NCBI GenBank assembly: GCA_965112735.1
Contig: OZ218956.1
Span: forward strand, 2,542,001-2,606,000
Length of the DNA: 64,000 bases
Source of the DNA: Phaeosaccion multiseriatum
Lineage: Eukaryota; Protista; Ochrophyta, other classes
Direction: 5' to 3'
The notes under the pieces are model-generated. The model did not search any database, was not told the origin of the DNA, and saw nothing but the letters and a program-made list of their open reading frames with translations. The first letter of the stretch is position 1. The number at the start of each line of letters is the position of its first letter. Position numbers and translations under genes: made by a program. Shown here in pieces: positions 1 to 64,000 of this stretch.

Positions 1-253
1 TCATCGTGACAATGTTTCTGGCCATGCTTACGGGGTATAGAGCAAGAAGCAGCGTGCTCGTGGCCTCCACACAGTACCAGTGGCTCTGCGTCGTCAACGG
101 GTGCGGCTTCTTCTCGCTTGTCTTGTATCTCTTTTGGCACGCCTGGGCTGCCGTCCAGGGGCACTCTTACGCTCGCTGGCCCACCCTCACCACCCTTGGT
201 ACGTCGCGTCCCAACGCTCATCCTCGCCCTCACTCTAACTCGCACCCTTACCT

Positions 254-322
<69 letters not shown>

Positions 323-2452
323 CTCTCACCCCTGACCCCTCTCCCTCGTTACATGCCCAGAGAATGTGATTCGCTCCCCGCACAAGATGGCGTGGATCTC
401 CTCCCTGCGTGCGGCTCGGCAAGTGCTGCAAGTGTGCGCGGTGCGGCCTAGGGAGCTCGTACCCATCCATGACGTACGTAACGTAACGTAACGTAACGTA
501 TAGTTCTTACGTAGTTGCGTGGAGGGCCCTGTGCCTCTCCATCTGCTCTTCTGTTCTGCTCTGTGTCTATATGTGCCCATACGCCTCCACTCTGCTCTTC
601 TCTGTGTCCATATGCCTCTACTATGTCTCTATGCCCGTATACTCTCTAAACAGGTGGAGGAGCAGATGGCACGTGTGAGGGAGTGCTGGAAGGCGGCCAA
701 AGAGGAGGAGAGCATCTTGGAGTGGGTACTGAGAGAGACACTCGAAGACTTGGCTCGCACTCACACTGACTACCAACAGGGCTCCCTCCTCCCTGGTCGG
801 CTTGGTCTGGTTGCCGCCCAGCTCGATGACCATCGCACTCGGCAGGCCATGAAGAGGAGAGCTGTGGGAACAGTGCTCTCCTCGAGGAGGCAGCGGGTGC
901 TGCTGCTCAAGCTTCTGGCGGTGGGTGCGTTTCTGAAACGCATAAAGCACCGGCGCACCCCCATTAGTAAAGGTATGGTGCAGCATATGCGAGTGGAGAC
1001 AGAGAGACTTCTGAAACCGCCGGTGCAGTTGGAGCGACAGGCTGCGATGACGGGGCTCTGCAAGCAGTGGAAGAGGGTCATACGGAAGTGGGAGGCGGAC
1101 TTTCGGAAAGGTACGAGAGGAAGGGAGGGGAGGGGGGGGTGGCTATGGGTATCAACGTGGAACTCACAAACTTCATGCGAGCAGAACAAACGTAACTCAC
1201 TCCCTCCCTCCCTCCCTTCCTCCCTCCCTTCCTTCCTTCCTTCCTTCCTTCCTTCCTTCCCTTTATCCTTCCCTCCTTCCTTCCTTTGTTCCTCCCTTCC
1301 TTCCTTCCTTTTTCCTTCCTACCTCCCTCCCTCCCTCCTTCCCCTCCCTCCTTCCCGTCCACTACCCTCCCTCCCTCCCTCCCTCCCTTCCCCTCCCTCC
1401 CTCTCTCCCGCAGAGCACGGTCGGTTGCCCGAGAGCCACGACAAGGAGCGGGAGTGCTCGGAGTGGTACCTGTGCTACCGCCGTCTGCACATGGCGCTTG
1501 ACAGCATCCGTAGCGCTATTGTAGACCCGCTGTCTACCGCGAGGATGATGACAGCTGCTGGACAGCGCAGAGGGAGCTTCGAGAGAGGAGGAGGAGGAGG
1601 AGGAGGAGGAGGAGGAGGGGTGCGGCGACGTTCGAGCGCGTCGTCAGGGAGCTCCAACGACCTCGCGGCGGTGAGACGGAACGTGGAGCAGGAGCAACGC
1701 GCATTCGCACAGGCCTTGGTGGACCTTACGCTCACCACGGAAGCGCTGCTGAGCTCGGGGGGGGCGAGTGTTGAGTTCATGGAAGAGGTGAGAGAAGTGG
1801 AGGAGGACGAGGAGGGGAGGAGGGTGGTGGTGGTGGTGGTGGTGTTGGTGGTGGTGGTGGTGGTGGTGGTGGAGGAGGAGGAGGAGGAGGAGGAGGAGGA
1901 GGAGGAGGAGGAGGAGGAGGAGGAGGAGGAGGAGGAGGAGGAGGAGGAGGAGGAGGAGGAGGAGGAGGAGGAGGAGGAGGAGGAGGAGGAGGAGGAGGAG
2001 GAGGAGGAGGAGGAGGAGGAGGAGGAGGAGGTTATACGCGTGCCGTGTATACATGGTTTGGCAGGGGTATGGGAGAGATTGAGTTGCCTCTTGTGTGTTG
2101 ACAGCTGTGCGAGTTGCTTCTTCTTTCTCTCCCTCATTCTATCCCTGAACCTCATCCCTGCTGCTGGCTTCACCCACCCCCCGCTGCTGTTCCGACTGGC
2201 ACGACGCTGGTGCTACTGTATCATCAACTACTATCGTAACACCCACATGGCTGCTCCCGAAAGGTGACGGCATGCCGGAAGGAGTGGAAGAACCACATCA
2301 AGAGATGGGAGGGAGACTTCCTGAGGACGTTCGGCAAGGCGCCGCAACTGTCCGACAAGAAGGGGGTGGCTTCATGGTATGAGAACAATCAGAGACTCAA
2401 GGCCCTGGCCCTCCTGGTCAAGGGGGGTGGAGGGCCGTTTAGTGAAGTATGA
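1..2452 (+). CDS. 5'-truncated multi-exon membrane protein with two C-terminal Sld2/RECQL4-N (FAM13-like) helical motifs
   Basis: Exons join in frame at GT-AG sites: <1-197, 361-473, 654-1110, 1413-1787, 2264-2452. Hydrophobic segments lie at the start. Two copies of a WE..F...G+.P...D...WY motif: KWEADFRK-EHGRLPESHDKERECSEWY and RWEGDFLRTFGKAPQLSDKKGVASWY. The 3' end is uncertain because there is a possible donor at 2447. Confidence 0.6.
250..332. repeat. (CACCCT)n intronic hexamer repeat, (TGAGGG)n on the minus strand
   Basis: About 12 tandem copies read directly. Confidence 0.9.
1871..2030. repeat. Pure (GGA)n tract, intronic
   Basis: About 160 bp uninterrupted, preceded by (GGT)n. Confidence 0.95.
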
Positions 2453-2455
2453 GAT

Positions 2456-2510
<55 letters not shown>

Positions 2511-3141
2511 GGGGGGGAGGGAAACAAGTAAGTGCACATGCGGAGGTGGAGAGGTGGATTGAGAAGGCGGTGAAGGAGGAGTTGGGAGTGGATGCGCGAT
2601 CGAGAAGGGAAGAGGGAAGAAAGGGGAGGGTTCCGAGCCTCCACCTCAAGTCCGTTCACTGCCTGGATGATGCTGTTCCCTACTGTGGAACAAAACAGAG
2701 GCGGTGGAAAGGAGGAGTTGGAGGGGGTTTCAGGTCCTTCATTACGTAAAAACCGCGGAACCTTCGCAGTCCTCCCGAGGCAGCTGAAGCAGGCCTCTCT
2801 CGACTTATGTAACCTCTCGACTTCTCTTCGGGCGGTAGGGGTGGTAACTCCAAACCTTGTTATGCTACTCGAACAAGCAAAGCCCTAACCAGCACACGTG
2901 CAGTACCTCAGAGACGCTTTGCTTTTCTTGCTTACGGTGCCGCCGGCCTTTGACCACTGACCTGGTGGCCTGCTGACCTAGCTAGTCTACAGCCCTCCGC
3001 ACCGGCCCTCGTTGCGCGGGGGGACGAGAGGGATGGCTCAGAGAATGAGACGGAGGGGGAAGGAGGGGGAAGAGAGCCCACACAAACATGGAGAGAAAAA
3101 GAAGACTCATGATGCCATTCAGTAGAGAAAAGACAGAGAGA

Positions 3142-6100
3142 TCAGAGGAGACTCTCCTCGCTGGGTGGATTGGAATACGCGGTCCTCGGGGGCATGGCCT
3201 TGAGCACGGCGTCGGAGATGACCACGTTTTTGATGAAGTCTCCGCTCACGTGCACTTTCACCTCCTCCTTGCCACCCAGCCCAGTGGGGAGGCAGTACCG
3301 CAGTCTCCGAGTCATGAACTTTGCTGTAGCCCACTGACCGGGTAAGCAGAGGACCGCCCAGGCGAGGAAGAGCGCTGCCCCGGTGCTCGCCGCGGCGACT
3401 GCGATGATGAGCTGGATCGGAAGGCCCTCCCCCTCCTCTAGCACCGCCCATATGACGAAGTTGGCCACCTCAACCGTCGACAGAAACAAGTCCTGCAGGG
3501 CACCACTGCTCTCTCCTTGCAACACCTCGGCCGCAGCGGTGCTACAGTCGGAGGCGGAGGCAAAGCCCAGCACCAGGAAGGACACCTCAACAGCGCTGCT
3601 GCTGCTTTCATTGGTCGCTGATGTCGGCAGCTGTCGCCTCTTCATTTCCGTCACTATCGCTTGCGCTCGTCTTCCCCACTCCTCCTCGCCCTTCTCCTTC
3701 CAGCCTTCCACCCCTGCCGATACTTCTTGTCCTTCACCTTTTCCCAGAAAGGAGGCTGCATAGTGACGAACAGACGACAAACTGAGTGCTGGTGCCGCTG
3801 CCACTGCCGTTGTTGCTGGTCCTGCTGCTCCTGGTGGTGCTGAGGGCGGCGGATGTGGTGGTGGGGCCGAAGAGAGTGGCGGGAGAGATGAGGGGCTTTG
3901 GAGCTGCAATCGACGCGTCTCCTCCGTTGATGTCCAGGAGACTTCACGAATGCCGACGATGTAAATCATATCTTCTGCATCCAGCGCCGACGAGAAGACC
4001 GCAAGAGTGCGTTTGAAGTAGCTCTGTAGGGTCGAAGAAAAGGTGTCTTCACTAAGCCCGACCAGCACGCAACTCCCATTGAGGTAGTTCAGAGAGTCCA
4101 CCCCGAAGGTGTCCGGCAGCGGCTCGAGTGTTGCCGCTGCTGCTGTTGGAGCTGCTGTTGGAGCTAATGTTGGGGGCTCTGTAGGAGCTGTAGTTGGTGC
4201 CTAAGAAGACGAAGGAGGATTTTGGCAACCAGTACGAGCAGAAGGGGGGGATAATACAATAATAGGAGAGGAAGGACGAAGGAAAGAAGGAAGGAAGGAA
4301 GGAAGGAAGGCAGAAAGGAAGGAGGAAAGGAAGGAAGGAAGGAAGGAAGGAAGGAGGGAAGGAAGGAGGGAAGGAAGGAGGGAAGGAAGGAAGGAAGGAA
4401 GGATAAGTGAGGGTAAGTGAGGATGTCGTTGAAGGTAAAGCGAGACAGAGAGAGATAGACGGAGAGCAATAGAGTCAGAGGCAGAGGGCGAGAGTGTACC
4501 TGCGTAGGCGCCGCTGTTGGAGCTGCTGTCGGAGCTACTGTTGGGGCTGCTGTTGGGGCTGCTGTTGGGGCTAGTGTTGGTGCTGCTGTTGGAGCTACTG
4601 TTGGGGCTGCTGTTGGAGCTAATGTTGGTGCTGCTGTTGGTGCTGCTGTTGGTGCTGCTGTTGGAGCTGCTGTTGGAGCTGCTGTTGGAGCTGCTGTTGG
4701 AGCTGCTGTTGGAGCTGCCGTTGGAGCTGCTGTTGGAGCTGTACTTGGAGCTGCTGTTGGAGCTGCTGTTGGGGCGGCCGTTGGAGCTGCTGTTGGGGCT
4801 GCTGTTGGAGCTGCTGTTGGGGCTGCTGTTGGAGCTGCTGTTGGGGCGGCCGTTGGAGCTGTTGTTGGGGCTGCGGTTGGGGCTGCTGTTGGAGCTGTTG
4901 TTGGAGCTGTACTTGGAGCTGCTGTTGGAGCTAGTGTTGGAGCTGCTGTTGGGGCCTGGGAAGCGCGACGGGCGATTTAAGCGTCAGGTAGGAGCAGACG
5001 GAGGGAAGCAAGGAAGCAAGGACGCAAGGAAGGAAGCAAGCAAGGAAGGATGTAAGGAAGGAAGCAAGCAAGCAAGAAAAAAGTACGGAAGCAACGAAGG
5101 AAGGAAGGGAGGAAGGAAGGAAGGAAGGGAGGACGGAAGGAAGGAAGAAAGGAAGGAAGCAAGCAAGCAAGGAAGGAAGGAAGGAAGGAAGGAAGGAAAG
5201 AAGGAATCAAGGAAGGAAAGAAGGAAGGAAGGAAGGAAGGAAGGAAGGAAGGAAGAAGGAAGGAAGGAAGGAATCAAGGAAGGAAAGAAGGAAGGAAGAA
5301 TGGAAGGAAGGAAGGAAGGAAGGAAGGAAGGAAGGAAGGAAGGAAAGAAGGAAGGAAGGAAGGAAGGAAGGAAGGAAGGAAGGAAGGAAGGAAGGAAGGA
5401 AGGAAGGAAGGAAGGAAGGAAGGAAGGAAGGAAGGAAGGAAAGAAAGAAGGAAGGAAGGAAGGAAGGAAGGAAGGAAGGAAGGAAGGAAGGAAGGAAGGA
5501 AGGGAGGCAGGAAGGGCAGCTACAGATAGGAGATGTGAGGGCAGCTCAAGCAGCGGATAGTGCCTCTACCTACTCTACCTGCGACGGAGCGGCGGTGGGT
5601 GCCGGGGTGGGCACGTTGCCCACGTCGACGGCCACAAGAGGTAGATCTCCGGAGCTGCCGCCTACATACGACGCAGAGCTGCCGATGCCCACTTGGCCAC
5701 TGAGAGAATCACATCGGGAGGGAGAGGTAGGGCGAACAAGACCAGTCGGTTCTGTCAGATGTGTGGTGGGGGAGTGACCAGAGCTATTGGCCAAGCTGCT
5801 CCCTTCGCAGTGCTTACTATTGGTTGCGTCCCCAGCAGACAATGTCCTCACTGTCCAGCACAGCGCAGAAGAAGAAGCCCTTGCCGGTGATGGATACCGC
5901 AGTCCTCCCCGTGCCCAAGTCGATTGCGCTCAAGCTGTCGCCCATCTCGCCCGACCCGTCCCCGAGATTGGCAGTGCTACCAGCAGCAAGCTCTCCGTAG
6001 CCATTCCTGCCCCAACATTTGACGTCCCCTGCGGACACCAGGGCGGGAGGGGAGCGGGATTTGAAGGCATTTTCTTGTTGCGGATGTGAGGCTCTCTGTT

Positions 6101-8780
6101 GAGAGGGGAGGGAGAAGCAGAAGGGAGGGATGAGGGCAGCCCCTGCGACCCACCTGTGTCCAGAATGGCGCAAGTGGACATGTAGCATGCCGCGATGGCC
6201 GTGGCGGTCCTGCCCGAGCGAGCAAAGCAAGATGCATGAATGGATGGATGAGAAGGGAGGAGATAACGGCCCGCACCACCACTCACGCACCACCGCTCAG
6301 CCTACTACAGCACTTGCCATGGCAGCGAAATCGGTCGCGGTATCCACGTTGCTCGTACTGCCAATGCCGAGCTGAGGGGACAGGCCAGGATGCATAGATA
6401 GGACGGGATGAGAGGGGCGAGCGAGAGGCTCTGACACTCAACAAGACAACAGTCGTGACGGTGAAAAGAGAAGGGGGCAGAGGGCGGGCGCCGCTGTTGC
6501 AGAAGTCCCCTTCAGGCTGGCCTGGCGACCGTTGCTTCAAGCTTTGCTGACTCATACCTGGCCTGGAACCAGCCAGGAGGGCCGGAAGAGGCAGCAGATA
6601 GGCAAGGGGTGAGGGGGCAGTGAGGTGTGAGGGGTGGTAGCTACGGACACACGATACGCGGCGTTGGAAGCCCCTTCTCCCTCTTCGCTTCCTCTCCAGC
6701 ATCTTCTCTTCTCCTCCGTCATACGACGCAAGACTTTGCTGGCATTACCTTTGTCGTTCCTTCCCCAGCACACCACGTCGTTGGTGCTTCGGACCTGCAG
6801 CGTCGAGAAAGCGCCCGAGCAGAGGAAAGGAGGAGTGCCATGGGAGGACATGAGTAAGTGGGCTAGAAGAGAGCATGTCACCTGGCTCGTCCCCTTCGAC
6901 CTTGCGACTGTCATCTCACCGCGCAAGTGTGGTACATTCCTGCCGCGATCGCAATAGCCGTGTTGCCGCTCCCCCCCATATTGACGTCGCCCAAGGCATC
7001 TCCCATCTCTCCCGAGTCGTTTCCGATTGTTTCCTCGCCCTCCACGCCCAGCTGTCCGTAATCATTGCGACCCCTATTTTTAGCGTTAACACATAGGATG
7101 ATGACGAGAGTGCGCACAGACCATGAGGGGCCCTTTGGGTAAAAGTCGGCACAACAATGAGTGGTTGAGTACGTACCAGCATTTGACGCTGGCAGTGTTG
7201 GTGATCTGTACAGGAGGCACGGCAGATGGGGGAGGAGAGGAACGCGTTGATGGCGTTGATGGATCAAAACAGTCTTCTAACTATGGCACCCGCCTCGAGC
7301 TCTACCCGCTTCCAGCTCTGCTACACTTACCACACAATTGTGATAGCTGCCACACGCAATCGCCGCTGCTGTGACTCCACTCCCCAAGTCAATGACGGCC
7401 TTTCGTCGGTCATGGACGGCCCATTAGCAGCAGCAGGGAGTCAAGTGGGGCAGGCACCACACACAGTTAGAGACGGCGTGAGGCCCAGGGCTGCTACGAG
7501 GGGTGTGGGGTCATTTGTGTGGATACAGACTCCCGCCTTCCCTCTCCTCCCCCACCTCTACGTGGGCCTGGCCCTCCTCATGCACCGCCTTACCAACGCA
7601 GTCATTTCTCCCGAATCGTCTCCCAAATTGGATGAGCTTCCCTGTCCGAGCTGCCCGTAACTGTTTGCTCCCCAGCTGGAGAAGGCGAAAGAACGGGGGG
7701 GGGGGTGGGGGTGATGAGGAGGCTGAAACCGGGGGGGGGGGGTTTGGCTTGGGTAGGGGGGCCCTGCAGCCCCCCCCAGCCCTTGCTTGCACTTGGCATT
7801 CAGCCTCCTCTCCGACGACCTGCCTCACCATTTCACATTTGATGTGCTCAGCAGGGCGCAGTACCCGTAGTCACCTATGAGAAGGGTAGCATGGGCAGAA
7901 GGACGGCAGAGGTGTACACGCTGAGGGTGAGGGTGTCCACTGACTGACGCTGCTGTACAGGCTATCCTCTCTCGCACTTTTTCTTACCGCCGTCGACGTC
8001 GATGGCCGTGGCGCCGAGGTTCACTGAGCTCAAGTTGTCGCCCATGTCACTACTTGAAAAGCCTCGATCCGTGGTGTCCTCCTGGTGAAGGGGCACAATA
8101 CGTTGGAGACTGAATAAGAAAGGATGGAGTTGATGAAAGAACTTGGCCCAGCAGCAGGGACTCACAACTCCGAGCTGCCCCTCGTCATTCCTTCCCCAGC
8201 ACACCACAGTGTAGTCATCTCGCACGGCACACATGCTAACGTCAGCGCCACCAAGGGCTATAGCTGTATGCCCTGTCCCAATGTCGGTGGTGCCCAAGCT
8301 GTCCCCCATTTCTGACGATGCATCCCCTACATTGTTCCCTGGGTTCGACCCCAGTCCGAGCTGCCCATATGAATAGCTGAGTAAACAAATTTGAGGGCAG
8401 GAGCAGTAGGAGCCGCAGACATCATCATCATCATCATCATCATCATCATTGGGGGCGTGAGCACCCAGTCCAGTATAGCACGTTGGCCCCATCCCTCAGG
8501 AAAGGAGGGGGTCCTCCTTTTTGGCCGAGCAAGCAGATAGGTAGGGCCAATGAGAAACGACGGGCGGTGCACGGTGAAGGAGAACAGGGACATAGAAGCA
8601 CGTAACGCATGGAACTTACGCTCCCCAGCATTTCAGCGTCCCGTACACCGAGGCGCAGATATGTGAAGCACTCAGGCCCATGGATACGCTTCCGCCCTCG
8701 CTTCCATCCGTGAGCCAAGCTGCACCCGCAATGGCGGCCAATACTTCTGCGCGTCTCCTACCAGCAGAGGGCGCTTTCAT
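3142..8780 (-). CDS. RCC1/BLIP-II-type beta-propeller repeat surface protein with (APTA)n stalk and a C-terminal transmembrane helix
   Basis: About 15 exons with repeated C-WG-N-GQLG...GD-SGEMGD-L..IDLG units. Hydrophobic N-terminus from ATG 8780. Exon 4500-4955 encodes about 38 APT(A) units. TM segment LIIAVAAASTGAALFLAWAVLCL, stop at 3142. The model needs a 5-nt micro-exon (6558-6562) and has an apparent 1-nt frameshift near 6301. Confidence 0.8.
4500..4955 (-). repeat. 12-bp coding tandem repeat (Ala-Pro-Thr-Ala mucin-like stalk)
   Basis: GCTCCAACAGCA-type units bounded by a CAG acceptor and a GTACAC donor. Confidence 0.85.
5000..5510. repeat. (GGAA)n intronic tract, (TTCC)n in the transcript
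   Basis: Read directly; lies inside the intron upstream of the stalk exon. Confidence 0.9.
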
Positions 8781-9061
8781 ACGTAGCGCAAAGTGATTGA
8801 GAGAGTTGAGGAGTAATGAGAAAGGAGAGGGAAGAAAAGACGGTTTCAGCAGCCGCCGTCGGAGTGTGACTTTCTTAGCACAGTACTCCTCTACAATGAC
8901 TACAAGGTGCTTCGGGCTGCGCCCTCGACAGGGGGGAGGAGGAGGAGAGAAGAGCGTTGGAGTTGGCAAGAAGTGGGAGAAGGGAGAGTGGAGGAGAGGA
9001 AGGTGAAAGGGGGAGGAGGGAGGAGGAGCAAAAGTAGGGACTCACAAATGGCGAGTGCAGG

Positions 9062-9760
9062 ATGTGGAAAGACTCGGCGGGAGGAGGAGGAGGAGGAGGA
9101 GGAGGAGGAGGAGGAGGAGGAGGAGGAGGAGGAGGAGGAGGAGGAGGAGGAGGAGGAGGAGGAGGAGGAGGAGGAGGAGGAGGAGGAGGAGGAGGAGGAG
9201 GAGGAGGAGGAGGAGGAGGAGGAGGAGGAGGAGGAGGAGGAGGAGGAGGAGGAGGAGGAGGAGGAGGAGGAGGAGGAGGAGGAGGAGGAGGAGGAGGAGG
9301 AGGAGGAGGAGGAGGAGGAGGAGGAGGAGGAGGAGGAGGAGGAGGAGGAGGAGGAGGAGGAGGAGCCACCACCTCGCCCGGAAGGGGAGGGGCACGCCCC
9401 AAAACAGCTTTAGGTACCAGAGGGGAGGCTGGTGGTGGTGGTGGTGGTGGTGGTGCGGGGGGGAGTCGCCAGCGACCTATCTCGGCCGCCCCAGCGGCAG
9501 GCGTATGGGCGGGGACGGGGGGAGGCGCGAAGAAGAGAGGGCAGTTCCTCACGCCGGACCCTACTGTGCAGGTGAGTGAGGAGGAAGAGAGACAAGAGGG
9601 TGAAAGGGGGGGAGGTAGACAGAGGAGGAAGAGAGGGGGGCGAAACAGGGAGGGGTTTAGGGGGGAGTGTGGAGTCCTGGGGGGCAAGTTAGCAGGAATA
9701 TAGGTCAAGCGAGTCACTTTTGGCTGGCGAACCAGTGAAATGATTGTGTGCGTGTTTGTT

Positions 9761-9802
<42 letters not shown>

Positions 9803-10503
9803 GGTGGGGGGGGGGGGGGGGGGGGTGCACACGCAGGACCGACGTTTCACACTTGGGCTATGCGAGGCAATTACCTCTCTCTCTATCTGTGCGCTCCCTC
9901 CAAGGACGCCTCATGTCTTCCTCCTCCTCCCCCCTACTCCCTCTGCCGGTCCCCACTGACTTGCTGACTCTCGTCCCTCCCCTGCTTCACCCCCCGCCTA
10001 CCCACATCACTCACACTCCGTCTCCTTGTTATGTGCCACTTATACCCCTACGATACTACGGTTTCAGAAACCCCTGTTGGAGCAAGCTCTGTTGAACATC
10101 AAGCCCGGTGTAACCGTGGTGGAGGTGCCTTACGGCGGGGGGGGCGTGGAGCGGCGAAAGGCCACCCCCGCTTCTTTCGAGACCCCGGGGAGGATGCACG
10201 TCTGCACGTATCGAGCGCTGTCGGCAGGGAGGAACCCCCCAGGAGCCAGTACCAAGGGCGTGGATGACGGCCACGTGCAGCCGCAGCAGCAGCAGCAGCA
10301 GCAGCAAGAGGAGGGTAGCAGCATGAGCTTCTTGGAAGAGAGCGGAGGAGGAGGGGGGGGGATTAAACGGGAATACTCTAAGTGGCGGTGGTGGTGGTGG
10401 TGGAGGAGGAGGATTGGGGGGAGGAGGGAAGTCTACAGTGAGACCGGCGACAGCAATAGGCGTGCGAACCATGCTGCTGGCGGCGGCATCGGCGAGGGAC
10501 TAA
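9062..10503 (+). CDS. Uncharacterised Gly-rich protein, possibly only the 3' part of a larger gene
   Basis: An exon ending PDPTVQ|GTGAGT (9571) splices to CAG|KPLLEQALLNIKPGVTVVE...RMHVCTY (10068). A more protein-like end (GLNGNTLSGGG...RPATAIGVRTMLLAAASARD*) needs a frame change in the G-run near 10353-10362. The start lies next to a (GGA)n tract and is uncertain. Confidence 0.45.
9080..9365. repeat. Pure (GGA)n tract, about 285 bp
   Basis: Read directly. Confidence 0.95.
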
Positions 10504-10559
10504 CTGGGCTCGGTAGATGCCAAGATGGTCGGTGCGATTCCCATGCCAGCTAGTGGTAC

Positions 10560-10595
<36 letters not shown>

Positions 10596-10704
10596 TGGTG
10601 ATACAGACGGGGCCCCTCCTCGTCTCGATGGCGGTGCTGAAGGTCCTGCTGACTCCTCCCCGGATTCTGACTTCCTGGGGGAGGAGGTGTCAGGACTGAA
10701 GGGC

Positions 10705-11661
10705 TTAGGGACCGGACGAGCGAGGGGCAATATCAGACAGAGATCGAAGGGGGCAGTCAATGGGCTCAGTCGAATCAGAGCGCCGAGTTCGAAGGGAAAG
10801 CCCAAAGCGACAGTCGACGAGACAAGAACCACAAAGAGAGCGTCCTTCGTTTACATGTATCCTCTCGCTCTTACCTGCGTCCCGCTTCTTCCGTTCCTTC
10901 CTTGTCGCATATTCTGCCCTGATCAGAGCAGCCACGTCTTTGTGGTGGTTCTCTTTTGCCATCTGAAGAGCCGTCTTTTGCTCACCGTCGTCCTCGTCGA
11001 ACCACCGCAACTTGAGCATACAGCCTGCCTCCAGGAGGGCCTTGACGATGGCCACATGACCATAGGTTGCCGCGATCATGAGCGGGGTCTTCCAGCGGCC
11101 TTCGCAAAAGGTTTTCCGCGCGAAGTTCATGTTGGCCCCCGCCGCGATTAATGCCTTGAGCTGATCTAGCCGCCCGGACATAGCCGCCAAAGCCAACGGA
11201 GCGAGGACACGCATGTCCAAGTGCTGTTCCGTATTCACGTCGACGCCTGCCTCCAAGAGAGCATAGAACATGTCATCGCGTCCGTGACTCATAGCGCACT
11301 GCAAAGGCGTATCCATGACCCCAAGGTGGGCCTCATCCTTATCTGCCCCAGCTCCGAGGAGAAGCTTGAAGATGCCAAAATGGTTCCCCTCGATGGCGTC
11401 CATTAAAGGCATGTGATCTTCATAGCAGTTGTTGGGGTCGGCTCCTCTCTCCAAGAGCGCGCGTACAGCGTCCTCTTGGCCGGCGATCACGGCGTTGTTC
11501 AAGGCCGTGGGGCAATCGTCTTCATCCTCCATCACGTCAACATCAAGCCCACCATCCAGGAGCCTTGTGATTGCTTCAATGTCCCCCTTCTTCGCAGCCT
11601 GCGCCAGCTCGAGGCGCAGCTTCTCTGTATGAGCAACAGCCTCAGTAGCAGCCTGCGCCAT
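10705..11661 (-). CDS. Ankyrin-repeat protein
   Basis: About 6-7 ankyrin repeats (TALNNAVIAGQEDAVRALLERGADPN, TPLQCAMSHG, TPLMIAATYGHVAIVKALLEAG). The true 3' end may splice at CAG|GTAAGA near 10874. Confidence 0.85.
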   Translation of the reverse strand: MAQAATEAVAHTEKLRLELAQAAKKGDIEAITRLLDGGLDVDVMEDEDDCPTALNNAVIAGQEDAVRALLERGADPNNCYEDHMPLMDAIEGNHFGIFKLLLGAGADKDEAHLGVMDTPLQCAMSHGRDDMFYALLEAGVDVNTEQHLDMRVLAPLALAAMSGRLDQLKALIAAGANMNFARKTFCEGRWKTPLMIAATYGHVAIVKALLEAGCMLKLRWFDEDDGEQKTALQMAKENHHKDVAALIRAEYATRKERKKRDAGKSERIHVNEGRSLCGSCLVDCRFGLSLRTRRSDSTEPIDCPLRSLSDIAPRSSGP

Positions 11662-12208
11662 CCTTAGAGTCTGTTCCCTTCTATCACGCCCTGTTTATTA
11701 TTTTATATGTTGCAAGGGATTTATCAAATTGGGTTTAGTAAACATGCTTCTAAATTTTTCGGTTACAATTTTCGTGAAGGAATCGCTGAAAGGGCTTTTG
11801 ATCGGCTTTTCGTACACATGAGCCCCCCCTAACTTCAGGCTCTCTCCTCTGCATTTGTTTCCTCCTTGGAGGAGCTTCTCGGCAGGCAGAGGGGCTGCGA
11901 CACCGACACACGCAAGCTTCGTCAAGTGTTCAGGAATCAGAGAGCGAAGAACCTCGACTCAGTGGTGTCACCGCCGCTCCACGAGTGCGCCCACGAGGTG
12001 GATAGACACGCATGGCCGTCGCCCACTGCCGTTGGAGGCCCTGAAGGTTGGCGCTTACTGGTGAGTGCCACAAGTGCCCAACAAGGCTGAAGGTAGCACA
12101 CACAAGGCACATCCTTACTTTCTTTCTCCCTTTCTCTTACGTTGGAATTCCGTCTCCCTCCCCTCAGACTCAGACGACGCCGTGCTGCTACGCAGAGCCG
12201 GCCGAGAA

Positions 12209-13769
12209 ATGGTACAGGCCGTGAGCGTCGCGGTTGTGGTGTTGTACCTTGTCGTCGCGATGGCCATAGTTCCGAAGTGCTGGCAGCTTTGGCGAAGGAG
12301 GAACTGCCACCTTATCCGCGCTCGCTACCCCGGCCTCGTTTTGCTGTCTGCAACGGGTTCCATGGTTTTAGTGCTCTTCGTCATTATCGAGTTCGTATGC
12401 AGGACCGAGGAGTGGCAGTTCTCGTGTGACATTGTGATCTTCTGCTCGTTCCTGGGCATCCCCTGGTGTGGTGAGTGGCGCCGTGCAGCTCTTCGTCTCG
12501 CCTGCTGCCCGTTACAAGATAGCCTCACCCCGCATTCTGCCCACGCTTGACCACACAATATTTCCTCCCCTTTCTATTGCGCCTGCCTGTTACAACCTCC
12601 CCCCCCCCCCCCCTTCCTTTCCCCTCAACACCCTTCTGCCTGCTCCTCTTCCCCTTCCCTCCCCTCCCCTCTCAGCTTTACCCTTTCTCTTGCGTGGATT
12701 GAAGATGGTGGTTGCGACAAGCGAAATGCAAACTCGTACTAAGTACGCCTTCGTCCTCAGTCCTTTCTGGGCCTGGTCTCAGATAGCCCGCAGCGTTGTG
12801 CTGAATGTGGTGCTGGCCACGTTGGTGGCGTGGTTCAAACCCTTCCAGTCTGGGAGTGACTACTACTGCTACGCCATGCAGCCTTGGCAGCTCCAAGTCG
12901 GGCCCATGGCCATACTCATCTGCCTTGGATTGTCCTGGGGTCGCATCATAGTCGCCGCCAACGATCTCTTGCGCATAGGGGAGGAGCTCGCCACCGTAAC
13001 ATTGTCCTTTCTCTTGCACTTAATTGTCTACTTTGTCCTCCTTGGGGCAAGCGAGGCGACAAAAGAAGACTCGTGGTGGCACGTGTCACCATCCCTCAAC
13101 TTCATTCACGCTTTCCAGATGACGAGCACTTCGATCGCTTCGCTGTATTGGTGGGGAGACCTCCGTTGGGTGCGCGATCCCGTGGCCAGGAAGGCCCACT
13201 TGAAAGTGCGAACAAGACGACGGACTAGCACCAACAATCAGACGCGGAGTGTGGTGCCGGTGGAAAGTATTCGGTGCGGGTCGGCAGTGGACGAGGGGAT
13301 TGGTCGGGACGTGGTTGCCATCATGGCGCATCCCGTCTTGGACAGGCTGTTTTACGACTACCTCCGCCGAGCCCTCTGTCTCGAGAGCCACGACTTTCTT
13401 CGATCTGTGGAGGATTATGACGCTCTCATGCGGCGCGGTGAGCAGCAGAGGACGGAGGAGGGGGGGGGGCTAGAAGAAGAAGAAGGAGGAGGAGGAGGAG
13501 GAGGAGGAGGAGGAGGAGGAGGAGGAGGAGGAGGAGGAGGAGGAGGAGGACAGGCACCAGCGCATGCCACGCAGCAGGGGAACGAAGGCAAAGCGGGGGC
13601 AGCTCCCGCCACACTCCTTGAGCAGGCCTACGAGTGCTACATTGCCATCTGCCGCACGTACATTGAGCAGTACTCGGACATGGAGGTGAACATCGACAGC
13701 AAGATGCGCTCCAAGGCGCTGCGCCTCATGGACAAGGACGTCTTCATGAGCGCCGATCAGGTGCGTTCC

Positions 13770-13803
<34 letters not shown>

Positions 13804-14216
13804 TGTTGCTTGCTTGTCCCTCGCTTGCCCCAGTCCTTGCCTGTCTGCAATACCATGACATGCCTCTGCACTCTGCCTCTCTCTTGCTTGTCGCACGTGC
13901 CTGCATCTGACTTGCTTGGCCCCCGCCGCCTCACTCCTCACTCCAGGACAAGGCTCGGCCCACTGTGCTCCACCCCGCTGCTGCCGAGGTGCGGCACACA
14001 CTGCAGGACAATTTTGTGACAAAGTTCCGGGCGAGCAAGGAGTACCTACAGGCCATTGAGGCGGGGGCGGCACCACAAGCAGCGGAGCAAGCCAACGAAG
14101 CTGATGACGGTGAACAGACTTTTGGAGCGACACTGGGGGAAGAGACGATGAAAGAGCACGACGCGCTTGACGATTTCAATCGCGCGCAGCGCAGTCTACA
14201 AGTGCCGACAACATAG
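12209..14216 (+). CDS. 7-transmembrane RGS-domain protein (AtRGS1-like architecture)
   Basis: Exons 12209-12470, 12676-13760, 13947-14216 in frame. Seven hydrophobic segments with IRARYP after TM1 and DLLRIGEEL before TM6. RGS box: LFYDYLRRALCLESHDFL...YIEQYSDMEVNID...EVRHTLQDNFVTKFRASKEY. Confidence 0.85.
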
Positions 14217-15184
14217 GATGCCATCCTTCAGATGACGGGGAACTTCAGCGCTCCCTTCTTTCTCTTTGGTAGGCCGGGGAGTAGCTAGCAGGGGCTGGCA
14301 ACGGAGGGGTGGCATAGAACTCGAATACAGAGCACAGCACACGGCAGCGGGCAGCAGTACAATGCTAGCGATGGTAGCAGCAGAGAGGGCTGTGCTGAAT
14401 AGACGCGGGGGACGACGCGAGGAACCAAACTGATTTTACGGAAGTCGTTTCTTGACTTCAGTCTTCATGTGCCCTCCCATTGGTACTTCAGAGAAGATTT
14501 CACAGGGGGAGACGAGACGCCTGGAAGGGACACACATACAGAGAGAGATAGCGAGAGAGAGAGGCACAAGAATAAAAAGAGGTGTATGTCTCCCTCATTC
14601 AATACGTACGTATAGGCTCGGCTGCTGCTGTTGCTGCTGCTACGGCTTCCGCCTGCTCCTCCTTCTCCTCCTCCTCCTCCTCCTCCTCCTCCTCCTCCTC
14701 TTCCCCGACATCCTCTGCAGCCGGCTAAACAGGGGGCTGAGAGCTACCTGCCTGCTCTCTCTCCCTCCTCCCCCCCCCCTTCCTCCCAGAAAGAAAGCAC
14801 TATGCTTTCCCTTCCCCCCCGCTCACTTGACTTGGAAACTCCTGCACTCCATTCCGTCGCCGTTCTGTCCGTCATAACTGCGCCTTTCTCTGCCATCAAT
14901 GCGGGCGAGAAGGAAGGAGGGGAAGAAGGCTCCTCCTCCCCGACCACACCCACCCCCCCCATCCTCCCCCCTCCCCTTTGTCCTGTGCATCTCCCTTCCT
15001 GCCTCCCCTCCCATCCCCAAAATAAGAGTCTCCCCTCCCTCCACTCGTCCCTATTCTCTCCTCTCGAGCGTAATGAAAGGTCTCTTACGGGCGAGTGAGG
15101 CAGGCAGACCGGCATATATGCACATCTAGCCAGGCAAGCACATGGGCAGGCAGGCATATGGGCAGGCGGGTTGAATGAAGCCGC

Positions 15185-17839
15185 TCAGAGCTTGACCCTT
15201 GCGACCTGTCCGATGATGTTGTCACAATGCTTGATCTGTTTGAGGAAGTAGTTGTCGAAGCGCTGCTCTTTGGCTGCCTCGTCGATGTTGATGTGGTCCT
15301 AGGGGGGGGGGGGGGTTGAGGAGGGGAAGGAGAAGAAGAAGAAGAAGAAGAAGAAGGAGGAGGAGGAGGAGGAGGAGGAGGAGGAGGAGGAGGAGGAGGA
15401 GGAGGAGGAGGAGGAGGAGAAGAGGGTTAGGACATAGGGAGAACAAGGGGGGGCGGTCTCTCTTGTCTGTTTGCCTGCCTCCCTCTTCTCCCCTCCATTC
15501 CATTCCCACCCACCCACTCACCCACTCACTCGATCACCCCCTCACTCACTCACACCCTACTCACTCAATAACACTCCCTCACGGACTCAAAACCCCCTCC
15601 CTCACTCATCACTCACTCCCTCTCTCCCTTCCTCCCTCTCTGACTCACCCCTTCGACGTAGAAGTTGAAGTCAACGGCAAGCCTTGGCTTTCCTTCTAAG
15701 GGCCCCACGTCACTGGCCACACCCCACTCTGTCTGTAGCATCTTGCTCTTGAAGGAGGTCAGCTGAAAGGGGCGGGAAGACAGCACACGGGAATAGACAC
15801 CGGGGGGGAGGGAGGGGAGGAGGAAAGGGGGCGGGGGGGGGGATATAGATGAGACAACATCACATCATAAGGAAGGGAAGGGACGGCGGGAGGGAGAGAG
15901 AGAGAGAGAGAGGGAGGGAGGGAGGGAGGGAGGGAGGGAGGGAGGGAGGGAGGGAGGGAAGGGAGGGTAACATGACGGAACCGGTACGTACCATCTGCCT
16001 GAACTGGTCGTCCGTTAGGCCGTTGAAGCGGGCCATCTTGTCCATGCTGATGGTGGTGTAGAGCTTGAGGTAGGAGCGCACCTGAGGGAACTGGATCTGC
16101 TGCTGCAGCTCCTTTTTGAATAGATTCACCTGGGGATTCCGATAGAGGGGGTTTAGGGGAAGTAGTGGGGGGAGGGAGGGAGGGAGGGAGGGAGGGACGG
16201 AGGGAGGGAGGGGAAGGGGGGTGATGTGAGAATGCAGATGGTCACATACAAAGGCATTTTGGTGTGCTGCGGTGCTGGTGGAGACAGAATGAACAGACAC
16301 ACCTCGCAAGACCCTCAAGGACCCCATGTGCCGCTGAAAGGCCAAAATATGATCGTGAATGATGGCGCAATAACAATATGCCCCTAAATGTGACATTTTA
16401 TCGTCTTATCCCACCTGTCTGTCCACAACGACGTTGGCGGTGGACGACCCCGAAGGATAGTCGGGAATCGCCGATACGATGGTCTTGGGAGCCGCCCATC
16501 GGAACAGGTCGGCAAGGGCTGGAAGAGAGAGAAGGAGGGAAGGGGGAGGAGGAAGGGAGGGAGGGAGGGAGGGAGAGGGAGAAGAGAGGGAGGGCGACCA
16601 AAGGGAGGGTTGGTAGGTGACGGGACAGAGAGTCAGTACACTGCGAGTGTGCTTATGTGTGCTTGTGTGTGTGTGTGTGTGTGTGTGAATGTCGTTGGTT
16701 GGGTGTCGATGGTTGGGCATCCATGCAATCCGTCCATGGCCTCAGGCTCGGTCTCACTCACCTTGTACCTCCCCCCTCAGGGTGCGCTCAATGGCGTCTC
16801 TGTGCTTGTCCTTCATGGTTTGGTTCACCTGCACGCACACACGTACGCACGCACGCACGCACGCACACACAGACCAGACGACGGGGGAGAGGAGGGTGGG
16901 AGGGAGTGAGTGAGTGAGTGAGGGAGGGAGGGAGGGAGGGACAAGGAGAAGAGGGGAGAGCCAGACGGGGATATAACGTAAAGTGCGTGAGAAAGAGAGC
17001 CGAACAGGGCCGTGTGGGCCCCCTTCACCTCCATCAACTGCCGTCGCCTCACACATCCACTGCCCTTCCCCTGACCCAATCCACTGCCATCCCCCTCCTT
17101 GCTTACTTGGTCGTCGATGCGCATGCCCGGGCCGAGCAAGTTGCTGATGGTGAGCAGCGCGAGGAGCTTGTCCGCGTACTTGGACACCTGAGCGATGATC
17201 CATATATAAAGGCAGAAGACAGAGTAGAGACAAAAGAAGAGAGAAGGGGTCCATGGAGGAGAGGGGAAGAGTTCGTTTGGTCCCAATTGAGCGTTTAGCA
17301 CCCGAAGTAGGGGCGAGTAAAACAAACCTGGTCAGCGAGGCCGGAGCGCTGCAGTTGGCCGCTTTTCGAAACTCGCATCACATGCACGAGCATCTAAAGA
17401 GACAGACAGAGAGATATATACAAGCAGAGGTGCAACGAAGCAGCGGGACGCACGCACCCACACATCAATGCAACACATATACACACGTAGACAGGAAGCA
17501 GGGGGGAGGGGGGGGCGGGATGGAGGGGGGCAGGGAGTCATTCGTCAATGGAAATACAAGGAAAAGGGAACAGAATGAGAAACATACTGAAGTCATAGGC
17601 TGCTCCAACTTCCCCCACCCCCGTCTTCCCTCCCTCTCTTTAATCTCCCCCTCTGCTCCCACTGCTACTGCTGCTTGCTTGACCTACACACCCACCCACC
17701 CCCCCCCCCCCAAGCTGCCTCACCTGATTGAACACCTTTGTGGCGTCCCTGTACCTGCGGAGCATGAGGAAGGAGTGCCCCATGTGCATGTACGTAGAGA
17801 TGTGCGACATGATGTTGGATGCAAACAGCCCCGACTGGT

Positions 17840-17893
<54 letters not shown>

Positions 17894-19994
17894 GAGGAGG
17901 AGGAGGAGGAGGAGGAGGGACGAGGAGGGCGTGAGAGTGAGTGAGGGAGTGAGTGAGTGGGCGCGTGAATGAGTGAGTGAGTGAGTGAGTGAGAGTGAGT
18001 CGCACACACCCACACACCCCACAGCCCACCGCCCCCTTTGTGCTTTCATCCTCCTCCGCCGTTTGACACACATCACTACAAATAAAAGGAAACTCAATCA
18101 ATCACCTTATCAGCGAGGTCGATGGGCTCCAGCACGCCAAGGCAGTCGTAGTAGTCACCAAGCAGGCACTGCAGGCGAGACATACCAATGATGGCCATGT
18201 ACCCCATCGTCTGGTGCAGCTGAGAGGGCGGGGAGGGCACAGGAATGCTCTTGTCTGTGGCTTTAGTGGCCTCAAGGATGGGCACAATGTGGCTCACTCT
18301 GTGGTGGTGGGGAGGGGCAGGGGGCAGGGGATGGGTGGGAAGGGGGGAGGGGTGGGAAATGGGAGGGGTGGGGTGGGGTGGGGTGGGGTGGGGAACGACG
18401 ACTGGGTCCTGCACCCACACAAGGAGCAGACCACAGAAATGAGCACGCGCGTTATCTGTGTGCGTGTGTGTGCGTATGCGTACCGAATGAGGCCGTGGAG
18501 GTAGGAGATGACGTTCTGGACGGCCCACACGTCCTGATTGGCAGTGAGCGTGGCCTGCCAAGAGCACGCATACACGTACACACACACACACGGAGAGAGA
18601 GAGAGAGAGAGACAGAGAGAGAGAGAGAGTGAGAGAGAGAGTGAGACAGAGAGACACATAATAGGTGTGACGTGCGAGACAGACAGAAGGAGAGAGAGAC
18701 TGAGCAAGAGAGGGGCGGACAGAGAGACTGGGAACAAGAGCAATAGGGACATTGCTTGAGGAAGAAAGAGAGAGAAGGGGGGGTAGGGAAGAGGAAGAGG
18801 AGGAAGAGGAGGAGGGGGAGGAGGAGGAGGGCGTCGCTCCTTCACTGACTTACGATCTCGTCCGGGGTGCGCTTGTCGAGCTGTGTGCGGTACTGACAAA
18901 AGCCCTGGAACTGGTACACGAACTCGTGGATGATGTCAAACGCCCTTCAGGAGAGAGAGGGAGGGAGGGGAGGCGGGAGGTTAGCGACCTTCAGAGAGGG
19001 AGAGGGAGGGAGTGAGGGGGAGGGAGAGGTTGTCTGTGCGCGTGTGTGTGTAAGTGTGTGTGTAAGTAAGAATGAGAGTAGGCAAAGCAGGCATTCTCCT
19101 CCCATAAAAAAAAAGCTCCCTCTTCCTCCCTCCCTCGCATGACCTCCATCCATCCATCAATCCGCTCCGCCCTTTTGTATGTCCCTTGCCGTGCCGTGCC
19201 GTCCCTCCCGCTCTGACAATGGGCACAATCCACACTAAGGCGTAGCCTCGAATCCCTCTCTACCTCCCTCGCCTCCATCCCTCCTCCACTCCCTCGCTCG
19301 CTCGCCTCCATCCCCTCCCCTCTCGCTCCCTCCCTCGCCTGCCTCCCTTGATTAGCTCCCTCACTCACTGAAGGCACACCCTCCCTCCCTCCCTCCCTCA
19401 CCATTGAGGCGAAATGACCATGTCGGTATCTCTGCAGTCGAGTAGTGTGTCAAAGAGCTTGCAATAGTTGGTCCACGCAAGGTGCTTGTCCTCCAGTGTC
19501 ACGCCCTTGGGCAGCACAGACATGGCGTGCCGAGCTCGCATCTCGGAGTAGAAACACAAGAACACCTCATCGTTGTCGCACTGGTCGGCAATAATGGCGG
19601 GCAGCGGCCAAGGCGAGCTCTTAAAGTACGCCTCGCTGAGCTTCTTGCCCGTGTCAGCGTAGAGCACCTCGAGCTCATCCACGCGCTGACTCCTCCGCAT
19701 GGAGTCGTGCAAGTCGAACACAAAGTCTTTCACGCTGTCAGGGAGAAGAAAATTTTCGCTATTCGAGGCTGCATTTCCTCCCGCCCCCCCGCCGCCGCCC
19801 TGCCCGCCCATATCCTGCCCGCCCCCCATTCGTCCTCCTCCTTGCTGCGGTTGGCTGTCGTACCCGCTGTTGTCGTACCCTCCGCCCCCACCTCCTCCTC
19901 CGTAGCCGCCGGTATAGTCGTCATATCCGCCTGCGTCCTCGTACCCTCCCCCTCCTCCTCCTCCTCCCCCGCCGTAGTCCTGATAGCCAGACAT
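15185..19994 (-). CDS. EIF3L: Eukaryotic translation initiation factor 3 subunit L
   Basis: 12 in-frame GT-AG exons. Family motifs include KLSEAYFKSSPWP, PQWAFDIIHEFVYQFQGFCQYR, GYMAIIGMSRLQCLLGDY and VRSYLKLYTTI. Confidence 0.95.
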
Positions 19995-20553
19995 CTGTTC
20001 AAAGCACACATTGCGTTGATTGTTTGGGAAAGCAGAGAAGACAGACAGACAGACAGAGAGAGAGAAAGAGAGGCAGCCGGAGAAGAAAGGGACGAAGGGG
20101 AGGTGTTAAAAGGCCCACCCACTGCTGCTCCTGCAAAACGAGGTGAAAAGCCTCGGCCTTGCCATCTAAGTACCCGACAGGTGTATATGTGCGCAGAGAG
20201 CTCTATTTAGCCCTTCTACATAAAGGTTCGATCCGCCTGCTCCTGCTCCTGCTCCTCCATTTGAAGTGCTGCTGTTGCTACTCGTCCTTTTTTTTCTGTC
20301 CCCCTCTTCTCTCTTGTGGCTGCGGCCGCCGTGGCGGTTGCCACAGATGACCCGTTCCCTCCTGCGCTCGTATACAAGTAAACCGAAACCACATCAATCC
20401 CACGCACCGTCAGTCCTTCTGGCACCCTATTGCTGCCTACTCGTTCGTCTCTTGACCCCCCCTCCCCACCCCAAATCCTGGCCACAAGCTGAAACTCACA
20501 CTTTTTAACCCATATGCTGTTTTTTTTTTTCTCTTTTCCTTCTCATTCACCGC

Positions 20554-22363
20554 CTATTCTACTCGGAAAATGAGAACGCCCTCGTCGCTGTCCTGCACCG
20601 TGGCGGGAAGTCCGAGCTCTTCGTTGAGGTAAGCGAGCCACGCAGATCTGAGCAGGCTGACGCCGTCCTCGCTGCCTCGGTAGGTGTTGATATTGATTGC
20701 GCCCTTTTTCTTCTCCACTTGGACAGCGTAGCGAAGGGCAGCCTTGCCGGTCCATTCCGAGAGGCCCCGAAACTCCAAAACCTTGCCTTCATTACCCTTC
20801 CCCCAATGCGACAAGACTCCCTGCGCGATGGCCTCTGCGTACAAGGCGTCAGCCGAGCTCCATTGCTCGTGCACCGACAGGACGTCCACAACAGCCCTGT
20901 ACGTCACTTTAAAAATCTGATTGCCTGCTGCGCGCACCTCCTTGAGCAAGTCAAGCGCCTTCTCGTGCTGCCCTGCATTGCAACACGCTCGTATCACAGA
21001 GTTGTACGTGATTTCAGTGGGCTGGGGCCCTTCCTTCTGCATCACCTTGAGCAAGGCCAGCGCTTTTTCGTAGTTTCCTGCCTCGTCACAAGCCGTCATT
21101 GCAACTTTGTACGTGATGGCCTGTGGCTTGAGCCCTGCGCTGCACATCTCCTCCAGCAAGTCAAGTGCCTTCTCGTCCTCTCCTGTCTTGCAATACGCAC
21201 GAATCGCAAAGTCGTATGTGGCGCTATCGGGCCTGAGGCCTCGTGACCGCATCTCCTTGAGCAAGTCAAGCACCTTCTCGCGCTGCTCTGCCTTGCGACA
21301 AGCACGACATAATGTACGAGAACTTTTGGGGTTGAGGACCGTCCCTGCGCATCTCCTCCATCAAGTCCAGCGCCTTCTCGTACTGCCCTGCCTTGGCACA
21401 AGCAGTGAGCACAGAATTGCACGTGGTCGCTTGTGGCTGAAGCCCTTCCTCTCGCATCTCCTTGAGCAAGTCCAGCGCTTTCTCGTACTGCCCTACCTTG
21501 GCACAAGCAAGAATCACAGCCCTGTAGGCGACGTTATTGGGCTTGAGGCCTTTCTCTCGCATGTCTTTCAGCAAGTCAAGCACCTTCTCGTGCTGCCCTG
21601 CTTTGCCTAAAGCACTCATCGCAGAAATGTACGAGTATTCGTTGGGCTTGAGGCCTTCTTCTCGCATCTCCTTCAGCAAGTCAAGCACCTTCTCGCACTT
21701 CCCTGCCCTGCCACAAGCCGCAATTGCAGGGGCGTACGAGTTCTCAGTGGGTTGAAGCCCTTCTCCCCGCATCTCCTTCAGCAAGTCAAGCGCCTTCTCG
21801 TACTGCTCTGCCTTGCTGCACGCAGTAATCGCAGCGGTGTATGTGATGGAATCAGGCTTCAGTCCCTTTGCCCGCATCTCCTTGAACAAATCAAGCGCCT
21901 TCTCGAGCTGCCCTGCCCTGCCACAAGCCGTAATTGCACAGCTGAATGTGGTGACATTGGGCTCAATTCCTTCTCCCCGCATCTCCTTCAGCAAGGCAAG
22001 CACATTTCCGTGCTGCCCTGCCTTTCCACAAGCAATAATCGCAGAGTTGTATCCGTTGAGTGTTTTCGGCGTCTCTTTCACCAAGTCAAAACCCTTGTCG
22101 TGCGTTTCTGATCCTCCCCCTCCCTCGTTATCCACGGCTCCGAGGAGACGCAGCGAGGGAATCGCCGATCGCCGCTCAACAGGGGCCGCTCTAGCACCTA
22201 CTGTGTAGGACTTCTGCCTTCTTGATTCTGAAGGAGGGTGCGCAGGTGAGACCCATGGTCCCCACGAGCTTGTGAAAGGAGGAACAGCAGCACCATATCC
22301 ACCACCAGTATGACGTCCTCCTACTGGGGAAATGAAGCCCGCTACTGCAATGTCACCCGTCAT
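20554..22363 (-). pseudogene. P-class pentatricopeptide repeat protein with SMR-like C-terminus, interrupted by a frameshift near 21305 (pseudogene or assembly error)
   Basis: About 12 tandem 35-aa PPR units (YxxAIxACGKAGQxEKALDLLKEMRxxGLxP). The two ORFs 21266-22363 and 20554-21273 overlap out of frame. C-terminal VLEFRGLSEWTGKAALR resembles the SMR LDLHG region. Confidence 0.8.
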
Positions 22364-22543
22364 TTTATGTTTGTTTGTTTTTTGTTTGGTGTTTCTGTGT
22401 GTTTTTGTTTAGCTACGTACGTTGCTCCTCCACCAAACTCACAGTTGGCGCCCAAGGCATCTCTTTCCTTTTTTTTTCCGGATGCGCCACGATCGAAGAG
22501 GGGGGCCAACGGGACCCCAAAGATCAAAGCTTGAGTCAGCAGT

Positions 22544-25500
22544 ATGCAGCGATGGGTGGCGGCATCTGCCTCTGCAAGCCGGTTAGTTATGTCCGAAGAC
22601 CTGTCGGGATTCGACAACCATTTGCGGAACGGCAACGACGATTCCCACCAAGGGACGAGCACTGGATCGATGAGCAGCAGTAGCAGCAGCTGGACCAGCG
22701 TGAGCAGCGGTCGACAAACGAGATGGCTCTTGGGCGTGGGATACTCAGGTAAATCACACCGAACCCTTTGTCCCTTGGAAGAGCACAGTTTAAAATGCCC
22801 CCCCTCTTTCTCCTTGACCTCACGGCTGTCCATCCTTCTCCTGGTTCCTGTCTCCTTCGGACTTGACTCCTCCCCCCCGTAGAGCACGAGGACGAGGCGT
22901 ACCGGCTTCATCTCTCTTCGCTCCTGTGGTGTAGTTACCGCAGCAACTTTGCACCGATGGCCCCCTACGGGTACACGGACGACACAGGGTGGGGGTGCAT
23001 GCTCCGGGCCGCGCAAATGCTTATTGGGGAGGCATTGCTCAGGCACTACCTGGGAGGCAAGGGCGAGGGACGAGGAAGGGGTGGCGACAGGAGGGAGGGG
23101 GGAAGGCGTAGAAGCGGTGCGGAGAGAGGAGGCGGCGACAGTAGGTGGAGACTGCCTGTTGGGCTGCAGGAGCGCCGGGCTAAGCGCAGATACGTCCAAA
23201 TCCTGACGTGGCTGGCTGACCTACCGGGACTGCGGCATCGCTTTTCGATACACGCAATGTGCCAGGTGAGGTGACAAGAGGAAAGAGCTTGCCTCTTTTG
23301 AACAAACCCATCCCGAATCCCACCTCCTTCTCGTCTCGTCGTCGTCTTTCCCTCATTTCCTGGCTGCTCATACTCGCCCCCTTCTCAGCCCCGAGTGTCA
23401 CATCAGCTTGTGCTCCAACCTTTTGCCCTGAGAAAGCCCCAAACAAGCAAACAAAGACAACCTTTCCAAATATATCGTGAACAACCGTGAAACAACCGCC
23501 TATCCAAGCAGACTACCCACAACAACCCACAACCAACAACCTTCTAACAAGACTGCCCCTACACACCACCACCACTACTACTACCACTACGACTACCACC
23601 ACCTAACCATGTAGCGTGCTGCTCGATTGGATTCATGTTGCTCGATTTGACCGTCTCTATGTTCAGGTGGGTATGAGACACGACAAATTTCCAGGGGAGT
23701 GGTACGGACCTTCAACCGCCTGCCACGTGTTGCAGGAGCTGGCAGAGCTGTTCTGGTGGATGGGAGGGAGGCCTGGACCAGGGGAGGAGGATGAGGAGGG
23801 GGGGGGGGGAGAAGCCAGCGAAGGTGGAGGTGGTGGAGGAGGAGGAGGAGGAGGAGGAGGAGGAGGAGGAGGAGGAGGAGGAGGAAGGGGAATAGGAATA
23901 GGAGGAGGAGGAGGAGGAGGAGGAGGAGGAGGAGGAGTATACGAGAACGTTTCCCAGGACAAGGAGGAAGAGGAGGAGGCAAAGAAAGCTCTTGGGAAGG
24001 ACGAGAGGTATGATGTCTATGGCGTCTTTGAGTTCGACACCTCCGACGACGGCGATGGTGAGGAGAGGGAGGAGGAGGAGGAGGAGGAGGAGGAGGAGGA
24101 GGAGGAGGAAGAGGAGGAGGAAGAGGAGGAGGAAGAGGAGGAGCAGGGTGGGGGGAGAAGGGACGAGGCACGGACCCAGAGCAAGGAGCCAAGGAGAAGG
24201 GGTGGAGGGGGGGGTGGTGCCGCGGGCAAGAGGCAGCAGAGGAGGAAGGGGGGAGGAGGAGGAGGTGGTGGAGGAGGAGGAGGAGGAGGAGGAGGAGGAG
24301 GAGGAGGAGGAGGAGGAGGAGGAGGAGGAGGAGGAGGAGGAGGAGGGTTGCGGGTGCACGTGACACAACGAGACACCATCTACATTGACCAAGTGGATGA
24401 CTTGGGCTGCGGCTTCTGCAAGAAGAGCAGGGAGGGCGTCGATGACAACAAGGGCGCACGTGGGGTCAGGAGGTGGGCGGGTCGGGGCTACAGGAAGAGG
24501 AGGAACAAGAGCGAGACATGCGCAGCAGCAGCAGAATCAGCAGCAGGCGTTGCTGCTACAGCAGCAGCAGAGGAGGAGGAGGTGGGGGTGGCCGGGGCGG
24601 GGGCGTCTATCGAGGGTTGCGAGGACGGGGGTAAGACAAGGGCCACAGGTTCACGCGTTCCCGTTCCGGCACTTTTCGACCCCCTTCTACGGCAGCCCGA
24701 AACGGCATCAAGACTAGCAGCAGCTGCTGCAGCAGCAAGAGGAGGAGTAGATGATGGTGATGGCGACAACAAGCAGTGGACGTGCGCCGTGGTGATTCTC
24801 ATTCCACTGAGGCTCGGGCTTCAGGGACTGAATGAAGCCTACACCCCCGTTTTGCTGCAGTCCTTTCGCTTTCCGCAGTCTCTGGGCATCATCGGGGGCC
24901 GCCCCAATCACGCCATCTTCTTTGCTGGCACCAGGGGCAGCGACACTCTTGTGGGGCTGGACCCACACACCACACAGGCAGCGGCTTCTCACACTGCCAC
25001 TCAAACTGAGGTTGAGGCCGAGATCGAGGCGGAGGCGGAGGGCAGGGGCGGGTGGGGGAGCAGGGGAGGGAGAGAAGTGGGGCACGGAGGAGGGGGAGGA
25101 GGGGTGTGCGCAGCTGCTGCATGTCGAACCGGCGGGGTAGCGGCAGCAGCGGCAGCTGGAAAGGGAAAGGACGGTCTCTTTCCATCAGACGTGAGTGCTC
25201 AGAAGGGGGAGGGGGGCCACCACATTCAGTCATGCACACTCTCGCATGTGTGTTTGTATATTGTATGTATGTATGTGTGTGTGCATGTATGTATGTATGT
25301 ATGTATGTATGTATGTATGTATGTATGTATGCATGTATAGACGTTTCATGCAATGTCTCTCTCTCGCACGCACGCGCACACACACACGTACACACACACA
25401 CACACACACACACACCTGCAGGCGTACCTCCGCTCTGTTCAGTGCGTGCACCCCGTGTCTATGAAGATCAGGGACGTGGACCCGTCCCTCGCCATCGGCT

Positions 25501-26201
25501 TCTACTGCAGGGACCGGGCAGACTTTCTCGACCTCGCAGACAGGATCAGACAGGTGAGTGGGTGGGTGGGTGGGTGGGTGGGTGGGTGGGTGGGTGGGTG
25601 GGTGGATAGGTGGGTGAGTAGGTGGTTAGGGGGTGGGGAGGTTGGAGGGTACAGGTGGAGGTGCAGACAGACACGATAAGACACAGGTGGGAAGGTGGGT
25701 GGGTGGTTAGGTGCTGTGTCCTGCACCTCCACCCATACTACCCCCTACCCTTGCTCCACTACCCCGCCGACGCACTGCCTTGTCATGCTCTCACACTCCC
25801 TACCCTTGCTCCACTACCCCGCCGACGCACTGCCTTGTCATGCTCTCACACTCCCTACCCTTGCTCCACTACCCCGTCGACGCACTGCCTTGTCATGTTG
25901 CCATCTTGTCTTGTCCTGTCTTTCGTGTTGTGTTCTTCCTCATGTGCGTTTGTTTGCGCTACTACTGCCGCGTGCACTTTTCCGTATGCAAATGGCCAAT
26001 GGTTGTCATGTACACGTGTATCACCAACGCGCGGAGCAGCTGGGCAACGCGAAAGACAGCCCCTCCCCGCCCTTCTCCGTGGCCGCGAGCTGCCCTGACT
26101 ACGCCAGCGAACCCTACCTCGCGAGCTTCGCGGGGGACGGGAGCGATAACGAGGGGGGGGGGCTCGCGGAGGACGAGGAGGAGGACTACGTCTTTGTATG
26201 A
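22544..26201 (+). CDS. ATG4: Autophagy cysteine protease ATG4
   Basis: Exons 22544-22748, 22883-23265, 23667-25190, 25422-25553, 26040-26201. Motifs: WCSYRSNF, DTGWGCMLR (catalytic Cys), GEWYGPS, GIIGGRPNHA, LDPH (catalytic Asp/His), DPSLAIGFYC, and a C-terminal LIR EEEDYVFV. Confidence 0.95.
25745..25897. repeat. 55-bp tandem repeat, about 2.8 copies, in the last ATG4 intron
   Basis: TTGCTCCACT recurs at 25751, 25806 and 25861. Confidence 0.9.
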
Positions 26202-26298
26202 GAGAGGAGGAGGACTACGTCTTTGTATGAGAGAGGAGGAGGACTACGTCTTTCTATGAGAGAGGAGGAGGACTACGTCTTTGTATGAGAGAGGAGGA
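26175..26298 (+). repeat. 29-bp tandem repeat x4 of the ATG4 C-terminal LIR and stop codon
   Basis: GACTACGTC recurs at 26184, 26213, 26242 and 26271. Confidence 0.95.
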
Positions 26299-26744
26299 GA
26301 GAGACACAGACGCCTCACTTTATGTGAGACAGAGGAGAGGCACAACCCTAGGGGATGGCAACAGACAGACAGAGCCTTCGTATGAGAAGAGAAGAGTTTC
26401 GGCCGATGGCCCACTCGTAGGCAATACACAGGCATTGCCTGACTCGGACCGAGGGCCTGCCCTAGGGCACGGGCAAGAATGAGTCTCGATGAGAGAGAAA
26501 ACAGTCGAGCGTGGGCCGCCTTCGGAAGAGGAGTGCAGAGGAGGAGAGCCTCCCCTCCCCTCCATCCCCTCTTGCTTCCTCTTGACCGAAATGGGGTGGG
26601 GGGGGGGGTGACGGGTCATGGAAAGTGAGTGGTGCGTGCGTGCGCGCGTACGTACGTACTTACCCACTTCCCTCCCTTTCGCGCCCCTTTTTTGGAGCGG
26701 TAGGAGGAGGCGAGGGCATGGGTGCGTGCGTGTGTGTGTGTGTT

Positions 26745-26784
<40 letters not shown>

Positions 26785-26815
26785 TGCGTGTAATTATGTG
26801 TGTGCGTATGTGTGG

Positions 26816-26860
<45 letters not shown>

Positions 26861-27534
26861 CCATGGCCCTATGCTGGGGCCATGGCTAGGGCCATGCAGC
26901 TGTTGGCTTCAGCGAGGGAGGGGGCCGGGGTTGGGGGATGGTGGGTAGTGGTTTGTGGATGAGGTGTAAATAGGTAACTCTTGGGGAGGGACGGAAGGGA
27001 GGGTTCGGTGGAGGGACCTGAGAGACGCTGGTCTTTGATCAAGGTTCGGGCGGGTGGTGTTGTTAGTATGATTTTTGTTTTTATTTAGTATTACGAAGTA
27101 GGGGGGATCTAAAAGGAAATAACTTTCTTGAATGTACAATGATTTGTAGTGAGCCCTTTACCCACGGCGTGTCTGTCCTCCACGGAGAGACACACCAAGA
27201 TACAAAAGACACACACTACACCGTGACCAACACCGAGCACACTTGCCGTCCGTCCGTCCGTCCGTCCGTCCGTCCGTCTGTCCGACCGCTCAATTAGAAA
27301 TCCATTGCAAGCGGGACACAAACGAGCCCAACCCTCCTCTCTTCCCAAAAACAAAACTCTGGTGATAAGAAACATCTGATGACGCCTGGCTCCCTCCCAT
27401 ACTCCTCCTCCCTCCTCCCTCTTCCCCGGCCCGGCCGCCCCCCTCCCCCCCCCCCCAACCCTCATTCCTTCCTATAGTGTGGTGTGCTAAGTAATCTTAA
27501 GTAGGCACAAGCCCTCTCCCTCTCAAGCGCCGCC

Positions 27535-27886
27535 CTACTTTTTGCATTCCTCGCCCATATCGCCTTCCACCACTATCACCACTTCCGTGTCTGGACTGAC
27601 GTGATAGTCCAGCAGCGAGAGCGGATCCAACATGACCTGAGTCCCGTCGAGGAGCAGCGTCTGTCCGCCCATGGATATTCCAAACTCACTCTCTACAAAG
27701 CTCTTGACGAATTCGACGGTCTGCCCCTGCTGGAAGGAGTGCTCCCCCGTGCTTCCGTCGGGTAGTTCGAAGGTCACCTTAGGAGGGGAGGGAGGGATGG
27801 CAGTGGATGGGGAAGGAGAGAGAGGGTGGAAAGAATGTGCTCATGCTGAGGTGCCACACCCATAGGTGGGGGAGGAAGAGGGAGAG

Positions 27887-27926
<40 letters not shown>

Positions 27927-27931
27927 AAGAA

Positions 27932-28001
<70 letters not shown>

Positions 28002-28292
28002 GACAGGGAGAAATAGACTTCGATTCGTTCCCTCACGTACCATGATCTTGGCTTCCTGCTGCTGTATCGCGTGCATCTCCTCCGCACCGCCGTCTCTTCT
28101 TGGCCCTCCCTCGGGGCCCTCTGCCAGGCTAAGCCTGAGAGGCGGCCCTCTTGCTGCTACCTCTCCTCCTCCTCCCCCCCCCTCCTCTTCCTCCTCCTCC
28201 TCCTCCTCCTCCTCCTCCTCCTCCCAATCCTCCTCCTCCTCCTCCTCCTCCTCCTCCTCCTCCTCCTCCTCCTTGCTTGTCCATCGCCGCAT
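27535..28292 (-). CDS. Small protein with a C-terminal ubiquitin-like (beta-grasp) domain
   Basis: Exon ...QQQEAKIM|GTACGT (28041) splices to TAAG|VTFELPDGSTGEHSFQQGQTVEFVKSFVESEFGI...MLDPLSLLDY. The start is ambiguous because of a (GGA)n tract. Confidence 0.7.
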
Positions 28293-28916
28293 CGTTCAGC
28301 ATGATGACTGACTCGTCATCTCCCTCTTTTGACAGGACAGTGATGAAGAAGGGGAGGAGATAGATGGAGGGAAAAAATGCTCGATATAAGGAGAGGAGAG
28401 AAGAGAGAAGAAAAATAGTTCTTCGCATCCTTTCACTCTCGGACCTCCCCTCACCCTTCTTCAATACCCCATCTGAGGCCCGTTCCACTCCCTGATTCTC
28501 TCTCTCTCTCTCTCTCTGTCTGTCTCTCTCTCACCTGCATCCTCCTCGAAGCTCGATCGCCTCGATGATCTCGGTGGTGTGCTCTTTTGCTCATCGCCGC
28601 TGCTCTCCTTCTCAAAAGCCGCCCCTCCCCCCATCGAGCGATAGCCGTCAGGACCATCGTCCTTGCTCTCCATTACGAGAGAAGCAAATGCGCCTTCCCT
28701 CTTTTTCCGATCTCGTCGCTCAACAGCCAGTTTCAGTTTCTGTTGGAGGATCCTTGGCTTCAGCAAGCCGACATCAAGGAAATTCAGACTTTTTAGAGAG
28801 GTGATTAAGGAGCCACATAGCAGTATACGGAGAGGAAATAAGGCGTTCACGGTGGACGAAAGTGTCTTCCTGACGAGGTCAACCAGCAGCGTAACGCAGT
28901 GGAGTATTTTTTTGAT

Positions 28917-28935
28917 ATGGTGAGTAATACCAGAG

Positions 28936-28966
<31 letters not shown>

Positions 28967-31418
28967 CTGGAGAGGGAACAGAGGGAGCCAAGCAATCAAC
29001 TACTTCGTCGAATATTCCGCAAGCGGTGGCTGTATAGGAAGGGCTTCTCCGTCCATCACCTCCTTCTGTACTTCTCTTCACATCCACCTGCTTTCCACCT
29101 TCCCTCTCCAATTGAAGAGGAGCGATACCCTCTCAACTCGACGACCTAGTCCTTTGTTTTCCATCTGCCAAATATCCTCCCTCCCTCGCCTCCCTCGCTT
29201 CTCTCAGTCATATCGGGCGACTTCTCGGGCAGAAGGGGCGCACGAGGAGGGTATTTGGAGCGTGGCTTGGACTAGCAGAGGGAGCGTATTGTCAGGGTCG
29301 GTGGATGAGAGAGCGAGAGTATGGTGAGAGCAATAGTGACTCCCTTCCTCTCTCTTTCCCTCCATCTCGCCTCTCTCCCTCTCTTCCTCCCTCCCTGTCT
29401 CTATTCTCCCTTTTGGTGGTCGCCTTTGTATTCTCTCAGACCTCGGTGGACCCCTTATCCTCTTCCCTAGGCTCATTTGCTGTCTCTTCCCTCCTCCTTC
29501 TCCTTCTCCTTTCCCCATCGCTCCATCCCCCCCTTAGGAATGACGAGCTGAGTCCCAGCAACTCACTGGGGGGTCACCGGTTGGGAGTGGTTAGCATCAA
29601 GCCCACCTCAGACGGAAACACAGCAGTTACCAGCTCGCTCGACAGTTCTCTGCGCTTTTGGGACTTGAATTCGGGCACACAAACAGGCATCATTGAAGCG
29701 GGACCAGGTTCGTGTACTCCATCCCGTCCATTGATGCGTCACTCATCACCCACCGACCCACTCACTCACTCAATCAATCAGCTCACCCATCCACCCACTC
29801 ACCCACCCAGCCTCCTACCCACTCCCTTACTCAGCTCACGCACCCACCCAATGCTATACCCCCATACCTCCATCAATCTCTCCATCCCTCCCTCTACCCA
29901 TACCCACCCACACACCCACCCAGTGGAGGCTTGGACAGTGGATGTGAGCCCTGATGACAAGCTGCTCGCCGCGGGCACTCAGCGGGGGTCAGTCAACGTG
30001 TGGAGTATGCAGAGCAAAGAGAAGGTGGCCAGCTTAGAGACCAGAGACAAGTTCTTGCTGAGTGTGGCCTTTAGCCCCAACGGAAAGAGGATAGCCTCGG
30101 GAGGTGAGTGAGTGAGTGAGTGAGTGAGTGTGTGAGTGAGTGAGTGAGTGCGTGCGTGAGTGAGTGAGTGAGTGAGTGAGTGGTGAGTTAGTGTGTGAGT
30201 GATGGAGAGGTCGAGGTGGCCGATCAACGTGACAGATGTGTACGTCTAGTAACAGGTTCGATTGGCGCCTCAGCTTGGTCTTACGCCCTCCTCCTCCTCC
30301 TCCTCCTGCTCCTCATCCTCCTCCTCTTCTCCCTCCTCCTCCTCCTCTCCCTCCTCCTCCCCCCCCTCCTCCTCCCTCCCTTGTACACAGGTTTGGATGG
30401 CCTGGTGAACATCTTCGACGTTGAGAACCAAAAGCTCGCTGCAAAGCTTGAGGGACACGCTATGCCCATCCGGAGCCTCTGCTTCTCTCCCGACGGCTCC
30501 CTGCTCTTCACTGCCTCGGATGATATGCGAGTGCATGTCTATGACGTGTGAGTTTCAGTGTTCTCCCCCGATTCAGTTTCATAGGTTACGTTTTCCCTTC
30601 CCCTTTGCTTTGTAGTTTGCTCACTCTGCTGCTCACCTCCGCCCCTCCCTGTGTTCCTGCACCATCTTTGCTCCTCATCTACTGCCATGTACTGTCATCT
30701 GGTGCTCCTTCTGCTGCTGCTGGTGGCGGTCCTTCAGAAAACGGAATAGCGTGGTGGCGTCCTTCACAGGACATACCTCCCTAGTGCTCAGTGTGGCGTG
30801 TAGTCCAGATGGGAAGCATTTCGCATCGAGGTGAGGGAGAGAGAGGGAGGGAGAGAGGCAAGAGCGCAGGGGGAGAGAGAGAGACAGAAGAGCAGACGAG
30901 TATACACTTCTGATCGCATCACTCCTGCATCTCCTTTAGTGTCTGTCCTGCGCAGTGCCTCTCTGTGGCATCCAATCATGCATCCCGTCTCCTCTGTGCC
31001 GGTGTGGGTGTGTGTGCGTTCCGTCTTGTTCATCTGGACTCTCTCTCTCTGTCTCTCTCTCGCACTCTCTTGTCTTGTCTCTATTCCAATCGATCACTCA
31101 GCGGTAGCGACAAGACTGTGAAGGTATGGGACCTCGCAGGAAAGCAATGTGTGCACACCTTTGACAGCGCACACACAGATCAGGTACGAAACAAGAGAGA
31201 GAGAGAGCTAAAGGGAGCGTGACTGGCTCTTGTGGCTGCCTGGCCTCTGGATCCACCTTAACCCTGCAACACGTCCTAATCCACTTCCATGCACTGCCAT
31301 CCACTGCTATCCCCCGTCTCCGCAGGTGTGGAGCGTGGCCTATAATGCCACCGGCGATAAGCTCGTGTCGGGCGGGGACGATGGCACCCTACAGATGTAT
31401 GCCATTGGAACCGTGTAG
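28917..31418 (+). CDS. WDR61: WD40-repeat protein WDR61/SKI8
   Basis: ATG-only first coding exon, then [72 protein letters not shown]. All exons splice in frame. Confidence 0.92.
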
Positions 31419-31670
31419 GGAGAAAAGAGAAACACGATACGATACCGCACGTATTATATATATATATACACCACACGAGACCTACAAAAAAACTAAATCA
31501 TGACTTGACCGGATGCACAAACGCAACCGCACCCGTTTCCCTTATTTGTGCAAACGACACAAACCTGGCAAGACCTGCAAAACTGAATAGTGACATGACG
31601 GATGCAAAAGACAGTGTCCTTTAGTGTAAGTGATTGTATGGGTTGTTGTGAGTGGGGCCACACAGTAGCC

Positions 31671-31962
31671 CTAGGACATGGCGAAGGCGTCCGACGGACT
31701 TCCCATGCCCAATTCATCGGCAACGATACTGAGAAGCTTCACACTTGCCGCCCTGCCCTTGACGAGCTTATTGCACAGGAGCGACAGCACCACTCCGCTC
31801 TCGGGGTGTGCAATCACAAGGCTGCCGCCCATACCCACATGACCGAAGCCCGATAGAGCGCTCGTGCGCCCTTCTTCCCCTCCTCCTGCCACTCCTCCTC
31901 CTCCTCCCAGTCCTCCTCCTCTTTGGCTTGATCCTTCACTGCTCCTTCGCGTGCTGCCGCTC

Positions 31963-31999
<37 letters not shown>

Positions 32000-33845
32000 T
32001 CCTGCTGTTCACACTTCTACGGAGGCCAATGTTGCTAATCCCTCGGTACTCTGAACTGGCACCGCCGCCGATACCGGTGGTGGTGGTGGTGGTGGCGCTG
32101 GTGGTGGAGGAAAGAGACGCGACGCTGCCCCCCTCGCGTTGCGCTTGTTGCTGCTCCTGTTTGTGAAAGCCGAAGAGTTGAAAGCCGAGACCGTAGCGTA
32201 CCTCGTGGGGCAGACCTTCGGGGTAGAGAGAGGGAGAGGGAAAGGGAGAGGATAGGCAGAGAGAAAGAGACAGAGAAGAGGGGGAGAGGGAGAGAGGGAG
32301 AGAGGGAGAGAGGGAGAGAGAGAGAGAGAGACAGGGATTGTTGGAGATTGAGAGAGACGGAGAGGCAGGGAGGGGGAGTGAGCCAAGAAAAATAGAAAGA
32401 ATGTGAAGAAGATCACACAATCTAATCAGAGCAGAGAGGTATATACGGCAGAGGTATACATGGCAGAGGTATATATGGCAGAGGTACATGGGTAGAGCAC
32501 ATAGGTATATATGGCAGAGGTACATGGGTAGAGCACATAGGTATATATGGCAGAGGTACATGGGTAGAGCACATAGGTATATATGGCAGAGGTACATGGG
32601 TAGAGCACAGAGGTATATATGGCAGAGGTACATGGGTACAGCACAGAGGTATATATGGCAGAGGTACATGGGTACAGCACAGAGGTATATATGGCAGAGA
32701 TACATGGGTACAGCACAGAGGTATATATGGCAGAGGTAAATGGGTACAGCACAGAGGTATATATGGCAGAGATACATGGGTACAGCACAGAGGTATATAT
32801 GGCAGAGGTACATGGGTAGAGCACAGAGGTATATATGGCAGAGATACATGGGTACAGCATAGAGGTATATATGGCAGAGGTATATATGGCAGAGATACAT
32901 GGGTACAGCACAGAGGTATATATGGCAGAGGTACATGGGTAGAGCACAGAGGTATATATGGCAGAGGTACATGGGTACAGCACAGAGGTATATATGGCAG
33001 AGGTACATGGGTACAGCACAGAGGTATATATGGCAGAGATACATGGGTACAGCACAGAGGTATATATGGCAGAGGTAAATGGGTAGAGCACAGAGGTATA
33101 TATGGCAGAGGTATATATGGCAGAGATACATGGGTACAGCACAGAGGTATATATGGCAGAGATACATGGGTACAGCACAGAGGTATATATGGCAGAGGTA
33201 AATGGGTACAGCACAGAGGTATATATGGCAGAGATACATGGGTACAGCATAGAGGTATATATGGCAGAGATACATGGGTACAGCACAGAGGTATATATGG
33301 CAGAGGTACATGGGTAGAGCACAGAGGTATATATGGCAGAGGTATATATGGCAGAGATACATGGGTACAGCACAGAGGTATATATGGCAGAGATACATGG
33401 GTACAGCACAGAGGCATATATGGCAGAGGTACATGGGTACAGCACAGAGGTATATATGGCAGAGGTACATGGGTAGAGCACAGAGGTATATATGGCAGAG
33501 GTACATGGGTACAGCACAGAGGTATATATGGCAGAGGTACATGGGTAGAGCACAGAGGTATGTACGGCAGAGGTATATGGGTACAGCACAGAGGTACATA
33601 TGGCAGAGGTACATGGGTACAGCACAGAGGTATATATGGCAGAGGTATATGGGTAGAGCACAGAGGTCTAAATGGCAGAGGTATATGGGTAGAGCAGACA
33701 AGAGCAGATTGTGATACAGAGCAGACGTGTGACGTACCGAAGAGGTGAAGCAGGGCGCTCGTGTCTGTAGCGGCGTGCTCTACTGCGCCCAGCATCGCTT
33801 CTCTGGGAAGGAGCTTGCCCGCACTGCCGCCGCTGCTGCCGCTAT

Positions 33846-33879
<34 letters not shown>

Positions 33880-34073
33880 GCTGCTGCTGCTGGTGCTATT
33901 ACTACTGCTGCCCCTACTGCCGTTGCTGTTCCTGCTGCTGCTGGTGCCTCGCTTGACTCGGTCAGAGCCCCCCAGCGACGCGAGTAAGTCGTCGAAAAGA
34001 ACCGCGAGGCCTCGGGCCGTGAAGTGACCGTTGGCAGCAGGGATGGTGGCGCTCCTTCTCGGCACAAGGACCG

Positions 34074-34127
<54 letters not shown>

Positions 34128-34157
34128 CAGAGAGAGAGAGATAGAGACAGAGAGAGA

Positions 34158-34211
<54 letters not shown>

Positions 34212-35802
34212 GATAGAGATAGAGAGAGAAAGAGATAGAGAGAGGGGATGAGAGTGCGGCAGGGGAAGAGGGAGAGGCCAGGAGAGGACAAGAGAGGGAA
34301 GTGAGCGGCGGGGATGAGGGGTAAAGGACGGAAGGGTTCTGCGATGCAGCTACTCCTACGCTTGGCTTCGCTTGCATGTGGGCCAGGAGAAGAGGAGAAG
34401 AATAAGGCAGCAAGAGATGATCGGATTGGGGCCCGTACCTGAGCTCGTGCGAATTGAACACGCGAGGGTCGAGGAAGTACTCCCTACCGCGGAGCTTGAC
34501 GGCAAGCTCTCCGATGGCGGCGCCTTCCACAGGGTCGTACTCGGACACGGCCTTTGCAATCATGCCCACCACTCCTCCCCCTTTGCGTCCATGGAAGGAG
34601 GTAAGTAGGGAGAGGGGCGGGAGACAAGGAAAAGAGGGAGGGAGGGAGGGAGGTGGGTAGGGTGTGTGTTCATAGGTAGGTAGGTAAGTAGGTAGGAGGG
34701 TAGGGAGGTGGGCTAGGTGGGAGGCAGGTGGGTGGGTAGGTAGGTACGTGGGTAGATGTGTAGACACCATTGGCGCACGTCGTGTTGACGCTACAAAGGG
34801 GCAGGTTGAGCACCACACCACAGGGGTTGGTCACAACCCAGGCTCGCTCACAGGTTAGGTGTCGAACACTGGTGTCAGGAAGACATACATACACTTCCAC
34901 CCCACCCCCCCCCCCCCCCGCGAAGCTTGACTCAAGTGAGCACCCACCCACCTTCCTCCTCGTCGATGCTGTCCCCTAGCCCCTGCCCCTGCCCCTCGCT
35001 GCTCTCCGTCATATCCTTGAGGAAGCTGTGCTCCATGGAGGCAAGCCTGCTCTCGGGTTCACCCTGAGTTGGGCATTTAGCGGAGTAGCGCAAGGGGAAA
35101 TGGATGGGACGACACATAACATTACATAACACTAGTATGTAAATGTATATGCGGGGGATAGGGAGCGGGGGTCTTGAGTCGGGGGAAGGGAGGGCGGAGA
35201 GGAGCGGAGAGCTCTCCTGCTCCCTCCCCCTTCTTCTCTTCCTCCTCCCCTCTCTCTCTCTCACCTTCAATCCTGCTCCGCAAAACACCTCCTTTTCAAT
35301 CCCGAGCGGCTCCAAAATCTCCTTCTTCACAAAGGCCGAGAAGGTCTCTCCAGTGGTCTTCTCTACCACAGCCCCTGCCAGCCATCCAAAGGAGAAGTAG
35401 TGGTAGGCTGTTCGACTCCCTGGTGCCCACACGGGCGTTGCCTCTTCCATCACCTTGAGCATGCCTGGAAGAAAGCGAGGGAGAGAAGGATGGATGGATG
35501 GCAGTCGATGGTCAGCGAGGAGCACCCCCACACTTTGACAGTCCACATCAAGCACTCTCACACACACGCACACACACGTTCAGTTTCTTGGTGATTCCTA
35601 TTAAGTCAATAAAGCACACTTTAATCTCATCACTCTCTTATCATACCTGCCCAATCGCACACGGCCTCGAAGTTGGCCTCGGTAGGGAAGGCGTGCTGCA
35701 GCCCGGTGCTGTGCGTGAGGATGTGTCTCACGGTTGTCGTGTGCTTCAGGTTGTGGCTGGTGTTGCTCTTTTCGCTGTTGTTGCTGTTGTCACTGTTGCT
35801 AG

Positions 35803-35837
<35 letters not shown>

Positions 35838-37286
35838 GTGGTGGTGGTGGTGTTGGTGGTACTGCTGCTGCAAGGCTTGGCGAAGTTAGGCCAAATGGTG
35901 ACAAGGGGAGTATCTGTACAGTCAGGGGTCAGGGTCAGAGGTCAGGGGTCAGGGTCAGGACCAGGAATATACACACACACACCGCTACCACACACACACA
36001 CACACACTCGTCCACCCACTCCTCCCCACCCCCATTCGCCCACCCACTGACTTACTACCCACCCAATGACATACTACCCGCCCACTGACTTACTATACCC
36101 ACCCACCATAAGAGATGCGACCGCTGTGCACGAGTCTGTGAATGGCCGTGGCAGCGAGGGCCTTGGTGATACTGAGGCCGCAGAAGAGGGTGCGAGGGGA
36201 GACGGGGCGGGGGTCCACTCTCCCCTGTGTGCCCCCACTTGTGTGAACAAGCATACGTCCGTGCTGCATCACACACACCTGCATGCATGTGTGTGTATAT
36301 ATATACGCATTTAATCATGTGTGGATGGTCATTGGATGGTCAGGGATGGTCATGGATGGTCTCGGATGGTCATTGGGTGGTCATGGATGGTCATGGATGG
36401 TAATGGGATGGTCGTGGATGGTCATGGATGGTCACGGTGGTCATGGGATGGTCGTGGATGGTCATGGATGGTCATGGATGGTCGTGGATGGTCATGGATG
36501 GTCATGGATGGTCGTGGATGGTCATGGAGAGTGCATTGGTGTCCGGTGTCAATTGTGTCAGACCGAGAGGAGAGGGGAGGAAAGGAGATGGATCGACTGA
36601 TAACCCGACGCAGCCCCCATCCAGACCGTAACCGTAAGTATCTTCCTCCCTTCCCTATATGCCTCTACGTATCTACCTTTGCCCTCCCTTACGTATTCTT
36701 TATACCTGTATGCCTCTAATCTGCCCTTCCTTCACAAGCTCCTCGACGGTCCTCCTCACCCGGGCCTCAAGGCGCGAGAGGCAGGGGGAGGGGTAAATCA
36801 CAGCCTTGGCTCGCTCTGACAAGGGCACTCGGTCAATCAGGGCCCGTTCAGCGAACGGTGCCATGAGGGCGAGGTAGGGTGTCTTGACGCCCAACCTGGC
36901 TCACCACAGGAAGGGAGGAAGGGGGGGGGGGGGGCAGGGAAGGTAGAATGTGGGGTCTGGGTCTTTCCTATGTGTACATATCGCTCCCGTTTCGTCTCCT
37001 TTTCCCCACCTCAACCAACCCAACGTCGAACCTCCTATATTCAGAACCCTCTTGACTGAAGCTGAAACTCTGCTCCTCCCTCCCTCCCTCCCTCCCTCCC
37101 TCCCTCCCTCCCTCCCTCCCTCCCTCCCTCCCTCCCTGCCTGCCTGCCTACCTGCCTGTCTCCCTTACCTACTCCCCAGGCCGTGCAGCAGCTCTGTGGC
37201 TCGGAGGAAGAAAACGACGTCTCCAGGGAAGGCGTCGATTGGATTTCGAGGCTTTACCTTACCGTCCGCTGGAAGGGTAATAGTGT

Positions 37287-37327
<41 letters not shown>

Positions 37328-37625
37328 TCAGTCAGAGAAGAAGGGGAGGGGAGAGGAAAGGAAATGAGAGGAGGGGAGGGGAGGGGAGGGGAGGGGAGAG
37401 GGGCGTTAAGGGACGGATGGCACTCTCCTCCCACGTCTTCCGCTAGGTCTTCCTCCCCTCCCTCCCCCCCCTCACTTTCCATACCTACCTGTCTTCTTCT
37501 TGAGAAAGGTCTTTCGCATATTCTTCCTGTGGTGTGCCCTGAACTCTCTGCGGCTCTCCTCCGCCGGAGCCGTGTCGCGCAGCGAAAAGCGAATGTTATT
37601 CATGTCCTGCAAAGGATCGAATCTG

Positions 37626-37697
<72 letters not shown>

Positions 37698-40600
37698 CTT
37701 TGTGACGTTCGTGGGCGGGGATAGCGAGCGTGGCCAGCGCTGATGGAGGCCGTATATTGGCAAACTCAGGGATAGTGAGCCGGGAAGCCACGCTGTTGTA
37801 CATGAACGTCACAAAGGCTTCGGCCCCCAGCACCTCTCGCCACTCCTCTGCTGCCGCCGAAGGTCATTGAATAAATACCCCCCTTCCCCTCCCTTCCCTC
37901 TCCTCCCCTCCCCCTCCCCTCCCCCTCCCTCCTCCCCCTACCTGTTGAGCTTGATACCCATGCTCTCGAAGGCCTGAAGCATGAGGCAAATGTCCATCTC
38001 GAAAGCCGAGTACACAAACAGACTAAAGGCGATGCGCAGCTCCTCCGAAAGCCTCTTGGCTAGACCCCAGTCGAGCAGCACAGGGCGGCATCTCCACACC
38101 TCATCCTCCTCTTCCTCCTCCTCTTCCTCCTCCTCCTCTTCGTCCTCCTCTTCCTCCTCTGCCTCCTTCCTCTCCTCGCCCCCTTCCCATCTCTTCTTGT
38201 CGCTCTTTCTCCGTCCCACCATTGGCGCTCCTCCTCCTCCTCCTCCTCCTCCTCCTCCTCCTCCTCCTCCTCCTTCTCCTCCTCCTCCCCCTCCTTCTCC
38301 TCCTCCTCCTCCTCCTCCTCCCCCTTCTCTTCCTTCTTCTCCTCCTCCTGCTGCTGCTACCGCTAATGATGCCCGCCCCCTCTTCTCCTGGACAAAAATG
38401 TTCCCTGGGTGTGGATCCGCATTGAAGAGTCCGTCGATGTGTATTTGATAAGCGAAGCTTTCGCACACCTTACGCATTACCTCCTCTCTGTCCAGACCTC
38501 TGAGGCTCCCCACTCCCTCCGTGTCGGTCACCTTCACGCCCTCACAAAAGGTCATGACGAGGAGGCGTTCGGTGGTGAATCCCTCTACTAAGGTCGGGAT
38601 CTGTGGAAAGAGAGTAAAGGAAGAAAGGGAGAGGGGGAGGGGGAGGGGGGGGGAAGGGAGGGAGGGAGGTGGGTGGGTGGGGAGGAGGGTGGATCCAGAG
38701 CTCGACCTTTATACTTATATACGTACATACATACAAACATGCAAACGTACATACGTACATACATACATACATACAGACATAGATACATACATACATATAT
38801 ACATACATCGAAGTACATAATACATACATACATACATACATACATACGTACATACATACATACATACATACATACATACATACATACATACATACATACC
38901 TGCACGTCCAGGCCCGCCTCTCCCATGGCTCTCTGCACCCTCACCAGGTTAGCGGCCTCCTGCCATCGGATGCCATCCGAGGGGAGTGAAAGTTTCAGTT
39001 TGCATATTTAGGCTTCGTGTCGACATTGGGGTGATGGGATCAATGAGATTGGTCAACATCGAATTGGACTGAAGTGAGCTGAACTGATCCCCTCAATCTA
39101 CAAAAAAACTGAACTAAAGCAAAGTGAAGTGAAGTGAAATGAAGTGACCACCCCCATACCTACCTGGTGAAAGTCGAGCTCCTTCCGCGTCTCCTTGTAC
39201 CACTCGTCCATAATAGGAGAGAAGTCGAACTGCCTGTCCGCCCATGCCACGAGCCGCACGATCAGTCGGAGATTGGCCAAGTCACCCGTCAGAAGCTCGC
39301 GCACCTGTGTCACGTGTGTGTGTGTGTACGTATTGTGTGTGTGAGTGTTTGCGTGTGTGTGCATTTGTATATGTGTGCGTGTGTGCGTGTAATGAAGCGG
39401 GAGGGGGGCAGCCAGCCTGACTTTCCAGTTTCAGTGCGCTTCTTAATCTGTCTCTCCCTCCCTCACACACACGCTCTCCCCCTCCCAGTCTCACCTGCGG
39501 ATGCTGTATCTTGACAACCACCTTCTCCCCTCCGTGGCCGTGTTGGTGATCGTCATGCAGCGTCGCCAAATGTATCTGTGCGATGGATGCGGAAGCCAAC
39601 GCTTCATGCTCAATGCTCTTAAAGAGTTTGTCCACAGGTTGTCCAAGCTCCTTCTCAATCAAGTCCTTCATCTGTTTGGGTCACACACATACCCAATAGG
39701 CCGCAAATTCATTGTGAAGAAAGGAGGGGACACACGGAGGGAGGGAGTGAGGGGGAGGAAGGAGAGGGAGGGGTGGATGGAGGAAGGAAAGAGAGCAAGG
39801 AGAGAAAGGAGAGGGAGGGGTGGATGGAGGAAGGAGAGAGAGGAAGGAGAGGAAGGAGAGGGAGGGGTGGACGGAGGAAGGAAAGAGAGCAAGGAGAGGA
39901 AGGAGAGGGAGGAAAGGGGAAAAGGAGAGGAAGGAGAAGGACAGGCAGGAGAAGGAGAAGGGGACGGAGAGGGAGGAACGGGAAGAAGGAGAGGAAGGAG
40001 AAGGAGGGGACGGAGGAAGAGAAAAGGAGAAGAAGGAGATAGAGGAGAAGAAGGTGAGATGAGGATGGCGATGAACGATGTGCAGGACTAGAGAGAGAGG
40101 GAGAGAGAACAAATGGATCAGACGGGAGAGATAGAGAAGAGAGAGAGAAAGACACACAGAGAGAAAGACAGAGACTGAGAGACTGCGAAGAGGCACACAC
40201 ACACACACACGCACCTGGTCCCACGGGCTGGCCTTGATCATATCCTGCAGCTTCTGAAGCTCGTGCGTGAAGGTAGGGGGCATGACATCGGCCCTGCTTC
40301 CCAGAAACTGACCCACCTTCACCCACAGGCCCTTGAGCTGCAGGATGGCCTGAGAGAAGGAGGAGGGAGGGAGGGAAGGAGGGAGGGAGGGAGGGAGGGA
40401 GGGAGGGAGGGAGTGAGGAAGAGAGGGAGAGAGGGAGAGGGAGAGAGGGGAGAGAGTGGGTAAATGAGAGAAACTGAAACTGAAGCACGTACAACTGCAC
40501 CTCTCCGTACATGTGCAGTACCTGATAGATGAAGGCGGCCATAAAGCGCTGAACGAAGTCCCATAGGGCATCGGTCTCCTCACGGCACATGCCGCGGCTG

Positions 40601-41029
40601 TACACACGAGTGCCTGTGTGTGTATGTACGTACGTACGTATGTAAAGTAGATATGTAGATAAGAGCGGGTGGAGGGGAGAGGGGAGAGAGAGGGAGGGCG
40701 CGAGAGAGATGAGGGGGGTTAGAGACAGAGGAAGAGAGTGAGGTGCTTGTAATAGAGAGAGGAGTGAAGACAGAACCCCCCCCCCCTCCTTCTCCTCCCC
40801 CTCCCCCTCCGGCACCACCCACTGCCCTCCACCGACAGTCACCTGTCCATCCTCTCACTCACCCTTCATAATAGCCACGACGGTGCCTGCAAGTAGACAT
40901 GTGTAAAGCTTGCGTAGGGCCGACCCTCGTGTGACTCTATGATATCCCCCGGCCAACCCCATTCCACCCAATATAATGCCCCAATACGCCAGGCCGGCCG
41001 CCCCTCCCCACCAATGTGGTGACACATAA

Positions 41030-41105
<76 letters not shown>

Positions 41106-41675
41106 GCGACGACATGTAGGCGGAACACATGGACTCGGCTTCTAGCCCCGCCTCGTCGAGTTTCAACATCCTGCCCCATTGCCGCCACCGAGCGAGGGAG
41201 GGAGGGGGAAGAGGGGTGGAGGAAGGGAGAGACAGAGAGAGCCAATACATTCCAGCTGAGAGGGTGCCGATGAGAGCAGCCCGCACAGAGGACAAGGAGG
41301 GGAGAAGAGGAGTAGAGGAAAACGTAGGCCCACACAGACCAAAGCATCGCGGGCCGACAGCAGAAGGCCGACAGGACGCCTCAAAAGACCGCCTTCTTAG
41401 TCCTCCCTCTGGCATGATACTGACACGCTGTCTCAATATCCTCTCTCCTTTCCCTCATCTCTTTGTCTTACTGACGCTCCCCTCTCCTCTGCCCTCAAAG
41501 CCTGTTTCCGCGTCTCACCTCCGCTTGACTGTGATGGCCAGCACATGTAAGACGAGTAGCCCTGCCAGCAGGGCCCCCGTCACCAGCATGTAGTACACCA
41601 CGCTCAACAGATGGCGCAGAGCGGCGGCACGGGCGGTGAAATCCATGCTTCGCGTCTTGTCCACCTCGGACTTTT

Positions 41676-41707
<32 letters not shown>

Positions 41708-42580
41708 GAGAGAGCAGGGAGAGAGGAGTGAGAGAGAAAAGAGAGTGGGGGGTGGACAGACAGAAGGAGATGTGAGAGACAGCCAGAGAGAGACAGGGGG
41801 AGACAAGGGGGGAAGAGAGAGAGAGAGACAGGGAGAAAAGGGAGGGAGAGAGAGAGCGCGCGAGATGTGATTGGTTTCGGAAGAGGTCAATACTGAGACT
41901 GAAACGCACCTGTAGTTGCCCGACCTTGCTTCGCAACATGTCCAGCTCCGCGTCGACGTTTTCCATCGAAGTAACAACACCCTCTGAAGGGCCGATGAGA
42001 GCCCTTCTAGCCCCACCATCCGCAGCAGCACCACCACCAGCAGCACCACCACCAGCAGCAACACCGCCTCGCATGGCTAGCTCTTGTCCTTGATCACCCT
42101 CATATATCCGCTGTCCTGGTCGGAAGGGTTCGATGTTTCTTCCTTCCCGCCAGGAGGAGGAGGAAGTGGCCTTGGGAGTAGAGGACGTAAGGGTGGTGAT
42201 GGAGAGCCGCCGCTTCACACGCGCCAAGATGGACTCTCCTTCTTCTTCCTCTTCTTGTTCCCCACCCCGCCCCAAAACTGCCCCGTTCATCGTGGCCATA
42301 CTCCTACTATTGCTGCTGATGTTGCTACTGCTACCATTTCCTGCGCTGGCTCCGTATCGGTAGGCCCTGTCGCAGCGGTCGCATGCCCGCTCCCCTTCTA
42401 CCTTCCTTTGGGAGCAATCGTCGCACACACATATGCCGCAGATCCTAAGGGGATGCAAGGGGGGAAAGGGTGGGATGGGAAGTATGTGGGTGGAGGGGAG
42501 TTGATGAGCGCAAGGGAAAAGAGAAGGATGGACGGCACCTGACGAATGGACGGACGTATAGGTGGACAGACAGACAGACT

Positions 42581-42667
<87 letters not shown>

Positions 42668-43607
42668 GGACAGACAGACAGACGGGCGGACAGGAAGCGA
42701 TCTTCTTTACCGTACAAATCGTAACACCCCTTCTGTCTCCTGTCTCCACCCCCTGCCGCCATCAACTAAATTCTGCTCCTCTACACATCTTGTCGTGCCG
42801 ATGACTGACTGACCTGCAGTGATGTCTTCTGCGGTACAGCTTGAAGGGAGCTCCGCACTGAGTGCATTCACGGACGCTGTCGTCAGGCTGCCACTCAGCC
42901 TGTCGGAGCCTTCCGCCATGCCTTGCGTGCCTCGCGGGTGCGAGCAGGCGGCCGGTGTCGCCTCCCGTCTCCCCTTCCGTCCTCCCCTTCCCCCCTCCTC
43001 CTGCTCCTCCCTCCGAGGCCGCTTTGAACCACCTCCCGAGCGCCTTGGATAGGGCAATGTCTCCCTTGAAGTGGAGCTTGCCCGTGACCACAGCTGTGCG
43101 GGGATTCATGCGCCTGAATGAATGAATGTCATGGGTGAGTGTGAGTGTGCGTGTGCGGGTGTGATGTGTGTAAGAGACAGCCATGATTAAGAGACGACCC
43201 AAACAGTAGCGCTGAGCTTAGGACACCGATGGAATAGATTATACTAAGCCTAATGCAAGCCTGTACCGTCGGGTCGGCCTCAGGCAGGCTACGGGAGACG
43301 GGAGATAGAGAAAACTCTCTCTGACTCACTCTCACCTCGACGCCAAATCCAGGAACACCGTCGCGCTGCTATAGGACAGTTCGAGATCCACCGCAGCCAC
43401 CTCCGCCGGGGTAGCTCCGCCGTAGTCGTAGCAGTGAAGGAGGCCCTCAGAGAGGAGGTAGGTGCCGCATTCTCGGACGTTAAAGAGCACGATGGGTTGG
43501 GGTGCCGAGGCGCCTCCATGCTGCTGCTGCTCCTGCCTTTGTCTCTCGTCTCCCGCGACGGACGCTACCTCCTCCAGAAACGCACGGATCTTCTCTCCGC
43601 TGGGCAT
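31671..43607 (-). CDS. Multidomain SCP2 - FYVE - 2-3 TM - ABC1/UbiB atypical kinase - serine beta-lactamase-fold hydrolase
   Basis: 21 exons with matching phases from ATG 43607 to TAG 31671. SCP2: MNPRTAVVTGKLHFKGD. FYVE: WQPD, RRHHCR, 8 Cys. ABC1: KVGQ, ASASIAQ, VVKIQ, ELDF, ADPHPGN, LDWG. Beta-lactamase fold: SITK, LTHSTG, YHYFSFG, PAANG, FGHVG. Confidence 0.9.
32430..33700. repeat. 36-bp minisatellite, about 35 copies, in the last intron of the ABC1/beta-lactamase gene
   Basis: Unit GGCAGAGGTACATGGGTACAGCACAGAGGTATATAT with an occasional extra 15-bp sub-unit. Flanked by donor G|GTACGT (about 33738) and acceptor GAAG| (about 32217). Confidence 0.95.
36323..36528. repeat. 10-bp minisatellite (GGATGGTCRT)n, intronic
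   Basis: About 20 copies read directly. Confidence 0.9.
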
Positions 43608-43744
43608 CTTATGTCTCCCTTTCTTTTTTCCTTTCGTTTCTGTTTGCTGCGATATCCTGCCGCCGATTCAGCCACTTTACTTTTAATCTCTGATCAAAGA
43701 TTGCTAGGAATGAGACGAAGGGGGATTGTAAGAGAGGCAGCGGG

Positions 43745-44044
43745 ATGAGCCGACTGGCATCAAGGGCAGCAGCTGCAGCGGCAGCACCGCTGCTTCCACT
43801 TCCCAGGCAAGGAGGGCATGCTGCGCGAACCCTCCTCGCCGTGCGCCACTTCTCTGCTCTCAAGGGAGGGCTGAAGAGCCGGAAGCGCCAACGAGCAGAG
43901 CAGCCTCAGCAGGCGGTGATACGCGCAGGGCTGGGGGTGGGCTTCAACAAGGGGACGCAGCAAAGAAGACGGGCTTCCGGGATGGCCGTGAGAGAGGCAG
44001 TGCAGGGAGAGCACGACGAAGGCAGTGGACATAGCAGCGATGGC

Positions 44045-44079
<35 letters not shown>

Positions 44080-45084
44080 GGATGAGGATGATGTTGATGA
44101 TGATGATGATGATGATGATGAGGATGAGAGCGAAGACGAGGAGGACTACGACATCGCTCTGCTAGAGAAGAGGAGGGCGCGCAAGGAGTGGAAGGACAGC
44201 ATCAATGACGATATTGTGGAGGAGAGGAGAAGGCACCTCCACAGACTGTGGGACTTTGAGATCGACCCTGAGGGCCTCCGGAAGATGCGGTGAGTGAGGA
44301 GTGTGTGAGGTATTATATCACTAGGCAGCACATGGGGAGGGAGGATGAGCGAGGGAGGGAGTGAGGGAGGGAGGAGGAGGAGAAGGAGGTATGGAGGAGA
44401 TGGAGCGATAGATCGAACAGAGACACAGTTAGGGCTCTAGAATCTCACTGCTTCTTGTCTCGTACACCTCACCTTCATTGCCCACCCACCCACCCCCCCG
44501 GACCCACACCCCGACAGCAAGCTGGGTCTGGGCAAGCGGCGTAAGGGGGGTGACACCAAGGCCTTCAACAAGCGCTTCGGAGATGACGGAAAGAAGGAGA
44601 AGAACAGCATGGGAGCAGGCGGTAAGGAAGGCATGTGAAGTTTGTCGCTTCCTTCCCTTTCTCTCATCCTCCCACCCTCCCGTACTTAACTCCCCGCACC
44701 CTTGTTCCTTGTGCCGTCGTTATGCGTGCTTTCCTCCCGCACCTTTGTGCCTCGTGCCGTCATCATAATACCCTTTTCTTCGCCCCCGACCGCCCCCTTG
44801 ACTTGCTTCGATCTTCCCTACCCATCTGGGAAGGCTTCTCCGCCCTTCTGGGGGCCACCGATGGGCACTGGCCACGCTTCAAACACCCCCTGCCCGAGAT
44901 CGCCATGGCCGGGCACACGAACTGCGGCAAATCAACACTCGTCAATGCGCTCTCGGGCATACACCCCACCACCGGGGTCGCCAAGGTACGTAACTCTACA
45001 TGACGATTATGGCAATCATGTCAGCGGGTGGGGGGGATGGCACCTTTGGCCTTGCGCTTTTCCCGCTCGGGCACTGCTGCTGCG

Positions 45085-45151
<67 letters not shown>

Positions 45152-45275
45152 GTGTGCGCGTGCGTGTATGAGAGAGATGAGAGGGTGAGCAGGTGGGAGA
45201 GAGAGAGGGCGGTACCTCACGTCTTTTCCGAGTAACCCTCTTTTTTGTGTGTGCACTGCTGATGTTGTATCACCA

Positions 45276-45312
<37 letters not shown>

Positions 45313-46523
45313 CTACTACTGCGTTGGCAGGTGTCTCCTCGGGCGGGCTGGACCGAGTACGTGAGCTTCTATCAGCTGGGCAAGAAGCCGCCCGTGCTCA
45401 TACTGGTGAGTGAGAGGCATATGGGGAGGGGAGGGGAGGATAGATTGGGATGGGGCGAAGGAGTGAGGGAGTGAGGGAGGGAGGGAGGGAGGCATGAAGT
45501 GAGAAAGAGAAAAAAACGCCGTTCGTAGGCCCCCTGGGTCCCCTCGGGGTGTGGCGTTTGATCTGCCCATTGCTCGTCTGTGACCGACTCTCTTTAACGC
45601 ACACACGCACGCACGCACGCGCGCGCACGCACTATTTTTTTTTTTCACCTTTACCTCTGTCCTTTCTTCTCTTACGTTGTCTTGAACTTCCCCGCTCTCT
45701 CCTCTTCTCTCGCCTTTTCCTCTCCTGCCTCGCCTCTCTTTTGCTCTCTTCTATCGCCTCCCCCTTCTCTCTTGTCGTCTCGTTCGTTTCGCTGTCGTTG
45801 ACATAGGCCGATTTGCCTGGACACGGCTTTGCGGTGGCTTCTCAGCGGTTACAGAAAGCGTGGAAGTACATGGTCAAGAACTACATCAAGGTGCGTGGCT
45901 AGTGGGGAGGATGGAGGTGTGTGACTGCTGTCCCCACCGCATCACACCGGGCTCAGCTTTGCCGTCGCCCAACTGCTGCACCTCCTCCTGTATCACCAAT
46001 TGCTCCTTTCCCTCCCCCCTCCATGTGGTTAGGAGAGGCGCAGCCTTTGTCGCGTGTGCTTGCTTGTGGACAGTACGCGGGGGTTGTGTGAGGAGGATCG
46101 CTTGCTCATCGACCACCTAGAGAAGGCAAGTTTCCACGACCAGCAGTTGGTGATATAGCAGGCGCAGTTGGTGATACAGCGGGCGCAGTTGGTGATACGT
46201 AACAGAAAGGAGCGAGGCCCGAGTGGCTACACGCACGCACACACAAACACACATGTCCACACACATTAGGTTAAGCCTCGTCACCATGAACGCTACCGTG
46301 AACGCTACCACCCACAACCCTCAGGTGGGTCGAGAGTATCAAGTGGTGCTGACCAAGGCGGACTTGCTCACACCGCAGCAGCTGGCGAGGTGCATGAATC
46401 TCATCAGAGCGGATCTCGAGGGCAGCAAGACACTCGTACCACAGGTCAGGGAGGGGGAAGGAGGGGAGGGAAGGGGGGGGGGAGGAGGAGAGGGGGGAGG
46501 AGGGCTCAATCCCCTACCCTCCT

Positions 46524-46559
<36 letters not shown>

Positions 46560-47079
46560 CGTGCGTGCCAGGTGGAGGTGGTGAGCGGGGCTCAGGGCGC
46601 CGGTGTGAACTACCTTTGGAAGCAGTTGGTCAACCGCACGGTCCAGGTAAAATAAAAAAAATTAGGTACATGTACATGTGATGCGTTCCTTGTACCGTAC
46701 CGAGCCAAGCCATGCCAAGCTGTGCCGCCAGCTATGCCCAGCTATGCCAAGCTATGCCAAGCCTGACATAGTTATGACGTGCTGTGCGGTGTCTGACGCC
46801 AGGGTACGACTCAACTAGTGTTTCTGTTTCCTCTTTCCCTTCCTTCGTTCCCTCCTTCCGTCGTTCCTTCCTCCTTCCTGCCTGCCTTCCTTTCTTCCTT
46901 CCTTCCTTCTTTCCTTCCTGCCTTCGTTCCTCCTTTCTTGCCTTCCGTCTTTCCCTCCTTCCTTCCTTTCTTCCGTCCGTCCTTCTTTCCAGGAGCCCAA
47001 CTCTCTGCTGGGGAGGATGCGGAAGCATGAATGGCAGCGGCAGGAGAAGAAAGATGGTGCAGTCCGAGCGGAGGAGTAA
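43745..47079 (+). CDS. EngB/YihA (GTPBP8-like) ribosome-biogenesis GTPase, probably mitochondrion-targeted
   Basis: LPEIAMAGHTNCGKSTLVNAL (G1), RAGWT (G2), DLPGHGF (G3), VVLTKAD (G4), VSG. Arg/Ala-rich N-terminus ending RHFS. One GC-AG intron at 46126-46324. Confidence 0.88.
46143..46198 (+). repeat. 21-bp tandem repeat x3 carrying GCAGTTGGTGATAY
   Basis: Motif starts at 46146, 46167 and 46188. Confidence 0.9.
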
Positions 47080-47661
47080 GTTACATTACATTGCTTTACC
47101 TTACTTGCTTTACCTTACTTGCCTTGCCTTCATTTGACTTGACTTGGCTTGGCACACGCACTGACGTGCACCACCGTTGAGGCGTTGGTGCTTCACTCAA
47201 GGAAGGACGTCTCGTATGCCTTTTGCCGAGTTGTGCCCAGCAGCAGTAGCAGAGAGCCAAGTAACGTTGTTTCACAGATTCAGTATTTTACAGATGCAAC
47301 GTGCGCACACCTCTCTTCCGTACTAGCAAAAAGGCACCAAAGTAGTCAGTGTTTCACACCTTTCGTTGGGGAGGAAGATGCCCTTCTTATCGCACACTCG
47401 TACATGTAAGTCTACGTAAGACTACGGATATTGTCGCCTCGCTGCTGGGCTTGCTCCCTCCGCCCAAAGGGGCTGCACCGGGCCATCGCTCGGCCGGTGG
47501 GGTTGCATTGGGCCTCCTCCAAGTCAGGAGGGCCTAAAGGGTTGGAGTCGTGACACCGTGCCCCCTGACTATCTTCTCGCTCCTTTCGGCACTGCGACGC
47601 ATGTATCACCAACCGCCTCCCTCCCTCTCTCTCTCTCTCTCCCTCTCCCTCTCCCTCTCTC

Positions 47662-47692
<31 letters not shown>

Positions 47693-47855
47693 AGATCGTC
47701 GCCAACCTGTCAGCAAGAGGAGTGGCACCCCAGCCCCTCAGCCTCTAAGTTCGTCTCTTCCGCTCGTCTGTCTCGCGTGGGGTTTGTCTCTCGCATTGTT
47801 GTGTTGTTTCCCCTCTCCATCGGTCCATCACGCCGTGAGCCGCTGCAAAGTTTCC

Positions 47856-47896
<41 letters not shown>

Positions 47897-48108
47897 GAAG
47901 CAGGCAGCGGCGGGGGGGGGGGGGGGCGGAGTGTTCCACGCAAGGGCGCGAGAATTGAGTGCAGGCAGCAGGCAGGCTCTTCCTCAGCCAGCCTCTGACG
48001 GGGCCAATGGAACAAGACAGGGCGCAAGCTTTCCTGTTATAGATCAGGACCGTTTTTCATACACACCCCCACTTCATTCTTTGCCCTCTCGTTTCTCTTG
48101 CCCGTACA

Positions 48109-49322
48109 CTATTTCTCACGCGCGGTGTATGGTGAGTGGGGGGGTGAAAGGCGGACCGAAAGGGACCGAAAGGGGGCAGACAGGGTCAGGTAGGGGTAAA
48201 CACGAGCGACAGCGACGATTGTGGGTGCCAAGGAGGACGGGCGGGAGGAGCTGCGCTTCGCATGTATGGTGTGGGTGGAACAAGAAAAGATGTCTGAATC
48301 CAGTCCACTCGTAGCACTTACAGTCATTGTGAAGCCCTCCAATGTACCGTCCCTCTCTACTTTATTCACGAACTCCAGGTCCAGGCTGCGGTGTGCCGTG
48401 ATCAGAGACATGCATCGCTCGCTCATCACATCGGGCTCGAACTCTCGACGGTTGGCAGTGCCGATGAGCACCTCCGTGATCTCGCTTTTAGTGAATGAAT
48501 GAATCAAACGTACGTGACGTGTGCGTGAGAAGGGGGAGAGGAGGAGAGGAGGTGGTCCGATCAGTACTTCTGGCCAATGTACTGTGCGAGTGGGACGCGT
48601 GATGGGTGGCGGGAGCCAAGCACCGACAGCAGGCTGGCTGACCTGAGACTCTTTCCTACCCCAGCGCTCACTGAACAGTAAATGATTGTTAGCCAGCAGT
48701 GTTTCATCTGCCCGCGTCCTACCCCCCACACCTCTTCTTCCTCGTCCTCCTTCCCTCCGCTTCCCTCACTGCCCCGCCCTCCCAGCTCTCACCTAAGCTC
48801 GAAGCGGTTGGCCTTGGGAGGCTTGGCTGAACTTTTCCTCCTGCCCGAGGCGAGAACCCACCCCAATGTCTCCTCTCCGTACAGCTTAATCTGAATCTCT
48901 CCCTTCAGGCGGCCATCGCAATGCCAAAGGCACTCAATCCCATCCTGTAGAACCCGCACAAAGGACGATAGTAACTCTTTATTGAACTCCTCCTGACTCA
49001 TTATGGGCTTCTCTCCTCGTGCCGCAGACTTAGACCTGTCCGGCAGAAGCTGCTCCAAGCGCTCTGCTGTCAGCTCGCTCCCGTCCACTGCTGCTGCTGC
49101 TGCTGACGCTCCCGCAGACGCGCCACCCCCCCCCCTCCGTTTCAATTTGGATGCCCCCCCCTTCTCCTTGTCCCTCCTTTTCCGCCTCACCACCGCTGTG
49201 CCGCCGCCTTTCCTCGCTTTTCTGCATCGTACGTAGCACCACGCTACACCTGCGGTCAGCAAGATGCCCAGCACAATCCCCACTCCAATGAACAAGTCGT
49301 CCGAGACGTCAGCGATGAACAT
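48109..49322 (-). CDS. Single-pass membrane protein with a C-terminal PH-like domain
   Basis: TM segment LFIGVGIVLGILLTAGVAWCYV. After splicing (about 48794 to 48485): FELSEITEVLIG...CMSLITAHRSLDLEFVNKVERD, typical of PLC-type PH domains. The final exon after the donor at 48321 is not resolved. Confidence 0.7.
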
Positions 49323-49617
49323 GGTGGGCGCGTCTTGAACAAGGCGCGGGCAGGCGGAGCGCCCTGGCTCTCCGCCACTTCTACCCCACACCACGTATCT
49401 CTCTCCCCCTCCTCCTCCTTCTTCTTTTCCCTCTCCCCCTCTCTCCGCTGCGAGCTGTGTAGCGCTGGACAACTCAAATCCAGAAAACGCGTAACGTAAC
49501 GGCAACCCTGTGAGTTTTAGAGCACCAACAAGTACAGTTTTGTTGTTTTTTTCAAGTATGTTGTGTCTCTTCTTCCCGCTTTTCCTCCCCACAAGAGGCG
49601 GGTAGAAGCTGGTAGAG

Positions 49618-50348
49618 ATGAGTGCCATGTTCCCCGCTTCCTGCTTGCTGCTGCTTGCCCCCGAGCGGCGGCCGACAGGACCTCAGTTGCAGCTACGATT
49701 GACGACCCAGCAGGCGAGGCAGCTAGTGCCAGGAGCTCGGCACCTCGACCTCGTCCGCGTCGGCTATCGTCTCAAGGAGCAGAAGAAGCAGCAAGAGCAG
49801 AAATTGGAGGGTGGTCGAGGTCGCCTTCGAGAGAGGGGGCGGCCAAGAGCGGCTCGCCCACCGCCGAGAGTCGGGGAGGAGGAGGAGGAGGAGGAAGTGC
49901 ATTTAGCGAGTCTGTTTATTGACGTCTCAATGGAGAGCATCTCGGTTCCTTTGCTCATGATGCCCGATGACCAACAGTATGGTATGGGGAAGGCAAAGCT
50001 ACACGAGACACCACAACCCACGAGTCCCACGAGCGGCAGGGGGGGAGAGGGCGGGAGCCGGCGGCGAGGAAGGACTCGAGATAGTGACAGCAGTAGCCCC
50101 CCCCCTCCATCTCCTCCCCTCCCGTCTGTCTCACACCTGCGACCACTCACGGCCCCGGCATCTGCTTCGGCTCCTTCTGTTGCGTCGAGGCTACACCAGC
50201 GCCTATGGAGTCAAACAGAGGGGGCCCTCACTCAAGTCAGCCTGTCACGCGCACATCAACACCGCATTCTTCCGTGGGATTTTGTGGAGATTCTAGTGCA
50301 ACAGCAGCAGCAGGAGAAGTATGATACTAAGCTCGGCAACGTCTGTGT

Positions 50349-50388
<40 letters not shown>

Positions 50389-50616
50389 GTCATGATCGGC
50401 ATGGACAGAGGCCTCGGTATGACGGGAGGGGGAGGCGGAGGGCGAAGCGTAGGGACTGGGGGGGGGGGGGAGGTACTACGAGCTCAGGCGGTGCAGCAGT
50501 ACTGCAGAGGTGCGGCGCTCAAGTCCGGTGATCGGTTGGTGCTTCCCCTTCAAAGCGGCGCCGGTGGTGAGGTCCTTGCCAACTTTTCAGTCATGTGCAA
50601 GAGAAGTAGAAGGGGC

Positions 50617-50650
<34 letters not shown>

Positions 50651-52485
50651 CAGGAGGAGGAGGAGGAGGAGGAGGAGCAGGAGCTAGTATATTTAGTGCT
50701 GTAGTTGGAGCGGAGTGGGGTGTGGTGACCAGGACGACAACAATTCTCGTGCCCAATCCTGCCCTCTTCGACGTCCACTATAACGACTGCTCCCACCGGC
50801 CGGCGGGGGATGAGGAAGATAAGGAGGACAAGGAACAACAGGAGGATGAGGAGGAGCAGCAGCAGCAGCAGGAGGAGGGAAGGAGAGGAGGAGAGGAGGA
50901 GGAGGAGGAGGAGGAGGAGGAGGAGGAGGAGGAGCAGGAGCTCTTGTTCGACGCGGGGTTGATGGATGAGGTGCGCATACGCATCGAAATGGCCCTACAA
51001 ATACGTCGAGCGAGAAACCTTTTCGGCGGCGGCAACGATAATAAATTAAATCAGCAAGAGCAGCGAGAGGAGGAGCAAAAGAAGCAAGGGGAGGAGCACG
51101 ACCAAGAAGAGGGGTTTCCTTTCGACTGCACCACCGCATTACTTGTCCATGGGCCGGCGGGTAGCGGCAAGACCACTCTCGTCAGGCACATATGCAAGGA
51201 GCTGGGGTGCCGACTCGTGGTGCTGTCTGCGGGCATGCTCTCCTCGTGCTCGGGCTCCGAGCCGGAGGTGAGGCTCAACGAGGTGATGACGTATTGCAAG
51301 GGATGTGCCGTTGTGTGCGAGTCTGCCGTCTGTGATACAGCAGTTGGTGATACAGGAGGTGCAACAGGTAGTGATGCAGCAGGAGGGGTGGTGCTCCTCC
51401 TGGACCAGCTGGACTTGATGGCACCCAATGAGGGGCGGGAGCGAGTGGGGCTGGCAGAGGCAGACATTGCGCTTCGTCAAGGGCTGCAGAATTCCCTCCT
51501 TGAGTTGCACAGACGAGGCGGGTGGGATGGGGGCAGCAACGACGATGGTATGGATGTTGATGGTGATGATGGAGGAGGAGGAGGAGGACGACGACGACGA
51601 CGACGACAACGAAGACGGAGGAAGGAGGGATTGCGAATGCTTGTGATCGGGGTTACATCGGCGGTACTCGAGCACGTACACCCTGGGGTACTGCGCTACT
51701 TTGACGAGAGGATTGAAGTGCCCCCCCCCGGTCAGCGAGTGAGACTCAAGGTCTTGACCAAAGCGGCGAGGCTCACAGCACAGCTCCTACATCAGCAGCA
51801 GTTGGTGATACAGCAGCAGCAGCAGGAGCAGCACCAGTCTTTGGAAGGGCTTGGCGCCACGCTGTCCATAACATCATCGCCGAGCACGTCGGAGGGGAAA
51901 CCTGCCGATGCCCCTGAGTGTCGCGACGAAGGCGAAGGTCTTGTGGGGCTCGATGACGCCACGCTGCTAGAGATGGCCGCTGCTACGAGTGGCTTCAGCC
52001 TTGCCAACATGATGTCCGTCGTGGCGGCTGCTGCTGCTGCTGCTGCTGCTGCTGTTATTGCTCCTGTATCACCAACGGCTGCGTCTACAGCAGCGATGGC
52101 GCCATCGCACTCTTGTGGAAGCAGCGGCAGCGGCGGAATCAGCGGCGGCACTGTGAAGGGTGTGTTGTGGCAAGCTGTCAAGGAAGGGCAGGCGGTGCAG
52201 CTCAGCCTTCGAGGAGCGGGAGGAGGGGGGGCGGGAGGAGGGGGGGCGGGAGGGGGAGGGGGAGGGGGAGGGGGAGGGGGAGGAGGAAGGGCGGTGCCGA
52301 GAGTCAAGTGGGACCACGTGGGCGGGCTGCGGAGGGCGAAGCAGGCCCTGCAGGAGATGGTTGTATGGCCCCAGATGTAAGTCTTGTTGATTTGTCTTCC
52401 TTCCAGATAGATTGATGGATGGGTAGAGAGGTGGGTAGATATGTGGGTAGATGGATGGATTAAAAGAGAGATGGATGGATAGATG

Positions 52486-52528
<43 letters not shown>

Positions 52529-54248
52529 GGCTAGACAGATAGGTAGATAGATGCGTCACTCACACACACCATCTTCGTACGCACCCCCCTACACACAACG
52601 CCCTCTCTCCCTCCCACCCTCCCTCGATGCCTCTCAGATTCCCAGCGGCCTTTCAAAGGCTCGGCATTACTCCTGCGTCCGGCGTGCTTCTCTTCGGCCC
52701 GCCCGGTACGTATATCCTTTCGTGCGTACGACACCACACACACATCCATCCGTCCATTCTCATCCGTGGATGGTTGTACACTTTTCTGTCCTTATTCCGT
52801 GGTGTAAAGTCTCCGAGAAAGAAACTGAATCTAAAACGGCAACACTTACGTACCTTGGTTTGTGTGTGTGCATGGTGCGTGCCTCCTCCTCCTCCTCCTC
52901 CTCCTCCTCCTCCTCCTCCTCCTCCTCCTCCTCCTCCTCCTCCTCCTCCTCTATCACTGCTCAATCATTATTGTATATGCATCCTGACACCAGGCACCGG
53001 CAAGACTTTGCTGGCCAAGGCTGCTGCCAGTGAGACGCACTCGCACTTCCTTGAGCTCCGAATATCCGATGTGGTGCAGGGGGCCATCGGAGAGAGCGAG
53101 AAGGTTAGGGAGCGAGGGACGGACGGAGGGAGGGAGGGAAGGTGGGGGAGGGTCAATTCTTCCTGCCTGCCTACCCATATGCCTGCCCCAAGGCCTGGCT
53201 ATTATGCCAGCCCATAGGCCTAGACGTGCCAGTTCCGAGCGCCCGCTCGCTCGTCGTCCATCCACCCTTGTTGCCACCAACCCCTCTCTCCCCTCCCCCC
53301 ATCCCCACCCCACCCACTCTTTTTCTCCCCTCCCCCACACACGTCCCCCCTCGCACCCCTACTCCCCGTCCCCTCGCTCTCTTCTCTTCATCCTGCCTAC
53401 TCCCATACGCACCGATAACAAGGCTGTTGTGGCGACGTTCGAAACTGCCAAGGAGCTTGCGCCATCTGTGATTTTCATCGACGAATTCCAAGCTCTCTTC
53501 TCCGCCCGGGAGGGAGGAGGAGGGGGCGTGGGGGCTCAACTGACCTCCACCCTGCTCACTTGCATGGACGATCTGGCGAGGAGGAGAATATATGCCTCCT
53601 CTAGGATGAAGAAGGGTGGTGCTGCTGTATCACCAACTAGTGGGGGTGGTGCTGGTGGTGCTGGTGCTGGTGATGATGACGGCGATGAGAGTGCGGTGGT
53701 GGTGGTGGTGGCCGCTACCAATGCTCCTCACGTGATCGACAGCGCCTTCCTTCGGCCGGGTCGCTTTGACGAGTTAATCCTGGCGGGGCTTCCGGAACGG
53801 CAGGACCGAGAGGAGATTCTGCAGGTATGGGTGATAAACAGTTACACTGGTGGGTGTGGGTCGTTCCGCTGACTTGCTCAACTCAACCGTCTGCGCCGTT
53901 CATGTGGTAGTACATCGTGCACCCTCACCCTCTTCTCTGGCCTCATGCCGGATCAGTGCGTGCTGTTGCATCTGTCGTCACGGACACACTCGTCGCACTC
54001 ACAAATCCTCATCCACTGCCATCCCTCCCTTCTGCCCCCCCTCCCCTTACAACCATAGGCTCAGCGCCTGGCCCTAGAGCGTACGGGCAAGGGATCGTGG
54101 GCCAGTGACGTATCCACGGGATGGTTGGCCACGCAGACGGACGGCTTCTCTGGGGCGGACATTGTTGCTCTCACACGTAACGCCACCGTCACTGCACTGC
54201 AGCAAGCCGTGGAGGCATACGCAGAGGAGCAACAACAGGAGTTGGTGA

Positions 54249-54282
<34 letters not shown>

Positions 54283-54526
54283 GGAGGAGGAGGAGGAGGA
54301 GGAGGAGGAGGAGGAGGAGGAGGAGGAGGAGGCGGCGCAGAGCAACACAGCAGCAGTACCCGCAGCAGCCCCGCCCCCCCTCCTCCTGTCCGTGGAGGCG
54401 CTGAAAGTGATAGTGGAGCGGCACCACTTTGAGGAGACGCTCGAGGGCATGCTCCCCTCGTGCAGCCCGGAGCTCATGGAGAGCTTTGAGCGATGGGCGA
54501 GCACACACGGGGGGAGCTTGCGGTGA
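49618..54526 (+). CDS. CDC48/AFG2-family double AAA+ ATPase with a degenerate first domain
   Basis: D1: GPAGSGKT, LLLDQLD. D2: VKWDHVGGL, GVLLFGPPG|TGKT, IFIDE, AATN, FLRPGRFD, TDGFSGADI. Exons 49618-52376, 52639-52705, 52994-53103, 53423-53824, 54059-54526 (approximate). Confidence 0.88.
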
Positions 54527-55808
54527 TCGTGATTCCGGCAGGGTTACAGTTACAGTCACCCCCAACGCACACATACACACGTGCGCAGACACACTCACTC
54601 ACTCACTCACTCACTCCCAATCATTCATCGACACTATTGGGACGCCCTGTACAATCGAAGCAAGTACAAGTGTCATCTATGCCTAACATTCATAGCTGCA
54701 GTAAAGAGAGGTATCTGAATGATGGAATTGGTCCAATAACCAATAACCCGATAATTCCACGTGGATTATTCACCCATGTGACTGATGTTTATTTCGCCCT
54801 GGACGTGATATTCTGATTGTTGATTATGGCCGGCGCCAGGCTTGATTACTCATTATGGTCGGCGCATGCCATAATCATGTCCAGGGCCGACCTCGATCGA
54901 TCAACGACACACAGAGAGAGAGAAGGGACGCGAAAAGCAATCTCTCGGACGAACCCCTTCCCTCTTTCCCTCCTATATGGCACTATGTGAAGAGCAACTA
55001 CATCACGATGCATGTATGCACGCAGCGAACGCACTCTCACTCTCGTGCTTGTGCCAAGCAACAAAACGATGCACTTTTCTCTTCTTGAGTTAATCATACG
55101 TTAATAAAGGGTGGGTGCAAATGTCACGAGTTTTGTCTATTTGCATGCATGGAGGGCACGGAGGAGGGGGAAGGCATGTATGTGTGGTGTGTGCGTGTGG
55201 CGCAGGGAACCAAGGAGGAGAGTGGGAGAGGGGCGGGTGTAGGCTCAATCAAATGGCCTACTTGCCCTAACCCCCCCCGCCCCCCTCCTCCTCCTGTGTG
55301 CGTGTGCTACTACCTTTCCGACTATGGCCTTCACACTTAAGTGGGCGACACGTGTCATGGGGGTGTGCAGTGCATTCATTCCCTGTCTTGCCTTCCTTCC
55401 TTCTTTCCTTCCTATCCCCCTCCCTCCCCTCTTCCTCCTCTACCTAGTTTGGGCCGTTCGTTTGCTTGTCGTGTGTTGTTTGTGCCTATCATAGTTGAGT
55501 TTGTCGGGGGCTCGCTTCTCCTCCACCCCATAACCCCCCCCCCCCCCCAAAAAAAACAGGCACACATGCTCACTCAATCACACCAATCTCCCCCACCCCT
55601 CCCCTCCTCACGACACAACACAGAACGACATGTACACATCCACCCCCCCCCCATACACCCTCAGACCCCACTACCTCTCTCAGGGTTGCTCCCTCCCCTC
55701 CCATTGGACTCTCTGTAGATAAGAGAGAGAGAGAGACAGAGGGAGAGGCAGCCTTCCTCCCTCTCCTGGCGCCCTACCCTGCCCTGCTCTAGCCCCTCAT
55801 TTGCCTCT

Positions 55809-58346
55809 TTACAAGGAGAAGCGCAGGTCTGCCTTCGCGATGGAGCCGAAGCGCTGACTGCTGAACTTTCTCTCCACAGCAACAAGGTCGGGGCGCTGCC
55901 TGAACACATTCTCAATGTCCTGAATGCCGCTCAGGAGATCCTCCTACAACAGCCAACAAGACAAACAGAGACAGTTGGTAATTATACCACAACAGATTTG
56001 TCAGGCTTGGCTCAGGCCATAGAGAGAAGTGACGAGGGAGGAGCAAGAAAAGGCCTCCATATGGTCAAGCAAGAGAAGACGATCGAATCTACTGCTCCTC
56101 ACAGAGCCTGACAGACTCTTGAATCGCCACCACCCCTGCTTGCCGTCTTCCGTCCTTCCTTCCCTCCCTCACCCCAAGAGCTATCCCCGGTCGTCGGTCT
56201 GCCCCCCCCTCCTTATGTCATCCTTTGCCGTTCTCTCCCTCCCTCCTCACCCCTCACCCCACCCTCTCCTTCCCTCTCTTACCTCCTTGTAAGACGTGTA
56301 CTTTTCGAGCGTTACGGACCAAGGGTTCCTGTTGAGATTCATGCGGGCAATGTAAATGGCGCAGCTCGCCACGGTGCTGGGCAGGTACTTGAGCATACAC
56401 TGCTCCTGCAGCATGCGCTCGGCAATGTAGCACGACAGCTGTGATTCATTGTCGTTACGGCAGTTTCAAAGAAGCAGCAGAGGAAAGGGAGGGGAGAGGA
56501 GAGAAGAAAGAATCAATATAGAGGGAGGGAAGGACCGGAACGGATGGCAGGGAGAGGGGAAGAGAAGTCAGGGGGGAGGAGATGGATAATTGCATGAATG
56601 AATGGATAGATTTGACACCTCCCCCTTCCTTCCCCTTTGGAAGACGCGAAACAGGTAAGTAGTAGTACATTCTATAGGGGGATAGTCCCTCTCAGCTGTT
56701 CCTGCTGCTGCTTCTGCTTCTGCTTCACACTACACACGTATACGTACGTACGCACGAAGAAACAGAACAACAAGCTCCTCTCGGTATGCATATGACTCCT
56801 CCATCACGCACATTCATTCGTCTATCGTCCATCCATTCCACCGACCCACTCACTCACTCACCCATCTCACGACCCATCCACCAACCAAGCAATCACGTTT
56901 GAAGTATCTATCCTTCTATCGTATCTGTCCATCTATCACACGTTCTGTGTGCATGTACGCACGTACGTACCTGGACGATGCGCTTGTCGGCGTGCGCGGC
57001 CTTGAGGTACCGCAGCAGGAAGCAGTAGGTAGTGGGTACCGTGACCTGGAAGCCCAAAGACACCAGGATCTTACTCTCCATGCGGAGGATCTGTTCCTTT
57101 GTGTACGCCTTGTCGGTGATGTACACGAGGTCTCGGATCTCGGGAGGGTAGATCTCCTGAGTGTTTGTAAATGTGGGTGTGTATACAATAGAGAGATAAA
57201 TGGTTGTAGACAAAAGGAAATGAGAGGGGAAGTGGAAGAGAGAGAGAGAGAGCGTGAGTGGGAGTGGAGGTGGGGGCGAGAGAGTTATCCGCAGCGGGAT
57301 GTTGAGGGGTGCGTCTGGTGGGGGAGGGGGGGCAGCGGGCTTTGATGTGGGGAGGAAGAGAGGGAGAGAGAAATAGAGAGTAGAGGAAGACAACAGGAGG
57401 CCTCTTCTCTTCCACATGTCCCTCCCTCCCGTCCCTTGGCGACCGCAGTAGCCATCACGGTATACTCAGGCTGTTAACTTGGATGAATGCATGTGTGTTA
57501 TACTCCTCTAGACTGCCGACCCCTCTGCCACTCTTGACGAGAGAAAGACTGACCACGTCTCACTCAAAGCCCCTACTTTCGTCTCCCCTCCACTCCCCTT
57601 ACCTCGTACTTGCTCGCCAGAAGCAGGGCAGTGACTCCCACCAGCTGTAAATCTCCCTTCGCCACGGGTGCCTGAGACAGGTACTTGTCAATCACGTACA
57701 CGGTCAGGAAGAGGGTGTCTGGCACCAGCTTGAACTTCAAATGCACCTCCACCAACCAGTCTACCAAGATGGCCCGCATCTGAGCGTTGATCTCAGGCTG
57801 CTTGCTGAGGGCGGCGGCGTCCAGTGACGTGACCACCTCCTCGCTCCTAAGGTGTACGTACAGGTCTTCCACATACTCGGTAATGGCCAGCGGCTCATTC
57901 ACATCCCGTGCGTCAATGTCGTTGGCCGCACGGGCAGAAGGCACGACATTGCGGCTGGCGCTCCGGCTCCGGCTCCTTGGCGCAGGAGCGGTGGTCGATG
58001 AAGAGTCCGAAGAAGTAGCGGCGGGAGGGTTTGACACCTCGTGGTCGACCCTGCGGGTCTGAGGTGCGGCCGAAGTACGGGCCTGATGAGGTGCCACAGA
58101 TGCAGCTGGCTTGGGTGCAGCGGGGGGAAGACCCCTACCGCCATTGCGTCCAGAAGGAGCAGGGGCGTTGTTGGAGATGTCGCTACCGAATTGCCTCGTC
58201 GTACTCCTAGAGGTGCGGCGGGGCTCATTCAGTTTCCCATTTGTGGAACTTGTGTTCTCGCCAGTGTCCATAGGGTCAGTTTCCACGTTAGCGCTGCTGC
58301 TTCCGAGCGCGCTAGCGCTGCTGCTTGATCTGGTAGGGCGGGGCAT
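55809..58346 (-). CDS. Mitotic (B-type) cyclin
   Basis: MRAILVDWLVEVHLKFKL, LQLVGVTALLLASKYE|EIYPP, FLLRYLKAA, D-box-like RQFGSDISN. 4 in-frame exons. Confidence 0.93.
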
Positions 58347-58764
58347 GCTTAGTGCCTTCAAGATAACTGATGACACTGGTTTTCCTTCTCTGCTCCCACT
58401 CGTGCTGTTGCTGCTGCACCGGGCCTCCGCTCTGCTATGATACAGTCCTAATGCTTCGTCCGTCTCCGTCTCCTGTCACGTCCTCGTCTTTCCCTTCCTT
58501 GCCCCTCTGCCTACTGCTCTTTCACCTGCTCTCCTCTCTACTGCCGTGCTGGACCTATTCTCTCCGCGGCAATCGCAATCTCCTTCCCCGGCTCTGTTTC
58601 CTCAAGCCTTCCTTCTCAAAGCCGCCACTACGTCGCTCACCTCACAGAGTGAACTGAATGTCTGAGAAGAGAGACGCACTATCTACGGGGGCGTGAGGTG
58701 ATTGCTACGAGTGAAAAAAGAGGACGTTGATACATCTCTTTGCCCAACGAGAATCATGACCGGC

Positions 58765-58940
58765 CATTAATTTAAACGCAAACTGGTCAAATCCTCTAAC
58801 GGGCGGATTTCCAATTTTTTTCTTTCTTTTCTTCCCTTCATTAATTTAGCACTTCAACACATGTGAGAAGGGGCTGCGCTGCTGCGAGGGGTTTTCCTCA
58901 AGAGCAGTAACCACGGCATGACTCCAATTCAAAGGCGCAA
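58765..58940. promoter_or_regulatory. Candidate G2/M promoter elements upstream of the cyclin
   Basis: TCTAACGG (MSA-like, 58795-58802), CCAAT (58811, 58924), TTTGAA on minus (CHR-like, 58928-58933), TTTAAA (about 58771). Confidence 0.3.
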
Positions 58941-60446
58941 TCCGCAGCGCGACACAGGCGAAGGACAGCCCTCACGCTTATGACGAGAACCTCAGATAGA
59001 TCAGATATGGTGGTGCAACGAAGAGGAGGAAGCCGCGGAGTAGAGGAGGAAGGGTCGAAGGATAGGACCTGGTCTGGAGTCCTAGACTGGAGAGTGACAT
59101 TGACGGGCAGCGAGAGCTCTTATCTGCTTGAGAGGGGAGACCTTCACACAGACTAAAGCAGGGTCCACGATGATTATCTCACAGCAACAACAACAACAAC
59201 AGCAGGAGGACGAGGAGACGGAGAACGAGGACGGTACCATCGACCCCGGATTGGCAGCAGCAGCAGCAGCAGCAGCAGCAGGCAGTCACTACGAGCATGA
59301 GGAGAGGAGACGGAAAGTGAAGGTGATGAAGCTGAAGCGGTGCGGCATCTAGAGCTCCTCATGCCCCCTTTACACCACACCAGACCAGACCACAACAGAC
59401 CACACTCAAGGTCAAGACCAAGCCCCGGGGGGGAAGGTGCGGCTGTCCTTGGGCAGTAGACGAGCACACACCTTGGGGAAGGCAGCTGATGGTGGCGACG
59501 CTGGTAAGGGTGGTGGTGATGGCAGCTCTGCTTCCCTGAACTGCTTGAATGCTTTAGTCTAGGACCTTGCCGTGCGAGGCCAGGAGAGCGCGGAGGGAAG
59601 GGCCTCGTGGAGACTGCGATACTGCTATCCGCGGCGGGGAGAGAGAGCAGGAGGCGGAAGGATGCCGAGACACCTCCTCCGCCCCCATCCTCTTCATTCC
59701 CCCTGCGCATCTACTCCACGCAGTGATTGTGGAGAGAGCAGGGAAGAAGGTGTATCCACCACATGCTGAACTCAACAAATGTGTGCCATTTCTGGTCATA
59801 GAGTAGAAACACCCGATGGTGTAGAGCACACTGGGAGAAACGTTTCTCCCAATAGGATTTGATTCAATGAACATTACCTTTCAACGCAATGTTCGCATGT
59901 ACTACTGTTATTTTGTTCTTCCCTCTGTCCGCTCTCTTGGTTGGCAGAGGCCTCGTGGGGATGTGGCCATCGTCAGTGTACGCAAGTGGTGAACACTGGC
60001 GCGCCCCCATCAGCTACCTCTCGTGCGATTATCGGTGTCTATCTTCACGCATCAAGGCCTTGACCCTAAGAGTGCAGGGTGACGCTGGGGCTACAAGAAT
60101 AATATTAGCGACCATTCACCTCCACCCCACTCCCCACACCTCGTCCCAACCCTCTCTCACCCACAGCAACACCGCTGGACACGCACACCCCAAAGCACAT
60201 TCATCCGACGCTACACCGTCCGATCAGGTCATCAGCTCTTGTCCTGCAATGAATACATACCTGCTGCCCCCCTTTATATGTTTAGTTATCCAATATATTA
60301 TAACTACGTAGTAATAAGTCGCGAGGCCTGTATACAACGAACGGCACGGTAGCAGTGCAGCAATGTAGCAAGGCAGCACGGCCCATAGCAGCAGTTGTAT
60401 GAGTAGTCATACGATACAGACCTGCTGCTGCATGGCCACAAAACTC

Positions 60447-63296
60447 CTAGCCGCCCGCCATGAGCATCTTGAGGGTCTTCTTGTCGGGTTCGTTGCCTGC
60501 GTTGTGTCGCTTATACTCCTCAATCACCCTTCGCTGGTGCAAGCCCATCTGCATCTTTTGCCACGCCTTCTCCCCTGTTGAGAAGTAAGGAAGCATAAGG
60601 GACACACGGCAGGACAGCCAGGACAAGTTGCTGCAGTCAGTCCCTGAGTACCCTCGAGAGCGTGTGTATGCGTGTGTGTGTGTGCGCGTGTGTGTGTGCG
60701 CGTGTGTGTGTGCGCGTGTGTGTGCGTGTGTGTGTGCACGCGTGTGTGTGCGTGTGTGTGTGCTTGCGTGTGTGTATGTGTGTGTGTGATCTCTTTTCCT
60801 AGAGAGATATCCTTCCTTCCTTCCTTCCGTCCGTCCGTCCGTCCCTCCCTCCCTCCCTCCCTCCCTCCCTCCCCTGACCTAAGCAGTGCCGTTGCATGTT
60901 GTCCTGCAGCTGATAGGCGGGGAAGAGCAGCAGAGGGTAGTGCTTATCCAAGCTGCGAAACTCGTTAAAGTCAATGAGTCCGTCTGAGTTCACGTCGAAC
61001 TCATCCAAGGCCTTGCTGAAGTTCCCTGGGAAGAGCGGCGATCCGTTGTTCACCTCCTTGCACAGCATGTCGAACTCAATCTCATCGATGGAGCCGCTCC
61101 CGTCACCGTCGTACTTGTCAAACACGACTTTTTGTTTACCATTTCGCAGGAACAAAGCAGAACAGAGCAACAGTATAGGGGCAAAGAGCAAAGCAGAGCA
61201 GAGAGGGAAAGAGAGAGGGAGAGAGAGAGAGAGAGAGAGGGAGAGAAAGACCAAGAACGGGAGAGAGAGAGGGGGAGGGAGAGGGAGAGAGAGAGGGATG
61301 GAGAGAAAGACCGACAGCGGGAGAGTGAGGCCGTGCGTACGGACCCGTGCATACGTACGAAGTAACGCTGTAACATGTTCCGCCGGGAGGGTACGTAAGG
61401 TTACGAAACGTTACGGAACGTTACGTACATCTGAGGATCTCGTCTTTGTGGAACATGCAGTACTTGCACACGACACGTAAGAGCTCTGAGAAGTTCATGT
61501 GCCCGTCGGGGTCTGCGAGTCGTCCATCCACCCAACCAGAGAGGGAGAGCACAAGAGACCCAGTAGGGGAGGGGTAGGACGGTTAGAGAGGAGGGGGGGA
61601 AAGGAGGGAAAGAAAAGTGGGTAGTACGGTCCGGACGAGCGGTGAGAGAGGGAGAGGTGAGAGGGAGGGAGGGAGATAAAGGGGGAACTGAACAGACAGA
61701 GACGGAAACAGAGTAAAGGATGGAGAGAGAGAGGGAGAGAGAGAGAGAAGGAGACAGAGGGAGAAGGTGAAAGAAGAGAGTAGCGAAAGATGCGAGAGAG
61801 AATGGCAAGGCAAGACCTCAAAGCCGAGAAAGAGTCGCAGTAGTCAGGCACTTGAGGAGCCAGACTTGGTTTGGGAAAGAAGAGTAGTCATCGATATCCT
61901 CTTCCCCGCTTAGAGACGTAAGCAAACAACGCACCGACGCCCATGGTGGAAAAGATGTGGTTCGAGAAGGGGGACCGCTCAATGTCGATAAACTCGAGAA
62001 ATTCTGAGCAGTCGATGGCTCCGGCATTGTCAATATCGATTTCGACGAAGATGTTTCGAAGTTTCTCGCGATTTGAATCACTCACTGCAGCAGAGGAGGG
62101 GCCGAGGAGGAGGAGGAGGAGGAGGAGGAGGAGGAGGAGGAGGAGGAGGAGGAGGAGGAGGAGGAGGAGGAGGAGGAGGAGGAGGAGGAGGAGGAGGAGG
62201 AGGAGGAGGAGGAGGAGGAGGAGGAGGAGGAGGAGGAGGAGGAGGAGGAGGAGGAGGAGGAGGAGGAGGAGGAGGAGGAGGAGGAGGAGGAGGAGGAGGA
62301 GGAGGAGGAGGAGGAGGAGGAGGAGGAGGAGGAGGAGGAGGAGGAGGAGGAGGAGGAGGAGGAGGAGGAGGAGGAGGAGGAGGAGGAAGAGGCGGCGGGT
62401 GGGCGGGTGGGCGGGTGGGGGAGCAAAGGATGGAGGCGGAGAAGAAGTAAGAACGGGGGGGGGGCAGTGGGGGTAGACAAGCGGATTAAGGAGATGGAGA
62501 GAGGTGAACAGAGAGAGAGAGTAGGAGAGAGGGAGAGAAAGTGAGAACCGCCGGAGGGGCCGGGCTGGACGAGAGGGAAGGGGAAAGAGCAAGTGTAGCA
62601 AGCATCAGCGCGGATCGTGGTGGGTGGGTGAGGTAGGGTCTTGACTACCTACAACTCACTTTGGAGCATGGCAACAACTTCCTTCGCCTCCGCGGACAGG
62701 GTGCTCTCGCCAACCGACAGCACTTTGTGAAACAGTCTCCGCAGCATCTTCACGAACGGACTCTGCTTGGAGCTCTTTAGGGCCGCCTTTTTCTTCTGCA
62801 AGTTCTCTTCGGAGGTAACCCTCTGCAGCACGTCTCGCTTCACCAGGCCCGTCGAAGGGTCTCGCTTGAGCGCCCCCGATCTCGCGCCTGGTACCCTGTT
62901 GGCAGTCGCCGCCCTCTGCATCTGTGGCTTGGCGCTGCTGGCGATGCCCTCGTTATTGTCCTTTTTCGACAACTGTCGCTTAAGACTCCCCGATATTGTT
63001 CTTCCCACCCCTTGAATGGCGGAAGAAGCCGTCGCGCCCTTTCCCGTGTCCTTCAAAGCTCCTTTTGGTAATGGTTTGCTCTGTTGCTCTACGGGTATCA
63101 CCTTGGCACCACCGCCCCCCGTCTTTGAATGCTTGCGCCCATCCTTCTGCCCATGTCCGCTCCCATGTCCATGTCCATGTCCATGTCCATGTCCATGGCC
63201 GTGGCCGTGGCCATGTGCACTGTGATGGGCACTCTGTCCATGAGTATCCTGTTTGCTCAGCTTGGTTGTCCGGGCGGCGTGGGTAGTCGGGGCCAT
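60447..63296 (-). CDS. EF-hand calcium-binding protein with a His-Gly repeat in a long basic N-terminus
   Basis: 5 in-frame exons. EF loops: [24 protein letters not shown] (degenerate), [26 protein letters not shown], followed by [12 protein letters not shown]. Confidence 0.9.
62104..62386. repeat. Pure (GGA)n tract, about 283 bp; (CCT)n just before the acceptor of an EF-hand intron
   Basis: Read directly. Confidence 0.95.
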
Positions 63297-64000
63297 GGCT
63301 CTCTACGCCCTGCTATAGGTGAGATTTACCAGCCCCTCCTTGGTCCTCTCCCCTTTTGCAACACCCTTCTTTCAAGGCTACAAAGCCCCGCGAAGCTCCT
63401 CCAAAGCGGAATCGCACAATCCATTTGGTGGAAGCCAGATCAAAGACAACGCATGTCTTCAAGAGATCTTCACTACCAAATGACTCAGCCACACCATCTT
63501 TCAGAGTGTCCAGCTCTCGCCAGAATTCCCGGTCGCCCCTCCCTCCCTGTCCCTCGCTGTCGTTTATCTATATTTCGCCCCTCCTTTGCGTGTGGCCTCG
63601 GCCCCTCTAATCAGTTCGCTGCAGGGAAGAAGACCCTTTCCCACTTGTCACTTGGATGACGCCTCCGTGCTTGTCACTCGAGCTGTGTTTGTCGTGGCAA
63701 GCCAAGTCGATACAATCGGCGTGGCGTTACAATTCAAGTGCGTGCGATTGGATTGTTAAAAGGGTCGTTGGGTTTTGAGGGTTTTGAGCGGGAGCACAAA
63801 ATCGACGGCAAGGATGGTGGAGTGCTCCCGCCACCGCGAGCGGGGCGGAGCTGTAGCGGAAGGCGTTTGGACGTGCAGCAGCTGCGATAGCAGCAATAGC
63901 GCTGGCCGCTTCCAGTGCATCAAATGCTTCCTGCCGCGGCCGCGGCAAGCAGCACCTGATTCAGATTTGGGCGATTTGGAAGATCCATGTGATGAGCGGG

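Follow-up and report, generated by a model that had tools for sequence, protein, structure and literature searches.

Proteins of the UbiB family, such as E. coli UbiB, yeast Coq8, Cqd1 and Cqd2 (Mcp2), and human COQ8A/B and ADCK1/2/5, have the ABC1 fold, with a KxGQ motif, an A-rich loop, a Lys, DxHxGN and a D-x-G Mg-binding motif; they are anchored to membranes by hydrophobic helices, and their roles in quinone or lipid handling depend on the ATPase motifs. For UbiB itself, a role in drawing UQ precursors out of the membrane has been proposed, an activity that needs its ATPase function, and in UbiJ the SCP2 domain has been proposed to bind the polyprenyl tail; in the E. coli ubiE-ubiJ-ubiB cluster, ubiJ lies directly upstream of ubiB with a 4 nt overlap. 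In yeast, Cqd1 and Cqd2 govern CoQ distribution, and Mcp2 interacts genetically with the lipase Tgl2. The UbiB family proteins named above are stand-alone domains that work in bacteria or inside mitochondria. Plants have, in addition, single chains in which a serine beta-lactamase-fold domain comes after ABC1, as in At5g24810 of Arabidopsis and LOC_Os06g48770 of rice (PMC1560137), so the first-pass annotation of the present locus was right to invoke such fusions; these plant proteins, predicted to be mitochondrial, have neither an SCP2 domain nor a phosphoinositide-binding N-terminal module.

We analysed a window of 64,000 nucleotides from the ochrophyte Phaeosaccion multiseriatum (contig OZ218956.1, positions 2,542,001 to 2,606,000), where a single gene encodes a membrane protein some 1,670 residues long, which contains the same ABC1-hydrolase core, the UbiB motifs and hydrophobic helices, but in a much longer chain. 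From N- to C-terminus, we find SCP2, FYVE, a linker, two hydrophobic helices, ABC1/UbiB and a beta-lactamase-fold hydrolase (Table 1). The gene was rebuilt independently on the minus strand, from a start ATG at 43607-43605 to a stop at 31673-31671; the 21 exons joined at GT-AG sites sum to 5,010 nt (1,670 codons), with no internal stop and a closing phase of 0. Junction enumeration found a frame-keeping GT-AG option at each of the junctions, mostly combining a strong CAG|GT(A/G)AG donor with an acceptor rich in pyrimidines; confidence is lowest for the E16 (35913) and E19 (34580) acceptors. Splicing is predicted from the genomic DNA, and the rebuilt frame, with its motifs read in translation, agrees with the earlier claim of one continuous 21-exon frame with intact signatures. 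The gene is the sole copy in the Phaeosaccion genome; plus-strand genes flank it on either side, with a WD40 gene that ends near 31418 and another gene that starts at 43745.

Table 1. Position in the window of the exons (E1 to E21), domains and motifs of the Phaeosaccion fusion gene.
Feature	Position	Strand	Basis or remark
Whole gene	31671..43607	-	21 exons, 1,670 codons + stop; junction enumeration, phase/stop check, colinear tblastn of P0151
E1	43607-43336	-	
E2	43113-42814	-	
E3	42444-41910	-	
E4	41670-41519	-	
E5	41170-40863	-	
E6	40613-40522	-	
E7	40349-40215	-	
E8	39671-39495	-	
E9	39304-39164	-	
E10	38959-38900	-	
E11	38600-37942	-	
E12	37622-37489	-	
E13	37268-37169	-	
E14	36895-36706	-	
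E15	36278-36107	-	
E16	35913-35647	-	
E17	35464-35265	-	
E18	35063-34952	-	
E19	34580-34439	-	
E20	34057-33738	-	
E21	32215-31674	-	
SCP2-like, N-terminal half (exon 1)	43336..43607	-	hhalign to family N-terminal profile 47%, E 2e-4, order preserved
SCP2-like, C-terminal part (exon 2 start), RMNPRTAVVTGKLHFKGDIALSKALGRW	43029..43113	-	Pfam SCP2, E 0.0046; hhalign
FYVE first half (exon 2 end), EWQPDD...CTQC...RRRHHC	42814..42896	-	Pfam FYVE, E 7.2e-9; family HMM 33.3 bits
FYVE second half (exon 3 start), ICGICVCDDCSQRKVEGERACDRC	42363..42444	-	family FYVE HMM 17.3 bits, positions 30-53; tblastn to P0151
Low-complexity linker	41910..42362	-	translation; ends in short helical/coiled-coil-like stretch VDAELDMLRSKVGQLQ
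Hydrophobic helix 1 (exon 4), LLSVVYYMLVTGALLAGLLVLHVLAI	41533..41610	-	translation; counterparts in P0151 and Pylaiella P0219
Exon 4 donor CGGAG|GTGAGA	41519..41525	-	sequence; in-frame TGA part of donor consensus, not gene end; acceptor at 41170
(TCA)n microsatellite	41029..41112	-	about 28 Ser/Pro residues when read; loop between helices
Hydrophobic helix 2, AAGLAYWGIILGGMGLAGGY	40942..41001	-	translation; basic HRVTRGSALRK next; counterparts in P0151 and P0219
UbiB/ABC1 atypical kinase-like domain (exons 6-11)	37942..40613	-	Pfam ABC1; family HMM; motif coordinates
KVGQ	40319-40308	-	translation
A-rich loop + Lys (E8)	39671-39495	-	translation
DPHPGN	38417-38400	-	translation
Gly/Glu-rich insert, 91 aa, inside ABC1 domain	38366-38094	-	
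DWG (D-x-G Mg-binding)	38072-38064	-	translation
ABC1-hydrolase linker (exons 12-14), RFDPLQDMNNIRF..., NPIDAFPGDVVFFLRATELLHGLG, KTPYLALMAPFAERAL...	36706..37622	-	52-74% identity to P0151, P0001
Beta-lactamase-fold serine hydrolase (exons 15-21)	31674..36278	-	Pfam Beta-lactamase; family HMM
SITK (S-x-x-K)	36173-36162	-	translation
YHY (Tyr)	35405-35397	-	translation
HVG (H-x-G)	31841-31833	-	translation

A rival reading is that two neighbours have been merged, a tail-anchored SCP2-FYVE-coiled-coil protein ending in AITVKRR (stop at 41518) and a separate TM-ABC1-beta-lactamase gene starting with an ATG at 41169. There is indeed an in-frame TGA after helix 1, and the next coding block does open with an ATG; this TGA, however, sits within the consensus donor AG|GTGAGA, as also happens at the exon 1 donor, and we read it as a by-product of phase-2 donors. 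A frame-keeping acceptor (41170) is present downstream, and two genes would have only about 350 bp between them for the 3′ UTR of the first and the promoter and 5′ UTR of the second. Moreover, orthologues known from transcripts continue in one ORF across the two helices and on into ABC1: P0151, a transcriptome protein of Chattonella subsalsa (1,270 aa), is colinear with the locus by tblastn from 43160 to 31683, and mRNA-sized JGI contigs (4.1 kb) hold SCP2, FYVE, ABC1 and Beta-lactamase within one ORF. The Pylaiella gene model P0219 extends from SCP2 through the beta-lactamase-fold domain, and complete choanoflagellate transcript ORFs cover the same layout. As these relatives span the layout in identical domain order, the proposal of one chain is supported and we treat the Phaeosaccion locus as a single gene; a merger of two genes is very improbable.

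The SCP2 domain is the least conspicuous part of the fusion. Exon 1 alone found no match in Pfam, and the match of exon 2, which covers model positions 71-100 of 101, scored 17.7 bits, below the PF02036 cut-off of 21.3 bits, in a search that took exons singly, an intron dividing the domain. In profile comparison by hhalign, exon 2 matched the family profile with a probability of 98.4% and exon 1 with only 47%; exon 1 also aligned to positions 28-54 of the orthologue HMM. In relatives, Pfam SCP2 reached 38.6 (P0002), 34.6 (P0018), 25.3 (P0114) and 23.9 bits (P0006). An AF2 model of the orthologue N-terminus (P0151:1-215; mean pLDDT 82.7) had SCP2 proteins as its best PDB matches, with target-normalised TM-scores of 0.62-0.70, among them human SCP2 (E 5e-6), SCP-2L, a fatty acid-bound mosquito SCP2 and UbiJ-SCP2. 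Fold and profile thus both place the domain in the SCP2 family in orthologues, and window exons 1-2 align colinearly to it; the SCP2 assignment made at first pass therefore stands for the orthologues and by hhalign, although in the window itself the domain is weakly detectable and sub-threshold in Pfam. The E. coli order ubiJ-ubiB is that of SCP2 then UbiB in the fusion, but UbiJ and UbiB are made as two polypeptides and lack both a phosphoinositide finger and an esterase; because the orthologue SCP2 is closer to eukaryotic SCP2 than to UbiJ, we take this parallel as an analogy and not as demonstrated descent.

Next to SCP2 lies a FYVE finger whose first half alone scored 36.1 bits (PF01363 cut-off, 27.8), and whose translation shows WQPD, RRRHHCR, RAC and four CxxC pairs; the FYVE part of the P0151 model matched EEA1, endofin and Vps27 in the PDB. 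With its full PI3P-binding signature, the finger is predicted from motifs to bind PI3P. Compared with EEA1, the segment preceding RAC lacks about 6 residues, as is typical of the fusion family. Beyond the finger, the helical end of the low-complexity linker corresponds by position to DILKQQVVELQDKVESL in Chattonella. The pair of hydrophobic helices and its flanks are positionally conserved in Chattonella P0151 and Pylaiella P0219, and the two helices probably form a hairpin; given basic flanks and an acidic loop in both Phaeosaccion and Chattonella, both protein ends probably face the cytosol. One has to keep this topology provisional, as the number of helices that a crude hydropathy scan predicts among relatives goes from 1 to 4 or more.

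ABC1 (PF03109) was recognized on single exons with 63.8 and 67.9 bits (cut-off, 22.9); on an ABC1 HMM built from relatives, E8-E11 tile positions 15-243 of 245 in order. The nucleotide-binding and catalytic motifs are intact (KVGQ, ASASIAQ, VVVKIQ, KELDF, EAAN, DPHPGN and DWG). The DWG is also found in Chattonella. Such intact kinase-like motifs could also belong to a signalling protein kinase that phosphorylates proteins on PI3P membranes, with SCP2 as a regulatory lipid sensor; some plant ABC1K proteins are reported to be protein kinases, AtABC1K6 being described as Mn2+-dependent (PMC8956952). We consider this unlikely: the UbiB-typical KxGQ is present, two or three lipid-related domains (SCP2, the esterase and, in some relatives, START) are repeatedly fused to ABC1, and the best-studied UbiB proteins work via ATPase activity on quinone lipids. 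By sequence, the solved structures nearest to the orthologue ABC1 domain are 7cy2 and 5yjz (E about 5e-26), with COQ8A more distant (E about 1e-13 to 1e-17); the protein is therefore no orthologue of COQ8. The linker that joins ABC1 to the hydrolase is single copy in the genome.

For the C-terminal domain, two PF00144 matches (47.7 and 45.8 bits; cut-off, 27) come with SITK, YHY and HVG, and E15-E21 tile positions 9-364 of 366 of a relatives-based HMM in order. Ser/Thr/Asn-rich inserts occur in E16, E20 and E21. PF00144 spans peptidases, amidases and esterases, and plant relatives are catalogued as S12 serine peptidases (PMC1560137); the domain could thus be a LACTB- or DD-peptidase-like peptidase or amidase, or a non-catalytic binding module, with no lipid-ester hydrolysis. 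The solved proteins closest in sequence to the orthologue hydrolase are nevertheless two carboxylesterases, 8j5v and 5gkv (E about 1e-27), which class C beta-lactamases trail by some 18 orders of magnitude in E-value (AmpC, about 1e-9); the catalytic motifs are retained, and the fusion partners are lipid domains, all of which make a peptidase or an inert module quite unlikely. We classify the domain as of the family VIII carboxylesterase type and regard it as a putative esterase. Members of that family (8j5v, 5gkv, 3zyt and 1ci8 EstB), the best solved matches, share the beta-lactamase fold, the S-x-x-K nucleophile and the Tyr; they are small, soluble and bacterial, whereas the fusion hydrolase has long low-complexity inserts and a UbiB partner.

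That the layout is peculiar to this genome was not borne out. It is present in public protein sets of several eukaryotic supergroups, labelled merely “aarF domain-containing kinase” or “ABC1 family protein”, and our matches come from stramenopiles, a haptophyte, choanoflagellates, an ichthyosporean, Corallochytrium and chytrids; this is an ancient architecture with a wide distribution, and the family is conserved across distant eukaryotes. Its members have in common the domain order, the conserved ABC1-hydrolase linker and the helices between address domain and ABC1. The core is common, and the slot after SCP2 is filled by FYVE, PX or PH depending on lineage; choanoflagellate members carry an extra START lipid-transfer domain. 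This swapping, together with START, fits a design made of a phosphoinositide address and a lipid carrier. In the tree, exon 11 of the Phaeosaccion gene groups with P0151, P0114 and P0006 in a starred clade (SH-aLRT 97) that also includes a PX-type relative, and relatives of the shorter plant ABC1-S12 type sit in the same tree as the fusion family. The first-pass annotation saw SCP2, FYVE and the helices as additions that retarget the core; the FYVE/PX/PH slot supports phosphoinositide addressing, but the helices may not be additions, as several relatives lacking the N-terminal module still have N-terminal hydrophobic anchors. As that annotation had supposed, our literature search found no paper on this layout and no activity, ligand or location measurement for any family member.

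Taken as a whole, the locus is best explained, with a probability of roughly 0.6, by a single-gene SCP2-FYVE-TM-UbiB-esterase membrane protein that handles lipid at PI3P-marked membranes. The FYVE finger (PX or PH elsewhere) would hold or tether the protein at endolysosomal or autophagic membranes marked by PI3P; the UbiB ATPase would, in the manner suggested for COQ8 and bacterial UbiB, lift a hydrophobic lipid from the bilayer; the esterase would cleave or transfer an acyl or ester group on the extracted lipid, which the SCP2 domain would shield or carry. Our best guess for the cargo is an isoprenoid/quinone-type lipid or a neutral lipid ester; this function as a whole is deduced from the domains.

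A similar design, with lipid-transfer domain, phosphoinositide-binding domain and transmembrane anchor in one chain, is seen in GRAMD1/Aster, ORP5/8 and Mdm1/Snx14, anchored lipid-transfer proteins of membrane contact sites; we know of no sequence kinship between them and the fusion, and none, to our knowledge, has a UbiB ATPase or an esterase. A bolder version of lipid handling, which we regard as speculative and rather doubtful, is that of an extramitochondrial UbiB machine at membrane contact sites, which eukaryotes would have had ancestrally and which animals, yeasts and land plants would have lost. The hairpin would anchor the protein in the ER or an organelle outer membrane, and FYVE, PX or PH would grasp the phosphoinositide-marked endolysosomal or autophagic membrane opposite; UbiB would pull out a prenyl lipid, either an isoprenoid quinone or a related one, SCP2 (plus START in choanoflagellates) would ferry it across, and the esterase would free or trim an esterified storage form. 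If true, this would supply a missing part of the way in which cells distribute coenzyme Q-type lipids away from where they are made. For the lipid-handling protein that we favour, the layout is present, undescribed, in many protists and chytrid fungi, and this recurrence suggests that UbiB proteins, known mainly from mitochondrial coenzyme Q handling, have lipid processing or transport roles on other membranes as well.

We rebuilt the minus-strand gene independently of the first-pass annotation, from stop-free blocks anchored by Pfam and tblastn matches to relatives, and enumerated all frame-keeping GT/GC-AG pairs at the exon junctions. The resulting model comprises 21 exons (E1 to E21) running from an ATG at 43607 to a stop codon at 31673-31671 (5,010 nt, 1,670 codons); all exons are free of stops and the final phase is 0, so that the continuous 21-exon frame proposed at first pass is recovered. 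Most junctions are strong, with CAG/GTGAG-type donors and CAG acceptors carrying a pyrimidine tract; certainty is lowest for the acceptors of E16 and E19. The window is eukaryotic, with about 57% G+C, numerous short exons and introns rich in repeats, and the best protein matches of the gene come from Phaeothamnion, Chattonella, and Pylaiella. The gene is present as one copy in the genome. The four sequencing runs for this organism, all from one study, were judged to be DNA because sampled words were found in each of them at 98%, introns included; splicing of the gene is, as such, predicted from its sequence. Between the two flanking plus-strand genes, the coding signal stays on the minus strand throughout. 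The 3' UTRs of the fusion gene and of its convergent WD40-repeat neighbor may overlap, and a compact bidirectional promoter probably separates it from the divergent neighbor. The product of this divergent gene has an acidic N-terminus that weakly resembles TFIIA; further on, at about 44900, a GTPase P-loop of the MMR_HSR1 type is encoded.

When single exons were run against Pfam, FYVE (36.1 bits), ABC1 (63.8 and 67.9 bits), and Beta-lactamase (47.7 and 45.8 bits) all scored above their cut-offs. The exons, moreover, tile the relatives' HMMs in order, from position 15 to 243 of 245 for ABC1 and from 9 to 364 of 366 for the beta-lactamase fold, so both domains are complete. Every FYVE, ABC1, and hydrolase signature listed at first pass was found at verified coordinates: WQPD, RRRHHCR, RAC, and eight Cys for FYVE; KVGQ, ASASIAQ, the VVVK lysine, ELDF/EAAN, DPHPGN, and DWG for ABC1; and SITK, YHY, and HVG for the hydrolase, whose nearest class is that of the family VIII carboxylesterases. 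FYVE and ABC1 are separated by two hydrophobic helices.

Of the domain calls, that of SCP2 is the weakest in the window sequence itself. Its single-exon score, 17.7 bits, is under the Pfam cut-off; exon 1 alone has no Pfam match and reaches 47% in hhalign, while exon 2 reaches 98.4% against the family profile. A feature search of the ESM Atlas with the SCP2/FYVE exon as query gave no usable match. In orthologues, SCP2 passes the Pfam threshold with up to 38.6 bits, and when the N-terminal part of the Chattonella protein was modelled with AlphaFold (mean pLDDT 82.7) and compared with the PDB, SCP2 proteins ranked first, namely human SCP2 (E 5e-6) and an SCP-2L domain, along with a fatty-acid-bound mosquito SCP2 and UbiJ-SCP2, FYVE matches coming next.

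The same annotation had read the whole gene as encoding one chain, and one has to weigh against this a pair of genes split after helix 1, one for a tail-anchored SCP2-FYVE protein and the other for the ABC1-hydrolase part. After helix 1, the frame indeed reads AITVKRR and then TGA, and an ATG opens the next coding block. This TGA, however, sits within a consensus donor (CGGAG/GTGAGA), and as the exon 1 donor likewise carries an in-frame TGA, the stop is best seen as a by-product of phase-2 donors; the candidate tail anchor ending at AITVKRR was rejected on this ground. Downstream, at 41170, there is an acceptor that keeps the frame and has a pyrimidine tract. When the largest ABC1 exon was searched against 1.84 billion representative proteins, many matches were 1,200-1,650 residues long with ABC1 at about 450-800, and Pfam placed SCP2 and/or FYVE before ABC1 and Beta-lactamase after it in these matches. 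Several of these matches stem from transcripts, and sources of different kinds support one gene: P0151, a Chattonella subsalsa protein from an MMETSP transcript, is collinear with positions 43160 to 31683 of the window; in each of two 4.1 kb JGI contigs, a single ORF covers all four Pfam domains; choanoflagellate transcript-derived ORFs are marked complete; and the Pylaiella littoralis gene model runs from SCP2 through the hydrolase, the flanks of its helices 1 and 2 resembling those of the window. We, therefore, retain the one-chain reading and regard two genes as very improbable.

Independently of this question, the phase-2 AG/GTGAG donors at 43336/43335 and 41519/41518 each have an in-frame TGA directly past the exon, and intron retention at either would truncate the protein immediately, yielding after exon 4 a tail-anchor-like SCP2-FYVE product.

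Low-complexity inserts encoded by microsatellites in coding exons add about 400 residues to the window protein relative to its Chattonella orthologue; they are listed below with the neighboring genes and a minisatellite. The minisatellite can be read through in each of the three minus-strand frames and, thus, produces spurious "ORFs" of 400-800 aa in the ORF list.

Features in and around the fusion gene (window coordinates)
Feature	Position	Strand	Description
WD40-repeat gene	29305-31418	+	convergent with the fusion gene; last coding block about 250 bp from its stop codon
Minisatellite	32464-33696		intron 20; 36-bp unit repeated about 34 times over 1.23 kb; higher-order periodicity at 108 and 231 bp
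Ser/Thr/Asn-rich runs	parts of E16, E20, E21	-	within the hydrolase
91-aa Gly/Glu-rich insert	38094-38366	-	within ABC1, between the catalytic loop and DWG
Poly-Ser insert	41029-41112	-	loop between the two helices
Divergent gene	ATG at 43745	+	137 bp between its ATG and that of the fusion gene (43607)

Among the best 150 of 2,799 matches, which are those we inspected, the N-terminal lipid-carrier and address module occurs in about 20 clusters at 50% identity. Its carriers are found in stramenopiles (Chattonella, Pylaiella, and, as a partial sequence, Phaeothamnion), a haptophyte (Chrysochromulina tobinii, where the protein is labelled "ABC1 family protein"), choanoflagellates (Salpingoeca infusionum and Didymoeca costata), an ichthyosporean (Chromosphaera perkinsii), Corallochytrium, and a chytrid (Batrachochytrium salamandrivorans); a word-based protein search with P0151 returned at least 19 proteins. 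The slot after SCP2 is occupied by FYVE in most members, by PX in P0006 and P0220-P0222, and by PH in P0059, P0102, and the chytrid protein. Both choanoflagellate proteins carry a START domain within the hydrolase domain, inserted in the same general C-terminal part as the low-complexity runs of the window hydrolase. P0219, from the brown alga Pylaiella littoralis (1,542 aa), retains SCP2, the helix pair, ABC1, and the hydrolase, but in its FYVE region W-E-R-D...CGGCG is not followed by RRHHCR, reflecting either a small exon skipped in annotation or a true loss of the finger.

A quick LG+G4 tree built on the shared core region groups the PX form with the window sequence in one clade (SH-aLRT 97) and joins the PH clade to a FYVE clade as its sister (SH-aLRT 99). 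Long and short forms, the latter being ABC1-hydrolase proteins without the module, are interleaved, with eight changes between presence and absence, several short forms being truncated predictions; the short P0041, for example, belongs to a 90% cluster that includes P0210, an SCP2-FYVE protein of 1,258 aa. As many short matches are truncated predictions, we draw from this tree neither an order of gain and loss nor a single origin. Module-less ABC1-hydrolase proteins were found in apicomplexans and one red alga, and are described in land plants too (PMC1560137).

The strongest computed evidence on function concerns the slot after SCP2, which would serve membrane addressing, since three unrelated phosphoinositide-binding folds swap there while the rest is kept. 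In the window protein and in Chattonella, to which our topology reading is confined (a crude hydropathy scan of the relatives gave results that were too variable), the helix pair has basic flanks and an acidic loop, which is consistent with a hairpin whose two ends face the cytosol, the side required by the FYVE finger.

UbiB/ABC1 proteins are ancient, disease-linked, and poorly understood, and the leading idea of their action, an ATP-driven pulling of quinone lipids from membranes, draws on a small number of cases from mitochondria and bacteria. They are thought to extract quinone precursors from membranes using ATP; in yeast, the distribution of coenzyme Q is under their control, and the yeast member Mcp2 shows a genetic interaction with a lipase. 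The SCP2 protein UbiJ of E. coli has been proposed to hold the polyprenyl tail, and ubiJ lies directly upstream of ubiB with a 4 nt overlap, the same order as SCP2 and UbiB in the window fusion. The lipid carrier joined to UbiB in this family has the fold of UbiJ, the bacterial partner of UbiB. Slot exchange, hairpin, carboxylesterase kinship, and UbiB/UbiJ parallels, taken together, suggest a phosphoinositide-addressed, membrane-anchored lipid machine in which the UbiB domain would extract a lipid from the membrane, the esterase would process it, and SCP2 would carry it; rival readings would give the ABC1 domain a protein-kinase role and the hydrolase a peptidase role.

Proteins of this family are already in public sets, with precomputed Pfam domains and generic names. 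Our full-text literature search found no description of the SCP2-(FYVE/PX/PH)-ABC1-beta-lactamase layout; the FYVE kinases noted in a preprint on the Stentor kinome belong to another family. The family has probably been overlooked because the standard model organisms lack it. What is new is the lipid-carrier and address module added to the known core of ABC1 and a serine beta-lactamase-fold domain (ABC1-S12). Nature has here fused UbiB to a lipid carrier, an esterase, and interchangeable phosphoinositide address tags, with a second lipid-transfer domain in choanoflagellates. Such fusions predict a functional partnership of the joined domains, and this one, of relevance to both UbiB biology and lipid transport, points to UbiB work on cytosol-facing membranes.
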